Assembly (NCBI GenBank): GCA_964270895.1
Contig: OZ185442.1
DNA: 64,000 nucleotides
DNA from: Podarcis filfolensis
Lineage: Eukaryota
Direction: 5' to 3' (one strand)
The notes below the pieces were generated by a model. That model was not told where the DNA came from. It saw nothing but the letters and a program-made list of their open reading frames with translations, and did not search any database. This document shows positions 1-64,000 of this stretch, piece by piece (position 1 is the first letter of the stretch; every line of letters begins with the position of its first letter). Both the position numbers and the translations under genes were made by a program.

Positions 1-921
1 CATTTGCAAAGTTAAAGGTGAGAGAACCAGGATGCTGAATTTTTGTGCCTGATTTCAGATTCACTTTGCAAAGTATACAAAGCTTGGACTAAAACAAAGA
101 CAAAAAACCCCACAAACACTGCCTGGCTGAGAGACACACCTTTTTCCCCTCAAGTCTCTATGGTTTTATAAGTCACCATATTTGCAAAAGAAGATGGGCT
201 GGGGAGCCTTGGGGAACATAAGCACCATCCAATGAGATCCTGGATGATCTACACTTTGAGAAGGAATACACCGGTGCTTCAGCAATAACAAAAAGCTAAA
301 TAATTTTTTGTGAGTGGGTACTTTTAATTGAGAACAAAATATGACTGACAAGGGATACCACAGATGAAGGGATTGGGAACATGTGGCCCTCCCAAAGTGG
401 TTGCACTACAACTCCCATCAGCCCCAGCCAGCATGGCCAATGATCACGGGTGATTGGAACTGGAGTCTCCCTGCATCTGGCAGACCACAGATTCCCCACC
501 CAGCTGTGAGAGAGGATAATGAAGTGTTGCATGGCATAGCAAAATAACTCTCTCTCCCTCCCTCTGTCATAATAGGAGAACTGAGAGACATCCAACGAAA
601 CCAATTGCAAAAATATTCAGGGCAGACCGATAGGATTTATTTACACCACAACATAATACTTATGGGATTACCTGCCCACAGCACATGTTAGGTAGGGCTG
701 AGGGACCTGCAGCCAAAGCAGAGATTCCTGATGACCTCAATGATCCCCAAACTGGGAGTGCAGAAACTGTTGACACCCACTACTATAGGTGACCAACCAC
801 TCAACACCCAAGAGGCACCCAGAAAAAAAATAGGAAGAAAATAAAAGGCACTGTTTTGTTTAAGCCTTTGGGTCCTCGCCTCTTCCCCACCCTCCCCTCG
901 ATTCTTATTCCAGCTGCTTAC

Positions 922-1034
922 AGAGAATCCAGGAGTTGGCGGCCGAACGGATGCTGGGCCCAGGGGGTCTCCAAGTCTGGGTCGGAGTTTGGGCCAAGGC
1001 AGAGATCAGTTGCTACTGTGGCCAGTGACCAGAC
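922..1034 (-). CDS. WDR59: WDR59 exon 21 ([37 protein letters not shown])
   Basis: cag acceptor, gtaagc donor, 113 nt. Confidence 0.96.
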
Positions 1035-4000
1035 CTGGAAAAGAAGGAGCAGATGATGGGCACACACACACATAGATGCCCATGCTGTGCAGCTCACAAA
1101 GGAAGCAGTAACACTGTAGGGAAGAGGTTGAAGGTTGCCTGCTGAAATCCATAGCTCCATGTTGCATGGATGGTGTAATTCCACCTATGGAAGAGAGGGG
1201 GCCACTAGAACACGGATGGGGGAAAGAAGAAGACAAGTAGCTGAGCAACAAAGAAGAGAGTAAAAAGCTCAGGCTGGACCATTGGCCCACTCTCTGCTGC
1301 TCCCTAAGTCAAGATGCTTCCCAGACAATATTGCGAAGCGATGGGAGATGCCTCGCTGGGCTGGCAAAAGTACCTGCAAGAGATCCTTGCGTCCCACAGT
1401 CAGGGCAGAGGCAGCGTTCTTCTGACAGGTCTCCTGGATGTCAGTCACGTTCAGTCTGAAGGACAAGAATAGCAGGAGATGCACAAGTGGGGGAGACATC
1501 ACTCTCAAAGGCTTGGTCTAATTCTCCATATTTCATGTAAAGCAGGAGTGGGGAACCCTTTTCAGTCAGAGAATTGCATTCCCTCACAGGCAGTCTTACT
1601 GGAATTGAAGGCTGGTGGTGGGTAAGGCCAGAGACAAAGATGGGCAGAGCAATGGGTGGAGCTTTTACCTGTGTGCTGTAGTCAATATTCCAGCCATGCA
1701 AAAGACAGAGGCTTCTGAAGCCCACCACCCAACAAGCAAGAGGCATTTTAACAATTCAAAGACAGGTTCCAACCAGACACAAACACTGGAGGCCAGCTCT
1801 GCAGCTTCCCTTCCTCTTCTGTTGAGACCATTGGGGTGGGGGGATGACTGTTGGCAGACAACTTGGGCAGTGGCTAGTTACTGAATCTCCCTTGTTTTCT
1901 GCCCAGGACAGGTGGAGACACAGCACTCAAGGCACCTCAGCCCTCTGTTGCCATTTCCTAGCTTGGAAACACAGCAGGGTGCAAAGCAGTCACTAGGCTC
2001 CAAGATCTCTCTGCAGAGTGACAGAGAAAGAAAAGCCAGAAGCGGCATACAAGGCTGCCTCTCCCCTCCCCACCCCACCCCGAGCTATACAGTAGTATAG
2101 CTAAAAAGCTGGAAGGAGTGAACTCCAGTTCACTGTCTCCAGAACACAGCATTCCTTGAATGAAAGACTGAGCTCTGGAAGTGGGTTCAGGGTTCCTGCT
2201 TTCCCCCTTCCAGGAAGAGAAGGCCCAACAGCCTGAATCACAGCCAGGAGTTCTTTAAGGCTAAAAGAGAGAATGTGGATTTGCCTGGTCAGCTGGGGGC
2301 AACCTAGCTCACCACAGACAACCAGGCAAGCGGCTATTTGCATGCCCGCAAAATGCGCGGGGGGGGGGGTTAGGGGTGGAGGAAGGGATTCAGGATTGTA
2401 GGCGGCCCAGGGACAGACTTTCTGCCCTGATAGGGTGAAGGTCTGCAACAGAAAGTGCAGAATAGGATCACAGGCTGAGTTCTTAGCCTGTCCCCCAGAA
2501 CAGTACCCAAGACTGAGTTGCCACACAGAGTTTCTTGCACATGTGGCCCAGGTACTCACATGTACATCTCCCCTAGTAATTTGTGGACAGGAAGCAGGCA
2601 AGAGACATCCTGAATGATCACTTTCCCGGCAGCTTTGATGGGCCGGTTGGCAGCATCTGTCCCCTCTCGCTTGCTGCTCTTCCATCTCCTGGATTTCTGC
2701 AGTAGACAGAGCAGCATTTTAAAAGCAGTGATGAGGGAGAAAGACTGCAGACTGAGGGCAGGCAGGGAAGCTTTGGAAGGAGAATATTCAGCCCATGGCC
2801 CTGGAAGCTCTGCTTTAGGACCAACCAAGCAAACAGGAGCAGCTAATACACAGGGAGACTCGATAAAAGGCAGTCAAGACAGCAGCAAGAACAGAAGGAA
2901 GGAAGGTCTGTCGAGTTCAGTGGGTAAAGCCTAGAGAAGAGGCAGCTAAAGCAGGAAGCTGCCTTATGGAGAGTCAGGCTCTTCTTTGATCTGGCTAATG
3001 TGACCGGGCAGAAGCTCTCCTGGGTTTCAGACAGAGAACTCCTCCAGCCCTACCAGGAGATGCTAGGGATTGAATCTGGGACCTTTTGCAGGCAAAGCAG
3101 ATGCTCTACCACAGAAGCTAATCCTTGTATAACCTTGGTGGAAAAGGCATAGTCCCAGCCACCAACCTGACTGTAGAAGGTATGTTCCATGTGGCATATG
3201 GAGAGTGAAAGTAAGAAAGATTTGGAAAAAGGAGACCTTCCTAGAATCCAAGTGGTTGTGACCACATGAGCAGGCAGGGTGTGCTAGTGCATGGCCAGCC
3301 TGGCACGAAAGCAGCCTCTGCCAATCTGGTGCCCTTCAGAAATACAGCTCCCAACACAGCTATGCTTCATGAGAGCTGGAGGGAATGAGCCTGGCAGAGG
3401 CCACATAGCAGGAAACTCTGTACCAGGAGGACAGGCAACGTTCACTTTCAAAACAAGAGCATGGGCTGCTTACAGCCACGAAGACTGTCTCAAGTCCATG
3501 GTTTCACTCATTCCTTTGCCCACGTTTTCCCATTTAGTTCTTAGATTTGCTTCTAGCTGCCTACTGGGTGAAGGGGAAGGAAGACACATGCAGAGTCGGG
3601 AAAGATGGAAGCCATGAGGTGCCAACAGCCATGCAGGTCATTGGGCTTTCACTGCATCCACAAGAGCTGGAGGCTTCTCTGGGTCTCCGAGTCTCATGTA
3701 CACCAGTTTATATGTGTCAATGATGCTAAAGCAGCTGGTAACTAATCTGCAAGATGTTATCAATAAATGCCTTATAGGGGTATGCATGGATCCCATTCCC
3801 AATCCAAGTTCATTCTCAGAGGGACTTTGGCTGAAAAGGTCCAGGCAACACTGATCAAGCTGTGCTTACTGCATGTGATCAAGCCATTAATGTCCAAGGT
3901 GGTGACTTGGTGCATCTCTCACAGAATAAAACGACACATGACCTCTACCTAATAGAGGGAATTCCTGCCTCCCACCCCTCCTCCCGTGCAAGTCCCTGTT

Positions 4001-7000
4001 GCAGATGCAATAATACATGCAAATACACAAAAGCGCAATTCCCTTGAAGTTCCCCTATTTGCACGAATCATTAACATCCAAAGCTGTTTGTCGGAGCAAA
4101 ACAGAATTTATAGGGGGGAAAATGTGTAGGGAGGGAGGTGGGTGGGTGCACAGAGGAATGCACAAAGCCAGTTATGGTTCATGCACCTCTTGCCAGCTAT
4201 TTAAAAAGCTGTGAGTTAGAAGAACATCTGGGATTTGAAGCCTGAAGGAGAGACCACAACCCTGAGAAAGTGAACCCTGAGAAAGTGAACACTCAAGAGA
4301 CAAACTCTGCACTGGCACAGCGACACATCTGCAGAGGAAGCTTCCCAGCCTGAGCGGCCAGAGGCCCAGGGGGCTCTATGATCTCAGAGGGGGGAAGTCA
4401 AGCAAAGTCATACTGGTGCCTCGTGGGGGGCACGAGTTCTTTCTCATACAGACCATACAGCCTGCAATTCCACACACTCACTTTGGAGACAAAAATCGAG
4501 GATTAGTACAAACTGGGAATGAGAGACTTGGAGATCATGCTGAACAGGGAGTCCCCCAGGCCACCTGTGTGTACTCTATACTAAAGAGAGAAAGAAAAGC
4601 AGGGTTCTGCAACTTATTCCAAACTAGGCAAATTTCACACATAAAGACTGGTTGTTTTCAGTCATTTTATTCTGAAGTCTGCCTGTCCCCTTCTCTTGCA
4701 CTTGGGTGTCAGAGATTCCACAGGGCACGGTTTCAAATATGTCTCCACAGACATAAGGGAGAGGAAAAATGTATGCTTAATATGAGGGTCAAACTAGATG
4801 TGACTTTCAGAACTTTCTTGAACTACATGCTAATGACTAACCACATCAGCTGCAAGTGTCCTGGTCTGGCTTAGCTGTTACTGGTGATGTAACACTGGTA
4901 CCCCATCCCCACAGAGCACCCTGTTTTCAACATTGCTTGGAGGCTACTGTGCTGTAACCAGCTGCCCTGAGACACAAGGACAGGCTGCTTACACCTCCAA
5001 TTTCATTATGAACTGCAATGCAATCAAATGAAATCCAGATCAGCATTTGCCAAGCCCTCCAGGTGTTTTCGACTGCAACTCCCTTCAGCCCTGAGCAACA
5101 TACTGATGGGAGTTGCAGTTCAAAACACCTGGAGGGCACTGGCTTGGCCAGATACACACTCAGTGACTTGATAGAGCAAGAGAGCCACAGAGGGAATGAA
5201 AAGGCCAAGCAACCTCCTCAACTTCTAAGCATCAGGAAGAGGGATGTCATGGGATGGGAATGGAAGCGGCAACTGCACTCAATGAGCTCACAACGAGCTG
5301 ATGGTCTGCACCAGCACACGGGAAGGGAGAGAGGAGCCATGGCAACTGGTTGTGGATATATAGACATGAAGCAAGCCCAAGAATAAGCCACCAACCACTT
5401 TGTAGCAACCGCTGGGATATCTGCACAATCAGCAGGGTGTGGGGCTATGAAATCCTTCCACCCTCTGGTGACTCGTGTACACTTCCCTTTAGCAGCACAT
5501 TAGATGGATGAAGCCTCAGCTGATACGTCAAGGGGTCAAGAATTCAAAAGCAACTTTTCACTAAGAATCTGCACTGCACCCATATTATGTCAAATAATGT
5601 TAGCTCACCCCTAAATCAAACTGGTCTGCGAAGGGAGGGCAGAGTCAGTTAAAGAGACTGAGGTCCCACAATACTCTGCTTTCTCCGTGCCAGTATCCAA
5701 AGCAAAGCCCTGATCACCTACAGTCAGCAAACAAGAGACACAAGACACAGCAATCAATCAGGATGGCTGGTTGGTTATCGCATTCTGGCTACTTGGAATA
5801 CAGATATCATTTGCCCTGATCTGCTGCTTAGAAGTTGTGTGTGCGCACGCATGCACACATTTTTTGTTTTGTTTTGTTTTCTTCTCCCTCAACACAATGC
5901 AATGGAGCTTTATGACTCAACCATTGCCATGCAAATAACTTAGCAGCATCACCGATTAGTAATTCTCATCACTTCTTAAAAATAAGGTGCACAAATTGCC
6001 ACCTGGCACAACATTTTGCTCCATGGCAGAGCTGGAACTTGGAGCTACTTATTCAGGTCTGCAGGCTTAGGCCTAAGTCCACACATTCAGCAAGAATTAA
6101 GTGGTGAAGTAGACTATACTACATCAGGTATGTCAGGCTGCATCTCAAGTTTCAGACACATAGGTCAGAGCCAGGGAATCTATGGACCTATGTTGCTGAA
6201 CTACAATTTCCACCATTCCCAGCCACTGACCATGCTGGCTGGAGCTGATGGGAACTGGAGTGCAACAACATCTAGAGGGCCAAAGGTTCCCCATCACTGG
6301 TGCAGATGAAGATATAGACCTCAAAGAGGCACTACTATCACTTGAATCACGCTAACCTTGTACTATGAATGTGCTCTGGATGCATGCAATGTGTGTTTGG
6401 GGAAGGGGGTGGGATACCACACTGCTTCCCTTAATGCCCCCCACCCCGGGGCTGATATGAAACGGTAGCCCCCACAGGTGCTTATCTCTACCACTATCAG
6501 CCAGAGCACAAGACAGTCTCAGTTGAATGGCCCTGGGCAAGAAAAGACTCTCCTCCTGCCAGCTCTCTGCTACCACCACCAAAGCCCATTGCCTGATGTG
6601 GAAGGAGAGACTGGTAGGGGGATCCATTCCTTTTTAAAAAATATAATTTTATTAAGACTTTTCAGCATACAAGAAAAACAGAAACAAAACAAAGAAAGAA
6701 GCAAGCTGACAGAGAGATAAGAATAATAGCAGAGTGTACGTGTGTGTGTAAGTGTGACTTCAAACTATCCATCTTTCAGTTGTGTCAACAAAAATTCCTC
6801 ATAATAATCCAGTGTTCAATCCAGAGTAATGTCCAGTTATTCCTCCCTCTGCTAGCTGATGTTTTCCTGATATTAAATCCAGGCACCGCAGGTTCATTCC
6901 TTTTCCTTCCCATCCAATAATTCCAAAAGTTTGTCCAGTTATTATAAGTAAGCCTTAATCTTCCTCTAGTCCAATCTCACAACTTTACCTCCAGACTTTA

Positions 7001-10000
7001 AAAAGACATTGTCCTTATTCTTTATATAATAAGACAATATTCATAATTTATTAAAAAATATGTCCCTCAATGTCTTTGCTGCCCAGGCCTGCCAACTCTA
7101 TGGGGCTGAGGCCTCTACAGCTCCCCACCTCAATGTCTGCTGGAATGGGACTCAGCCCCCTCCCCACAGGAGGCCTGGTGGGATGTCAGCCCCCCCAATG
7201 TTGGTTGCAACTTAGCTGCTGCCACCTTGCTTAGAGTACTGGTAAGGATGGCACTAGCAGCATAGCCTTGGGAAGGCGAAATACTTGCTTTGACTTGATG
7301 GGCCTACTGGCAAGTCTAACTGCTGACTCAGCCTTATGCTACACTTGTGAGTATTATCAGGGCTTGCTAACAAATTATGTAGACATTAATTCACAGCCCC
7401 TAAAGATGTATCCATATCTTCCAATTCCATTTCCTGTGGCCATGGGCTTCCATCTTTGTTGTTCAGAAAAAAATGATTTCCCGCTTCCTGTATTTCCATC
7501 CTTTCTTCAAAAGTATTGCAGGAGACATTGTCAACTTTTCCCCCTCAGATGATTTCAAATTGTACACAGAGTCCTCCTTCCATGAATTCCATCTCCTTCT
7601 TCAGCATCATAGCTCCAGCATTACATTGTTCCACTCCTTCCAGCACTGATACTACTGCAAGAGGCTTAGTGGCTTTTTTCCCCAAAGGAGAACTCATTCC
7701 TCATACATGATGGCAATGGTGGCTTGGATGAAGGACTTCATAGAGAGGTGGGGTGGGGGTTCTGGAAAGAACAGCCTCTCCTCAGACTTACTTACCCCAC
7801 AGCTCTTCACCCCAACCACTGTTGCACAGGGGGAAAGCATATTTCAGGCTCAGGCAAGCTGAATGAAATGCTCTGTAGAAATTATGTAAATTAGGGAAGC
7901 TCACCTATTTTGTAGAGTTTGCTCTCCCAAGGAGGGGCAGGGATCTAGAGGGCACCCAAGCCCCATCCTCAGAGGACCAAAGATCTGAACAGCCACATGG
8001 ATTGCAATCCACATGGATTGCACCACATGGATTGCACCAGGAATTTCCAATAAATCTTTCACAAAATTATTATCATAGAAATGAAGAGCGAGCATAACAA
8101 CTGGCATTCCTATTAATGCTGTTGGTGGTTCAAAGGGCTTCACGTATGCAAGCATATGATAATTCTTGCAACCACGCCGAAAGGTAGGTCAGTATTGTTA
8201 TTATCCTTGTCTTGCAGATGTGGAGCAGAGACCAGGAGGCCGGCCACACACTTGCCTAAGGCTTTCCTAGTGAGTTCATGGCACAAACAAGATCTGAAAC
8301 AGAGGATTGCTTGGCCTCTTAAACACCCTTAACAGCTCTGGACTTGCCAGGGCCAACATTCTTAAGAAGCTTGTTTCTACAGCCTAGACCACACACTGCA
8401 TGGAAAAAAGGAAGCTCCCCACCCAACATCCCTGTCAGAGAGCTACTCCAATCCAATGCAGGAATCACAACTAAAGAATCCCTGAGAGATGGCCATCCAT
8501 CTGTTTAAAAACTTCCAATGGAGGACAGTTCATGACCTTCTGAGGTAATCCATTCCACTGTCAAACAGCTCTTACTCACAGAAAGTTCTTCTTTATGTTG
8601 AGACAGAATCTACTTCCTTGAAATTTGAATCCACTGGTTCAGGTCCTCCCCTCTGAAGCAGCAGAAAACAAGCTCACTCCATTCTCCACGTGACAACCCT
8701 TCAGATATTTGAAGATGGCTATAATATCACCTCTCAATTTTCTCTTCAACAGGCTAAATATCCATAACTCCCTCAACCACTACTCATAAGGCCTGGTTTC
8801 CAGGCCCTTTATCGACTTGCTCGTCCTCCTCTACACAAACTCCAGCTTGTCAATATCCTTCTTAAACTGTGGTGCCCAGAATTGGTTACGGGACTCCAGG
8901 TGGGGTCTGACCAAGGCAGAGTATTATCTTGCTCCAATTAGCACCAAGCATTAAGATATATAATCATCCTGGTTGTCCTAGAAAACACAACCGACTCTGG
9001 AGTACCACCTCACATAAGCACAGGATGCCTTCCCTCCCACTGCCCTGATTCCTACACCCACCCAAGTCAGTTGTCCTCTCCAGCTACAGTCTGGGTTACG
9101 CAAAGCCAGGCAGGTGGCAAGTTATTCTTGGGCCCATGGGGAGCGGACAGTTAGTCAAGGGCAGCAGTAACACAGCAAACAGTACCGGGAAGTCGTTAAT
9201 CGCTTGTATGGACCAACGCCGTCTGGCAGAGCAAGGCGACATCTGTGCATGAGAATGTTACGCCCAGGAGGGGAAGGAGGGAAGAAGGTGAGCCGTTGAG
9301 AGAAGGAGAAGAGGAAGAAAAGAACACAGAGCTGAGAAACTCATGAGCCAAGGGGCCTCATGCTGCACCAAGTGCAGAGGCCAGCTGTGGACCAGTCAGA
9401 GATGTGCCATTCCAGGGCAGCCAAGGGCCTTCTTATTCTGATTCAGCACAGGAAAGATGGAAAGGTCTGCCCTCTAGAGGAGTGACACAGTACTATCTAC
9501 TCTGAGAGCCAGCACCTCTCCCAAGTTGCAGACAAAAGACTGCAATCTGCCATTGCAGGGGCTGAACCTGTGGCCCTCTACTTACAAAACATACTCATGA
9601 CCACTTCCCACAAAAAACACAACAGAAGCAAGTTTCCCCAAGATGTCATACGAATCCTCGCTGGTCCTCATATCAATCCTCTATTCCAGGGATAGGGAAA
9701 CCTATGGCACTCCAGATGTTACTGGACTCCCAACTCTCCCATCAGTCCAAGCCAGCATGGCTAATGGTCAAGGGAGATGGGAGCAGAAGTCCAACCACAG
9801 CTGGAGGGGCACAGGTTCCCCACCCCAGTTCTTCCTTCACCGCAGAAAGGGAAGTGTCTCACGCAACTAGCGCTGCTGACAGTGACACTGAGGTCAGAGG
9901 CCTTGAGTCCTCTGAGACACAGAGCAGTCAAATACACAGGCAGGAAGTTCCTGCTGGCTGCACCCCTCAGGTGGTTGTTTCCCTTTCCTTATCTGTTTTC

Positions 10001-13000
10001 CCCTGTGGCTAATTTAACCCACACAAATTCCTAGGAAATAATTAGCTGCTAAGAAAGGGAGCTCAGATGACCCCCATCAGTGCGCAGCAAATGCTCAGCA
10101 TCTAGATGTGAAGAGCCCTCAGCCTGTGCCAATCCCTTCACCTATCCAGGCTATCCATGGATAGCTTCTGGGGTGCTGGCATTTCACACACTGCTTCCCT
10201 ACAATATGCTTCCCATGATTCAAATTAAATACTCAATTACTGACCCAAGAGCACAGGAATTTGCCACGGGAAAAGCCCTGTGCAACTCTGTTTTATTTCA
10301 TCACTTTAAAACCACCCTGTCAGTTGGGCCTCCCAGTCCCTGTGCATTTCAATCCCCGAAAGGCCCCAAAATAGGCAGGACTAGATACAGCTTCAAGAGC
10401 AAAAGACTCCTTCCAAAATGAGACCCCTGAAAACTCAGCCTTCAGGGAACCTGGCTGGCTCAAAGTGGCACATGCCACGCTGGGGAGAGGGTCTCTATCT
10501 GCTGCATCAGGTTTTGCGAAGCTGCTAACTGCTGATAGCGCTGGGAAAGTTGAGCCTAGTGTGACCAGCTCAAAGAGCCCCAAGCCCCGATTCTAAGTGC
10601 ATCAGCTCAGTTAAGTGTTTTTTTAGCTCACTCTCAAGATCATCATTTTAGGCCACCGTACAGCATATGATGGCGTGGGGAACTCCGCTCTGCCAAGAAG
10701 GTAGTCACAGCTGTGTCCTATGGGGTTTCATTAAATAAGGGCCATTCAAGCTGTTCCAAAGTGGACAGGAACTAGATGTGGTAAGTCTGCCCTGGGACAC
10801 CTAACCAATATCTCTGGGAAGTGGAGGTGCTTAGCATGAGCCAGTCAACAAGCCCAGCTCTCAAGTAAGTGGGGAGCAGGAGGCAATGTCGTAGCCTTTG
10901 CAACCCAGGGGGTTGGCAGATTTCCATGCTCCCTGATGGACCCCAGTGTGACCCAAGTGTAAAAAGCCTGCCCTCTTGTGCCACACAGTCAGTTGCTTGC
11001 ACACAGAAATCCACAGAGCTGTCAGGCACCCCTATAGAATTCTTGCAAGGTCCACCCAAGGACCACTCAGATGCATAAAAAACCTAGCAGCTGGACAAGT
11101 CCCTAATTGCAGATAGCTGGCCTTTTCCAGTAAGTGAAGGCATAATGCTAAAAAAGGAAGAATCAAGAGCATCCCAAAGAGAGCCAGCAGAACAGCTCAT
11201 CCAAGGTGTCTCCTTGGGCTTCTGTTACAGGACAGGCAAATCCTGCCCTCCACCCAGCAAGAGTGCTGTTGAGGGCAGTGATCTCCAACAAGCATAAATA
11301 GCTGGAAATGAGGCAGCAAGGAAGCTCCACAGACCATACACTTACCCTCTCCTTATAGTAGAAGGAACTGATGGAGACCTGCTCCTTCTCGTTGCGTGTA
11401 GGGCTCCCACCGTACAAGCGCAGGTTGCCAGGGGTCTCTGTACGGATCTTCATGGGAGTGATGAGGCCACTATGGTAGGCTGAGAGGGCTGACAGGGATC
11501 TGAACACAAGATACACATTCCTGTAAGCTAACAGTCAGTCCCATGCAGCATCACAGAAAGCAGGGATTGAGGCAAAGGGCACAGCAGAAGCATAGGAAAC
11601 TGTCATGAACTGAGTCAGGCTGCTGGTCTATCCCAGAGTTCACCAAAGGTTTATGGCACGTGGGCACATTTGCAAACCTGAGAAACTATTATGGGAGCAT
11701 CACACACACCACAACCTATTCTATACCATAGGATGTTTCTTTCAAGACTAAATTCTCAGCAGTGGAGGGGACCCTATGGACACCTGGGAAGGCCTCCAAG
11801 GGTGTATGTGTACCTGTGGGCACTATGTTGGTGACCCCTGTTCTATCTAGCACACTACAGTCTACTCTGGGCGATAATGATTTCCTAAAGTCTCAGGCAC
11901 AAATTCTTCCTGGCCCTGGTACCCGAGAGCCCAAGGGATGAACCTGGGACCTTCTATAGGCAAAGCACATGTGTTTCTACTGAGTCATGGGTCATTCCAA
12001 TAGCCAAAACTGAAACTCCGCCTCCCTCATTCAGAGAAGAGGAAGAGGAGCCTGGGCATTGCCATGAGCACACCTCTTGCTGCTGAGATGGCTTCCACAA
12101 CAGTCATTTCCTGCAGCTACCCACGTACTTACCGGGGGGTTGGTTCTGTAGGGGAGACTGCACGGTGCATCGTCATGGGTCGCGTGAAGTACACCAAGTA
12201 CCCTGTGAAGATGAGAGATCCGGCACTGAAGAACACAGCTTCCAAAGTAAAAGTTGGTACCACTTCTATAGTTAGAAAGGATGGTTATTTAAGTGTCTTC
12301 CCACAGGAAGGCAGCTTTAATCAGGGCTGTGTCTATTCTGCAGTTCTGGCCAAGCACACAATGCAGTACTGCAAAGCCTGGGGTCAAGGCTAGATAGAAT
12401 CTCACAAGGCCAGCCAAGCTCTCCAATGGCCAGGGGCTTTGACCCCTTGCTGTACTTTTCCTTTCCCCCATATCTTGCAGACAGAATTAATCACACAGTT
12501 CAAGTAAAGGCATATCTGTCCAACCTGCAACTTCTATACTAGATGTCAAACGCATGGCTCATATTTAGCCTAGGGACACATAGCAAGCCAAGCATTATCA
12601 TGCTCCCACAACTGCCCAGAAATCAAAGGTGGGGGTTGGGGGAGGTTGCGCTCTAGTCTAGAATGCTGTCAAGAATTCCTGTCCACATGCAAAGATTCCA
12701 CAGCTGACAAATGGGTGGGGAATTTGCTCCCTGAGCACAGAAGTCTGAATACCATTGCTCTAATTTGGGCTTTGTTCAGGGTTAGTTTCTTAAGCTGCTA
12801 CCACTTTGCTAAAGATTAGGCAGTTCTACCCATTTTCTGCTTATCTTTACAAGAAAGAACTGTTTTATAAGAATGCAGGTTTTATTCAGCAAATCTGAGG
12901 GGCAAATTTGTTAAGGGCTTAAAATTGGTGTTCAGTAGGATGCAACTCCTTTGGCCAGTGTAGCACCCAAGCCTTCCCTACTCCCTGACAAAATCATAAA

Positions 13001-13139
13001 TCTTATTCTGTCTGAAACAGGTTTTCTTTTTTTAAAAAATACATAGAAATTTGCTCCCTTGCTATATACATAGATTAGTAAATAAACTGGAGGAAAGGGA
13101 ACCTAATCCTGGAACTGGAAACCTAGAATATGCACTCAA

Positions 13140-13211
<72 letters not shown>

Positions 13212-16200
13212 GCAAAGCTGCCAATTCTATTCCACTCCTGGAAACAAAGATTTTAAGACAAAGATTTCTAGGTGCCCAGAATCATGTCAATTTGTTTGTA
13301 GGGTTGTCCGCAAACCACGTAAATTGCCTCCCTCATTTTGAGGGCAGGTTTTCTGATGCTGCAGCAACAGCACTGTAGCAACCGCTTGCTGCACAGGCGA
13401 AGGGAAAGGGGGTGAGGGCACAGTGGTGTACCTTTGCCACACTCACACACACCCTTCTCCTCTTGGTGGAAAGCTCTGATAAGATCCGAGCTGGGAGCCC
13501 TGACCATTTCCCTGCCCTTCTCTAGCTTCACATGCTTAAGAGTCTACCAACCTGCCCCACAAAACCTGGCTCCAGAGGTGCGTGGAAATGGGATGTTGGA
13601 ATCCTGATAGGAGCCGTAAGCATTCGAGACCCTGGGGAATGTTGGCAAGGGCGGCGTGACGGAGTTTGGGAGTGCATAGGGGCTGCTGGAAGAGCTGTCC
13701 TCCTGGTTCTGAAACAGAAAACAGATTAAGAGTTGCATGCATGGAGCCCATCATCTTGACAACTGGGCTTTCGTACTGAAACACCAACATGCCAATATGT
13801 CAGGGAGGGGGCATAGCTCTAAGGTAGAGCGCATGCGTTGCAGGCAGGCAGTCCCAGGTTCTATCTCTGGCAACCCCAGTTAAAGCTATCCCAGAAAGCT
13901 CTTTCTGTCTGACGCTCCAGAGGGCTACTGCCAATCACAGAAAGCAAAATGGGGATGGATGGACACAGTATGAGCTGGGATCAGGCACTTTCCTACATTA
14001 CTGTGCAGGCCTGCAGGGTCAGCCAGGTCCCCTTTTAAACTTTCCCAGTTTGCCATGTTTAAAGCGAAGGAACATGGGAGTAGCATTATTACTCTAACTA
14101 AGGATAGTAGATTTATCAGGCAGAATTGAAAACAACCAATTAGACAAAACAGACTTTCAACCGGTGTTGAGTTCATATATATACATATATTATACAATCC
14201 TGTTGTTTAACTGCAGCATTATGTATCACTGTTTCATATACATGTTATTAAGAGTTCAATACAGTACCATTTTCATATTTTGGATCTTTTTGTCTTGCAT
14301 GCACTGTTATCTAGGGACCCTTGTGTATTTTTAACTGCAAGGTACAGCAGGGCTGCTATTCCCCCTGGCCTGCAATCACGCTACTCATGTGGGAATTGAG
14401 TGTCTTGTCACCACACACAGAAACTCAACGCCAATCAGCTTTCTGCTTTTAAAAGGAAAAAGCACAGAGCCAATGGAGAGGTGTCTCTTAGGACTGGAGA
14501 GCAGCAGAATGAACCCAGATACATCATTTGTTGTTGCCATTTTCTATTGTGGTCCCTAAGGAGGCTCTCTTCCTGAATCAGAAAGCATTTGCCACAGTGG
14601 TAGAAGAACAAGGCCAAAGAAGAACACTTTGTGGCCAACCAGGGCTTAGTTCTTAAGGCTTAAGGGCACTTCTAGATGGGGATTTCAAAGCACTTCCAAA
14701 TCCTACAGCAGAGGTGCACAGAGGTGCTGTTCCTGGTATCCCAGTCCTCAGTCTGCCGCAGAGCATGCAACTTGCATGACTGCTGTCTGGTTTACAGCAA
14801 GGAGAAGAGGGCAGTGGAATATGCCCCCTTGGGGTTTGAGGAACATTTCCTGTCAGTGGCACAAAATGTTTTGCAAAGCAGGAATCAGAACATTCATAAG
14901 ATGAGAAACCTGCTACCCAGCCTCTGCAGCAACCCACATGCCAGTGACAAGGGCCAGCCAGCTTGAGAATCAGAAACCCTCCCTGCAGATAAGCAAATTT
15001 TGGCACCTCTGCCCAATGTGGTTTCTATGCTTCTGCTTTAGCAATACAATGCTAAAAACTGAAAGCATGGAAAGCTACTATGGACAAGTTTTAAAATCTG
15101 TTGTAAAGCGCTCTGGATTTGTAAAGAAAAAAGGGATACTAGGAGTTTTTTCCCAAACAAAGGTCAAGGAGACTAGGGCAAAATGAGAAGACAGGTTGGA
15201 GCTGAAAGCCATTTCCTACCACAACAGACTCCAGACAGGAGACCAACTGGCGCAGACAGGGCTCCAGGCAGCACTGATTCCGTTTCACCTTCTGCATGGA
15301 AGTGTCCTTCAGGATCTGCAAGAGGCCCCCACATACTATGTGAATGGAATGGGTCATGAACACACACACACACCCCCAGCTTCTCCACACACTCAAACAA
15401 TGATCAAGGCTCCACGACTGAGGGTTCCTCGGGACAGAATTCATGGGTAGGCAGCCAATGTGGAGACCCTCCCTGTTCCCGGACCTCCACAGCCTTCTGC
15501 CACCCCACCTGCCAGAGAGTTGCTCGCTTGCAGACCCACCTTCAGCAGCTTGGCCTTCATGGTGGAGGGGATGGTGGTCTGATTGACAAACTGGAAGGAG
15601 GGGGCAGCATTGTTGGGATACTGAGCAGGGAACATCACCAGCATCTTGACCCTGTGGTTGCTGCAGTGCACGGAGACGGTGCAGCTACGATTTACAGCAT
15701 CCATCTGCCAAAGCCAATGGAGGAACAGAGGAGATGTTAGGAGAATATTTTGTTAGTGGATCCAATTCCACTGACCTACTTCAAGGAACAGTGGAGGTCC
15801 GCAAGGGGACCAGACTCGATCTGGACCCTACAATAATCATCATCCTCAGTGGTGGCTGGTACCCATTGGAACTGGATTCTATTGGTGGAAGGCAGGGAGA
15901 CCAACAGTAGGAGAGCAAATGGTGGGCTGAGCCAAGTGGTTCTGGAATTGTCCCCATCTTCCTTTCTGCTGAGTTCTGTAAGGTCAACACAGAGACTAAA
16001 GAGGAAGTTGACAGCCAGTGCTATCATCTAGACTAGTTGTAAGAAAGAAGTTGGCTGCGGAGGGCTGACTGGCTGTGGGAGACCGAGCTTGGTGGGGCAA
16101 TGCCCTATTCACCCTAATAAACCAGCCTCTCTTGATCATCATTACTGTTATTATCACAGAAGGTTCCAAGTTACATTTCTTTTTGTTTGTAAACTGCTGC

Positions 16201-19200
16201 TGCTATTGTTGTTGCTACACTTAAAGTACGTACTTAGCAAATAATTTAAGTGAAGTTCTTGCCTGAAGGCTCAATCTTTGTTTTAACAAATGTATCTTCT
16301 TCCTTAGACTTCAAAAACAGATTTTGTATACTGCTTAAAGCAATTTTGGAAAAGTAAATGAACTGTTATTTTATAATGAAACAAGGAAATTCACCACCAG
16401 AGCAGTCTAAAAACAGATGGGGCTCAAGGTGAGGATGGCTGAAAACAATGTCACAGATCTACTCTGGACAGACTCACTAAAATCAGGGGGCCTCAATGAG
16501 TCATGACCATTAATATCAATGGGTCAATTCTAAGTAAGAACACTGGATGCAACTCAGTATTTGGGCTGGCTGCTTCCACATTCTCTCCCCCCTCCCCTGC
16601 TTTCTGCTTAAGTGGTACTCCAAAAAGTGAGGGCATCATGGATGCAACCCTGCCAGGGAAGTCTCTAGACCCTTCCCTTGGCCTGTCAAGGAGTCATGGC
16701 CCAAGAAAGGCAGCCTGCCAGAAGATGGCAAACAATCCCCACCCAGCAGCAGACAGGGTGTTGCGAATTCCACCCTCTCAAGCAACAGCACACCCAACAG
16801 GAGGACATGGCTCCTCCCTCACCTACCTCCATGTTGACGTTTCGGATCTGCACGTTGATCAGAGAGAATTCCTGCTGCAAGGTTTGAGGCAGCCCCAGCT
16901 GGTCTAGCTTTTTCCCCACCAGGAGACTTTTCTGGGAGTCTTCTTTCAAGGCTGTCAGGGAGAGAAGGCAGTGCTGAGGATCTGTGCCCTCCTCCTCCCA
17001 TCCCCAGTCAGAGAAAGTGGGAAGAGGTGGGACAACAAGCTGAAAGTGCCAGGCATTTGGGGGTGATGAGGAGAGAATTAGAGTGGAATTGGACAGGGGC
17101 AGACAGGAAGATTATTCCTTCATAGAAGTCTGATGGACTATTTGAAGCTCTGATACTTCAGCAATGTTTTTAAGGCTGAAGTGGAGAACTTTTCCTCCTG
17201 AGAGCAGCATTCTGTCAGGGTCTACAGAACACCAGCAGTGGGTAAAAAGTGGGAAAGGGTGGAGCTAGACCCCTTTCCCTTTTTCTACCACCCCCTCTGT
17301 CCGTCCCCCTCTCACACTTTCTGCCACCTCTTCTTCTCTTTGCCTAAAATGAGTCAAGGGCTGCCATTGCCAAACCCTCTTCTAGGGTTGAAGCCCAGAT
17401 ATGCAACTCAGTTGCCACCTGCAGAGAGCAGGCAACTCCTGTAGGCAAGTCTTTGTAACTCAAGCCCTTCCTGATGTTGTGGAGCCTCACCTGTGCAACT
17501 CCCACCCATTCGCCTGCTCCCTTTTATGCTATTCAAACACCCACTGAAGACTCTGTTCACTAACAAGTGCCCCTTCTCCCCCCCCTCCACCAGAGCATGT
17601 TGTGTAGCATCCACTGAAGACCAATGGCTTAATTGCTTTCAGCAACTTATGTACCATCTCTACTTTTGAAGTAGAAACCCCCTTGCCTGCAAAATGCTCT
17701 GCTTATTCAGCACAGATCTGTTGCTGGTAATCTTCTCTGTAGACATACTGCCTTTGAATCTGTGGTGGTTGCAGTGGTGGCTGGTGCCCACTGTGGCTGT
17801 TGGGTGGAGGGCAAGGCAGCTAACTGAGAGATAGAGCCAGGGGTAGCAGGGCTGACCCTGTGACAGGGTCTTTTCAGTAATGGCTCGCCAGCTGTGGAGT
17901 GCCCTCCCTAGCGAGGTACACCTGTCTCCAACATTATTATTTTTCTGGAGGAATTAGAAAGCATACCTATTTACCCAAGTGCATGGCTGAAGACCACTGT
18001 TACTAGCAACCTTGAGATCACTGGATGCAAGAATGTTTTTAACTGTAACTACTTTTAGATGTTCTTAATTGAGCCAGTGTGGTGTAGTGGTTAAGAGCGG
18101 TAGTTTTGTAATCTGGGGAACCGGGTTCGCGTCTCCGCTCCTCCACATGCAGCTGCTGGGTGACCTTGGGCCAGTCACACTTCTCTGAAGTCTCTCAGCC
18201 CCACTCACCTCACAGAGTGTTTGTTGTGGGGGAGGAAGGGAAAGGAGAATGTTAGCTGCTTTGAGACTCCTTAAAGGGAGTGAAAGGCGGGATATCAAAT
18301 CCAAACTCTTCTTAATTGTAATTGTTTTTGGAGTCTCTTAACTGTTTTGGAATACTATTGCTTCCATTTTTGTTTTTAAATTCAATTTATGAATTAATAA
18401 TAGTAATACTGGGAGGGAATGGGACATGGTTGAGGGAGGCCTCCTCAGAGTGACATGCAAAAGAAGGCACAAAAGAGTCTGCCAGCTCCACGAACCACCC
18501 AGGCACCCCCTCGCCTCACCTTCCTCTTCTCCATGGTTGGCATTTTGCTGGGGCTCAGTGTCTTGGGAAGGCAGGGCCTTGTCTGGCTCTGGCAGGAGAG
18601 AAATCCCATCGATGAGCTCCTCCACCCCTTCCAGGAGGTCATTGGAGCACAGCTGGAACAAGAAGCAGCAAATGCAGCGAAGCAGAAACAGAGCATGCCA
18701 TGGATGCAGCACAGCAAACATGGTGCAACTGGAAAACATGCCCACCCAAGTTCCAAGTTGGCTAGGATTTCTGCGCCATCCCTGTCTAGAGACCTCACTG
18801 GCTTCACGCTGCTTGTTCCAAGCTCCCACATAACCCTTGCCCTGGTTCATATAACCTCCACACCAGCTTTTTCCCATAAGTCCCAATATGCTCCCTCTTC
18901 TGGCTGCATTTCAACATTCTCACAAGAGACCTCACCTGCATTATTGCTTCCTTGCAACCATCCCAAAGGGATCACCACCCACACTTTGGGAAACCCTGAG
19001 CCTTGCTTGCTTATAGGTTTATCATCTGCAAAGGTGGACAAAACTGTACAGCTTCCTGCTGGCACACCTTGCATGCCCCCTTCCTGTTGGGGGCAAGGGG
19101 AGCTTACACTGCAGTTTGAGGAATGCTGACTTAGAGGAAAGGAGATACAAGGACACAGTTATGTGTTTCACAACTGCTGAACCACCACCACCTCCACCAC

Positions 19201-22200
19201 CAAAAGACGAGAGGCAGCTCTTGACCAGGGCCCCAAAGGGAAGGAGAAAAGGCCCAGGTTTTGGTGAGGGAGCTGTAGGTTAGATTGAGGGAATGCTTCC
19301 TGACTCTAAAAGCAGTGGGATGAAGACGTTGACCAAGGACACTAGTGTAATGGTGCTTCCATGCTGATGTTTAAGCAGGTGATGAACTTCTATCAGAATT
19401 AAGAGATTTTGCCAGTGCAAAGGGTTGATCCAGATACTCTCAAGGTGGGTTCCACTTGCTTGATTTATTCTGCTGAAACCACCATAAAGTCAGGAACAGG
19501 AAAGAGGTTTGATACAAAAGCACAGAAAGAAAACCCCGCAACAGGAGAGGGACCCAGGACAACAGGAAATACCTGACAATTTAGGTGGCAAATAGATGTT
19601 TTCTGGTTTCTAACATCTGCAACTTTGAGCAAAACAAAAAAGGAAAGACTATGCCACCTGCCACTTACCCGTTGCAGCTGGCAATCAACTCGCCACATCC
19701 GAAGTGTCTGATCTCGAGACCAGGTGACCAGCTGGTAGTCCTTGGATCCTGAAAGATTAAAGAGTTTAAACTCTGGCTCTTTTGAGATGGTATGGTATTT
19801 TGAAGACTATCTCTGTACTCTGCTTGAGATGTTTGGCCCACATTTTTGTACTTTTGCTCTCTCAAGGGTGGGGGAGAGGGAGAAGGGTGAATTTAGAATT
19901 ATCTTTATATGATGTCTGGCAATGTTGGGTTTTGCTTGTAGACCAACTTCTGTATGTACTCTTTTGATTTCACCTGTTTCGAAACTCAATAAAAATCACA
20001 TACAAAGAGCTCAAACCAGCCCATGTTCCTTTGATATTAAAGGAATGGGTAAATTGAAGACCGTGTGAAATGCAGCTTAAGCCCAATATTTGTGACACAA
20101 GCGCCCAATATCCTTTCCCGCCTTGTGTCATGCATGGCATTTTGCTCTGCATAGTTAGATCAGAATTCTCAATTTCTTTTGGCCATCACAGATTCCCACC
20201 CCCCGGCGAATACAGTTGCAGAACGGGGGGGGGGGGATCTCTTATGGGTTACTGCAATTTAATTTTAAATGAACTAGTTGAAGAACAGAGAGACATGACA
20301 CAGAGAGGGAAGACACAATGTAATTGAAAACACACTGCCTGAAAAGAGCCAGAACAGGCTTTAAGCTGCAAAGCCACCTCTGTGCTTTGTGGGCCAGACA
20401 GCCAGCAGGCACACTGAGACCACTATGAGAAGGACGCATCTGTCACACACCTTCCTTCTGCTTCCGCCACTGGAATTCTAGCACAACATCATCGTGCCCA
20501 ACAAAGGTGTGGACCGGCGTGTTCAGGTCAAAGACATTCCAGAGGAGGAGGCTGTTCTCTCTCCGCAGCTGGGGCACCATCACTGTCACCAGTCCATTGC
20601 TGAAAGGCTAAAAAGTCACAGGAGAAGGTTGGAGGTTCAGAAACTCAGAAATTCAGAAATGTTTCTCAGTTGCCCTTTCCCCACCAAAACAAGTTACAAC
20701 ATGGCAACACACATGCATCTTTGTAATGTGTGAGTGATCACATCTGAAAGACCTGACAGTTAGCGGAACACTCCTGGGTGTGTGCCCAGCTCCTGTGCTA
20801 ATTAACAGTGCCAATGTATCAAACCTCAGTGATTTTCACAAGCTTTATTCCTTATGGCTCTTGGGTGGAGAGTGAAGCAGGCTGCAATCTCAAGTTGTTC
20901 CATGCTCTTCATTACTGTTCTTCTCTCTGCCACCTCTGCTACTTCCTACTTTACCCATGAGGCAGAGAAGAAGAGGGTCTTACATCATCTTAGTTGTAAA
21001 CATGTGAACCTAGGAGTGTTGGAGGGTTGTTTTTTGCTTGGGATATATTTGTATGAAGGAGATACACAAACACCTTAGATTAAGTTTGCAAACTTACAAG
21101 AGTCATTCCCACTGCAAGGGAGAAAAGGAGGAAAGCCTCTTTTAAGACATCCCTGCTGAGATACATACCATCTTTCCCCGAAAGTAAGACATTCCCCGAA
21201 AATAAGACCTACTTCCAGTTTTGCCTCTCGCTGTAATATAAGGCATCCCCCCAAAATAAGACCTCTCCGATAATAAGGCCTCCCCCGAACATAAGGCTTT
21301 CCCGGAATATAAGGCCCCCGAAGCTACCGTAAGGCGTCTGACTCCTCTGGACAGTAGCTCACTGATTGGCCGCAGCGCAGCCAGAGCTGTTCAGGCAGTG
21401 CGATGTCTCTTTAAATCAGAGAGCCCGCGCCGCCCCCAGGACAAGCTGCCACCTGCTGCTCGCTCTGCCCTGACGGAGTCTGGCTGACTCACAATTAGAC
21501 AATAAATGTGTACCGTATTCTTCTTCATAGAAAAATAAGACATCCCCTGAAAATAAGACCTAGCGCATCTTTGGGAGCAAAAATTAATATAAGACACTGT
21601 CTTATTTTCGGGGAAGCAAAGTATGTCTATCACCTGAAAACAGATAAATATGCTTTTTCTCTTTGAGTATTTGCCTGACCAGCTTTCTCAGTTTGGCTCT
21701 GTCCTTACCGTGTATCTGGCTTTCCAGACAGGAACCTGACATGCCAGGATGTTGAGGTATTTTCGGGGTTGTCGGTAATCCCAAAACTTCAACGAAAGAG
21801 ATAACAAGCCAGTTTAGGAGGAGGAGGAGGAGGAAGAGGATGCTTAGCAGCAGCAACATACACACACCTGGGAGATCACAGCACAACAAGAGCACTACAG
21901 CATGGCCAGAGTGGCAAGGACTTCTGTAAGTGTACATATGCTATTTGGAATAACATCCCACTGGAGGACTGGGGTATTCATGAAGGATTTTTAGTATGTG
22001 GGCTCCCCATTGTCCTTTCAGCATCAAGTACCACAGTAAGATGACCAGTCCTGCTCCATGTATCATTTGAAGGTATAAACCACCCCTGGCTTGCCCACAA
22101 ACCTCACCCATCACACCCCTGTCAATCACACCGAGAAAGGGGAGCAGAGGCCATCCTTTCTATTGGCAGGACTTTCTAGCAGTAGTAAGACATGTGCATA

Positions 22201-25200
22201 TCTGAAAGAAGCTTCCTGGCTACAGGAAACACAGCTATAACATCTTGGGGTTTTCCTGGTTCCGGTCGCCAGATACCCAGAAGGCACCTGAAGCTGGAAA
22301 TGCTTTTTAATCAACACAAGAATAGACAGCTGGGGCCCTCCTCAGAGGAAAAAGCCCTTGTCACCACCATTAATGTACTGGTAAATCTGTTCTGCGGAGG
22401 GCTGTCCTTGAAAACAGTCTGGAAACAAAATGCTGCTGCCCTCCTCATGCTAGAATTGGGCCAAAGACACAGCTAAGTAAGAGTAGTACACTCAGTACAC
22501 CACCTCTCTGAAAGCTACCATGTATAATTAAAACATGAAAGCAATGACCCATAAAGTCCTATAAACTGCCTTAGGCCATGATGCTTTCAAGCAGGGATGG
22601 GGAATGCCTGACCCTGCAAATGTGGCCTGACTTCGCCTCTCATCACCCCTGTTGGCCACATTAGGCTGGGGCCGATGGGAGCTGGAAACCAACTACACTT
22701 GGAGGGCCTCAGGTGAATCACCCCTGCATTAGGGGAAAGGTTATGTTATGCCGGTATGTTGCAGTGGTTAAGAATGTTGGGTTGCAACCTGGGAGACCAA
22801 GGTTCAAGTTCCCAGCCAGCCATGAAGCTCACTGGGTGACTTTTGACCTCTCAGCCTAAGCTACCGCACAGGGTCACTGCACATGGATGGAACTTCACAA
22901 ACAAATATAAGAACACACACAAAAACAGGCAGATCCAGCTTTTGCAAAACAAAATGCAAAGATGCCCAAAGACTGCAATGATTTTTTAGCCTGTGGCAGC
23001 GTCACACACTGTGACATGCAGCAAGGAGTATGGGAAAGGAGTCTTGGAAAAGACTGGTTGCTTATTCACCAGGACACCCCTTCCCTCAAAATGGGCTGGT
23101 GCCCACACATACCCTCCATTCATTTCCCAGTGGCCCCCAATGGCTGTGAAGACTGGCAGGGACCAGCACAACTGGAACTCTCCACCTGCCTGGCTAGTGA
23201 AGTTCACATTTCAGCCAGTTTGAAAGGTAAGCCCCATGTCAGAACTGGGCTTAAGGGCCCTCAAAACCCAGCCCCACCCACCCACCTACCCTGACAGAGT
23301 TGTCCTGGCTGGACGTAGCCAATATGTTCTCATTGTCTGGGTGCCAGTCCAGGCCATGGATTTTAGAGAGATGAGCAGCCAAGTACTCCACCGCAGTGCC
23401 GGGTTTCTGCAAGAAGAGATTTCATTTGAAAGCTTGCACACGAGATGACCACAACCATCTCCCTTAGAGGGGCAACAGTGACTCACCCGCCTGTCCCAAA
23501 TGCGCACATCCCCGTCATGGCTGGTTGCCAAGCAGTGGGCATTCTTCTTATTCCATTTTACCTGGGAGGCACCAGCTGCAGGAGGGACAGAGCACACACA
23601 CAATTTAAAAGAACACCAACATGCCAATAGGTTGTATGGTCAGGTGAGTATGACGACGACACAGCAAATGCAAGTGAGATGTCAAGTCAAGGCCAGCCTG
23701 GGTATTGTATCTTGCTGGGCACAAATAATTGACAATGAATAGGGCAAGAGCTTTCGAAAATGGAGTGGTCACCAGAGGCGTAGTACAGAATGCTGCAGGG
23801 TGCAGCACAGCCACCCGAGAAGGCCAGCCCAGGGCACCAGTCAAGAACCAAGCCAGCTCATCTGCAGCCTACTGATGCAGCAGGCAACTGTCTGGGCAAG
23901 TGGGGCATGGGTCAGATTTGAAAAATAGGTTATCGCAGGTGTAGGCAAAAGGTAGATTGGGATCTATTGGAAGACTCCTGGGTGATTTGCAGCAGATTGC
24001 CAAGAAGCTCTGGTTCACAATGCCTTAGCAAGAACACCAACAAAATGACTCCCCTGCCCTGTCCTAAATTATGCTACTGAAAAAAGGTCTGAGTAAGGCA
24101 GAAGTTGACACTTTATGCTAGCTTCTCCCAAGCTGGTGCCCTCCACATACTTAGGGCTACTACTCCCTCCAGCCACAACCATGCTGGTTGGGGCTGATGG
24201 GAGTTGTAGGGCATGACATCTGGAGGGCACCAGGTTGAGGAAGGCTGCTTAATACCATTGCCAGATCTGCTACTGCCTGCTCCAATAGTGGCAGGCATGC
24301 CACAGGTTGGACACCTTGTGGGCTACTGGAAACCAGTGCCAAGACCTCTTCTTTGCAGGGCACTTAACACCAACTACCGAGTGAAATATTATGCCAATAT
24401 TTCAAATTCCACCTAACCAACTGGTACTTACCGACGGCAGAAAGTGAGACAGTAGGCTTCCGAGTGTCCCTGAAATACAACAATACCAGCATAAGCATAT
24501 ATACTGTTCCCTCTCTATTCAGGTTAGTACCTCTCAATTTTTGCTTCTCCAACTTAAAACTGGAGACACAGAGTTCTAACACTCAGTAAGTTTTGCATTT
24601 TGGGGGTAACAAACTTCACTCATTTTGACCAGTGACATGTGATACAGAGAGGCAACAGCATTACTTGCCTTCAGAGAAGGTGGACAGAAGAGGGCCAGGC
24701 CAGGCCAGGCCACTATGCAGAGACAGAGCAGGCAATCTTCTCTGCAGTTGAGGACTCTGAGCTTTCATTAATAGTTTAATTAACTTCTTTTTTCTTCTTT
24801 TCTATTACGTTTTATTGTAATTTATATTCGGTGTTAGCCGCCCTGGCCAGGGAGGGCGGGGTCTACATAAAATTTTATTATTTCTATTATTATTATTATT
24901 ATTATTTGCTCATTTCTCACGGCATTGAATTTGAAAACGACTGACCTAGGCGGACAGCAAATCATTCAGCCTCCACCAGCTCCCACAACTGAAGCTCAGC
25001 TGCATGGTAGCTTCTGCACAATGCGGCGGGGGGGGGGGGTGGACTATGCTAGTGAGGCAAAGTGCAGAATGCACAGGGGCCTTACAGACACAGGCTGCTG
25101 GGGTTTCTAGTTCACTTGCCTGGGGAGGGCTCCTTCATGATCCCAAATATGAAAGAGCAAAACCCATTCACCAAGAGGATATTACTAGGGACAGCTTCAC

Positions 25201-28200
25201 CCTTCCAAACTATCCTGCTCCAGTGGCAGCAGTCCAAAGTGCCACACGGGAATTTGCTCCCATAAAGACCAGCAATATTTTTCCCAATGTGCCTCTGCAC
25301 TTACTTGATATCCCAGATGTAGATGTACGTGTCAACCGAACTGGTAACCAACAGGTCCGGCTCAAAAACTGCCCAGTCCAAATCACTAGAAAAGTTGCAA
25401 ACAAGGGAAGGGGGGGAGCATCAGCAAGAGGGATCTATCTTGGACAGCTGCAAACACCAGACTCTGCATGGTCATTAGTAATTCTCTTGTTCATTGCCTT
25501 CTTAACACAATACCCCATTGGCCCAGTTTCACAGCTCCAAAGACCAGCTTTTCCAAAGACAGAAGGCGTCATCCAGGGAGCTTTAGCTACAGGCCCTTTG
25601 CTAATTTTCCTGGCCACTGTGTTTCTCTAGGGCAGAGGTACGGAACCTCCCACCCATGGGCCAAAGGGAGCTCCCAGGACCCTCCCCAGAGTGCTTTGGT
25701 TTAGCTAAAATATGTTCTTGAAATATAATACCTCTTGGAGGATGGAAAGGGGTGTGTGGATGTGTGGGGGTGTAAAACTCACTTGTGTGGCTGGAATGTA
25801 GCACATTGTACAAAAGGCAGGAGTCACATCTGCTGATCCACCCACTTTTACCCCTGGTTCCATCCACCACTGGATTGTGTCCACCTCATCCCACAAGATT
25901 GCCCATGAGATTAAAATGTTCCCCACCACAGCCCTGGAGCAGAAGGTTCCACAAAAACAAGATCCATGATGGCAAACAGTGTTCCTGAAAAACAGCTAGC
26001 CCACTACTACTGAGATCTCCCTATAACACAGCCACAGAAAGAGCAATATTGCTTAACATCTGTATGATGCTTCCTATACATTAACACCCTGCAAGGTACA
26101 TCGGTATTATTATCAGCCATATTTCAAATAGGGAGGCTGTGACCGAGAGTGCTGTTTGCCTAAGGTTACCTATCGAGCTCATGGCAGAAGTGAGATTCAA
26201 AATGGAGATTTCATGACCTGTAGCCCAGTCTCTTAGCCCTTAGGCTACCCCAGCTCCCAACAGAATTTGTGTCCTGGAATATTCTTCTGAATCCCCCACA
26301 ATACAAAGCAGTTTCACAGAAAACAAACTGGCATGCAAAGAGGTAGAAAGTTTGAAAAGCACAGCTCTGGGGACTAGGAGTTCCAGCCCACCAGAGAAAA
26401 ACACCCTGTTGCTGCTGAGACCATCATTTAATGAGGATGAGAGGGGGAGGCTTAATCTTCTTCTCCCTCTAATTCACTGCATGAATATTGAAAATATGTC
26501 CAGACAAACTCAGGATTTACTAAGCTGGAATATCTGGACATGTCCGCAGACAGTTGGTTAGACTGTGGTGCTGATAACGCCAAGGTTGCAAGTTTGATCT
26601 CAATAAGGGACAGCTCCATACTCCAGCACTGCAGGGGGTTGGACTAGATAATCACCAGGGTCCTTTTCAACTCTGATTCTATGAGCCCAAAGTTACTGCA
26701 GCAGTGACTGATGCACTTCATGCACTCCAAGCAGGGAGGGCCAAAAGGGGGCCTTCAGAGGGGGAAAGGGGGGGGGGTTCCAAGCATCAAGCTCATCACA
26801 TCAAGCCTGAAATTCCCAACACCATGAGCCAGTGTGCAAGGCTCACTGGCCCGCATGACAATGGAGTGCGCTAGGGCTCCCCAGGGCCGTACCTGATCAC
26901 ACGTGTGTGCCCTTGCAAGGAAGTGCCAACTTCCCCATTACCATCTTTCCATTTATACAGGTCAACTCGTTGGTTGCTCTGAAATTAAACAGAAGACATG
27001 AGAAGCCACAACACGGGCAGCAGAGTGCTATGTAGCTACAGAAGTGCTCCCTAGCACTGGAGCACTCCACCACACTTTAAAATCAGCAAGAAAGGCCCTG
27101 CTCTGGAGCACGTCAACAAGAGAAATTAGCTTGCCAGCATCTTTGCTACAACAGCTCTTCCTCCCTCCCTCCCAGCCACACCACCCCCAAGAGTCTGAAA
27201 TGAAATCCCCACAGAGATGCATCAATGCACCACCCATTTAATTTTTCCTAAATGATGCAAGACAACTTACGAGAATTGATTTGGCCGCTTTAAGTTCTCC
27301 TTTATTTACACAACCTCACCTGTTTTTAATGGCTTGCTGGTTCATTTTGATCCTCAGAATACTTTACTGATTCTGAAGTTTGTTATTTGCCTTGATCATC
27401 AAATAAAGTTTAGCAAAAACAAATTGTGCTTTGGTTCACACATCACATGAAACCATCGTTTTAAAAAAAAACCTATGGTTTAATATGAACAAGCAGCATG
27501 TGAACTGCTGAAAAGCTTTTGCTCCACTCATTTCCTGCTCAAAACTGGGCTTATGGTTTGTTTCCCTTCTGAGGCTTATTCTTTTCTTATGTTCTTATGA
27601 CTGCAAATCTTCTAGATGACCATCTTGGGAAAGAGGAGCACCCTTTCCCACCAGAAAACATGTTTAACTTTTCACACAACCAAGAAAAGTTAGCATTTGT
27701 AAGAACACCCAATGCAACTACTCCACTGCAAACCCTTGAAGCATCCTGATTGACAGGATAAAAAGGGCCATATAGAGTCATTAACTGTGCTGCCTCCAAT
27801 CCCTGTCCATGAATGAAGATGTCCTGGCCACATACAGACACATGACTTGGGATCATGTCCAATGTTACATTTCCCTCACCAAATGTTTAAAATGCTTCTA
27901 GGGAAGCGGCTAGAAGAGAGCTGAATATGTGTTTTTATGTGTAACACTGGAAAGGGCCAGATGTGGGCAAGCTTCCAAGAAGTTCTGTGGAATTCAAGCA
28001 GCCTGTCCCAAGAACTGAAAGGGGCTGATTATTGCAGGTTGATTGCAGAGTAAAGGGGTGTGTGGAATAAACATGATTGTTGCTATTGTTATTTCCGTTT
28101 AGGGTACCACGTGCGGAAGGTGGGACTCTGAACACTAACATAGCCCCATTCCCACAAGCTAGTTGGACAGATTTGTTGCACTCCTGGGATCCAATTGGGA

Positions 28201-31200
28201 GGAAATGTAATCACAGGATCAGGGCCAGCATGGAGCATACCGACGCAGCAAAGTAGTGTGAGTGACTGTCATGCGGGTTCCACTGCACAGCTCCTATGTC
28301 CCACTTGCTCTGGCGCGAGATCTTGCGGTGGCCATCAGAAGGTGCATCTAAGTTAACAATGTAGAGGAAGCGGCGCCTGCAAGAGACAGAAACACACAAA
28401 GAAGACATCAGCAGCATCACACTGGAACCAGCCTGTGAGTTGCTGCACCTACGATTTCCAAAGCACCAGAAGAATAGAGCACAGTCGACCACCTACAAAC
28501 TCCATCTTGTTTCTGAAACTGCTTGGGGGGGGGCGCGGAATCTTTATCGATGCTGGTCAAAATGGGTAAGCTACACTCCATCATGAGTGGAGTGCAGATT
28601 TTGCTCCCATGAACAGCTCAGACTTTCCCTGAAAGCAATGGGTGGCAGCCACTTAATTCAAGGATGGTTCTGAGGCTGGAGATAAACTTTCTTTCTAATA
28701 ACCCCAGCCCCTGGTAAACAAGCTAAGCTTGATGGGATTCTGCTATTCAGTCACACCAGAGTATTGGGAACCTCTGTAAGGTCCATGAGGTTGAGCAAGA
28801 ACCATGCAGCATCTCTTGTTAAGCTTCACAGCCATGAACAAAGACTTGAATCTGGGCCTCCTTGCTCAGCACTCGAACCACAACCCTACACTGGCTCTGC
28901 GACATAAATCGTGAAACGTTAAAGTGAAAGAGATGCAAATTAAAGACAGCTGTGAACAAGAGGACATTAACTTTGCTGCTGCAGAACTTCACAACAGCAA
29001 AATCCTATATGACATATTCCAGGCCAGGCTAATGCAAACTGCCTTAGTTGGATGCCAGGCTTGTGGCTGGCCTGGTTCCTCCAAGGGACTGACGGAGGCG
29101 CTGGCTGACAGCAATGTAAGGCTACACGGTCAGACGGCTTAAAGACACAAAGTCCTACACGGTGTGTGACATTGCGCCAGAGAGACTGACAGGGAGGGCA
29201 GCTAGCTCCACCACCATGGAATGCCTCCCAAGAGGCTTAAAAATATCACAGAATATGATATGGAGACAACTATGTCCAACATTCCTTTCTCAGTCAGGAT
29301 GTCAGCCTAGTTTCTGCAAAGAACGGAAGGGAGTGTAAACATGTGTCTGGTGTGTATCACTTCAGACTACAGGTGGAGCTGACATGACTGAATGCTCTTT
29401 CCATGCAAACTAGTAAGTCAAGGAGAATGATCCCAACCAATTCTATGCATGGGGCTTTTGGAAAAACAAAAAACAAAAAACCCTGTATAGAAGAAGCAGC
29501 CTTCCAGTTAGATGAACCAGTCATCCCGAAACAGATTTACTGCCTCGTCTGTGGATTGCAAGAACTAGGTCACAATTTAGATGCTTGCCTAGCTTGAGAG
29601 GCTGAAATCAATCTCAGATTTTTTACCACAAGGTGATTCTATCATGCCAGCCTTTACCTAATAAAAAAGCTGGCATTCACCACCTATGGTATATTCACTG
29701 AAAATAAGCTTGTCTCCAGATGATAAGCACTGCATTCTATCAGGGGCAGGCACATTTGAATAGAATATTTACCACAAGGATAATGTTGTCACATCAAAAT
29801 ATAAAATGAGAGTTACGAAATATCACTCTGGGAAGGCAAGAAGGAACAGGCATGAACCCCCATGCAGAGTAATGTCCAGAGACTTAGAGACAACCTGGGG
29901 AACGGCTGGGTGCAAAGCTGCACCAACTTTGTCCAGATACTCTGCCAGTACACTCTCAGTTCTTTTTTTTCTTTTTTTCCTTACTGTTTTTATTGAAAGA
30001 TTTTCATAGATAGCAAAGGTACATATAGCGTCTACGGTTTCAGTTCATGGAGTCCTATCTACATTTGGTGTGAGATAGTGCTATCATAGGCATTGTGAGG
30101 ATTGGGGGGGAGAAAGAGGTGGGGAGAGAGAGTTTGGAGAAAGAAGGGGGTAATGCTTTTTTCTTCTTTTGCACAGTGTATATGCATGGTTTTTGTGTCA
30201 CTGTCGCGTGGATAGGTTCTGCATCTATTCGTTTATTAATTTTTGTTGGTAGTGGGAGAGATTGGGGAGCCCAGGGCATGGCTGGTTGCATTCAATTGAT
30301 TGAAGTGAGGGGTGTGTGGGTGTGGTGTGTGTGGGTGTGTGTAAGGGGATTCTATGCTGTTGGAGGGTTTATGTTGGTATCTTGTTGAGCTGTGTATGAA
30401 ATAAAGGGCAGCCACACTAGAGTGAAGGCATCCTTTTGTTTGTTCCCATGCTAATTTCAATTTTTTTTGATGCCCTGACCTGGCATGGAGGGGGCAGGAG
30501 GGACAGGGTTGGTGCAAGTGCAATCAATCCACATTTACATGTAGAGAACTAATGTCTGCATAGGGCATTAGGGAAAGAAACAGCATACAAGGATGAAAAG
30601 AAGCATGAAGGTTAGACTTTGGAAAACACACAAGCAGGAGGATATCAGATAATCAAATCAGCAGAAGTTGAAGGTCACTGAACAGAGCTGAATACATGCA
30701 AGATGGGATTAGGGATAAGACTGAACAAGGCTTCAAACATCAGCAACATGGAAAAGAAGCAGTGTGGGGAGAGGCATAGTGTAAGACTCAGAAGTCAAGG
30801 CCTCATGATTTTGGATCTGAGCAGCGACCTGTGCCTCAATATATTTTTTTAAGACTTTGCCAAAATGAATTGCATCTCATTAAAAAAAAATCTGCTGGGA
30901 GGGAAAATATGGCATAGACTCAGCATGAACAAAGTCTTTCTTCATACAACATATAATTGACATATGGAATTCAATGCTACAAGGTGTAGAATACACGTTA
31001 GTAACAGACAGCTTTTTAAAAAGTTTACAACCGCGAAGTTTCAGACTACAGCTCCCATAGTCCCAAGCTATCATGGGAGTATTGATACTGGGGCTGATGG
31101 GAACTGTAGCCCAAATCCTTTGGAAGGGGCTAGACTGGGAAAGGCTGGTATGTACAAATTCAAGGAGGTTAGGTCTTATCAAAGGCCATTAGCCCACAAC

Positions 31201-34200
31201 AACTAAATGGAGCTTCCACCTTGAGAGACAGTGTGCTTCTAAACAGGACATCCTGACAGCAATCAGTGGGGTGGGGTGGGGGTTGCCTTCATGCTCTGTT
31301 TCCCAGAAGAGGCTTTTGAATGGCCAGTCATGAAAACAGGGCATTAGACTGAACAGATCCTAGAGTCAGATCCAGGAGGGGTTTTTTATGCTTTTGGCAC
31401 TTGAACTTATGCTATCAATCTCTTCTCTTCTGCCCCACTGAGAATGTGAAGCACTAGGAAGAGGAAGAACATCAACCCAAGAAGATGTGTCCATCTTCCC
31501 TCCACATCCACCTTCAAGCAGCTGCCAGGGCTAACTGCAATTCTATCCCAAAGGTGTTGGCACTCACCCAGAAAGCACTGCATGCTGCCCAAGACAGTCC
31601 ACGGACATTGCAGTTGCCTGCAAAATAGGAGAGAGAGAGAAAAAAAAATAAGGTCCCTCACATTAGCTTAGCCTGTCGATACATTCATTGCTTAGGAAAA
31701 AGAAGAGAATGTTAGGTTGGAAAATTTGGTGGTGGGGAAAAGAGACCACTAGAGTCAACCTGATAGGGATGAAATAAACCTGATTAAACACACAATTAGG
31801 AAGGAGAGCTACACACACTTACTAGAGAGTAAGTGCCACTGACAACAACAGGATTTACCTTCACGTGGGCACGAGTAGGGTTGCACTCTAAGGAAAGGAA
31901 TTCAATTTAGAGCAGAGGGGGAGTCAAGTGAGCTCTTGCCTGCAAATGCACAAATCACCTGCTCCAAAGATACTGAGATTTAAATATATATACTCAGTAT
32001 GCTTAAATCCAAGCATACCCAGTTTAAAGGGCTGCAGCCCCTCTTCACGCCAAAGGGTTTTTTTTGTCCCCGTTTTGCAAGTTCCACATAAGTAATGGAA
32101 GCAAAGAAAAGGGAAGGGCAGTAAAATAGTACTAGTTGATACTATTAAAAAATAGTTATGAAAAACTAAAAAGGATTATGACATTTTGGTTGAAAACAAC
32201 CTTTTTCAGGAGCACTAAAAAACAAGCATATTTGCAAACCAAAATACACACAAGCACAATGGAAAAGCCTGTGATAAGAACCTGAAGTAGACAAGACATA
32301 TCATAAAACCTAAAATTGCTAAAGGCTTTGGTATGCAGCCTGGGAATGCTATTTGATTTGCCTTTATCCCTTGAAACTCAAACAGCCTGAGTGGCAGGAA
32401 TGACCTTCTAAAACTGAGCATAATACACCGTGTCCACCCCCTCCCCAAGGAAAGAGATAGCCTTGCCAGTTATCCAGTTATTCAAGGCAGGATTGCTGCA
32501 ATGTGCTCCCCTTGAACACTGTTCAGCAACTACAGCTAATCCAAAATACCTGCCCTGCTCTTCAAAAAGGGAGTTGGGGGGTGTCACTCATTTGGTCAAC
32601 ACTTTAGCTTAAAGCTAGAGCTCTGCTGTGCTACCTTGTCTTCAAACCAGTAACCCGACTTCTATTTGGGTGCTGTAGTAAAATTTAGCATAAAGCTTTT
32701 AATCCCAACAAGCAAATCAATACTGGAGTCCAAGTTCTGAGTCCGCCAGTAAGACCTAGGATAGTAGCTCTGGGTAAAGCATGCAGTACGTCCCAGGTTC
32801 AGTCCCTGGAGTCTCCAGGCAGTGCTACGTAAAGACCCATCTCAGACTGGAGAACCACTGTCAGTCAATGTAGAAAATACTAAGCTAGATGCATCAGTGG
32901 CATAACTCGGTGTCTACCTAACAAGGATCACATCCTGCACCCCAACTGCTTTGCTGCAAATTGGCAGTGAATCAAGGCAGGTAAAGAGCAGCTACTACAG
33001 TGTTTTGGTAGTACTTTTCCCAGAAAGGCATAGACAAATGGAATGAGCCTGCAATGCAAACTCAGTAAACTTGTTTTATTAAAAGCACTTGATCTGCAAG
33101 CATATTGCACTGCTCGATAGCAATCAGACTACCTTGAAATGAAAGAGAAACACCATGAAAGGCAGCAAGTGATTAGAAGCAGATGAAACGCTTGCCTTTC
33201 CAGCCTCTCTTTGCTGTGCTTCTACACTGTCAATGTGACAGACTAGGTCAGTAGGTAAACACAACAGCTGTTGGGAGGAATGGAGAGAAAGATGAGCTCA
33301 GTTCTGGAAGGAGAAATTCCAGCATCAGAAAATGCCTAAAGGGCTTGGCCTTCTGGGAAAGATTTCTTCATGACCTCTGAAAGTCTGCCCAGAGCCAAAC
33401 AACAGCAGAATCTCCTTCAAGTGGGTCCTTGGGGCATCCGTAATTGCTCCCATTATAGAAATACCTGCTAACAGACTTGCACTGAAGCAGCTGCAAAGCT
33501 TGCAAGGAATCTGGAGCCACTACAGGACTCCAGCAGCTCAGTAACAATTTTTAGGTTTGCTGCAAATTCCACTCAAAAGATTCACATATCTCTGTTCCTA
33601 GAGCCCAACTAGGCTCTATGATCTAAGTATTTGGAAAGTAGATCCAATTGCTGTTATCCCTCTGGTTCCTGCAAGGTCTTTCCTGATTGAGATTGTTATC
33701 TCTTTTGAATGTTTATGTACCCCACCTTTTGATTGAAGGGTCCTCAGGGTATTTGTTTCTCAATAGCATTAATGTGTACGCGTTTACTCCTAGAGTCTTG
33801 GAAGACTAGGATTCAACAAGCAAGGATCCCACATGCTGGTCTATACTATCAGATGTCATCATGATGCAATTAAAAAGGCTTCATTGCATACTTTGCTGCA
33901 ATCAAATATTGACAAATAATAGATAGTCAACTGACCATCATCCCAATCCTAGTAAAAAAAATTATTAGTACACCATCTGCACACATATTTCCATGAAGTT
34001 TAACTACTTCCATCCCCTCCAGTTTATGTGCAGAAAAGTATTGTGACTTATGTATTGGGGATGCTGCACTTGAAAAGCCTTTCAGGAAGAGAGTTTGCCA
34101 GTCTTACTCTATAACATACTGCGCAGATACTCCTCAGTAGATATATCCATTATTCTATTTAATGAATTGGTTCCCAAAACAGTAATATTCTGGAACGAGG

Positions 34201-37200
34201 GGCTTCCACACAGGGAGCATTCACACACATTCAAGAGTTTTCTAGGATGTGGAGGAGAGATATTTTATTTTTATTTATTTATACTTGCCTCTTCTCATGC
34301 TCCTAGTTGCACACTTAAGCCTCATTCCAGTAGAACAAGATGACAGGAGAAGTTCCCATACCCTGAACCATTCTGCAAAGAGCACACATCCTGCATGGGT
34401 CTCATCTAAGCCTGGACAGGTTAAACAGAGTTGTCCAAAATTCCTGTCAATTACTGTCTGCTGCAGTCAGATACAATAGTGCTGAAGTGCTAAATGATGA
34501 AAGGGCATGCTTAGTCTGTGCTTCTTCCAACACTAAATGTAACCTTTTAAAGTATGTAAAAAAAGGCCCTGTTGGAACAGACCAAAGGCCCATCTAGTCT
34601 AGCTTCCTGTTCTCACAGTGGTCAATCAGATAGACTATGGGAAGCCCATAAGCAAAACCCAATAGCAACAGCACTGCTTCCACTTGGGTCCCAGTAAATG
34701 GTATAGAAAGATAAACTGACTCCAACAGCAGTCACAATGGAACATGAGATATGACACAGCTGCCAAAAAGGTTGCATGCTAGATAGCGACGAAGATTCTG
34801 TTTCCACCAAGCTTTGAAAGTAGGCACTGGTTAAGTGCAGCATGCCTTCAATCTCTTTATAAGAAACACAAGTACACTTATTTTACATTACTTTAGAAGT
34901 GGCACTCCCCAACAGCTGTATAGAATAAATTATCAGGAACAAGCTATATTCATAGAAACTGCCTACAGCATACCCCAATGCAATATTCAGGAAGCCTTAA
35001 CTACAAATGTTAAATTTCCTCAACACTATTTTTAAACCAATCGGTATGACAGATCACTGTATCTTTGTGTAAATTCAGTTCTCACATGACAAGCTTTTGA
35101 TTTTTTGAAACTGAACAGCAGACCACAATCTACAAGATGGAAACGACGGCAACTTACTGTACAAGGATGCTGTACAAGTTGAGCACATTACAAACGGAAT
35201 TTTCAGGTGGTACAGAGATAACACACTGGTAAAGGGTCTCATTTTAGCTGCAAAGCTATTATTGCAGCTCTGTAATAACAGCTTCAGAAATGAATAAATA
35301 AAAACTACCACTACTGGAAAAAGGAAGCTTCTTTACCCTCCGCCCAAAATAGACACCCATCCATCTAGCTGATAACCAGAAGCCCAGTATCCTGTTGGGA
35401 CATGGGGGAGCTATTCCCCCTTGGCAACAACACCAGTAAGAGGAGTAGACAAGGGCACATTATTCACCACTTAATAAACTTTCAACAGTTACTGTCCCTG
35501 GCTTAAGAGGTCTCGGGGCTGGAAGTAAGTGAAACTATCTGCCCAAAGAAGTAGCATCATGAGTGGCACCACAGGAACATCTGATAGACTCCATACAGCA
35601 AGGATGGGGAGTCTGTGGCTCTCCAGATGTTGCTGGACTACAACAAGAAACAACACTACATGAAGGCAGACAACATTAACCCCGCTACGTGGAAATTCCT
35701 TGTAGACCACCACAGTGCCTGGAGTCAGGTCACATATCCACAGCAGTGACCAGATGAGAAATGACCACTGGGAGGAGCAGAGAGAAGAAACACCATGGTG
35801 CATTTGTAACAGTGAAACTGGATGCCTTCATCTGCCCCAGCTGCAATAAAGCATGTATCTCCTGTATTGGCCTCTACAGCCACAGGAAATAACTATGCAA
35901 CAGTTTGACTTCACCCCCAATGGCACACTCTTCCATTGTCTCTTGTCTTGAGACAGATGCCAACAAGAAGAAAGGAGATTCTGACTAAGCATCAGGAAGA
36001 GCTCTCTGACAGCAAGAGCTGTTTGATGGTGGAACAGTCTCACTTGGAAAGTGGTGGACTCTCCTTCACTGGAGGTTTTTAAGACGAGGTTGGATGGCCA
36101 TCTGCCATGGATGCTTTACCTGAGATTCCTGCATAACAGAGGTTGGACTAAACGATCCTCAGGGTCCCTTCCAACCTTACAATTCTATGATTCTATGAGC
36201 TAACATCATCATCCATGACCACAGGACATGCTGGCTAGGACCAGTAGAAATCCAAGTCCAACATCTAGAGAGCCACATGCTCCCTACTCTGAAAAACACC
36301 TGTCCTTTCCCCCGCCACTTTTCAAAGAAACAGAGCCAAGAATCACATGCTGTCAATGGCCGGAACCACTGGAAGCACCTACTGTTCCAGAGGCAGGGAG
36401 AGGGAGGCTTGTTTCTCTTTCCTGAGTAATTTTATTTGGTAACAATGCAGGAAATATCTCCCCCAGTGCCTGCACATGATGATCAGCATGCTTTGCAGGG
36501 AATGGTTTCACAGACCAGCCTGAGACTTGGGCCAGGCCTAATTAATCCCAGAGACTGCAGGTTGGCTATTGTAAGGATGCTTGCCTAGATGAACCATTTG
36601 CATGATACACCAGGGTGTTTCTTGTGGGGAGAAGGAGACAGGTGGGTCCTGTAGCACTAACAAAATTATTTACTATGGCGTCAGTTTCCTGAAAAGTGGG
36701 CTTAAGTCCACAAAAGCTTATGCTGCAATACAATGATTTTTTGGTGGACTACCTGAAAATTGCTGAGGTTTTTGGTCAGAGCGCTTAATAATCTTTTTTG
36801 CTGCTGTTCTACAAATCGAAATATATAATGTTTTAATAACCACAATTGAGCCTTTCTAGGGAGATGAGTGAAGAAAAATAAAAACACTTTTTCTTCAATA
36901 CCAGCACCATCATGAAAAACAGCACCTTATTTGTTGCATAATTCTGAAGTTAGTTCTTTCACTTGTTCTACCTCCACTGTTCAATGTCAGCTGCTGGGAA
37001 TCCCAAGTGAGAAGAGTTGCTGTTGCACTCAGGTCCTGTTTTCAGGCTTCCCTTTGAGGCATCACATTGACCACTAGGAGAACAAGATGCTAGACTAGTT
37101 TGGCCTTTGTCCTGATGTTATTATGAAAAACATGGGCCCTGAACGCCCCTTAAGCTGGCAAATACTTTCAGAAAAATTAGTAGACCTGGTATCCATCATC

Positions 37201-37992
37201 AGGAAAAAAAGGTTATTATTAAGCTTATTCATGACCTTGTAGAAAAGCATCTAAAAGCAACATACAGCATAAAAAACCACTAAATACAAACTAAGGTCAC
37301 ACTACTATTTGAAAACCCCTCATATTGCTCTTTTTCTAAACAAGTTGCCCTTTCCATTCTATTGTACCTTCAAAAATGCTTGCTGTAACAATCTTATGTT
37401 GAGAGCTTTGTGAGGTCTACCTAAAAAGTGGTATATAACTACTGTAAATAAATGGGCCTCTTAGGTGACCGCAGGACTCTTAGACCTTGACTATAGCCTT
37501 GAACACAGCCACGCTTAATAAATTATGTTCTTAAAAACTCACTACACACACACACATACACTTGGGCTTGCCATCAAGTCTGGTGAAGAGTTCTGCAGAA
37601 CTCGATTTTTTGGCAGCGTTTTGGTTGGCCTGACAAAGAAAGGTGTTGCCCAAAACTGGATTTGGAAGTTTTCAGTTAAGGTGAAGCCAGCCCTCTTCAG
37701 CAAACCACGAAGGAAGGAGAGGTGCCCCAACTACACCAGAGGACGCCCCCCACCCCGTGTGACGCGTCAAGGGACATGGGTGCACCCCACCCATGGGTGG
37801 TAGGTAGGAAGGAACAGAGGGGGAGACAGCTGCTGCCCTCCCCTCCCAGGGAAGAAACTTGTATGGGAAGGAAGAGACCTCAAAACAAAAGCCCCGCCAG
37901 CCATCCCGCTTCGGCGCAAGCCGAGGAGACCTAGTTACCTGCGAGTCCCGAAACTCCACCACAACATTCTCGCTACTCCAGCGCGCCGCCAT
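922..37992 (-). CDS. WDR59: WDR59 (GATOR2 subunit; WD40 + RWD), spliced CDS, exons 1-21 in window, 3' part off the left edge
   Basis: 21 GT-AG exons join in frame (54+50+136+86+81+38+89+117+78+157+80+133+125+165+96+157+70+154+137+82+113 = 2198 nt). They translate [35 protein letters not shown]...[11 protein letters not shown], matching vertebrate WDR59 as recalled. Confidence 0.98.
1374..1455 (-). CDS. WDR59: WDR59 exon 20 ([27 protein letters not shown])
   Basis: cag acceptor, gtactt donor, 82 nt. Confidence 0.95.
2560..2696 (-). CDS. WDR59: WDR59 exon 19 ([12 protein letters not shown]...LLGEMY)
   Basis: cag acceptor, gtgagt donor, 137 nt. Confidence 0.96.
2953..3124 (-). mobile_element. 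tRNA-head SINE (Squam2-like)
   Basis: Reverse complement shows tgtggtagagcatctgctttgc...gaaggtcccag-like head, ggtagggctgg body and taaggcagcttcct tail. Confidence 0.75.
6631..7063 (-). mobile_element. Probable L1/Tx1-like LINE 3' end
   Basis: AT-rich; minus strand [11 protein letters not shown]-like remnant, AATAAA near 6650, A tail. Confidence 0.45.
7064..7372 (+). repeat. Unclassified dispersed repeat, copy 1
   Basis: About 310 bp homologous to the reverse complement of 59003-59332; both give [21 protein letters not shown] in the ORF track. Confidence 0.85.
7993..8036. repeat. 3 x CCACATGGATTGCA tandem repeat
   Basis: Identical 14-mers at 7993, 8009 and 8023. Confidence 0.9.
8110..8300 (-). 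mobile_element. MIR/CORE-like ancient SINE fragment
   Basis: aggtaggtcagtattgttattatcc...ttgcagatg...cttgcctaaggc...gagttcatggca. Confidence 0.5.
8451..8920 (-). mobile_element. CR1 LINE 3' fragment (RT C-terminus)
   Basis: aatgcaggaatc...gaagcagcagaaaacaagct...cttcttaaactgtggtgcccagaa; clearly homologous to 45388-45946. Confidence 0.85.
9186..9242 (-). CDS. WDR59: WDR59 cassette exon 18a ([19 protein letters not shown]), 57 nt, in frame
   Basis: cacag acceptor, CCG|gtactg donor, phase 0/0 matching exons 18 and 19, no stop, CpG-rich for an intron. Resembles a 19-aa insert recalled from long rodent WDR59 isoforms (not verified here). Confidence 0.85.
9687..9828. mobile_element. hAT-type MITE
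   Basis: cagggatagggaaacc...caggttccccacccca termini; related copies at about 367-505, 6195-6300, 22592-22726 and 35599-36291 (split). Confidence 0.75.
11346..11499 (-). CDS. WDR59: WDR59 exon 18 ([12 protein letters not shown]...[10 protein letters not shown])
   Basis: cag acceptor, gtaagt donor, 154 nt; ends in phase 0 after codon 622. Confidence 0.96.
12133..12202 (-). CDS. WDR59: WDR59 exon 17 ([22 protein letters not shown])
   Basis: cag acceptor, gtaagt donor, 70 nt. Confidence 0.96.
13141..13211. repeat. (TTA)n microsatellite, about 23.7 units
   Basis: Perfect trinucleotide run. Confidence 0.98.
13552..13708 (-). CDS. WDR59: WDR59 exon 16 ([16 protein letters not shown]...[10 protein letters not shown])
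   Basis: cag acceptor, gttggt donor, 157 nt. Confidence 0.96.
13807..13998 (+). mobile_element. tRNA-head SINE (Squam2-like), diverged
   Basis: ggggcatagctctaaggtagagc A-box, gtcccaggttctatc B-box. Confidence 0.65.
15220..15315 (-). CDS. WDR59: WDR59 exon 15 ([32 protein letters not shown])
   Basis: cag acceptor, gtagga donor, 96 nt. Confidence 0.96.
15540..15704 (-). CDS. WDR59: WDR59 exon 14, RWD domain ([12 protein letters not shown]...MKAKLLK)
   Basis: cag acceptor, gtgggt donor, 165 nt; [14 protein letters not shown]-type motif. Confidence 0.96.
16827..16951 (-). CDS. WDR59: WDR59 exon 13 (LKEDSQK...[24 protein letters not shown])
   Basis: cag acceptor, gtaggt donor, 125 nt. Confidence 0.95.
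18071..18313 (+). mobile_element. Full-length tRNA-derived SINE (Squam3 type) with 10-bp TSD
   Basis: A-box TGGTGTAGTGG, B-box GGTTCGCGTC, L2-like tail ending ctcttctt; TTCTTAATTG at both 18062-18071 and 18309-18318. Confidence 0.9.
18520..18652 (-). CDS. WDR59: WDR59 exon 12 ([16 protein letters not shown]...HGEEE)
   Basis: cag acceptor, gtgagg donor, 133 nt. Confidence 0.95.
19669..19748 (-). CDS. WDR59: WDR59 exon 11 ([26 protein letters not shown])
   Basis: cag acceptor, gtaagt donor, 80 nt. Confidence 0.96.
20451..20607 (-). CDS. WDR59: WDR59 exon 10 ([52 protein letters not shown])
   Basis: tag acceptor, gtgtgt donor, 157 nt. Confidence 0.96.
21168..21621. mobile_element. Tc2/pogo-type non-autonomous DNA transposon
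   Basis: TA on both flanks; 24-bp TIRs match 19/24 (core TTCCCCGAAA[A/G]TAAGACA); six subterminal CCCCGAAAATAAGAC-like repeats. Confidence 0.8.
21709..21786 (-). CDS. WDR59: WDR59 exon 9 ([26 protein letters not shown])
   Basis: aag acceptor, gtaagg donor, 78 nt. Confidence 0.95.
22592..22726. mobile_element. hAT-type MITE
   Basis: cagggatggggaa...tcacccctg termini. Confidence 0.65.
22751..22884 (+). mobile_element. Squam3-like SINE, 3'-truncated
   Basis: cagtggttaaga A-box, ggttcaagttcc B-box, gctcactgggtgac core. Confidence 0.6.
23290..23406 (-). CDS. WDR59: WDR59 exon 8 ([23 protein letters not shown]...DNSVR)
   Basis: cag acceptor, gtaggt donor, 117 nt. Confidence 0.96.
23487..23575 (-). 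CDS. WDR59: WDR59 exon 7 ([29 protein letters not shown])
   Basis: cag acceptor, gtgagt donor, 89 nt. Confidence 0.96.
24119..24247. mobile_element. hAT-type palindromic MITE
   Basis: Long TIRs (..ctggtgccctcca..); flanks CTTTATGC / CTTAATAC match 6/8, consistent with an 8-bp TSD. Confidence 0.75.
24432..24469 (-). CDS. WDR59: WDR59 exon 6 ([12 protein letters not shown])
   Basis: cag acceptor, gtaagt donor, 38 nt. Confidence 0.94.
25305..25385 (-). CDS. WDR59: WDR59 exon 5 ([26 protein letters not shown])
   Basis: tag acceptor, gtaagt donor, 81 nt. Confidence 0.96.
26075..26240 (-). mobile_element. MIR/CORE-like ancient SINE fragment
   Basis: aggta...tattattatc..ccatatttcaaatagggaggctg...gcctaaggttacc...ggcagaagtgagattcaaa CORE-like pattern. 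Confidence 0.55.
26550..26684 (+). mobile_element. SINE with tRNA-Ile-like head and CR1 tail
   Basis: cagttggttagactgtggtgctgataacgccaaggttgcaagtttgatc resembles tRNA-Ile; followed by gcagggggttggactaga...attctatga CR1 3' end. Confidence 0.75.
26893..26978 (-). CDS. WDR59: WDR59 exon 4 ([13 protein letters not shown]...GHTRVI)
   Basis: cag acceptor, gtacgg donor, 86 nt. Confidence 0.95.
28241..28376 (-). CDS. WDR59: WDR59 exon 3 ([12 protein letters not shown]...HYFAAS)
   Basis: cag acceptor, gtatgc donor, 136 nt. Confidence 0.96.
29961..30480 (-). mobile_element. L1/Tx1-like LINE 3' end with polyA signal and tail
   Basis: Minus strand [23 protein letters not shown]-like C-terminus (frameshifted), 3' UTR, AATAAA, A-rich tail. 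Confidence 0.65.
31568..31617 (-). CDS. WDR59: WDR59 exon 2 ([17 protein letters not shown])
   Basis: cag acceptor, gtgagt donor, 50 nt. Confidence 0.96.
32764..32915 (+). mobile_element. tRNA-head SINE (Squam2-like), diverged
   Basis: gtagctc...gtcccaggttcagtccctgg...ccactgtcagtcaatgtagaaaatactaagctaga. Confidence 0.65.
34565..34745 (-). mobile_element. CR1/L3-type 3' fragment
   Basis: gaacagaccaaaggcccatctagtctagcttcctgttctcacagtgg. Confidence 0.7.
35660..35966 (+). mobile_element. RTE-clade LINE 3' fragment
   Basis: Encodes [21 protein letters not shown]...[21 protein letters not shown] (RTE-type C-terminal zinc finger); tccattgtctc...gagacagatgcc terminus. Confidence 0.8.
35975..36198 (+). 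mobile_element. CR1 LINE 3' end with (ATTCTATG)2 tail
   Basis: aagtggtggactctccttcactggaggtttttaag...ggtcccttccaacc..caattctatgattctatga. Confidence 0.88.
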
Positions 37993-38170
37993 CTTGGACT
38001 GCCCAGGAAGCAGCTGGAGCAAGGGACGCCGCAGGCGGGCGTGACGCAATGCGCGTCGCGCTCCAGGCCTGCCGGGAAATGTAGTCCAGCCTTAAGGAGG
38101 CCTGAGGAAGAGCGTGTGGCTCGCCTGTAGCGTTTTATGCGCTCCGGCGCCCCACCCACACCGTCTCCTC
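37720..38170 (-). promoter_or_regulatory. WDR59 CpG-rich, TATA-less promoter / first exon
   Basis: CpG-dense. YY1-type AAGATGGCGGC over the ATG, TGACGCAAT at 38042-38050, ACTACATTTCCC (ZNF143/THAP11-type) at 38074-38085. Confidence 0.8.
37939..37992 (-). CDS. WDR59: WDR59 coding exon 1 ([18 protein letters not shown])
   Basis: ATG at 37992-37990; donor CAG|gtaact; 54 nt. Confidence 0.97.
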
Positions 38171-38630
38171 CAATAAAATAAAATAAAATACAGCCTTCCC
38201 TCGCTTCTCGTTTTGGGACTGGGTGGGGTTTAAAAATACGTGGAGCCAATATTCAGTTTCTTAAATTGCAAGGGCTAAGGAAGTCACAGCTTGTGGAAGC
38301 CAGATGTGCTGGGGTTGGTTGGGAGTGGGGTGTACTTGCGGCATGCTCAGAAGCTCGTTTCCTCATATTTATTAATTTGTTAATTGGTCTCTTAAAGCCG
38401 CTTTCCTGGTCCAGCTCATCCAAAGCGGTTTGCAACATTTTAATACCCCACAATAGCTGAACAATAAACTGGACAACCAATAAAGAAGCCAATTAAACAG
38501 CATGATTTCTAGGCAATAAAACAATATCACATGAGGGAGGGAGGGAGGGGTGAGAAGCCCAACACTATTTCCCAGGTTCGTTGGAAGCTGCCTTATACAG
38601 TTTCAGATATTTGGTCTTACGTGAACTTGG

Positions 38631-38898
38631 GGATGTGGTACAGTGAAAGGCTTTAAAAGAGAACTGAACAAATTCATGTGGGATAAGGCTACCAACGGCT
38701 ACAAGCCACAATGGCTATGCTCTGCCTACACTGCTGAAGCCACTGCGTCTTTCTTGAAAACCAGTTGCTTGGAATTGCAGCAGGAGAGAGCGTCCTCGGG
38801 TTCAAATCTGGTTGGCATGTCGTTGGCCACTGTGAGAACAGGATGTTGGACAAGATGGGCCACTTGCCTGGTGCACAGCAAGCCTTTCTTATGTTCTT
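38631..38898 (+). mobile_element. CR1/L3-type 3' fragment with CTTATGTT tail
   Basis: ggctttaaaagagaactgaacaaattcatg...ggccactgtgagaacaggatg...cttatgttctt. Confidence 0.75.
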
Positions 38899-39656
38899 GT
38901 GTCCCTCCAGCACAGAAAGATGCAGTAAAAGTATATTCATATTACACTGTAGCAGGCTTATTTTACATTGATTTCTCCTAACAGTTGAAAACAAGCTCTG
39001 CCGTCTAGTGCCCCCTGGTACAAATGTTAAGCCCTGGGGGGCATTCAGCTCCCATCCATGATGAAGGGTTCTGAGATGCACCCGCTATCTACAGTAACAA
39101 AACTCCAATAGAAGAGCTGTTTTATGCTGCAGCAGTGTCCCCCTCCCCTTGCAAAGAAAACCTGAAATTGGGCTTAATATTAGAGTATTAAGAATAAAAA
39201 TTGCTCAGAGGAGCTCTACCCTGTAGATGCCTCTGAGACGTTAAAATAGTAGGCGGCTTTGGAGTGGGTGCAGCTGCTCTATAAGCAAGAGAATTAAGTT
39301 TCAAAAGCAGGCAAATGAGACTATTGAGCAGCAAAAGATCTAGGGTTGAGATCCATTGGGCCACCCCCTAACTACACCCCTGGTTATGGTTCACACTGGA
39401 GAAGAGGGATTTAAAGTGTTATATGCTAATGTTCAATGTTGTTGTCCCCCTAACACTGGCTTATTGCTGCACATGGTCACTGTGTTAAAAACCAGTGAAT
39501 CTTTACTTTGATCAATGAATTCCACAAGCTGATTATGGGTGTTCCAGACATCCTGTTCATTGAGGATCCATCCTGATTTGTTTGCAAAGGAAGCCAGACG
39601 ACGTTGGTCATTTACTGAGCAATCAGCCATTTTGGGGGGGGGGGGTGCTAGGTAGT

Positions 39657-39832
39657 GGCTGTGTACACATCATACATTTAAAGCACATGGCTTCGCTCAA
39701 ATAATCTTGGGAACTATAGTTTGCCCTCTGCAGAGCTACAATTCTCAGCACCCTGAACAAATAAGTTTCCTCATTCTTTGGGGCAAGTAATGTGCTTTAA
39801 TTGTGCGCTAAATGTATGGTGTGTACATGGCC
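39657..39832. mobile_element. MITE with about 30-bp TIRs (GGC termini, Harbinger-like; superfamily uncertain)
   Basis: Left ggctgtgtacacatcatacattta vs right reverse complement ggccatgtacacaccatacattta. Confidence 0.75.
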
Positions 39833-42009
39833 CAAGTTGCGTCAAGCAAATGTTAGCCTGCACTTTCCAGAGATTTTCCCCATCACTTTCCTTATCTCAA
39901 AAAGTCTGATCTTTTGAGGGAAGCAGGTTTATTGCACAAGACCTCCCAACCAACTGTAATTGCACTGCCTGAATTTGCCAGAATGTGACGGAATCCCACT
40001 AAAAAAAAGTGACAGACTGGGGAGTGCCCTATAAAAAGAAAACGAGGTTCTGCATGCAGATGGCAGTTGTGGACATGGACAATCCATTTCCACAACTTTC
40101 TACAACTAGGTGTATTCCAAAGAGCAACCCTAACATTGGATGTTGGGCTGTAAGCCTATTGGCCTGAATATAAAGATACAGGTTCAAGCTCACTTCCTTT
40201 GCATCAGGTGAGCTTTCCAACCAGCTAGATGAGCTCTCTAGCTTTTCTGCTATGTGTGTCAGTGGCTATTTTTAGAGCCCTCTTGGGCATGGAAGTGAGC
40301 CTGGAATAAGATCATTGGAAAAACAGACAAAAGGTGGGTTTCCTCTCTGCCACCAGCACTGTTAGCCACAGCTTTAGCAGAATCCCTTTCTTACCTTCTG
40401 TACAGAGCGCTTTATGCAACTCGCTGTGAATTTGCTGGACAGAATTTGGTCCTTTATGCATTCACACTCTGGCCCTAAAGTTCTGGGGTCTACAAATATG
40501 GGAGACTGGCCATCAGGGTTGACTTGGGCAGGACTAGGTAGAAGGTAGATATGCAGTAGATCAGCAAGGATTCTGACTCTTTAACAGCCCCAAAATGACC
40601 TCTGGACTCTCCACTGTTGAAACCAACAAAGGGCGGGGGGCGTTAGATATGTGGAAAGACACCTAATTCGGTTCTGATACCCTAGTTCCTGGGCACAAAA
40701 TTGTAAGTCAGGGGAAGTGAACATGGTCCCTACGTTTTGTTGGATTTCTCTCATTAGCTCCAGCCAGCATAATCAATGGTCACAGATGATGGGAGTTGTA
40801 GTCCAGCAGCATCTGAAGGCCACTTGAGGTTATAGTGAAAAATGATGTAGAATTTGCAAGCTGGAAGTCTGCCCACCCATGTTTTAGCATAATTGCCAGT
40901 GTGAAGAGTGCACTTACCTTGCACTTTTATGAGACTCCCCTAAAAACACTGGACAGAATGGCTGTGTCCTTGCTACAGGACTGCGGAGCAATGTTAGGTG
41001 AAATTTGAGAATACATACAAGGAGCACAATACAAAATGAAGTGCAAAAAATATGGGAGTAGAACAGGATAGGTTATGCATCTGTGGCTTCATCTTAAGAA
41101 TGTAATCTTCTGGGGGGGGGAGATGATGGTGGTGCTATATAAATAATAATTGATTCTGTGTACTTGTGTGTGTATGTTAGTACTAGAAAAGAAGAAAGTG
41201 TTCAAGAGATGTGGGGGATATGCATGAACTCTGTTTTCAAAGGCCAAGAGGGCTGTCTTCTGTCCTTGTTCCCACCCAGTGTTTCACACCACACATGATC
41301 AACAGTGCAATCCTATACAAGTCTACACAAAAACTCCCATTAAGAACAATGGGATTGACTTCCTAGTAAGAGGGTATAGAATTGCAGCCTAAAACTCAGG
41401 AGCACCTATTTAGCTGGTCAACTACTTAGCTCTGCTATTTTTCGCTATTCTTATTAAATATCAAATTCCCATCTGAACTAAATATGCATTTCCAAAAACC
41501 TGACTGTTTTATATTTGTGCTTATAAAATTCCTATTTATTATTCGGTTTTTTAAAAAGTCTCCACAACAAATGTTTGTGTAACACAATGAAGCACACATT
41601 TGCTTGAAAGTATGTCTCACTGCAGTTTCAAATAGAGTACCGAATTATTTTGTAACCATCTTTAAAAAAGAACCCAAAGCAGTCCTGGGACCCTTGGTGT
41701 GAATCAACCCCCCTCCCCATGCCAGGACCTAGTATGTGGTCAGATGGCACAGAAAGCCACCATAGTTCCTGAAGCTAAGCTGGTTTGGGCCGGTTTGGTA
41801 CCTGGATGGGTTGATAACAGGTATGCTTCTTTGGGCTCCTTGATGAAAGGTGAAAAATAAATGTAGAAAGTATCATAAAATCAAAACCCTCTAAGGGCCA
41901 CAGAAGAGTGTAACTGGGAGCTGTATGGTGGAATGCAGTATAGCTTCAAATCAAGCAACATCACTTAACATCTGAGAACCTGCTCCTCTTGTTCCTTATG
42001 ACTTCAATC

Positions 42010-43085
42010 ATTTATTTTATTTATTTATTTCATAAAATTTTTACATCGCTTGATAGTAAAAAAACTTCAAAGTAGTTTACAAAAAGATAAAAGAATCAAG
42101 TCAAGAAAAATGTCCCTCCCCCACAATAGGAGTCAATAACCTCTGGAACATCCGAAATAACTCCGCTGGACAGCTACTAGAAGATGCAACGCAAGCTGCA
42201 AAATGAGGCTTCTTTGCAGCCCACACTACCACATGGTAGGCACAAGTGTGGGCACATGGTTAGGCACAAGCGAGACTTGCACCACGTGTTCCAGTCTTCA
42301 TCCGGCCTGTTTCAAAGTCCAGAGCTCCTCAGAATACCAAGGAGCTAGTTGCTCAGACTCCAAAATGCCAGAGAGGATGCTCAAGAACGAATGTGTCTGC
42401 CACCCATTTCAGCTCGCTATTCCATCGCAAGACCAGGGTTTCACCAGGACCTCCAGCTTTATCCACTGGAAAATCCCCCAGAGCATTCAGGAACACATCA
42501 GGTTCCACCAGTCTCTGAGGGTGGGCTGTCCTAATGGGCCCACCACACTTACAGGGAGGAATTGCTGTTGTCAGTCCAAGCATAACCAGATAATGGGCTG
42601 ACCATGCCAAAGGTGTACATTGCATTTCTCCTATCTTCAGTCCATCCCACATATTACTAAGGGCAAAGATCACATCAAGGTGAGTCCTGCCTGGTGTGTT
42701 AGACTGTTGACCCTTTGAGAGAGACCCACAGTTGTCATGGGTCTCAGGCTTGTCCAACAGCAGCCTGTGTGTGGATATAGAAGTTGTAGCATCCTCCAGC
42801 AACACCTCAGCCAGCTAGATCAGGGTTGCTGCTGGGTAACAGGGCAGTCAGTAAACCAGCAGCATCCCCGATCTGTCTTTCTGGCCCAACACCAGGTGCA
42901 GACAATGTAAGCGCATCCCAAGGTCAAGAGGCTTCCTGGTGAAAGAGATGGTGCTCCTATAGCCAATAGCAACATCCTTGCCTTGACCCCTTAGTCTAAC
43001 CTGGTGCAGTACCAAAAACCCAGGTGGGTATACTTAGGTCAGGTCAGGTCCATCCAGCTCACTCACTCAAGTCTCTGTAATGCAA
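42010..43085 (-). mobile_element. L2 LINE remnant: APE endonuclease + linker joined to 3' tail, RT absent
   Basis: Decayed motifs CITET*, PPG..HQ.R.GQGKDVAIGYRS, LHLVLGQKDRSGMLLVY, PLAWSAHYLV, GGPIR...LGDFP, APWYSEEL, AKKPHF...PAELFR. Tail tgtaaactactttgaag...(aaat)n at 42010-42085. Confidence 0.85.
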
Positions 43086-43359
43086 GGGAGAGAGGCCAGA
43101 ACAAGGAATAGAGACGAAACACCTATGCCACCCCCCATAGTGGTCAGCACCCTGCACCTCACCCAAACAGTGGCTCCCCATGCCCAACACCACTGGAATT
43201 GGAGGAGCATCTAGACCAGCATCCTATTCTCACAATGGCCAAACAGATGCCTGGGGGAAACCAGTAAGCAGGAACGGTGCAGGAGAGCATTCTCTTCTCC
43301 TATGGTTCCCAGAAACCCCACTTACCTAGGAGCTAGTCCCAGTGGCCTTTGTGCTAATT

Positions 43360-44890
43360 ACTCCCGAGTAAACGTGCGGGGAGGGGGGGTGGCGGTTGGG
43401 CAGCAGTCCGACCTTGCGCACAGTTTTCCCAGCAGCAAGCCCCGGGAAAGTAAGTGCGCCCACTAGGACCACGGCAGCCGTGCAGCGCGCGTTTACCGGG
43501 GCATCCCTCCCCGCTGCTTTTCACGGGGCCCGACCCCCCCGACAGTTTCACGCGAGGTGGGGAGGGAATCCTGGCGGCCCGCCCCGTCCACGCGCCCACC
43601 GCTCGCCCGCCCAGCCCTTGACGCAACCCCGTGGCGGGGGCGGAGAGAAGCTCCGGCGCAGGCGTCCTGCGCGCCTCTATTGTCTCTCCTCCGGCAGCCG
43701 TCAGGAGGGCTGGCTAGCCGGACGGACGGAGGAACAGGCGGGAGGGAGCCCGCCAGCGAGGACACCCCCGCCCCCGACGGAAAGCGGCGCCTGGCCGAGG
43801 AGCGACGGGGACGCCGGCAAGGCCGCGCCGAGGCAGCCCTCGGGCAGGCAGGGCGGCAAGGAGAGCCAAGGGAGGGCCTGCGCTCGCTCGCTCCATGGCT
43901 GGCCGGGGCGCGCCTTGACGGAGCCCGCAGCAGCTGGGGCTGCTGTTCCTCCTGCGAGAGGCCGGCCTCGCCTTCCCCGCGCTTCGCCTGGATGCGGAGC
44001 GGCAGCGCCAGAGGACCCGCGCACAGAGGCCGGGGCCCCAGCGGCGGCGGCGGCGGCGTCTTTCTTCCGTAGGGCGGGCCCCGGAGGCGGGGCAGCGCTG
44101 GCCCTGCTGCCTTGTCGCCGTGGATGAGCCCGGGAGCAGCAGCGGGCCGCCCGGTGGGGCGCGGCGTCGGACGGCGGCTGGGGCTGTTGCTGCTTGCGCT
44201 CGGAGCGAAGGAGGAGCGGCGGCGGCCGGAGCGGCGACGACGGCCGGGAGAGGATGCCCGGCTCCGGGGGCCGCTTTAGCTCCTAGTCCCCGGCGCGGGT
44301 GCCCCTGCTCGACCTCCCCGTCCACGGCGCTGCCGCCGCCGCCGCCAGCGGCATGGGCGGCAAGCAGAGCACGGCGGGCGCAACGGCCACGGGGCGCTCC
44401 CGGGGCGGGCCCTTGGCCGGCGTGTCGAGCGACGACAGCGCGGTGCCGCCGCCCGGGGGAGCCCCCCACTTCGGGCACTACCGGGGCGCGGGCGGCGGCG
44501 GCGGCGGAGGGCCCGCCATGGGCTTGCGCAGCCGCTCCGTCAGCTCCGTGGCCGGCGTGGGCGTAGGGCTGGGCATGGAGCCCGCCGCCGCCGGCAGCGT
44601 CCCCTTCGGCCTCTACACGGCGGCGGCTGCAGCAGGGGCCACCACCACCACGACAGCCGCGGCGGGAGCAGACTCGGAGCGGGGTCCCGGCGGCGGGTCG
44701 GGCGCGGACTCTACCCCTTACGCCCATGGCAACGGTTTCCAGGAGACGGGAGGCGGTCACCACAGAGACGGGATGCTCTACCTGGGGTCCAGGGCCTCGC
44801 TGGCTGATGCGCTGCCTCTGCACATCGGACCCCGGTGGTTCAGCTCGCACAGCGGTGAGTGTGCTTGTCCCCACGGTCTTGTTTCCGGGC
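43360..44890. promoter_or_regulatory. ZNRF1 CpG island (promoter, 5' leader, exon 1)
   Basis: About 1.5 kb of very GC- and CpG-rich sequence with GC boxes, ending just after the exon 1 donor. Confidence 0.9.
44353..44854 (+). CDS. ZNRF1: ZNRF1 coding exon 1 (167 codons + 1 nt; MGGKQS myristoylation motif)
   Basis: Kozak ggcATGG; translates MGGKQST...HHRDGMLYLGSRASLADALPLHIGPRWFSSHS; donor G|gtgagt. Confidence 0.97.
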
Positions 44891-45387
44891 CTCCTTTCAG
44901 ACAGTCATGGGGAACCCCAAGGCTCTTCATAAAAGGAGAAGGGGAAACTGTGCATGAAATACCACCCTGCAACATATCTATAGCATCATTTATTTATTTT
45001 TTGAGGGGGACCCAAATGCATCCTCTTGCCCCAAACCCAAGGCCAGGGTCCCATTAGGTAGGCAGCAAAGATGTAGGCTTATCTGTGGTGAACTTGTCTT
45101 GCGCTTGGAGGTTCTAAGGGTCAAGTTTGCTGACACTTGAAGCCCTTGACTGGAGATTCAGAGTCCTTTGTTTTAAAGAAGGTGAGGGTGGCTGTTGTCC
45201 TTGCTTGGTGGTGGTGAGGGAAAGGTTTACTCTGAGCATGTTTAGAAGCATGCCTGTGCTCAAGGCCTGGCAAGTAGGTTTCATTTGTTTATATAATTTA
45301 TGAAAGTACTTATAAATGGTATGTAGAATATCAATGCAGCATACAACCACATTTACAAGTCCCAAAAAGCATTAAATACAATATACA

Positions 45388-45946
45388 ACCATAGAATGGT
45401 AAGGGATCCAAAGGGTCATCCAGTCCAATTTCCTGTAATGCAGGAATCACAGCTCAAGAATCCCTGACAGATAGCCATTCAACCTATCTTTAAAAACCTC
45501 CAATGAAGGAGATTCCCATCAGCTTCCAAGGGAGTCTGTTCCATTGTTGATCATGAGAAAGTTATTTCTAATGTTTAGTCAGAATCTCCTTCCTGGTTAT
45601 TTAAATCAGTTGGTTTGGGTCCCTGCTTTCTGAAGCAGCAGAAAACAAGCTTGCTTTGTCTTCCACGTGACAGCTTTTCAGATATTTGAAGATGGCTTTC
45701 AGATCACCTCTCCGATCTTCTCTTCTCCAGACTAAACATGCCCAACTCCCTCAACTCCCTCACAACCACTCATAAGGCTCGGTTTCCAGGCCATTAAAAA
45801 TCCTGGTCACCCTACTCTGTACATGTTCTAGCTTGGCAATATTCTTCTTAAACTGTGGTGCCCAGAACTGGAGACAGAACTCCAGGTGAGGTCTAACCAA
45901 GGCAGAATAGAGCCGTACTGTTACAGTACTTCCCTTGACACACTAT
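45388..45946 (-). mobile_element. CR1 LINE 3' fragment with terminus
   Basis: ccatagaatggtaagggatccaaagggtcatccagtccaa terminus plus RT C-terminal sequence. Confidence 0.85.
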
Positions 45947-46065
45947 AGGTTCATAAAATGACTGGCTCATCTTTGAAAAGTTTATATCAGCAAATAAGCC
46001 TTTTGACAGGAGCAGCAGTGATTTGGGGTCAGTTTGTGCCCAGGCAGCACTTTGGAGTGCCCACC

Positions 46066-46106
46066 TGTTTGTTTGTTTGTTTGTTTGTTTGTTTGTTTGT
46101 TTGTTT
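46066..46106. repeat. (TGTT)10 microsatellite
   Basis: Perfect tetranucleotide run. Confidence 0.95.
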
Positions 46107-48393
46107 CTGTTTAGGGTTGGGGTGGGGCCTGCTTTAGACATACAAGGAGATGCACCACTATTTAAGTGGTGTTTCTTTCCTTTCCCCCCATAGGAGCCCA
46201 GGGAAGCTAATAAAAACTGTACAAATAGAATTGTCAAACAATAATTTAACCCCAACTATAGAATAACAGTAACGCTTCAACTGTTGAACTCCACTCCAGC
46301 TATTGTTGAATTGACACTGTGACTTGCCTGGTGTAGCAGCTGAGGAAGTGATTACTGGGGTGTGGAGAGACTAAGGTAACGACCTGTCCTTTCTTACGGA
46401 TGGCTGGCTATGGCAGTTTTGCAAGTATGGTCTGAGGCTTTGGCACATCACCTATCAATGCAAAAGAAAGCTGCCCAACAGACCGTGTTATTATTTATTA
46501 AATTTATATACTGCCCTTCAAAGATCTCAGGGCAGTTCACAAGATAAAAATGGTAGTTCTCTTGATTAATGGACAGTATTTTTCTTTTCCTCTTGGGAAA
46601 AGAGCAGGCTTTCATTGTATTCTCCCCCACTCCACCTCTCCCTCTGTTTTGGATTAAAGCTAGAAGGGGAATGTAGTAACTTGCTTTCTCACCAATATAA
46701 GAAATGATTTGCAGCTTGTGGGCTCCCTTTGGGCATCTTGATGACCCATTATGTGCAGAATACTGGACTTAAATGGGCCTTTGGTCTAATCCAACAGATT
46801 TTTTGTGGAGCATGTTAACTTAGGGCTGTGTTTAATTGGAACAGATTTTAGAGTTGCAGGAATGTATGGCCTCTGTAAGCTGTTAAGAAGTTATGGTAGG
46901 TAATTGAGGGTGATTTTAGTTTTCAAATCTCACTCTTTGTTCCTTACCAAATTACCTGAGCCTGGGCACTTGTGGTTAGTATGCAAGACACAGAGAATGA
47001 AGATAAGATCTGTGGGGCCTTGGAAAGTGGTATTTGGGCCTACTGCCCTCAGAGGTGTGTAGAACACATATTTGATAACTCATCTGGTAGAATTCTAGAT
47101 AGGTGAGCACCCCAAACAACTGGGGAGGCACCAGGTTAGCGAAGGCCATTTTAAGGGGAAGCTGAGAAAAGAAATTATCTGGGATGGAGAGTACAGAGAT
47201 TTACAGTCCTGTCTTCTACATGTGAACTTGGAGGCAAGTCCTGGTAGGTTCCATGGGGTAAACTCTGATGTGTGTGTTCATAGTTTCCCTTCCACTGTGC
47301 TGCAGGGAACAAGTGATGTAAAGATGAAGCAGTGCCTCCTAGCAAGGCAATTTGCAACCAGGTTCTGTCAGGAAGTGGAGGAAGTCCCTTTCATCTTGCG
47401 AGATATTTTAGTCATCTATCTGTTGCCTGCCTAATTGATTAAAATATCAATTAGGCTAAATGATACAAGCAAATCTGATGAGTCCTGGTGCTTTCCAAGC
47501 TCATCTTCTTCCCTGTTAAATATATTTGCTACTTTGTTTTGCTTTGTCACCCTTGCCAATCAAATTCCTTCATAGTTAATGTAGTTCCTCTCCAAACCTT
47601 ATGACCTGTCTTGTTTAAGAGCAGCAATGCTATATTTCTGTTTTTACAAAAGAAGAGCTCCATGTAACTGAGAAGCTTTACCATTTCTAATATTGCTCCA
47701 TTCGTGGTGTCTCAGTTGGTCTGTGTGTTTTGCACCTCTGCAAGAGCAGTATGGCTACCAAGACATGCACAGAACCAACATATTATACTGCCAGTACAGA
47801 TTTGTGGTTAGTTGATGCTAATTTTCTGTGGACCAGCTGGCACAGACAAATCATGTATTGTTTGGAAAATAATTGCCTGGACCAAGTGGAGTGCATAGAT
47901 TGTTTACAGCCACGATGTCGTCTTCACAGAGTGCAGCTCAGAGAGAAATTATTTAAAACCCATGTATTCTGTGTCCAGATAATTAGGTTAATCTTCCAAT
48001 TAATGCTTTCCATCACCTTGATATTTCCCTGAACAGCAGGGGGCTTTTCTGCTTGGCTGTATCTGTGTTGCAATATTCTTGATACCCTATTGCTGGAGGG
48101 GGAAGCTTTTCTTCCAAGGGGGGAGGGGGAGCGGGAGCACTGTGAAGGTCACAGCGCACGGGACTCATCTCCACCTCACTGGCTGCCTTTACATCTCTGA
48201 CAGAAGATATCTGTGTTCATGGCTGTAAGTTCTTGGATAAAAAGCAGTGGACAGCTCCCACAAAACCTTAGTTCCTTTGCAATGTAATTGCAGCATTGCC
48301 TTGTGTAGCATTCAGAAGGCTGGCTCTTGAATTCACTTATAACCGCCCTGGGTATTTATTTTATTTTATTAATTTACTCTGGAAAACTCATGA

Positions 48394-48576
48394 AAAGCTG
48401 CCTTACATCAGCTCAGACAGACTGGTGATCCATCAGTATTGGCGACACTGACTGGTAGCAGCTCTCCAGGGTTTCAGATGGGGAACATGCATTCCCAGTC
48501 CTACCTGCTGATGCTACAGATTGAAGCTGGGACCTTTCATGTGCAAAGCGGATGGTCTACCTCTGAGCTACAGCTC
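48394..48576 (-). mobile_element. tRNA-head SINE (Squam2-like)
   Basis: Reverse complement begins gagctgtagctcagaggtaga... and ends taaggcagcttt. Confidence 0.7.
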
Positions 48577-49078
48577 TTCCCCGTTTACTGAAGGTGGCAT
48601 GCCTGGGTTCCCCAGGGTTTCCCATCTAGGTGCTGACCAGCCCCAGACCAGTTTGGCTTCAGCAAGGCTGCTGCATCAAGCTCCTGAAAGCCTGAGTTAG
48701 TTACTACTACTTGATTCTTTGCCTGGGAGACCAAGTCCCAGTCCCCCATTTCAAGCATCTTTATCAGTCACTTTGGTGGACTCCCCAAACTCAGCCTTGC
48801 CAATAAACTGACAAAGGAGAACAGCCCACAAACTAGTAGTTCACCTGCCTGCACATGCCCAAGTTTAGTCACTTGTGACCTAAAAGACAGGTGGAGGGCC
48901 CGGCGTTTCCAGGGAAGTGTGTTGCTTACTACAGGTTTCCAGGCAAGTGGCTATTTATAAGCCAAACAGCTGGTAGCCCCTCCCTGAAAGGAGGCTTCAT
49001 TGCTAAAATGGAACTTGCAGAGAGCTGGGTTCAAGCAACTTTTCAAGGGTGGTTTCTCTTGCTCAATTGCCCTCCTTA

Positions 49079-49285
49079 AACATAAGAACATAAGAAGAGA
49101 CTGCTGGATCAGACCAAAGGGGGCCCATGTGGTCTTGCATCCTGTTTGTGCTGTGGTCAGCAAGACGCCTATAGGAAACCCATAAGCAGGACCCCAGTAC
49201 AAGAGCCCCTCTCTTTCAGTTTCCAGCATCTGGTATTCAGAAGCATTGCTGCCTCCTGCTGGGTAGGGACAGCATAGCCCATCTC
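49079..49285 (-). mobile_element. CR1/L3-type 3' fragment
   Basis: aacataagaacataagaagag..ctgctggatcagaccaaagg terminus. Confidence 0.75.
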
Positions 49286-51270
49286 GGCTTTTGGCTTGCC
49301 TTTTGCAAGGGCTTAGTCTCAGTGTTTGGGGCTAAGTCCTCAATCTAGCACTTTTCTTATGAAAAAAGTCACTTGACAATTGTTGACTGTCTCTAGGTGG
49401 GGCTTCCTTGAGCAGCTGTTAGAGCTGGGTCAACATCTGTTTGCTCAGAGCCAACTAACCTTTTCTTTGGATGTCTGTGGCAGCAGAAATGGGGCAGAGG
49501 TGAACATCTAGCTAATAAGACAGCAGACCTCCAAAAATGCAGCGTTCCTGTTTTTTAATTAGTCACAGTAGGCGTTGTAGTGGATCCATATGGGTGAAGG
49601 TTGTCAGACAAGTGGTTATGGCCATTTCTTCCCAGTGAGTAGTATGACAAGGGAAGTCTCTCTCTCTTTTTTTTAAAGAAAAAGATCAGTCTGCACACAC
49701 AAACACTAATTATCTGACCTGTTGAGCCAGTGTGTTTGAGGCATACCATTTACCATGGTATGCAACGGAAGTTGGGTCAACCTTGGCTTCAGGGCTTCAT
49801 CCTGTGAGCTTAGTCACACAATTGATAGAGGAGATGGTGCTTTTGAGCCATGTGGAGAGTGTGTTTTCCTCACCACTAAGTACCATAAAATGGTGGATTT
49901 GGAAGGGACCCCCAAGGGCCATTTAGTCCAATTCCCTGCAGTGCAGGAATGAAGCAACCACAGCTTGACCTCTTGCATCTAGGAGTGGAGGTGGGGAGCT
50001 GCTAGCACCACCTCCAAGAGAGATGCCTTGCTTCCATGCAGGTTCCTTGCACAGAGATATAGCAAGGCCTGAGCTTCCACTGTAACTGAAAGCTTATGGG
50101 TGTAGAGCAGTGTCGCTCCAGATCCTAGCATTGCTCTGATGGAAGCTCTGCTTACCTTGCATTGGAGGTTTGAGTGCACAAAACCAGTTGTAGACCCGCA
50201 AGTGCCTTGTGATCACCATTGAGGCAGTCCCGTTTGGTGGTTCCTTGTGCTGAGCTGTTGGACAAGTGGAAGCAACACTTGCCAACCTAGCCTTCTGCAG
50301 TGTGTCCCTGTGGTGTACTGGGGATTGCTTTACAGTACAAGAAACCGCATATGCACACTAGTGAGCCATAAATAGGTCTTTTAAAAAAGAACTTGTATGG
50401 AGTCTTCTCTCGAGCAAGACCTTCCACCAGCCTTCGCCAACCCGCCGCCATCCAACTGTTCTGCACCACAATTCCCATCATCCCCAGTCAGCACAGCAAA
50501 TGCTGGAGCGCACAGGCAGAGAATAACTTCCCTGGACTTGCAGTGGCTCTTCTCAGCCTTTCACAAAGTTGGAAACAGCCCTTCTGTGAGTAGAAGAGGC
50601 TCTCTTGGTTAATGGAAGGGCACCTTTGGATCCAAGCTGTTATCTTTGTTTAAAAATGTATTCTTATTGTGTAACTACCAAGGCTGGTGGTGTTATTGGA
50701 GATGTGAATGGATATGGGTCTCGGGAGAGAGGGTTGGCCTTGGGTCTGGATGTGAAAAGGGCACTGTTATTATTGTTTATAGTTACCACTGTTTATGTAC
50801 AGTGTGCCAACTTCCTTATAGATTCAGGGCATGATCTGAAGACCCGTGATGCAGCAACTGTAGGCCAGGTCTGGTCAGCTTCTGGGATGGGTGATTGCTT
50901 GGAAACAGTGGTGGATTTTGGGCTCTCAAATTCCAGTGTCACCCTGGGTGCTGCTAAAATTCAGCATCCCCCACGTCTAGTGGTCCATTCTACAGCATTG
51001 TTTTGGCACCCTCTGCAGCATGGTGCTCTACCCTATAATTCCCTCTGCTAGAAAACCCTTGGATAGTTTGCCTTGAGTTCTATAGAAGAAAGGAAGGAGG
51101 TAAAAAGCTTCCTGATAGGTATTTAGAGAATGGATTCGGTTGCTGGTGCATAATCAAGTTATAGATTTCATCAAGATAATGTGCAGAATTCTAACTTTAT
51201 ATGGGGTGTCCAACCTCTCAGCTACACACACACAGCCAGCCATCAAAAGCACATTTGCTGAAGAGTGTTA

Positions 51271-51496
51271 AGCTGGTGTAGCATAGTGCTGGAGTGTTTG
51301 ACTAGGCCCTGGGTTCAAATCCCCATTCAACTGTGAAGCTCACTGGGTGACCTTGGACCAGTCACTGTCTCATAGCCTAACCTACCTACCAGGGTTGTTG
51401 GGATGGGGTGGGGGTGGAGGAACGAAGGCATGCCAGTTTGAGCTCCTTGGAGGAAAGGTGGGATAGAAATCAGATGGATGGATAAATAAATATAAA
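51271..51496 (+). mobile_element. Older Squam3-like SINE
   Basis: B-box gggttcaaatcccc, gctcactgggtgaccttgg core, aggaaaggtgggata...taaataaa tail. Confidence 0.75.
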
Positions 51497-52559
51497 GGCT
51501 TTGTGAACTAGATGTGAAACATGGGTATACCACTGGCATAGCTGTGCATTTCCTTGCTTGGAAGAAGGGGTTGCATGTGGAGCAGGAGGCAGCAGGAGTG
51601 TCCTTGGCAGAAAAAGAAAGGAGACAGGAGTCGTCTACTTTCACATAGCAAGGCCGTTTCTGGGGTTTCTGTTTTCAGCATCTGTGCTCTGCAGGAAGCA
51701 GCGGCTTGTGTGTGCGGCTTAATACTTCCTATGGGAAAGGAAATGAACAGCCTGCCAAGAGAAGCTGCAAGCTGATCATTACCTGTTTGTTGTGAACTCA
51801 TTGGCTGCACCTGGTGTGCCAGATACCACCGTTTCTGAAAATTGCCTCATTTAGAGAGTCACAACCCTCATCTTAAGACGGGGCTCTTCCTATGAAGCAA
51901 GGCTGGGGAACCTCAGGCCCTCCAGATGGGACTCACATCATTTCTGGCCAAGGACTCTTCAGGCTGAAGGTAGACATAATATGGAAGGGGGACATGACTC
52001 CTGCAGTGAAAGCCCAGCTTTGCTATGTGTGGGACAATACATTCATTTTGTCACGCCTAATGGCAATCTTGCTACACTTCTCCCCAATCTTCAGGTGGGC
52101 TGCTTGCCTTGCAGAAAGCAACATGCTCATACAAAAAGCTGTATTTTTCCACTTTTATGAAGTACACATTCATTTTTAAACACAAATATCTGGCAACGGA
52201 GAGGCCTTGGTATCATGAGTGGTAGCTGTTGAAGTGGTTTTGGCAGCAGCTCACCTTTGCTGCAAACCTTCAGGAAGTTTGTTCAGCTTCTGCCCTGGAG
52301 AGGGCAAGTTGCATTTGGGCAGAATACGGCATCATGCGTGTCTCCAAACAGGCACCGCTGCTTTGCAAATGATGCATCTTTCTAAGGTAATGTTGAACCA
52401 AGATTCAAGACTGCTGCCTGGTTCCATCCAAATGTACAGCTTTCGGTTTGAATGTACAGCTGTAAAACATTTAGGCCCGAACCCTGCATGGGCTGAGTAC
52501 AGCACATCATCAATCAAATGAGCACATTGGGAGACCCCTCACAGAGATACAATTCGCAG

Positions 52560-53080
52560 AGTAGTTTAACAATCAATCCCTCTTTCAGGAAACTCCGGGA
52601 ATTGTAGTTCTGTGCAGCAAATGGGGTCTCCTAACAACTCTCAGCGCCCTTAACAAACTACAGTTCCCAGAATTCTTGGGGGGAAGCCATGACTGTTTAA
52701 AGTGGTATTAAAGGTAAAGGTAAAGGACCCCTGACAGTTAAGTCCAGTCGCGAACGACTCTGGGGTTGCGGCGCTCATCTCGCTTTAAAGGCTGAGTGAG
52801 CTGGCGTTTGTCCGCTCCACAGACAGTTGTTCCGGGTCATCTGGCCAGCATGACTAAGCCGCTTCTGGCACAACGGAACACCGACACCAGAGCAGCGCAC
52901 CTTCCCGCCGAAGCAGTACCTATTTATCTACTTGCACTTTTTGGGGTGCTTTCGAACTGCTAGGTTAGCAGGAGCAGGGACCGAGCAACGGGAGCTCACC
53001 CCGTCGTGGGGAATCGAAATGCCGACCTCCTGATCGGCAAGCCTGAGAGGCTCAGCGGTTTAGAGGTGTGGATGTGGCCT
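52560..53080. mobile_element. MITE of a related family interrupted by the Sauria SINE
   Basis: aactacagttcccagaattcttggggggaagccatgactgtttaaagtggtat | SINE | ggtgtggatgtggcc; a second uninterrupted right end lies at about 53265-53407. Confidence 0.65.
52709..53064 (-). mobile_element. Sauria SINE (Squam1/POM type), slightly 5'-truncated
   Basis: (AAAGGT)n tail followed by gacccctgacagttaagtccagtc; tRNA-like B-box at the other end; matches the recalled family pattern. Confidence 0.85.
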
Positions 53081-53982
53081 TGTCTTTTCTTGGCCATGTG
53101 CCTTTCCTACTGTGCATTTTGTGAGTTGGCAATTTTTACTGTTCTTCCCCCTCTGCGCAATTGGTGTTACTACAGTTTTGGTTGTATTGGGTGTATTTTA
53201 TTTTTTACCTCAGCAATTTCCTCCTTAGTTTGCCCTGTGTGTGTGCTTTTGTGTTCCTTTTGAAGAGGGATGGATTGTTAAACCATTCTGAGAACTGAGC
53301 AATTATCAATGCCTTTAACAAACTACACCTCCCATAATTCTTTGAGGGACGCCATAACAGTTTAAAGTGATACGGCAGTCCTGTAAATATGTGGTGCAAA
53401 TATGGCCTGGATGCCTTTCAGTTCTTGTGGAGCAGCTCCTTGGACCTTTTTTCAGCAGGTGGCAGCTGAGCAGATGCCATTTTATTCTTGTCTCAAGAAT
53501 GAGAGTTCTGTAAGTAGTTGATGCATTTGCAGCAGCTGGGAGATTCTACCCACTAGGCGAATTTGAAACCTTAATGGTGCACAGAGGGATTTCTCGGGAG
53601 TGTTTGAAAGGAATGAGAAGCAAAATGTATAAGAGAGCTTCCTGAGTACAATTGTGGCAGTGGTGGCCTTTCTGCCACATCACTGCTGGCTGAACATTTC
53701 CTCCATGAGAGGAGAAATATCCCCTGACTCTCTAGAAGCATTTATTTATTTTGGAGATAAAGATTCTGCATCTTCTTTTTCCTTGGCCATCAAGCCACTG
53801 CTTTGAACCTTTTAACAAGGTTGAACCAACCATTCTTCGCCCACCACAAAATGCCAACAACCTTGCAGGTGCATTTCTCAATGTTATTGAGCACCAGCCA
53901 GACATGCCCTTCATTTGCTTACCTTTCTTTCCCCTCCCTTCCCTGGTGTGATACTGCTTCCTGCAAACACATTGTACTGGCA

Positions 53983-54198
53983 GAACCAGTGTGGCATAGT
54001 AGTTAGAGTGTTGGACTAGGACCCAGGAGACTAGAGTTCAAATCCCCACTCAGCCATGACTTTGCGCCTGTCCCTATCCCCTAAGCCTGACCTTCCTCAC
54101 AAGGTTGTTGTGAAGATAAAGGGAAGGGGGGAGAATTATGTACAACCACCTTGAGGTCCTTGGAGGAAAGGTGAGATTAAAATGTAATAATAAATAAA
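53983..54198 (+). mobile_element. Older Squam3-like SINE
   Basis: ccagtgtggcatagtagttagagtg A-box, gagttcaaatcccc B-box, L2-like tail. Confidence 0.75.
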
Positions 54199-54946
54199 GC
54201 ATAGACCCCTTTTTAAATTCTTTTAATGTAATTTTATTATTGTGAGCTTCCCTAGCTGCTTACTTCATAGAGAAAGAGTACCATAAGTTGTCAGTTTGAA
54301 ATAGATAAAGCAATTTCATGTTTGGCTTGTTTCTGTGTGCTGCTAGAGTGGTTTAGAGCAGCAGGCCTCAGGTTGCCTATAATGGACAGCTTTGGCTGCT
54401 TGGTTTAGCACCTGGAGGCTGGGAAGTCAGCCACTTAGGGACCTACAAAATACAGGTCACTTCCTGTCTGCATTGCTGTGCTGTTGTAAACACATGTGCT
54501 GGTTGGCCAACCCTAATTCCACACTGAACTGTGGTCACAACTTGCATTGCAGTTTTGAGGGCAAGTGTAGGTAATGCAAAGTGCATGAATGGATCTGCTA
54601 TGGCCAGTGTGTATGTATCAGATGACATTGGATCACTTTTGCGCACTAAGGAGGGCCTTTACAAAAAATCCATGCTTAAGATTCCAGTTTAGCACTGAAG
54701 ATTTCCATGGAGAAGTAAATTATATGCCTGCTCGCATAACACAGCTGATCCCTGCTGTTCTGGCTATTTTTGGAGGTGTGATCCTCTCCACACAGAGGCA
54801 GGGGTCCATGCAGGTTTGGCTTGGTTTGGAAGTAAGGAGGAGCGGAGAAGTTCTGGGAAAGATGTGGGCATCACCACTGCTGTGTTCCTGAGTCAAGGGG
54901 ACCCACCTTGCTTAGTGCTTAGAGTGCAAGGTATCCTAACATATTG

Positions 54947-55128
54947 TTTATTTACTGCACAGATATCCCACCTTTTCCTCCAAGGATCTCAAGGTGACAT
55001 ACATGGTTCTCCCCTTCCTCATTTAATCCCCACAACAACCCTGTGAGGCAGGTTAGGCTGAGAGGCAGTGACTTGCCCAAGGTCACCCAGTGAAGTCCCC
55101 TGGTCTCCCAAGTTCTAGTCCAACACTC
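54947..55128 (-). mobile_element. Older Squam3-like SINE
   Basis: Reverse complement of the same core (cacaacaaccctgtgag...ttaggctgaga...caaggtcacccag). Confidence 0.7.
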
Positions 55129-58100
55129 CGGCAGCTTTTAAAAAGCAGCTTGCTAGGATTACACAGAGCTTGCAGAAGGTGAGGAAAGCCAGCCCCCAGC
55201 AGGAAATCGGGTTAGGTTTCCTGTGTATGGATCAGGCTTCATATGGGACAAGTGGGAGTTGTAGTCCAAAACATCTGGAGGCAAGATTGTGATGGATGGG
55301 TGGTGTTGGGACATCCATAAGTTGATGACAAAGTTATTGTAGCCTTGAATTGGGAATCCAGGAAATGAAGGCTTCTAGGAAACCAGTTTGCTTTGAAATT
55401 GAACTTGAGCTGTCTGGCATATCAATAAATTCTATTTTTACAGGGTGCTGGTGCTTCTTTTCTCTGCCCTCCCTCTCCCCATTGCTTACTCAGAATATTA
55501 TGCTTAAAAATAACAAAATCCACAACAATCCTCTTAGATCCTCTTTCTTTTAGTATGTTAATTATTGTGTATATTTTGTCCTTTCTTAGTCAATCAAGTT
55601 ACCTCTTATAAAATAAACATATTTTTTTAAAAATGAAGCCGATTGCTCAGTATACCCCCAACCCCCTTGTTTACAAATTACTTGTTCTCTGCTGTGTGCT
55701 TAGTATTTTCCTTGTTACAGAAGATGAACAGGTCCATAATTTCCTGAATTACCTTTGTCCCTAAAGGGCTGACAGTGGCCTGTAACAAGATCTGGGTCTG
55801 TTAGGCAATATGAATCTCTGACCCGGAAGGACTTGCAGCCAGATTTAGTACTGAATGAGAGAAAGGTGTTGGCGAAGGGCTGGGGCATAAAGGGCATGAG
55901 ACTTAAGTTACTGCAAGCAGGGGCATGGGGTGAGATTCAGTGCCTTGTTGCAGCAGCCCTGTTTGTTGTTCTTTTCCTTTTACAATCCAAGGTGGTTAAC
56001 ATGAGAAGCACAGAATGCAAGAAAACTAATAAGAATAAGGAGCCAGCAGGTTAAAAACCACCAAATACCAGCATAAAAAATGTAAATTTGATCTGTGGGA
56101 GTGATACTGATGTAAAAAGGCCTATGTAGTACAGTCAAGCTTTTAAAAGGTCAAAAGCCTTTTAGTACACACAGATCTTACTGGCTTTCCACTGCAATAT
56201 CAACACAGATCTCCTGCCCAGGCAAGGAGTCCCAGAGCAACAAAACAATTGTGAGCTTCGTAAGCTCCCTCAGATCTCTCGCTCATAAACCAGATCCCGT
56301 TGGTGGAGAAAATGGCCCGCTTTAATCACCATCACATCTTTGGAAAAGGCTTTCTTTTGCCTGCTGTTTCCCAACAAGCTGATCACTTATTGCATCACAG
56401 ATTACCTGTCTGCGCACAGCCCCTGTCACACAGGCATCTGGTTAGCCTGAGCCTGCAATTCTTATGGGTGATGCTGTAATGTTGCTGCACACATTCAGCA
56501 TAGGGTGTGTGTGTTATTGGGTTGTTTTTGTTTTTATTTTGATTATTAATTTTGTGTTTTCATATTGTGTTATTATCTTGGGAACCGCCATGAGACCTGC
56601 GGGTCCAGGGCAGTATACACATTTTAATAATAATCTTCATGCTGCAGTTAAAATAGCCACCTATTGATGGAATGTGACAGCACCTTACATTTTTATGTAT
56701 ATAGGAAGATATATACAGTACATATAATTATCATTATTTAGTTGGAGGTCACTTTATACAATTATAACTTTAAAATGAGTGTTTTATACATGATAAAACT
56801 CTAAGCCATTTACATAAAAACAATAAAAATACAGCAACAATCACTGACATTTGCATCCATTTGTTGTGTCTGCTATAGAGCAGGGGAGGGCAGATCATCA
56901 CGATTATTTATGATTATTATTATATCTCATATTTCTTCCAAGGCATTCAGAGTGGCATGCATAGTTCTCCCTCTCTCTGTTTTAGCCTCACAACAACCCT
57001 ATGAATTAGGTTAGGCTGAGAAAGAGTGACTTCCCTGAGAGTTTTGTGGGAAAGAATGTCAGAGGCCGGCTTCTGCTTCAGTGATGAGCATGTGGTTCTT
57101 GGTATATTGGATAAGGATTTTTCCTTAATTTATTTAAGCGATTTTTATATTGCTTAACTGCAATCGTCTCTAAGCAGCGTACAACGAATACAGTATGGAA
57201 AAGGTAAAAATCAGTTAAAACTTTAAAATCAGACTTCAGTTAAAATGCCTGCTGGAATAATAATTAAAAAAAATCAGTAAGACACCGAAAGTTCAACAGG
57301 GAGTGGGCCAGTTGTAAATACTGGTAGCTGCTTTGAGGGCTGTAGCTGAGAAGCAGGAAATAAATCTATTAAATATATAGCAGAACCAAATCTATCTTCT
57401 ACCCACTCCTGCGACACAACAGTATGCTCTTGACACTGAGCTGTGACACAGGGTCTTGCCTGTAGTTGTTTACCTAAGTCAGAAAGGTACCTACTGGGTT
57501 GTGTGTGTATTTCTGCTGTAAAGGGCTGACAATAGATAGGATGATCAGAAGTGTCTTTAAGCGTGACAAGGGATGTACTGCCAAAGGGATGATTTGTTGG
57601 AATGTAAGTCTGCCATCCAGTGTTGTGCATCTGGTTGTCAACAAGCATGATTAATCCTGCTTGTGGGTTTCCCATAGGCATCTGGTCGGCCGTTGTAGGA
57701 AACCGGATGCTGGACTCGCCAAGCCATTGGTCTGATCCAGGGGGGCTTTTTAAATTGTCCCTTAAGAAATGTATGGTGTGCAGACCATCATGGAGATCTC
57801 CAGATGACTCCTTTAGCAGATGGCTCCTTTACCATCATATCACGGCACCATGGCTTTTTCCTGCTCGGAGGCCAAAGAAAGGTCAGCATTGCTGTGGGCT
57901 GTATGCACGTGGTGGTGGCTGTGATGGCACCACTGTGCAAAACCTAAATAAACTCTGCCTGGGCATGCCAAGACCTTGTCCCTGGGCTACTGGCCAGCAT
58001 TCCAGCCTGTGCTCATCACCTGCGGGTGTCAGTCAAAGCAGCGTCCTAGCCCTGCCCTTAGGGGAATATAGCATGCTGTTGACATGGGCTGTTGGCTTTT

Positions 58101-59002
58101 TTAAAAAGAGTATGTGCATCCTTATTTTTATCCTGTGTCCCGATCCCAGATTGTGGCAGAATGAGCAGCCTTTGTTTGAACTTGCACTTCAGGCGAAAGC
58201 AGCGCTGAGCTTTCCCCTCTTGGATGCTCTTTCCCTCCCATTTTGAGGGGAATCTCCTTTCCTGCTCTTGGACTGCTCACACCTCTTTGCGTGTTCCAAG
58301 GAAGCAGGAGTTGGGAGTCATAGTGTGACAAGTCAAGGTAGCTTATCCTGAAATAAAATGTACAGGTAAATGGTGGTGGTGGGTAGTTAGCCATGCACTC
58401 TGCATGCTTACCCCAAAATCACTCTCACAGATCCGATGCTCCAGCTGCACTTGGTTATGCTGTGGGAACTGAAACTCACAGACCTTGTTGACAATGGCTG
58501 TTTCACTTCTGCAATTAGTCCAGCAACAATCCTGAGACAAAAAGGGGGCTGGAGACTGCGTCTGAGGATGTTGAGGGCTTGAGGGCACAATTAACGCACA
58601 GTTAGCAAAATATGCATGTACACCAGGAATTGGATAATATAAATTTGGATTTTGTTGCATGTGCTGTGGCTACCACCCTCTGATCATGTCTCTCCCTCCC
58701 TGCCCCGCCCAAAAATCAAAATAAAATCCCAGATCAGCCCACCACCGAGAGACAGACTTTACTTTTCCAATTGATCTGGATAAAAGTTGAAACCAGAAGA
58801 ATTAATCTGTTTCTTGAAAAGCAGATAGAGCTGAAGTGGGAAAGAGGGTCAATCTTCCAAGTTGCTCCTTCAGCATCTTTGTACTTCTCAGGGGACAAAG
58901 GGGTAGCCATTCTTACACACCTCATGACTCAGGGGGCAGTGAGTTTGTAGGGACTCAGAGGCCTTGAGGATGTCAAGAGTGGTATGGTATGCACGGCCGC
59001 GT

Positions 59003-59332
59003 ATTGGCAAGCCCTAATAATACACACACGTGTAGCATAAGGCTAAGTCAGCAATTAGACTCGCCAGTAGGCCCATCAAGTCAAAGCAAGTATTTTGCCT
59101 TCCCAAGTCTATGCTGCTAGTGCCATCCTTTACCAGAACTTTAAGCAAGATGGCAGCAGCACAGGCACCAAGTTGCACCCAACATTGGGGGTGACATCCC
59201 GCCAAGCCTCCTCTGGCCTCTAAGATTGGGGCCGGGGGGCTGAGTCCCATCCCAGCAGACATTTGGGGGGGGGAGCTATAGAGGCCTCAGCACCATAGAG
59301 TTGGCGGGCCTGGGCAGCAAGGACATTGAGGG
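59003..59332 (-). repeat. Unclassified dispersed repeat, copy 2
   Basis: Inverted homolog of 7064-7372 with small insertions. Confidence 0.85.
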
Positions 59333-60231
59333 CAGAGGCAGCCAGCATCTGTCTCCAGCCACCTTTGTGCCAAAAGATTGCGTGTCTGCATACTGGTTGA
59401 TTTCTTGATTAATAAAAGGACTGAGGCAAGTGTGTTGCTTTCAGGGCTGTGTACATCTGCATTTGGATCTGGGAGGAAAAAGATAGGCTTCAGAGCTATA
59501 AAAATAGAGGATGGTTGCTGGGTGACAGAAACGAGCCGCTCCTGGTTGCCCAGGTGAAAGCCAATATCACGTGTCAGTTGTCTCTTCCTCGTCAGCTTGA
59601 GTTTGTTTTCAATGGCATTTTCGTTGCTACGTGGCTGGCATAATGTGTGCATCAGCCTGGACTGCAACCTGCTTCTAAAAGGGTATGGAAATACTTTGTG
59701 TCTCGAGGCACACTGGCTTGTTGATGTTCCAAGTCTGTGTGAGAACCGGGAACAAAATGTTTGCCTCCTTTAGAGTAGCTGCAAGTGATGCTGTGGCATC
59801 CCTGAAAATGATCTCCCCAACAACAACACTAACATGTCAAAATGGTCTGTACAGTGTGACGCTTAGGTGTCTAGAATGTCAGCCATGAAAGTGTTCAGCA
59901 TCTCTTAGGTGTCCATGTTGTAACTTCTGGGTTAGCTGTATTTCACCAATAATGCTTCTTCAAGAATTAAAACTGTGTAGCTTTAGCTTCACCACTTTTT
60001 GAGCTCACCTCTTTTTTTGTGCAACTGTGGTCTGTGGTCTGCGAGTGATCCATGAACTTTGATCAGGTGATCCCTATCATGTCTGCAAATATACCATAAA
60101 AAATCATACCGCATCAAGCACAGTGCAGTACAGTTGATGCTGCAGGTCTGCCAACCACAGCTGTATACCATACAGTTGTTGCAAGATTCATATCCTGAAA
60201 TGTGGATTTTAAGGGGTGCAGGGAACACTGC

Positions 60232-60235
<4 letters not shown>

Positions 60236-60273
<38 letters not shown>
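60236..60273. repeat. (AC)19 microsatellite
   Basis: Perfect dinucleotide run. Confidence 0.97.
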
Positions 60274-60274
<1 letters not shown>

Positions 60275-61212
60275 GAGCTTGGAACTATCGTATGGAAAAT
60301 TCTAGATCAGGCTCATTTTCATATCCCTTTAATTGATAAGTTACTAGAGATTTAATTGATTGGGGAGTGCAGATTGTAATAAATAGAGCTGCAAGCAACT
60401 AGTTTGTTTATTTGTTGGAACCACTTTAAACTTGCTATATTAGTGAAGTGAAAAAGAGAGGGAAAGATATTGCGAGAAGTGTACAGAAACTAAAAGCTTT
60501 AAAAGGTTTTTTTACAGCTTAAAACACTTTCAACTGTTATAAACATAGTCTTTTGTAATATGCAAAAGCTTTTATGATATGCAGAATTATTCTAATCAAA
60601 GTTATTGTCTGCTTTTTAACAGAGCATTTAATCTTCTGAAAAGTCTTTAATTGGCTAGCAGCCCTTATTTCCACACATCCTAATGAGGGCTTTTAAAACG
60701 GGAACAGACCTTCCTCATTATCCCACAGCTAGAAGAACTATTGATCTTGCAAAATTGTAACAAATATATTTAAACAGCCTCCCATGGCTCAGTTTGTAGA
60801 AATCCCCACTTTCTTGCCCCACATCTCTGAGTTCCTGAAAACTGAAGTTCCTGATGGGGAGGGTCCATGTTTGCTACATAGCTGCAGAAAGGGGTAGCTT
60901 TATGGATTAGCATTATTTAGAGTGGCCTTCCCCAACCTGGTGCCCTCCAGTTGAGGCCATGATGGGAGTTGCAGCTCTAAGGCTCTTGAGGGTATCCAGC
61001 TGAGGCTGAGTGTTATCTCTGAAGGTTCCCAGGTGACATTAGCCATTGCCTCCAAAGGCTTATGCCATGCAGAACACTTCCTTGGGGGGCATGGGTGAAG
61101 GAAGCGGGGAGTTTTTTCCTTGGCAGTTTGTGACAGGCATAAGAGGGCATAAAGGTAAGCAGTTCCTGCTGTGCTCACTCAGGGCACCTGGCATCAGAAA
61201 CCATTATTCGTA

Positions 61213-61454
61213 CAGTGGTACCTCGGGTTAAGTACTTAATTCGTTCCGGAGGTCCGTTCTTAACCTGAAACTGTTCTTAACCTGAAGCACCACTTTAGCT
61301 AATGGGGCCTCCTGCTGCCGCTGCGCCGCCAGAGCACAATTTCTGTTCTCATCCTGAAGCAAAGTTCTTAACCTGAGGTACTATTTCTGGGTTAGCGGAG
61401 TCTGTAACCTGAAGCGTATGTAACCTGAAGTGTATGTAACCCAAGGTACCACTG
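61213..61454. mobile_element. Tc1/mariner (Tigger/pogo-type) MITE
   Basis: TIR CAGTGGTACCTCGGGTTA vs CAGTGGTACCTTGGGTTA (17/18); TA at 61211-61212 and 61455-61456; internal TAACCTGAA repeats. Confidence 0.92.
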
Positions 61455-63037
61455 TACTGCGTTGATTGACAGTCCTTAGTGTTAACCTTAACCTGCCCTG
61501 GCTCTTTCTACTCTTGTTCCTCTGGTCCCGTACTAGGAATAAGTTCCCATTTGGGAGCCTGTCCAGCAATTTCTTTCTTAGCCTGGGGACTTGACAGGCT
61601 GAAGCTTTTTTTTTTTCACTTGGAGAGAGATGTGTGTCCAAGAGGCAAACTTTTGGACCCATTGCACTACTATATTCCATGTTTGATAGAAAAGCATAAA
61701 ATTTCTGTAGCCAACTGAATGCAGGGGGTTGCTGTTGTTTTCTTGGAAGCGCACATTTAATTTTGCTTCTGACTGGACTAAGAATGTTCATCTCTAGACC
61801 CAGCTCAAGTGAGGCATTCACAATAAAAATGAGTACTGCTCTACAGGTTTACTTTTTGTTTTATTTTGTGTGTTTCTAGTTCATGTCTCTTTTGTAGGTT
61901 TATGTGAAATGAATTTGAGTTTTCAAAAATATTGTTATTAAGGGAAACTTAAAGGGAAAAATACGCCTCCACAGTTTGCACGACCCATAAAGACAGACAC
62001 AACCTATCAGTCATGTATTGTGGCCCACCAGGTATTTGGCAACTATCCTGTGATCCTAGTCCAGGAAAACAGCAAACACTGGAGTTTTGTAGGTCCCCTG
62101 ATAAGCTGGGAATTGCTTGGTGCGTCACCAATTGTGTAGGCCTGATATAGATTTATGGTATATATGTTCATGGTAAGAAATAGAGATATTTGTAAGACTC
62201 GTAATGTGACTTTATTTTCTACCTGTCTTGCTAATATTCCTCCTAAGAGCACTAAACTTCTTTCATGGGCAAAGGCCAGCCATATGTCCTGGTTCTTCAG
62301 GGAGAAAACAACAGAGCATCTTGTCACCCCTTAAATACAATGCTGCAATAAACTTGTTTGTCTTTAAAATGCTTCAAGACTCTAGTTTTGCTGCAACCCC
62401 TTAGCTTAGGCTAATTCTCTGGAAACATTCATAGGGGGCATCCAGGATCAGGTGCTGCCTTTGCTCATACGTGAGCATGAAAAGATTGCGCTTGCTTGCT
62501 TCTTGTTTTTCAGGAAAGCCTTGTGGCATATTCCAGAGTTCTCTCCTTCCGTGTCCTGTCCTTCCTTCCTGTGCCCTCTCTGACTGCAGCTGTCTGTCTC
62601 ACGCGGCCGAAGGGCAGCGCAGAGGCATTTCTTGGGAGGTGCACGTTCTTTCCCTCTGTGGTAGAAAGATGCCAGGCTGGAGAGGGCCTGGCCCATGAGA
62701 CGTTTTTGAGCATGTTAGGAATACAGTTACAAAGTCATCCACAAAGAAAATGATTACAGAGCAGTTGCTCGTATGCAGAAGGTCCCAGGGTCACTCTTGA
62801 CGTGTCCAGATAGGGCTGAGAAAGGGTTTGGTTTGGTTATGGAAATCAAATCTGGCACTCTTTCAGCTGCACCTTCCCTTACAGGGTTGCCTGACATTTA
62901 GTACATGTGACCTCAGTGAGATTTTAACTTCATGTCAGGTCTGACTTGGCAGGAGGCGGCTTCCTGTGTTCCTAAGATGGTGTCAGAGTCAGCATCCCTC
63001 TCTAATCCACATGTCCTTCTCTTTTGCTCCTTTGTAG

Positions 63038-63133
63038 GTTTCAAGTGCCCCATTTGTTCCAAATCCGTGGCTTCCGACGAAATGGAAATGCACTTTATCA
63101 TGTGTCTGAGCAAGCCCCGCCTCTCCTACAATG
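63038..63133 (+). CDS. ZNRF1: ZNRF1 exon 2 (zinc finger: FKCPICSKSVASDEMEMHFIMCLSKPRLSYN)
   Basis: Pyrimidine tract + tag acceptor, gtaagt donor, 96 nt, phase 1/1; intron 1 is 44855-63037. Confidence 0.97.
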
Positions 63134-64000
63134 GTAAGTGGGGGCTTTTGAGCCCCATCTGACTTGCCTGTTGCCACCTTGTGTTCTTAACCAGCTCACC
63201 TTTCTCAGCATCTTTCATGCAAGCCCAAGGGTGAACAACCAGACTTGGCTGGGACTCCAGCTCCCACCAACCCGAGCCAGCATGGTCCAATGGTCAGGCA
63301 AGGTCAGAGTTGTAGGCAAGCAGCAGCTGAAGGCACCAGATTGCCCAGACCTGAGGTCAGCTGTCCAGCAGCGAGCGTTGATACACCATGTCGCGTTCTT
63401 CCAGCCTGGGCTTTTGGTGACGTCACCTGTGCTCCTCAGAACTGTGTCGGCTTATGTGCTAAAAAATACAGAGAGAAGTATTAAAAACTGCTGCCTGGAA
63501 AAATAAGTACTAAGCCATTTTTTACGCAATGCACTCTCAAAAGATGCAAACTGAGTTTCTGGGATTTCCCCCACACCTGCTTAAATTCTTCTGAATTAAC
63601 TCTGCAGCCATAAGGACTAGAAACTCTACAATAGAAGGCTTTTATGTACTGGGTATCAAATCCTGTTCTTAGATAGTGTTGATTGTGAGCTCATTGTGGG
63701 GGGTGGGCATGCACTGCCCTCCTTTTGCTGCTGGAGCAAAGGCAGTAGTCTAGCGCTTGGGTGGGTGAGTGTGCATGCATGCATGGTTGGTATAGACCAG
63801 GAACCCCAGGTGATTTCTTCAGCCTCCTTTGCAGAGCCAGTGACCCGCTTCCCTCGCTCAGGGCACTCGCTTGCTTTCTGCTTCTCACACAGAGAGCAGT
63901 GCAGGCTTTGCTCAGGGCTGCTGCAGTCACTGCTTTGCAGCTCAGCTGGCTCTCAGCATGGCAAGGGGGCTGGCTGCTCTCTCCCGCCCCCCAGGAGTGA

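Follow-up and report, generated by a model that had tools for sequence, protein, structure and literature searches.

The window, which is the whole 64,000-nt stretch of lizard DNA analysed here, holds coding exons 1 and 2 of ZNRF1 on the + strand (Table 1). ZNRF1 is a known gene that is already annotated in other lacertids. Coding exon 1 consists of 167 codons plus one base and is followed by a GT donor at 44855-44856, and its product shares 98% identity with the annotated ZNRF1 of Podarcis muralis. Gly2 of the N-terminal MGGKQS sequence presumably provides the N-myristoylation-type start that is typical of ZNRF1, the role of myristoylation being putative here. Intron 1 ends with the acceptor sequence ...tttgtag directly 5' of position 63038. 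Stranded RNA reads from organism D, a close relative, cover exon 1 in the orientation expected of a + strand transcript, and 31 reads leave the 3' end of exon 1 and continue with letters that match the window from 63040 onward. ZNRF1 is therefore transcribed and correctly spliced in this close relative.

Table 1. Coordinates of ZNRF1 features within the window
Feature	Position	Strand	Basis or remark
ZNRF1 coding exon 1	44353..44854	+	Translation; Podarcis muralis match; RNA reads
MGGKQS N-terminus, ATG at 44353	44353..44370	+	Translation; nearly invariant in alignment A1
Thr5 tract in squamate-specific Ala/Thr/Ser-rich low-complexity insert	44641..44655	+	Length varies among lacertids
Tyr123 (TAC), equivalent to mammalian Tyr97, kept	44719..44721	+	Sequence; residue numbering
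Conserved motif HGNG-F-QET around the site	44725..44748	+	Same flanking residues as in amniotes with Tyr
Codon 129, TTC (Phe), at the mammalian Tyr103 position	44737..44739	+	Sequence; reads
Intron 1, about 18.2 kb	44855..63037	+	tblastn match to exon 2; RNA reads
ZNRF1 coding exon 2, zinc-finger part GFKCPICSKS...RLSYN	63038..63133	+	tblastn; GT donor at 63134

Several features identify the gene as the ZNRF1 orthologue. The MGxxxS start is followed by the conserved blocks MGLRSRSVSSVAG and DGMLYLGSRASLADALPLH, all of which occupy columns that are invariant or nearly so in alignment A1, and the zinc-finger exon (GFKCPICSKS...MHFIMC) lies downstream of exon 1 and is joined to it in RNA. The RING exons are located past the end of the window, and the RING-H2 domain (Pfam zf-RING_2) is not within the 64,000 nt; PF13639 is present in the full-length ZNRF1 of four other lacertids, which are 98-100% identical over exon 1. 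In word searches, all gene-specific names among the matches were ZNRF1 and not its paralogue ZNRF2, while the remaining matches bear generic names (hypothetical protein, RING-type E3 ubiquitin transferase). Neighbouring genes in two other species, an FAD-oxidase gene downstream of ZNRF1 in Rhineura and a WD40 gene upstream of it in zebra finch, fit the usual ZNRF1 neighbourhood. The zebra finch WD40-repeat gene is large and is arranged head-to-head with ZNRF1, an arrangement that would be compatible with one bidirectional promoter region for both genes. A CpG island covers the 5' end of ZNRF1 in the window (43500-45000); its GC content is 73.7% and its CpG observed/expected ratio 0.91.

Phenylalanine at the position of mammalian Tyr103

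Work on mouse and human cells has identified Tyr103 of ZNRF1 as a phosphorylation target of EGFR (PMC4657170) and of c-Src (PMC10174191), and its phosphorylation activates the ligase. The Y103F protein is not phosphorylatable and gives no rise in the ubiquitination of AKT or TLR3, and its protective effect on neurons is close to that of the RING mutant C184A (PMC4657170, PMC10174191). That phosphorylation by EGFR or c-Src raises the activity of the ligase towards AKT or TLR3 was shown for the mouse and human proteins only (PMC4657170, PMC10174191). Papers on the ZNRF1 substrates caveolin-1 (PMC5472178) and EGFR (PMC8118649) did not figure among those found to mention Y103.

The residue that precedes QET is Tyr103 in the human and mouse protein entries, which were used for residue numbering only, and the upstream tyrosine is Tyr97; the corresponding residues of lacertids are Phe129 and Tyr123. 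In a MAFFT alignment of the window and 218 proteins, the columns of Gly126, Gly128, Gln130 and Gly133 are nearly invariant, so that the alignment of Phe129 to Tyr103 is unambiguous. The lizard gene thus has TTC at the codon where a ZNRF1 activated through phospho-Tyr103, as in human and mouse, has a tyrosine codon. The first-pass annotation had read Phe at residue 129, and both the sequence and the reads bear this out. Its offset of 26 residues agrees with the numbering of the pairs Tyr103/Phe129 and Tyr97/Tyr123, and the Y97-equivalent tyrosine that it described as retained is indeed present as TAC. The annotation was likewise correct that the natural residue of the lizard is that of the non-phosphorylatable Y103F protein used in the laboratory (PMC4657170, PMC10174191).

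Confirmation of the codon in reads and RNA had also been proposed, and four public runs were compared over positions 44200-45000 of the window, three of them DNA (as contigs) and one stranded RNA (as raw reads). Codon 129 is spanned by contigs of organism A from two studies (depths 28 and 10.5) and of organism B (depth 11.5), and the RNA reads of organism D have a depth of about 11 over 44713-44766. No differing letter was found at 44737-44739 in the contigs of organisms A and B, which represent three DNA samples, or in the RNA reads of organism D; differences elsewhere in 44200-45000 are listed for the same runs. Exon 1 is very GC-rich and contains simple repeats, a context prone to assembly problems, and one might suspect the Phe codon to be an assembly or sequencing error or to belong to a paralogue or a pseudogene. 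This explanation is extremely improbable, since three independent DNA samples and one RNA run concur at codon 129 and Phe is the residue at the site in four of four annotated lacertid genomes (Podarcis muralis, P. raffonei, Lacerta agilis and Zootoca vivipara). In addition, the frame is uninterrupted, splicing of the transcript is seen in the RNA reads, and the window also includes exon 2 further downstream. Both an assembly error and a chance reading can be dismissed for Phe129.

Compared with the window, the organism A contigs of both studies have the same four differences in 801 bases (44649, 44873, 44877 and 44955), and the organism A samples therefore come from a different individual or a very close relative rather than from the sample that was assembled for the window. 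Loose ends of RNA reads at 44328 (16 reads) and 44619 (14 reads) were considered as sites of splicing and rejected, as they lie in GCC or GC-rich repeats and lack an AG acceptor; they probably reflect cross-mapping of simple repeats. Short pieces of unrelated contigs likewise match 44328-44346.

Distribution of tyrosine and phenylalanine among vertebrates

The column of the site contains Tyr in 177, Phe in 31 and another residue or a gap in 11 of the 219 aligned sequences. Tyr is found in whale shark, houndshark, sevengill shark, sawfish and stingray, in sturgeon, paddlefish, gar, bowfin, coelacanth and most teleosts, in platypus, placental mammals and turtles, and in tinamou, duck, pigeons, penguins, raptors, owls and parrots. 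It is also found in 100% of the non-lacertid squamates sampled (boa, elapids, rattlesnake, five geckos, Tiliqua, Hemicordylus, Pogona, Salvator and Rhineura). The occurrence of Tyr in all these lineages implies, by parsimony, that it was present at the root of the jawed vertebrates and of the amniotes, and Tyr is on this reconstruction the ancestral state of both groups. The alignment of orthologues that the first-pass annotation had suggested for polarising the difference thus has Tyr as the ancestral residue. Among the options offered there was that the tyrosine switch is a mammalian innovation. In such a history, Phe or the absence of an acceptor would be the ancestral condition outside mammals, which would accommodate the lungfish, which has Phe, and the amphibians, which lack the motif. 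Tyr is, however, shared by cartilaginous fishes, coelacanth and turtles, by the actinopterygians outside the teleosts, by palaeognaths and most neognath birds, and by all sampled squamates other than lacertids, and this leaves a mammalian origin with practically no probability.

Phe is present in all lacertids sampled, namely Podarcis, Lacerta, Zootoca and the window, a sampling that represents the subfamily Lacertinae only. The NCBI taxonomy unites Lacertidae and Amphisbaenia as Lacertibaenia, within Laterata. The amphisbaenian Rhineura and the teiid Salvator both have Tyr, which places the change on the stem of the lacertids or at an early point within the family, and Phe would thus have arisen after the lacertid-amphisbaenian split. 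The codon context is GGT TAC CAG in Rhineura, in the cordylid Hemicordylus and in the parrot Strigops, and GGT TTC CAG in the window. The derived base is T at 44738 versus an ancestral A, a single A>T transversion that converts TAC to TTC and that is not favoured by GC-biased gene conversion. The first-pass annotation had spoken of a lizard loss. The change is neither peculiar to this lizard nor general among squamates: it is common to all four lacertid species sampled, and the other squamates sampled have Tyr.

The same substitution was fixed independently in passerine birds. All named passerines of the set have Phe, and these include both oscines (Taeniopygia, Lonchura, Zosterops, Malurus, Picathartes/Chaetorhynchus, Pachycephala, Cettia, Acrocephalus and Cercotrichas/Toxostoma) and suboscines (Pitangus, Myiozetetes and Willisornis). 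All other named birds except Rhinopomastus have Tyr, a group that comprises the parrots and at least 12 further non-passerine orders. In zebra finch the codon context is GGT TTC CAG, so that the nucleotide change is identical to that of the window. The exception, the scimitarbill Rhinopomastus cyanomelas, has Phe, with Gln>Pro beside it and two residues deleted, in a single draft genome, and it could be a real third loss in amniotes or a low-quality sequence.

Outside the amniotes, Phe is found in the lungfish Protopterus, in the mormyrid Paramormyrops and in the clingfish Gouania. It also occurs in the characiform Hoplias, the related Colossoma, Salminus and Astyanax having Tyr, and in the eel Synaphobranchus, where Conger and Gymnothorax have Tyr. 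One fish-like protein has Leu at the site and a pipefish has Cys, and the motif is missing in Cololabis, in Cynoglossus and in another pipefish. ZNRF1 from three orders of amphibians (Geotrypetes, Ambystoma and Spea) has lost the whole NGYQET motif along with both tyrosines; in Spea the later LYLG tyrosine is also replaced by Phe. Simple parsimony on the accepted taxonomy gives a minimum of eight independent Tyr>Phe events, in addition to several deletions. The phospho-acceptor is therefore ancestral to jawed vertebrates yet repeatedly lost, the lizard being one instance. Phosphosites commonly undergo single conservative substitutions in evolution, and the recurrence of this one makes the lizard case less surprising. 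A ZNRF1 fragment from Lemmus lemmus is without the motif region and ends in unrelated sequence, which looks like an annotation or assembly problem.

Conservation of the lizard protein around the site

From residue 125 to the C-terminus, a block of 129 residues, ZNRF1 is almost invariant in amniotes in alignment A1. Residue 129 is the sole difference between lacertids and Rhineura over residues 125-253, and the homologous residue is the sole difference between passerines and other birds in the conserved block of the same alignment. The HGNG and QETGGGHHRDG flanks are intact in both clades, except for a Gly>Ser change beside the site in one passerine group. No new tyrosine that might compensate for the loss is present in lacertid or passerine ZNRF1, the tyrosines of exon 1 being residues 43, 88, 123 and 143, and alignment A1 contains no other substitution in residues 125-253 that could serve as compensation. 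A block frozen to this extent, with no tyrosine gained, points to a ligase that is held by strong purifying selection and is not decaying. With the gene also transcribed and spliced, and the other 128 residues of the block unaltered, lizard ZNRF1 is evidently functional. Based on this conservation, we infer that the motif probably needs an aromatic ring, and not a hydroxyl group, for some role.

Unusual conservation of synonymous sites near codon 129 was considered and rejected, as lizard and finch differ synonymously at 8 of 43 codons in the block and at 7 of 31 in exon 2, a rate that is slow and not exceptional. An AlphaFold2 model of Zootoca ZNRF1, made from an alignment of 34 sequences, was poor, with a mean pLDDT of 38 and values of about 30 in the region of the site.

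The Ala/Thr/Ser-rich insert, which lies between FGLYT and DSER in alignment A1, is restricted to squamates and absent from birds and mammals, and it is about 30 residues longer in Pogona. The threonine tract within it has five residues in lacertids and four in Podarcis raffonei, and the compared runs have synonymous differences in the tract at 44643, 44646 and 44649. The Gly run at 44491-44511 of the window varies from four to seven residues among lacertids, with seven in the window and in Zootoca. Residue 38 is Pro in the window versus Ser in Zootoca.

Consequences for activation of the ligase

Lacertid ZNRF1 has very probably lost the Tyr103-type phospho-acceptor through a single TAC>TTC change, as one case of a recurrent loss. 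The A>T transversion at 44738 on the lacertid stem would have replaced the ancestral Tyr with Phe. Phe has no hydroxyl group, and residue 129 can therefore not be phosphorylated. Activation driven by EGFR or Src by way of phospho-Tyr103 should consequently be unable to operate through position 129 in lacertids, and the lizard ligase may work on its basal activity or on another input.

In other respects the lizard protein resembles mammalian ZNRF1 closely. It is an orthologue that begins with MGGKQS, as the mammalian proteins do, and its central block and zinc-finger exon are nearly identical to theirs. The RING domain of full-length lacertid proteins deviates only in the penultimate residue, and the motif surrounding the site deviates only in the acceptor. 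It differs in having Phe129 in place of Tyr103, so that the described phospho-acceptor is missing, and in having an N-terminal low-complexity region that is 26 residues longer (the Gly run and the Ala/Thr-rich insert). The residue at the site is the one that was introduced in the laboratory Y103F mutant, but the lizard protein, known here from its sequence, is a natural wild type that is conserved in the sampled lacertids and is not over-expressed against a Tyr-bearing endogenous copy. Passerine ZNRF1, as represented by zebra finch, shares with it an independent TAC>TTC change at the homologous codon as the sole change in the conserved block, although that change belongs to a separate lineage, after its split from the other sampled bird orders, and the passerine protein is without the squamate insert. 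Amphibian ZNRF1 (Geotrypetes, Ambystoma, Spea) also lacks a phospho-acceptor, but there the whole NGYQET motif has been deleted or replaced, whereas the lizard has a point substitution between intact flanks.

The literature presents phosphorylation of Tyr103 as the activating step in axon degeneration and TLR3 trafficking, on the basis of mouse and human cells only. The acceptor has been lost in the sampled lacertids, in passerines (a group of thousands of species), in amphibians and in several fishes, with the rest of the protein almost unchanged. A literature search on ZNRF1 gave no paper for lizards and a single unrelated one for passerines, with nothing on the Phe variant, and the comparative pattern, a natural Y103F that is fixed in sampled Lacertidae and Passeriformes together with recurrent loss of the acceptor elsewhere, appears to be unreported. 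The natural Y103F proteins offer ready material for studying how ZNRF1 functions without the switch and whether the motif has a role independent of phosphorylation. The pattern also advises caution in applying the mammalian mechanism to models of nerve injury in birds, lizards or amphibians.

Alternatively, the kinase switch could persist in lacertids in a shifted form, with the neighbouring Tyr123, the equivalent of mammalian Tyr97, as its acceptor. All lacertids keep Tyr123 and all passerines keep its counterpart, the upstream tyrosine is replaced by Phe in Pogona, Sphaerodactylus, Euleptes and platypus, each of which keeps the downstream Tyr, and none of the proteins in the set has Phe at both positions. 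The number of double-Phe proteins expected at these frequencies is below one, however, which deprives their absence of significance. The upstream position is not occupied by Tyr in fishes and sharks and was thus not part of the ancestral motif, and its replacement by Phe in Pogona, the two sphaerodactylid geckos and platypus tells against a move as well. Y103F, moreover, was not detected in mouse cells by an antibody raised against pY97/pY103 (PMC10174191). These observations weakly disfavour a move to Tyr123, which we consider unlikely.

The loss of the acceptor might also have been adaptive, blunting axon degeneration under oxidative stress or altering the down-regulation of TLR3 in lacertids and, in parallel, in passerines. 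It is in favour of selection that an identical substitution was fixed in two large amniote clades, each time as the sole change in the 129-residue block, and that an A>T change is not favoured by GC-biased gene conversion, the GC-rich island in which it lies notwithstanding. Phe is, on the other hand, the most frequent and most conservative substitute for Tyr and is reached by one nucleotide change, it recurs in scattered fishes and the lungfish, and the motif is deleted in amphibians. The pattern across taxa suits weak constraint on the hydroxyl group equally well as it does selection, and no trait is common to the lineages concerned. An adaptive loss with these effects is accordingly judged distinctly improbable. 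Slightly less remote, though still unlikely, is a selected loss by which lacertids and passerines rewired the control of ZNRF1 by oxidative stress or TLR3 signalling, the unphosphorylated motif having a separate essential role. Phe129 alone explains no lizard trait. The suggestion in the first-pass annotation that the substitution could matter for regeneration in squamates finds no comparative support and was rejected on the distribution among taxa: the tail-regenerating geckos and skinks have Tyr and the passerines have Phe, and the cyprinid fishes keep Tyr, while the axolotl and the lungfish are without the acceptor, as are a frog, a saury and a tongue sole.
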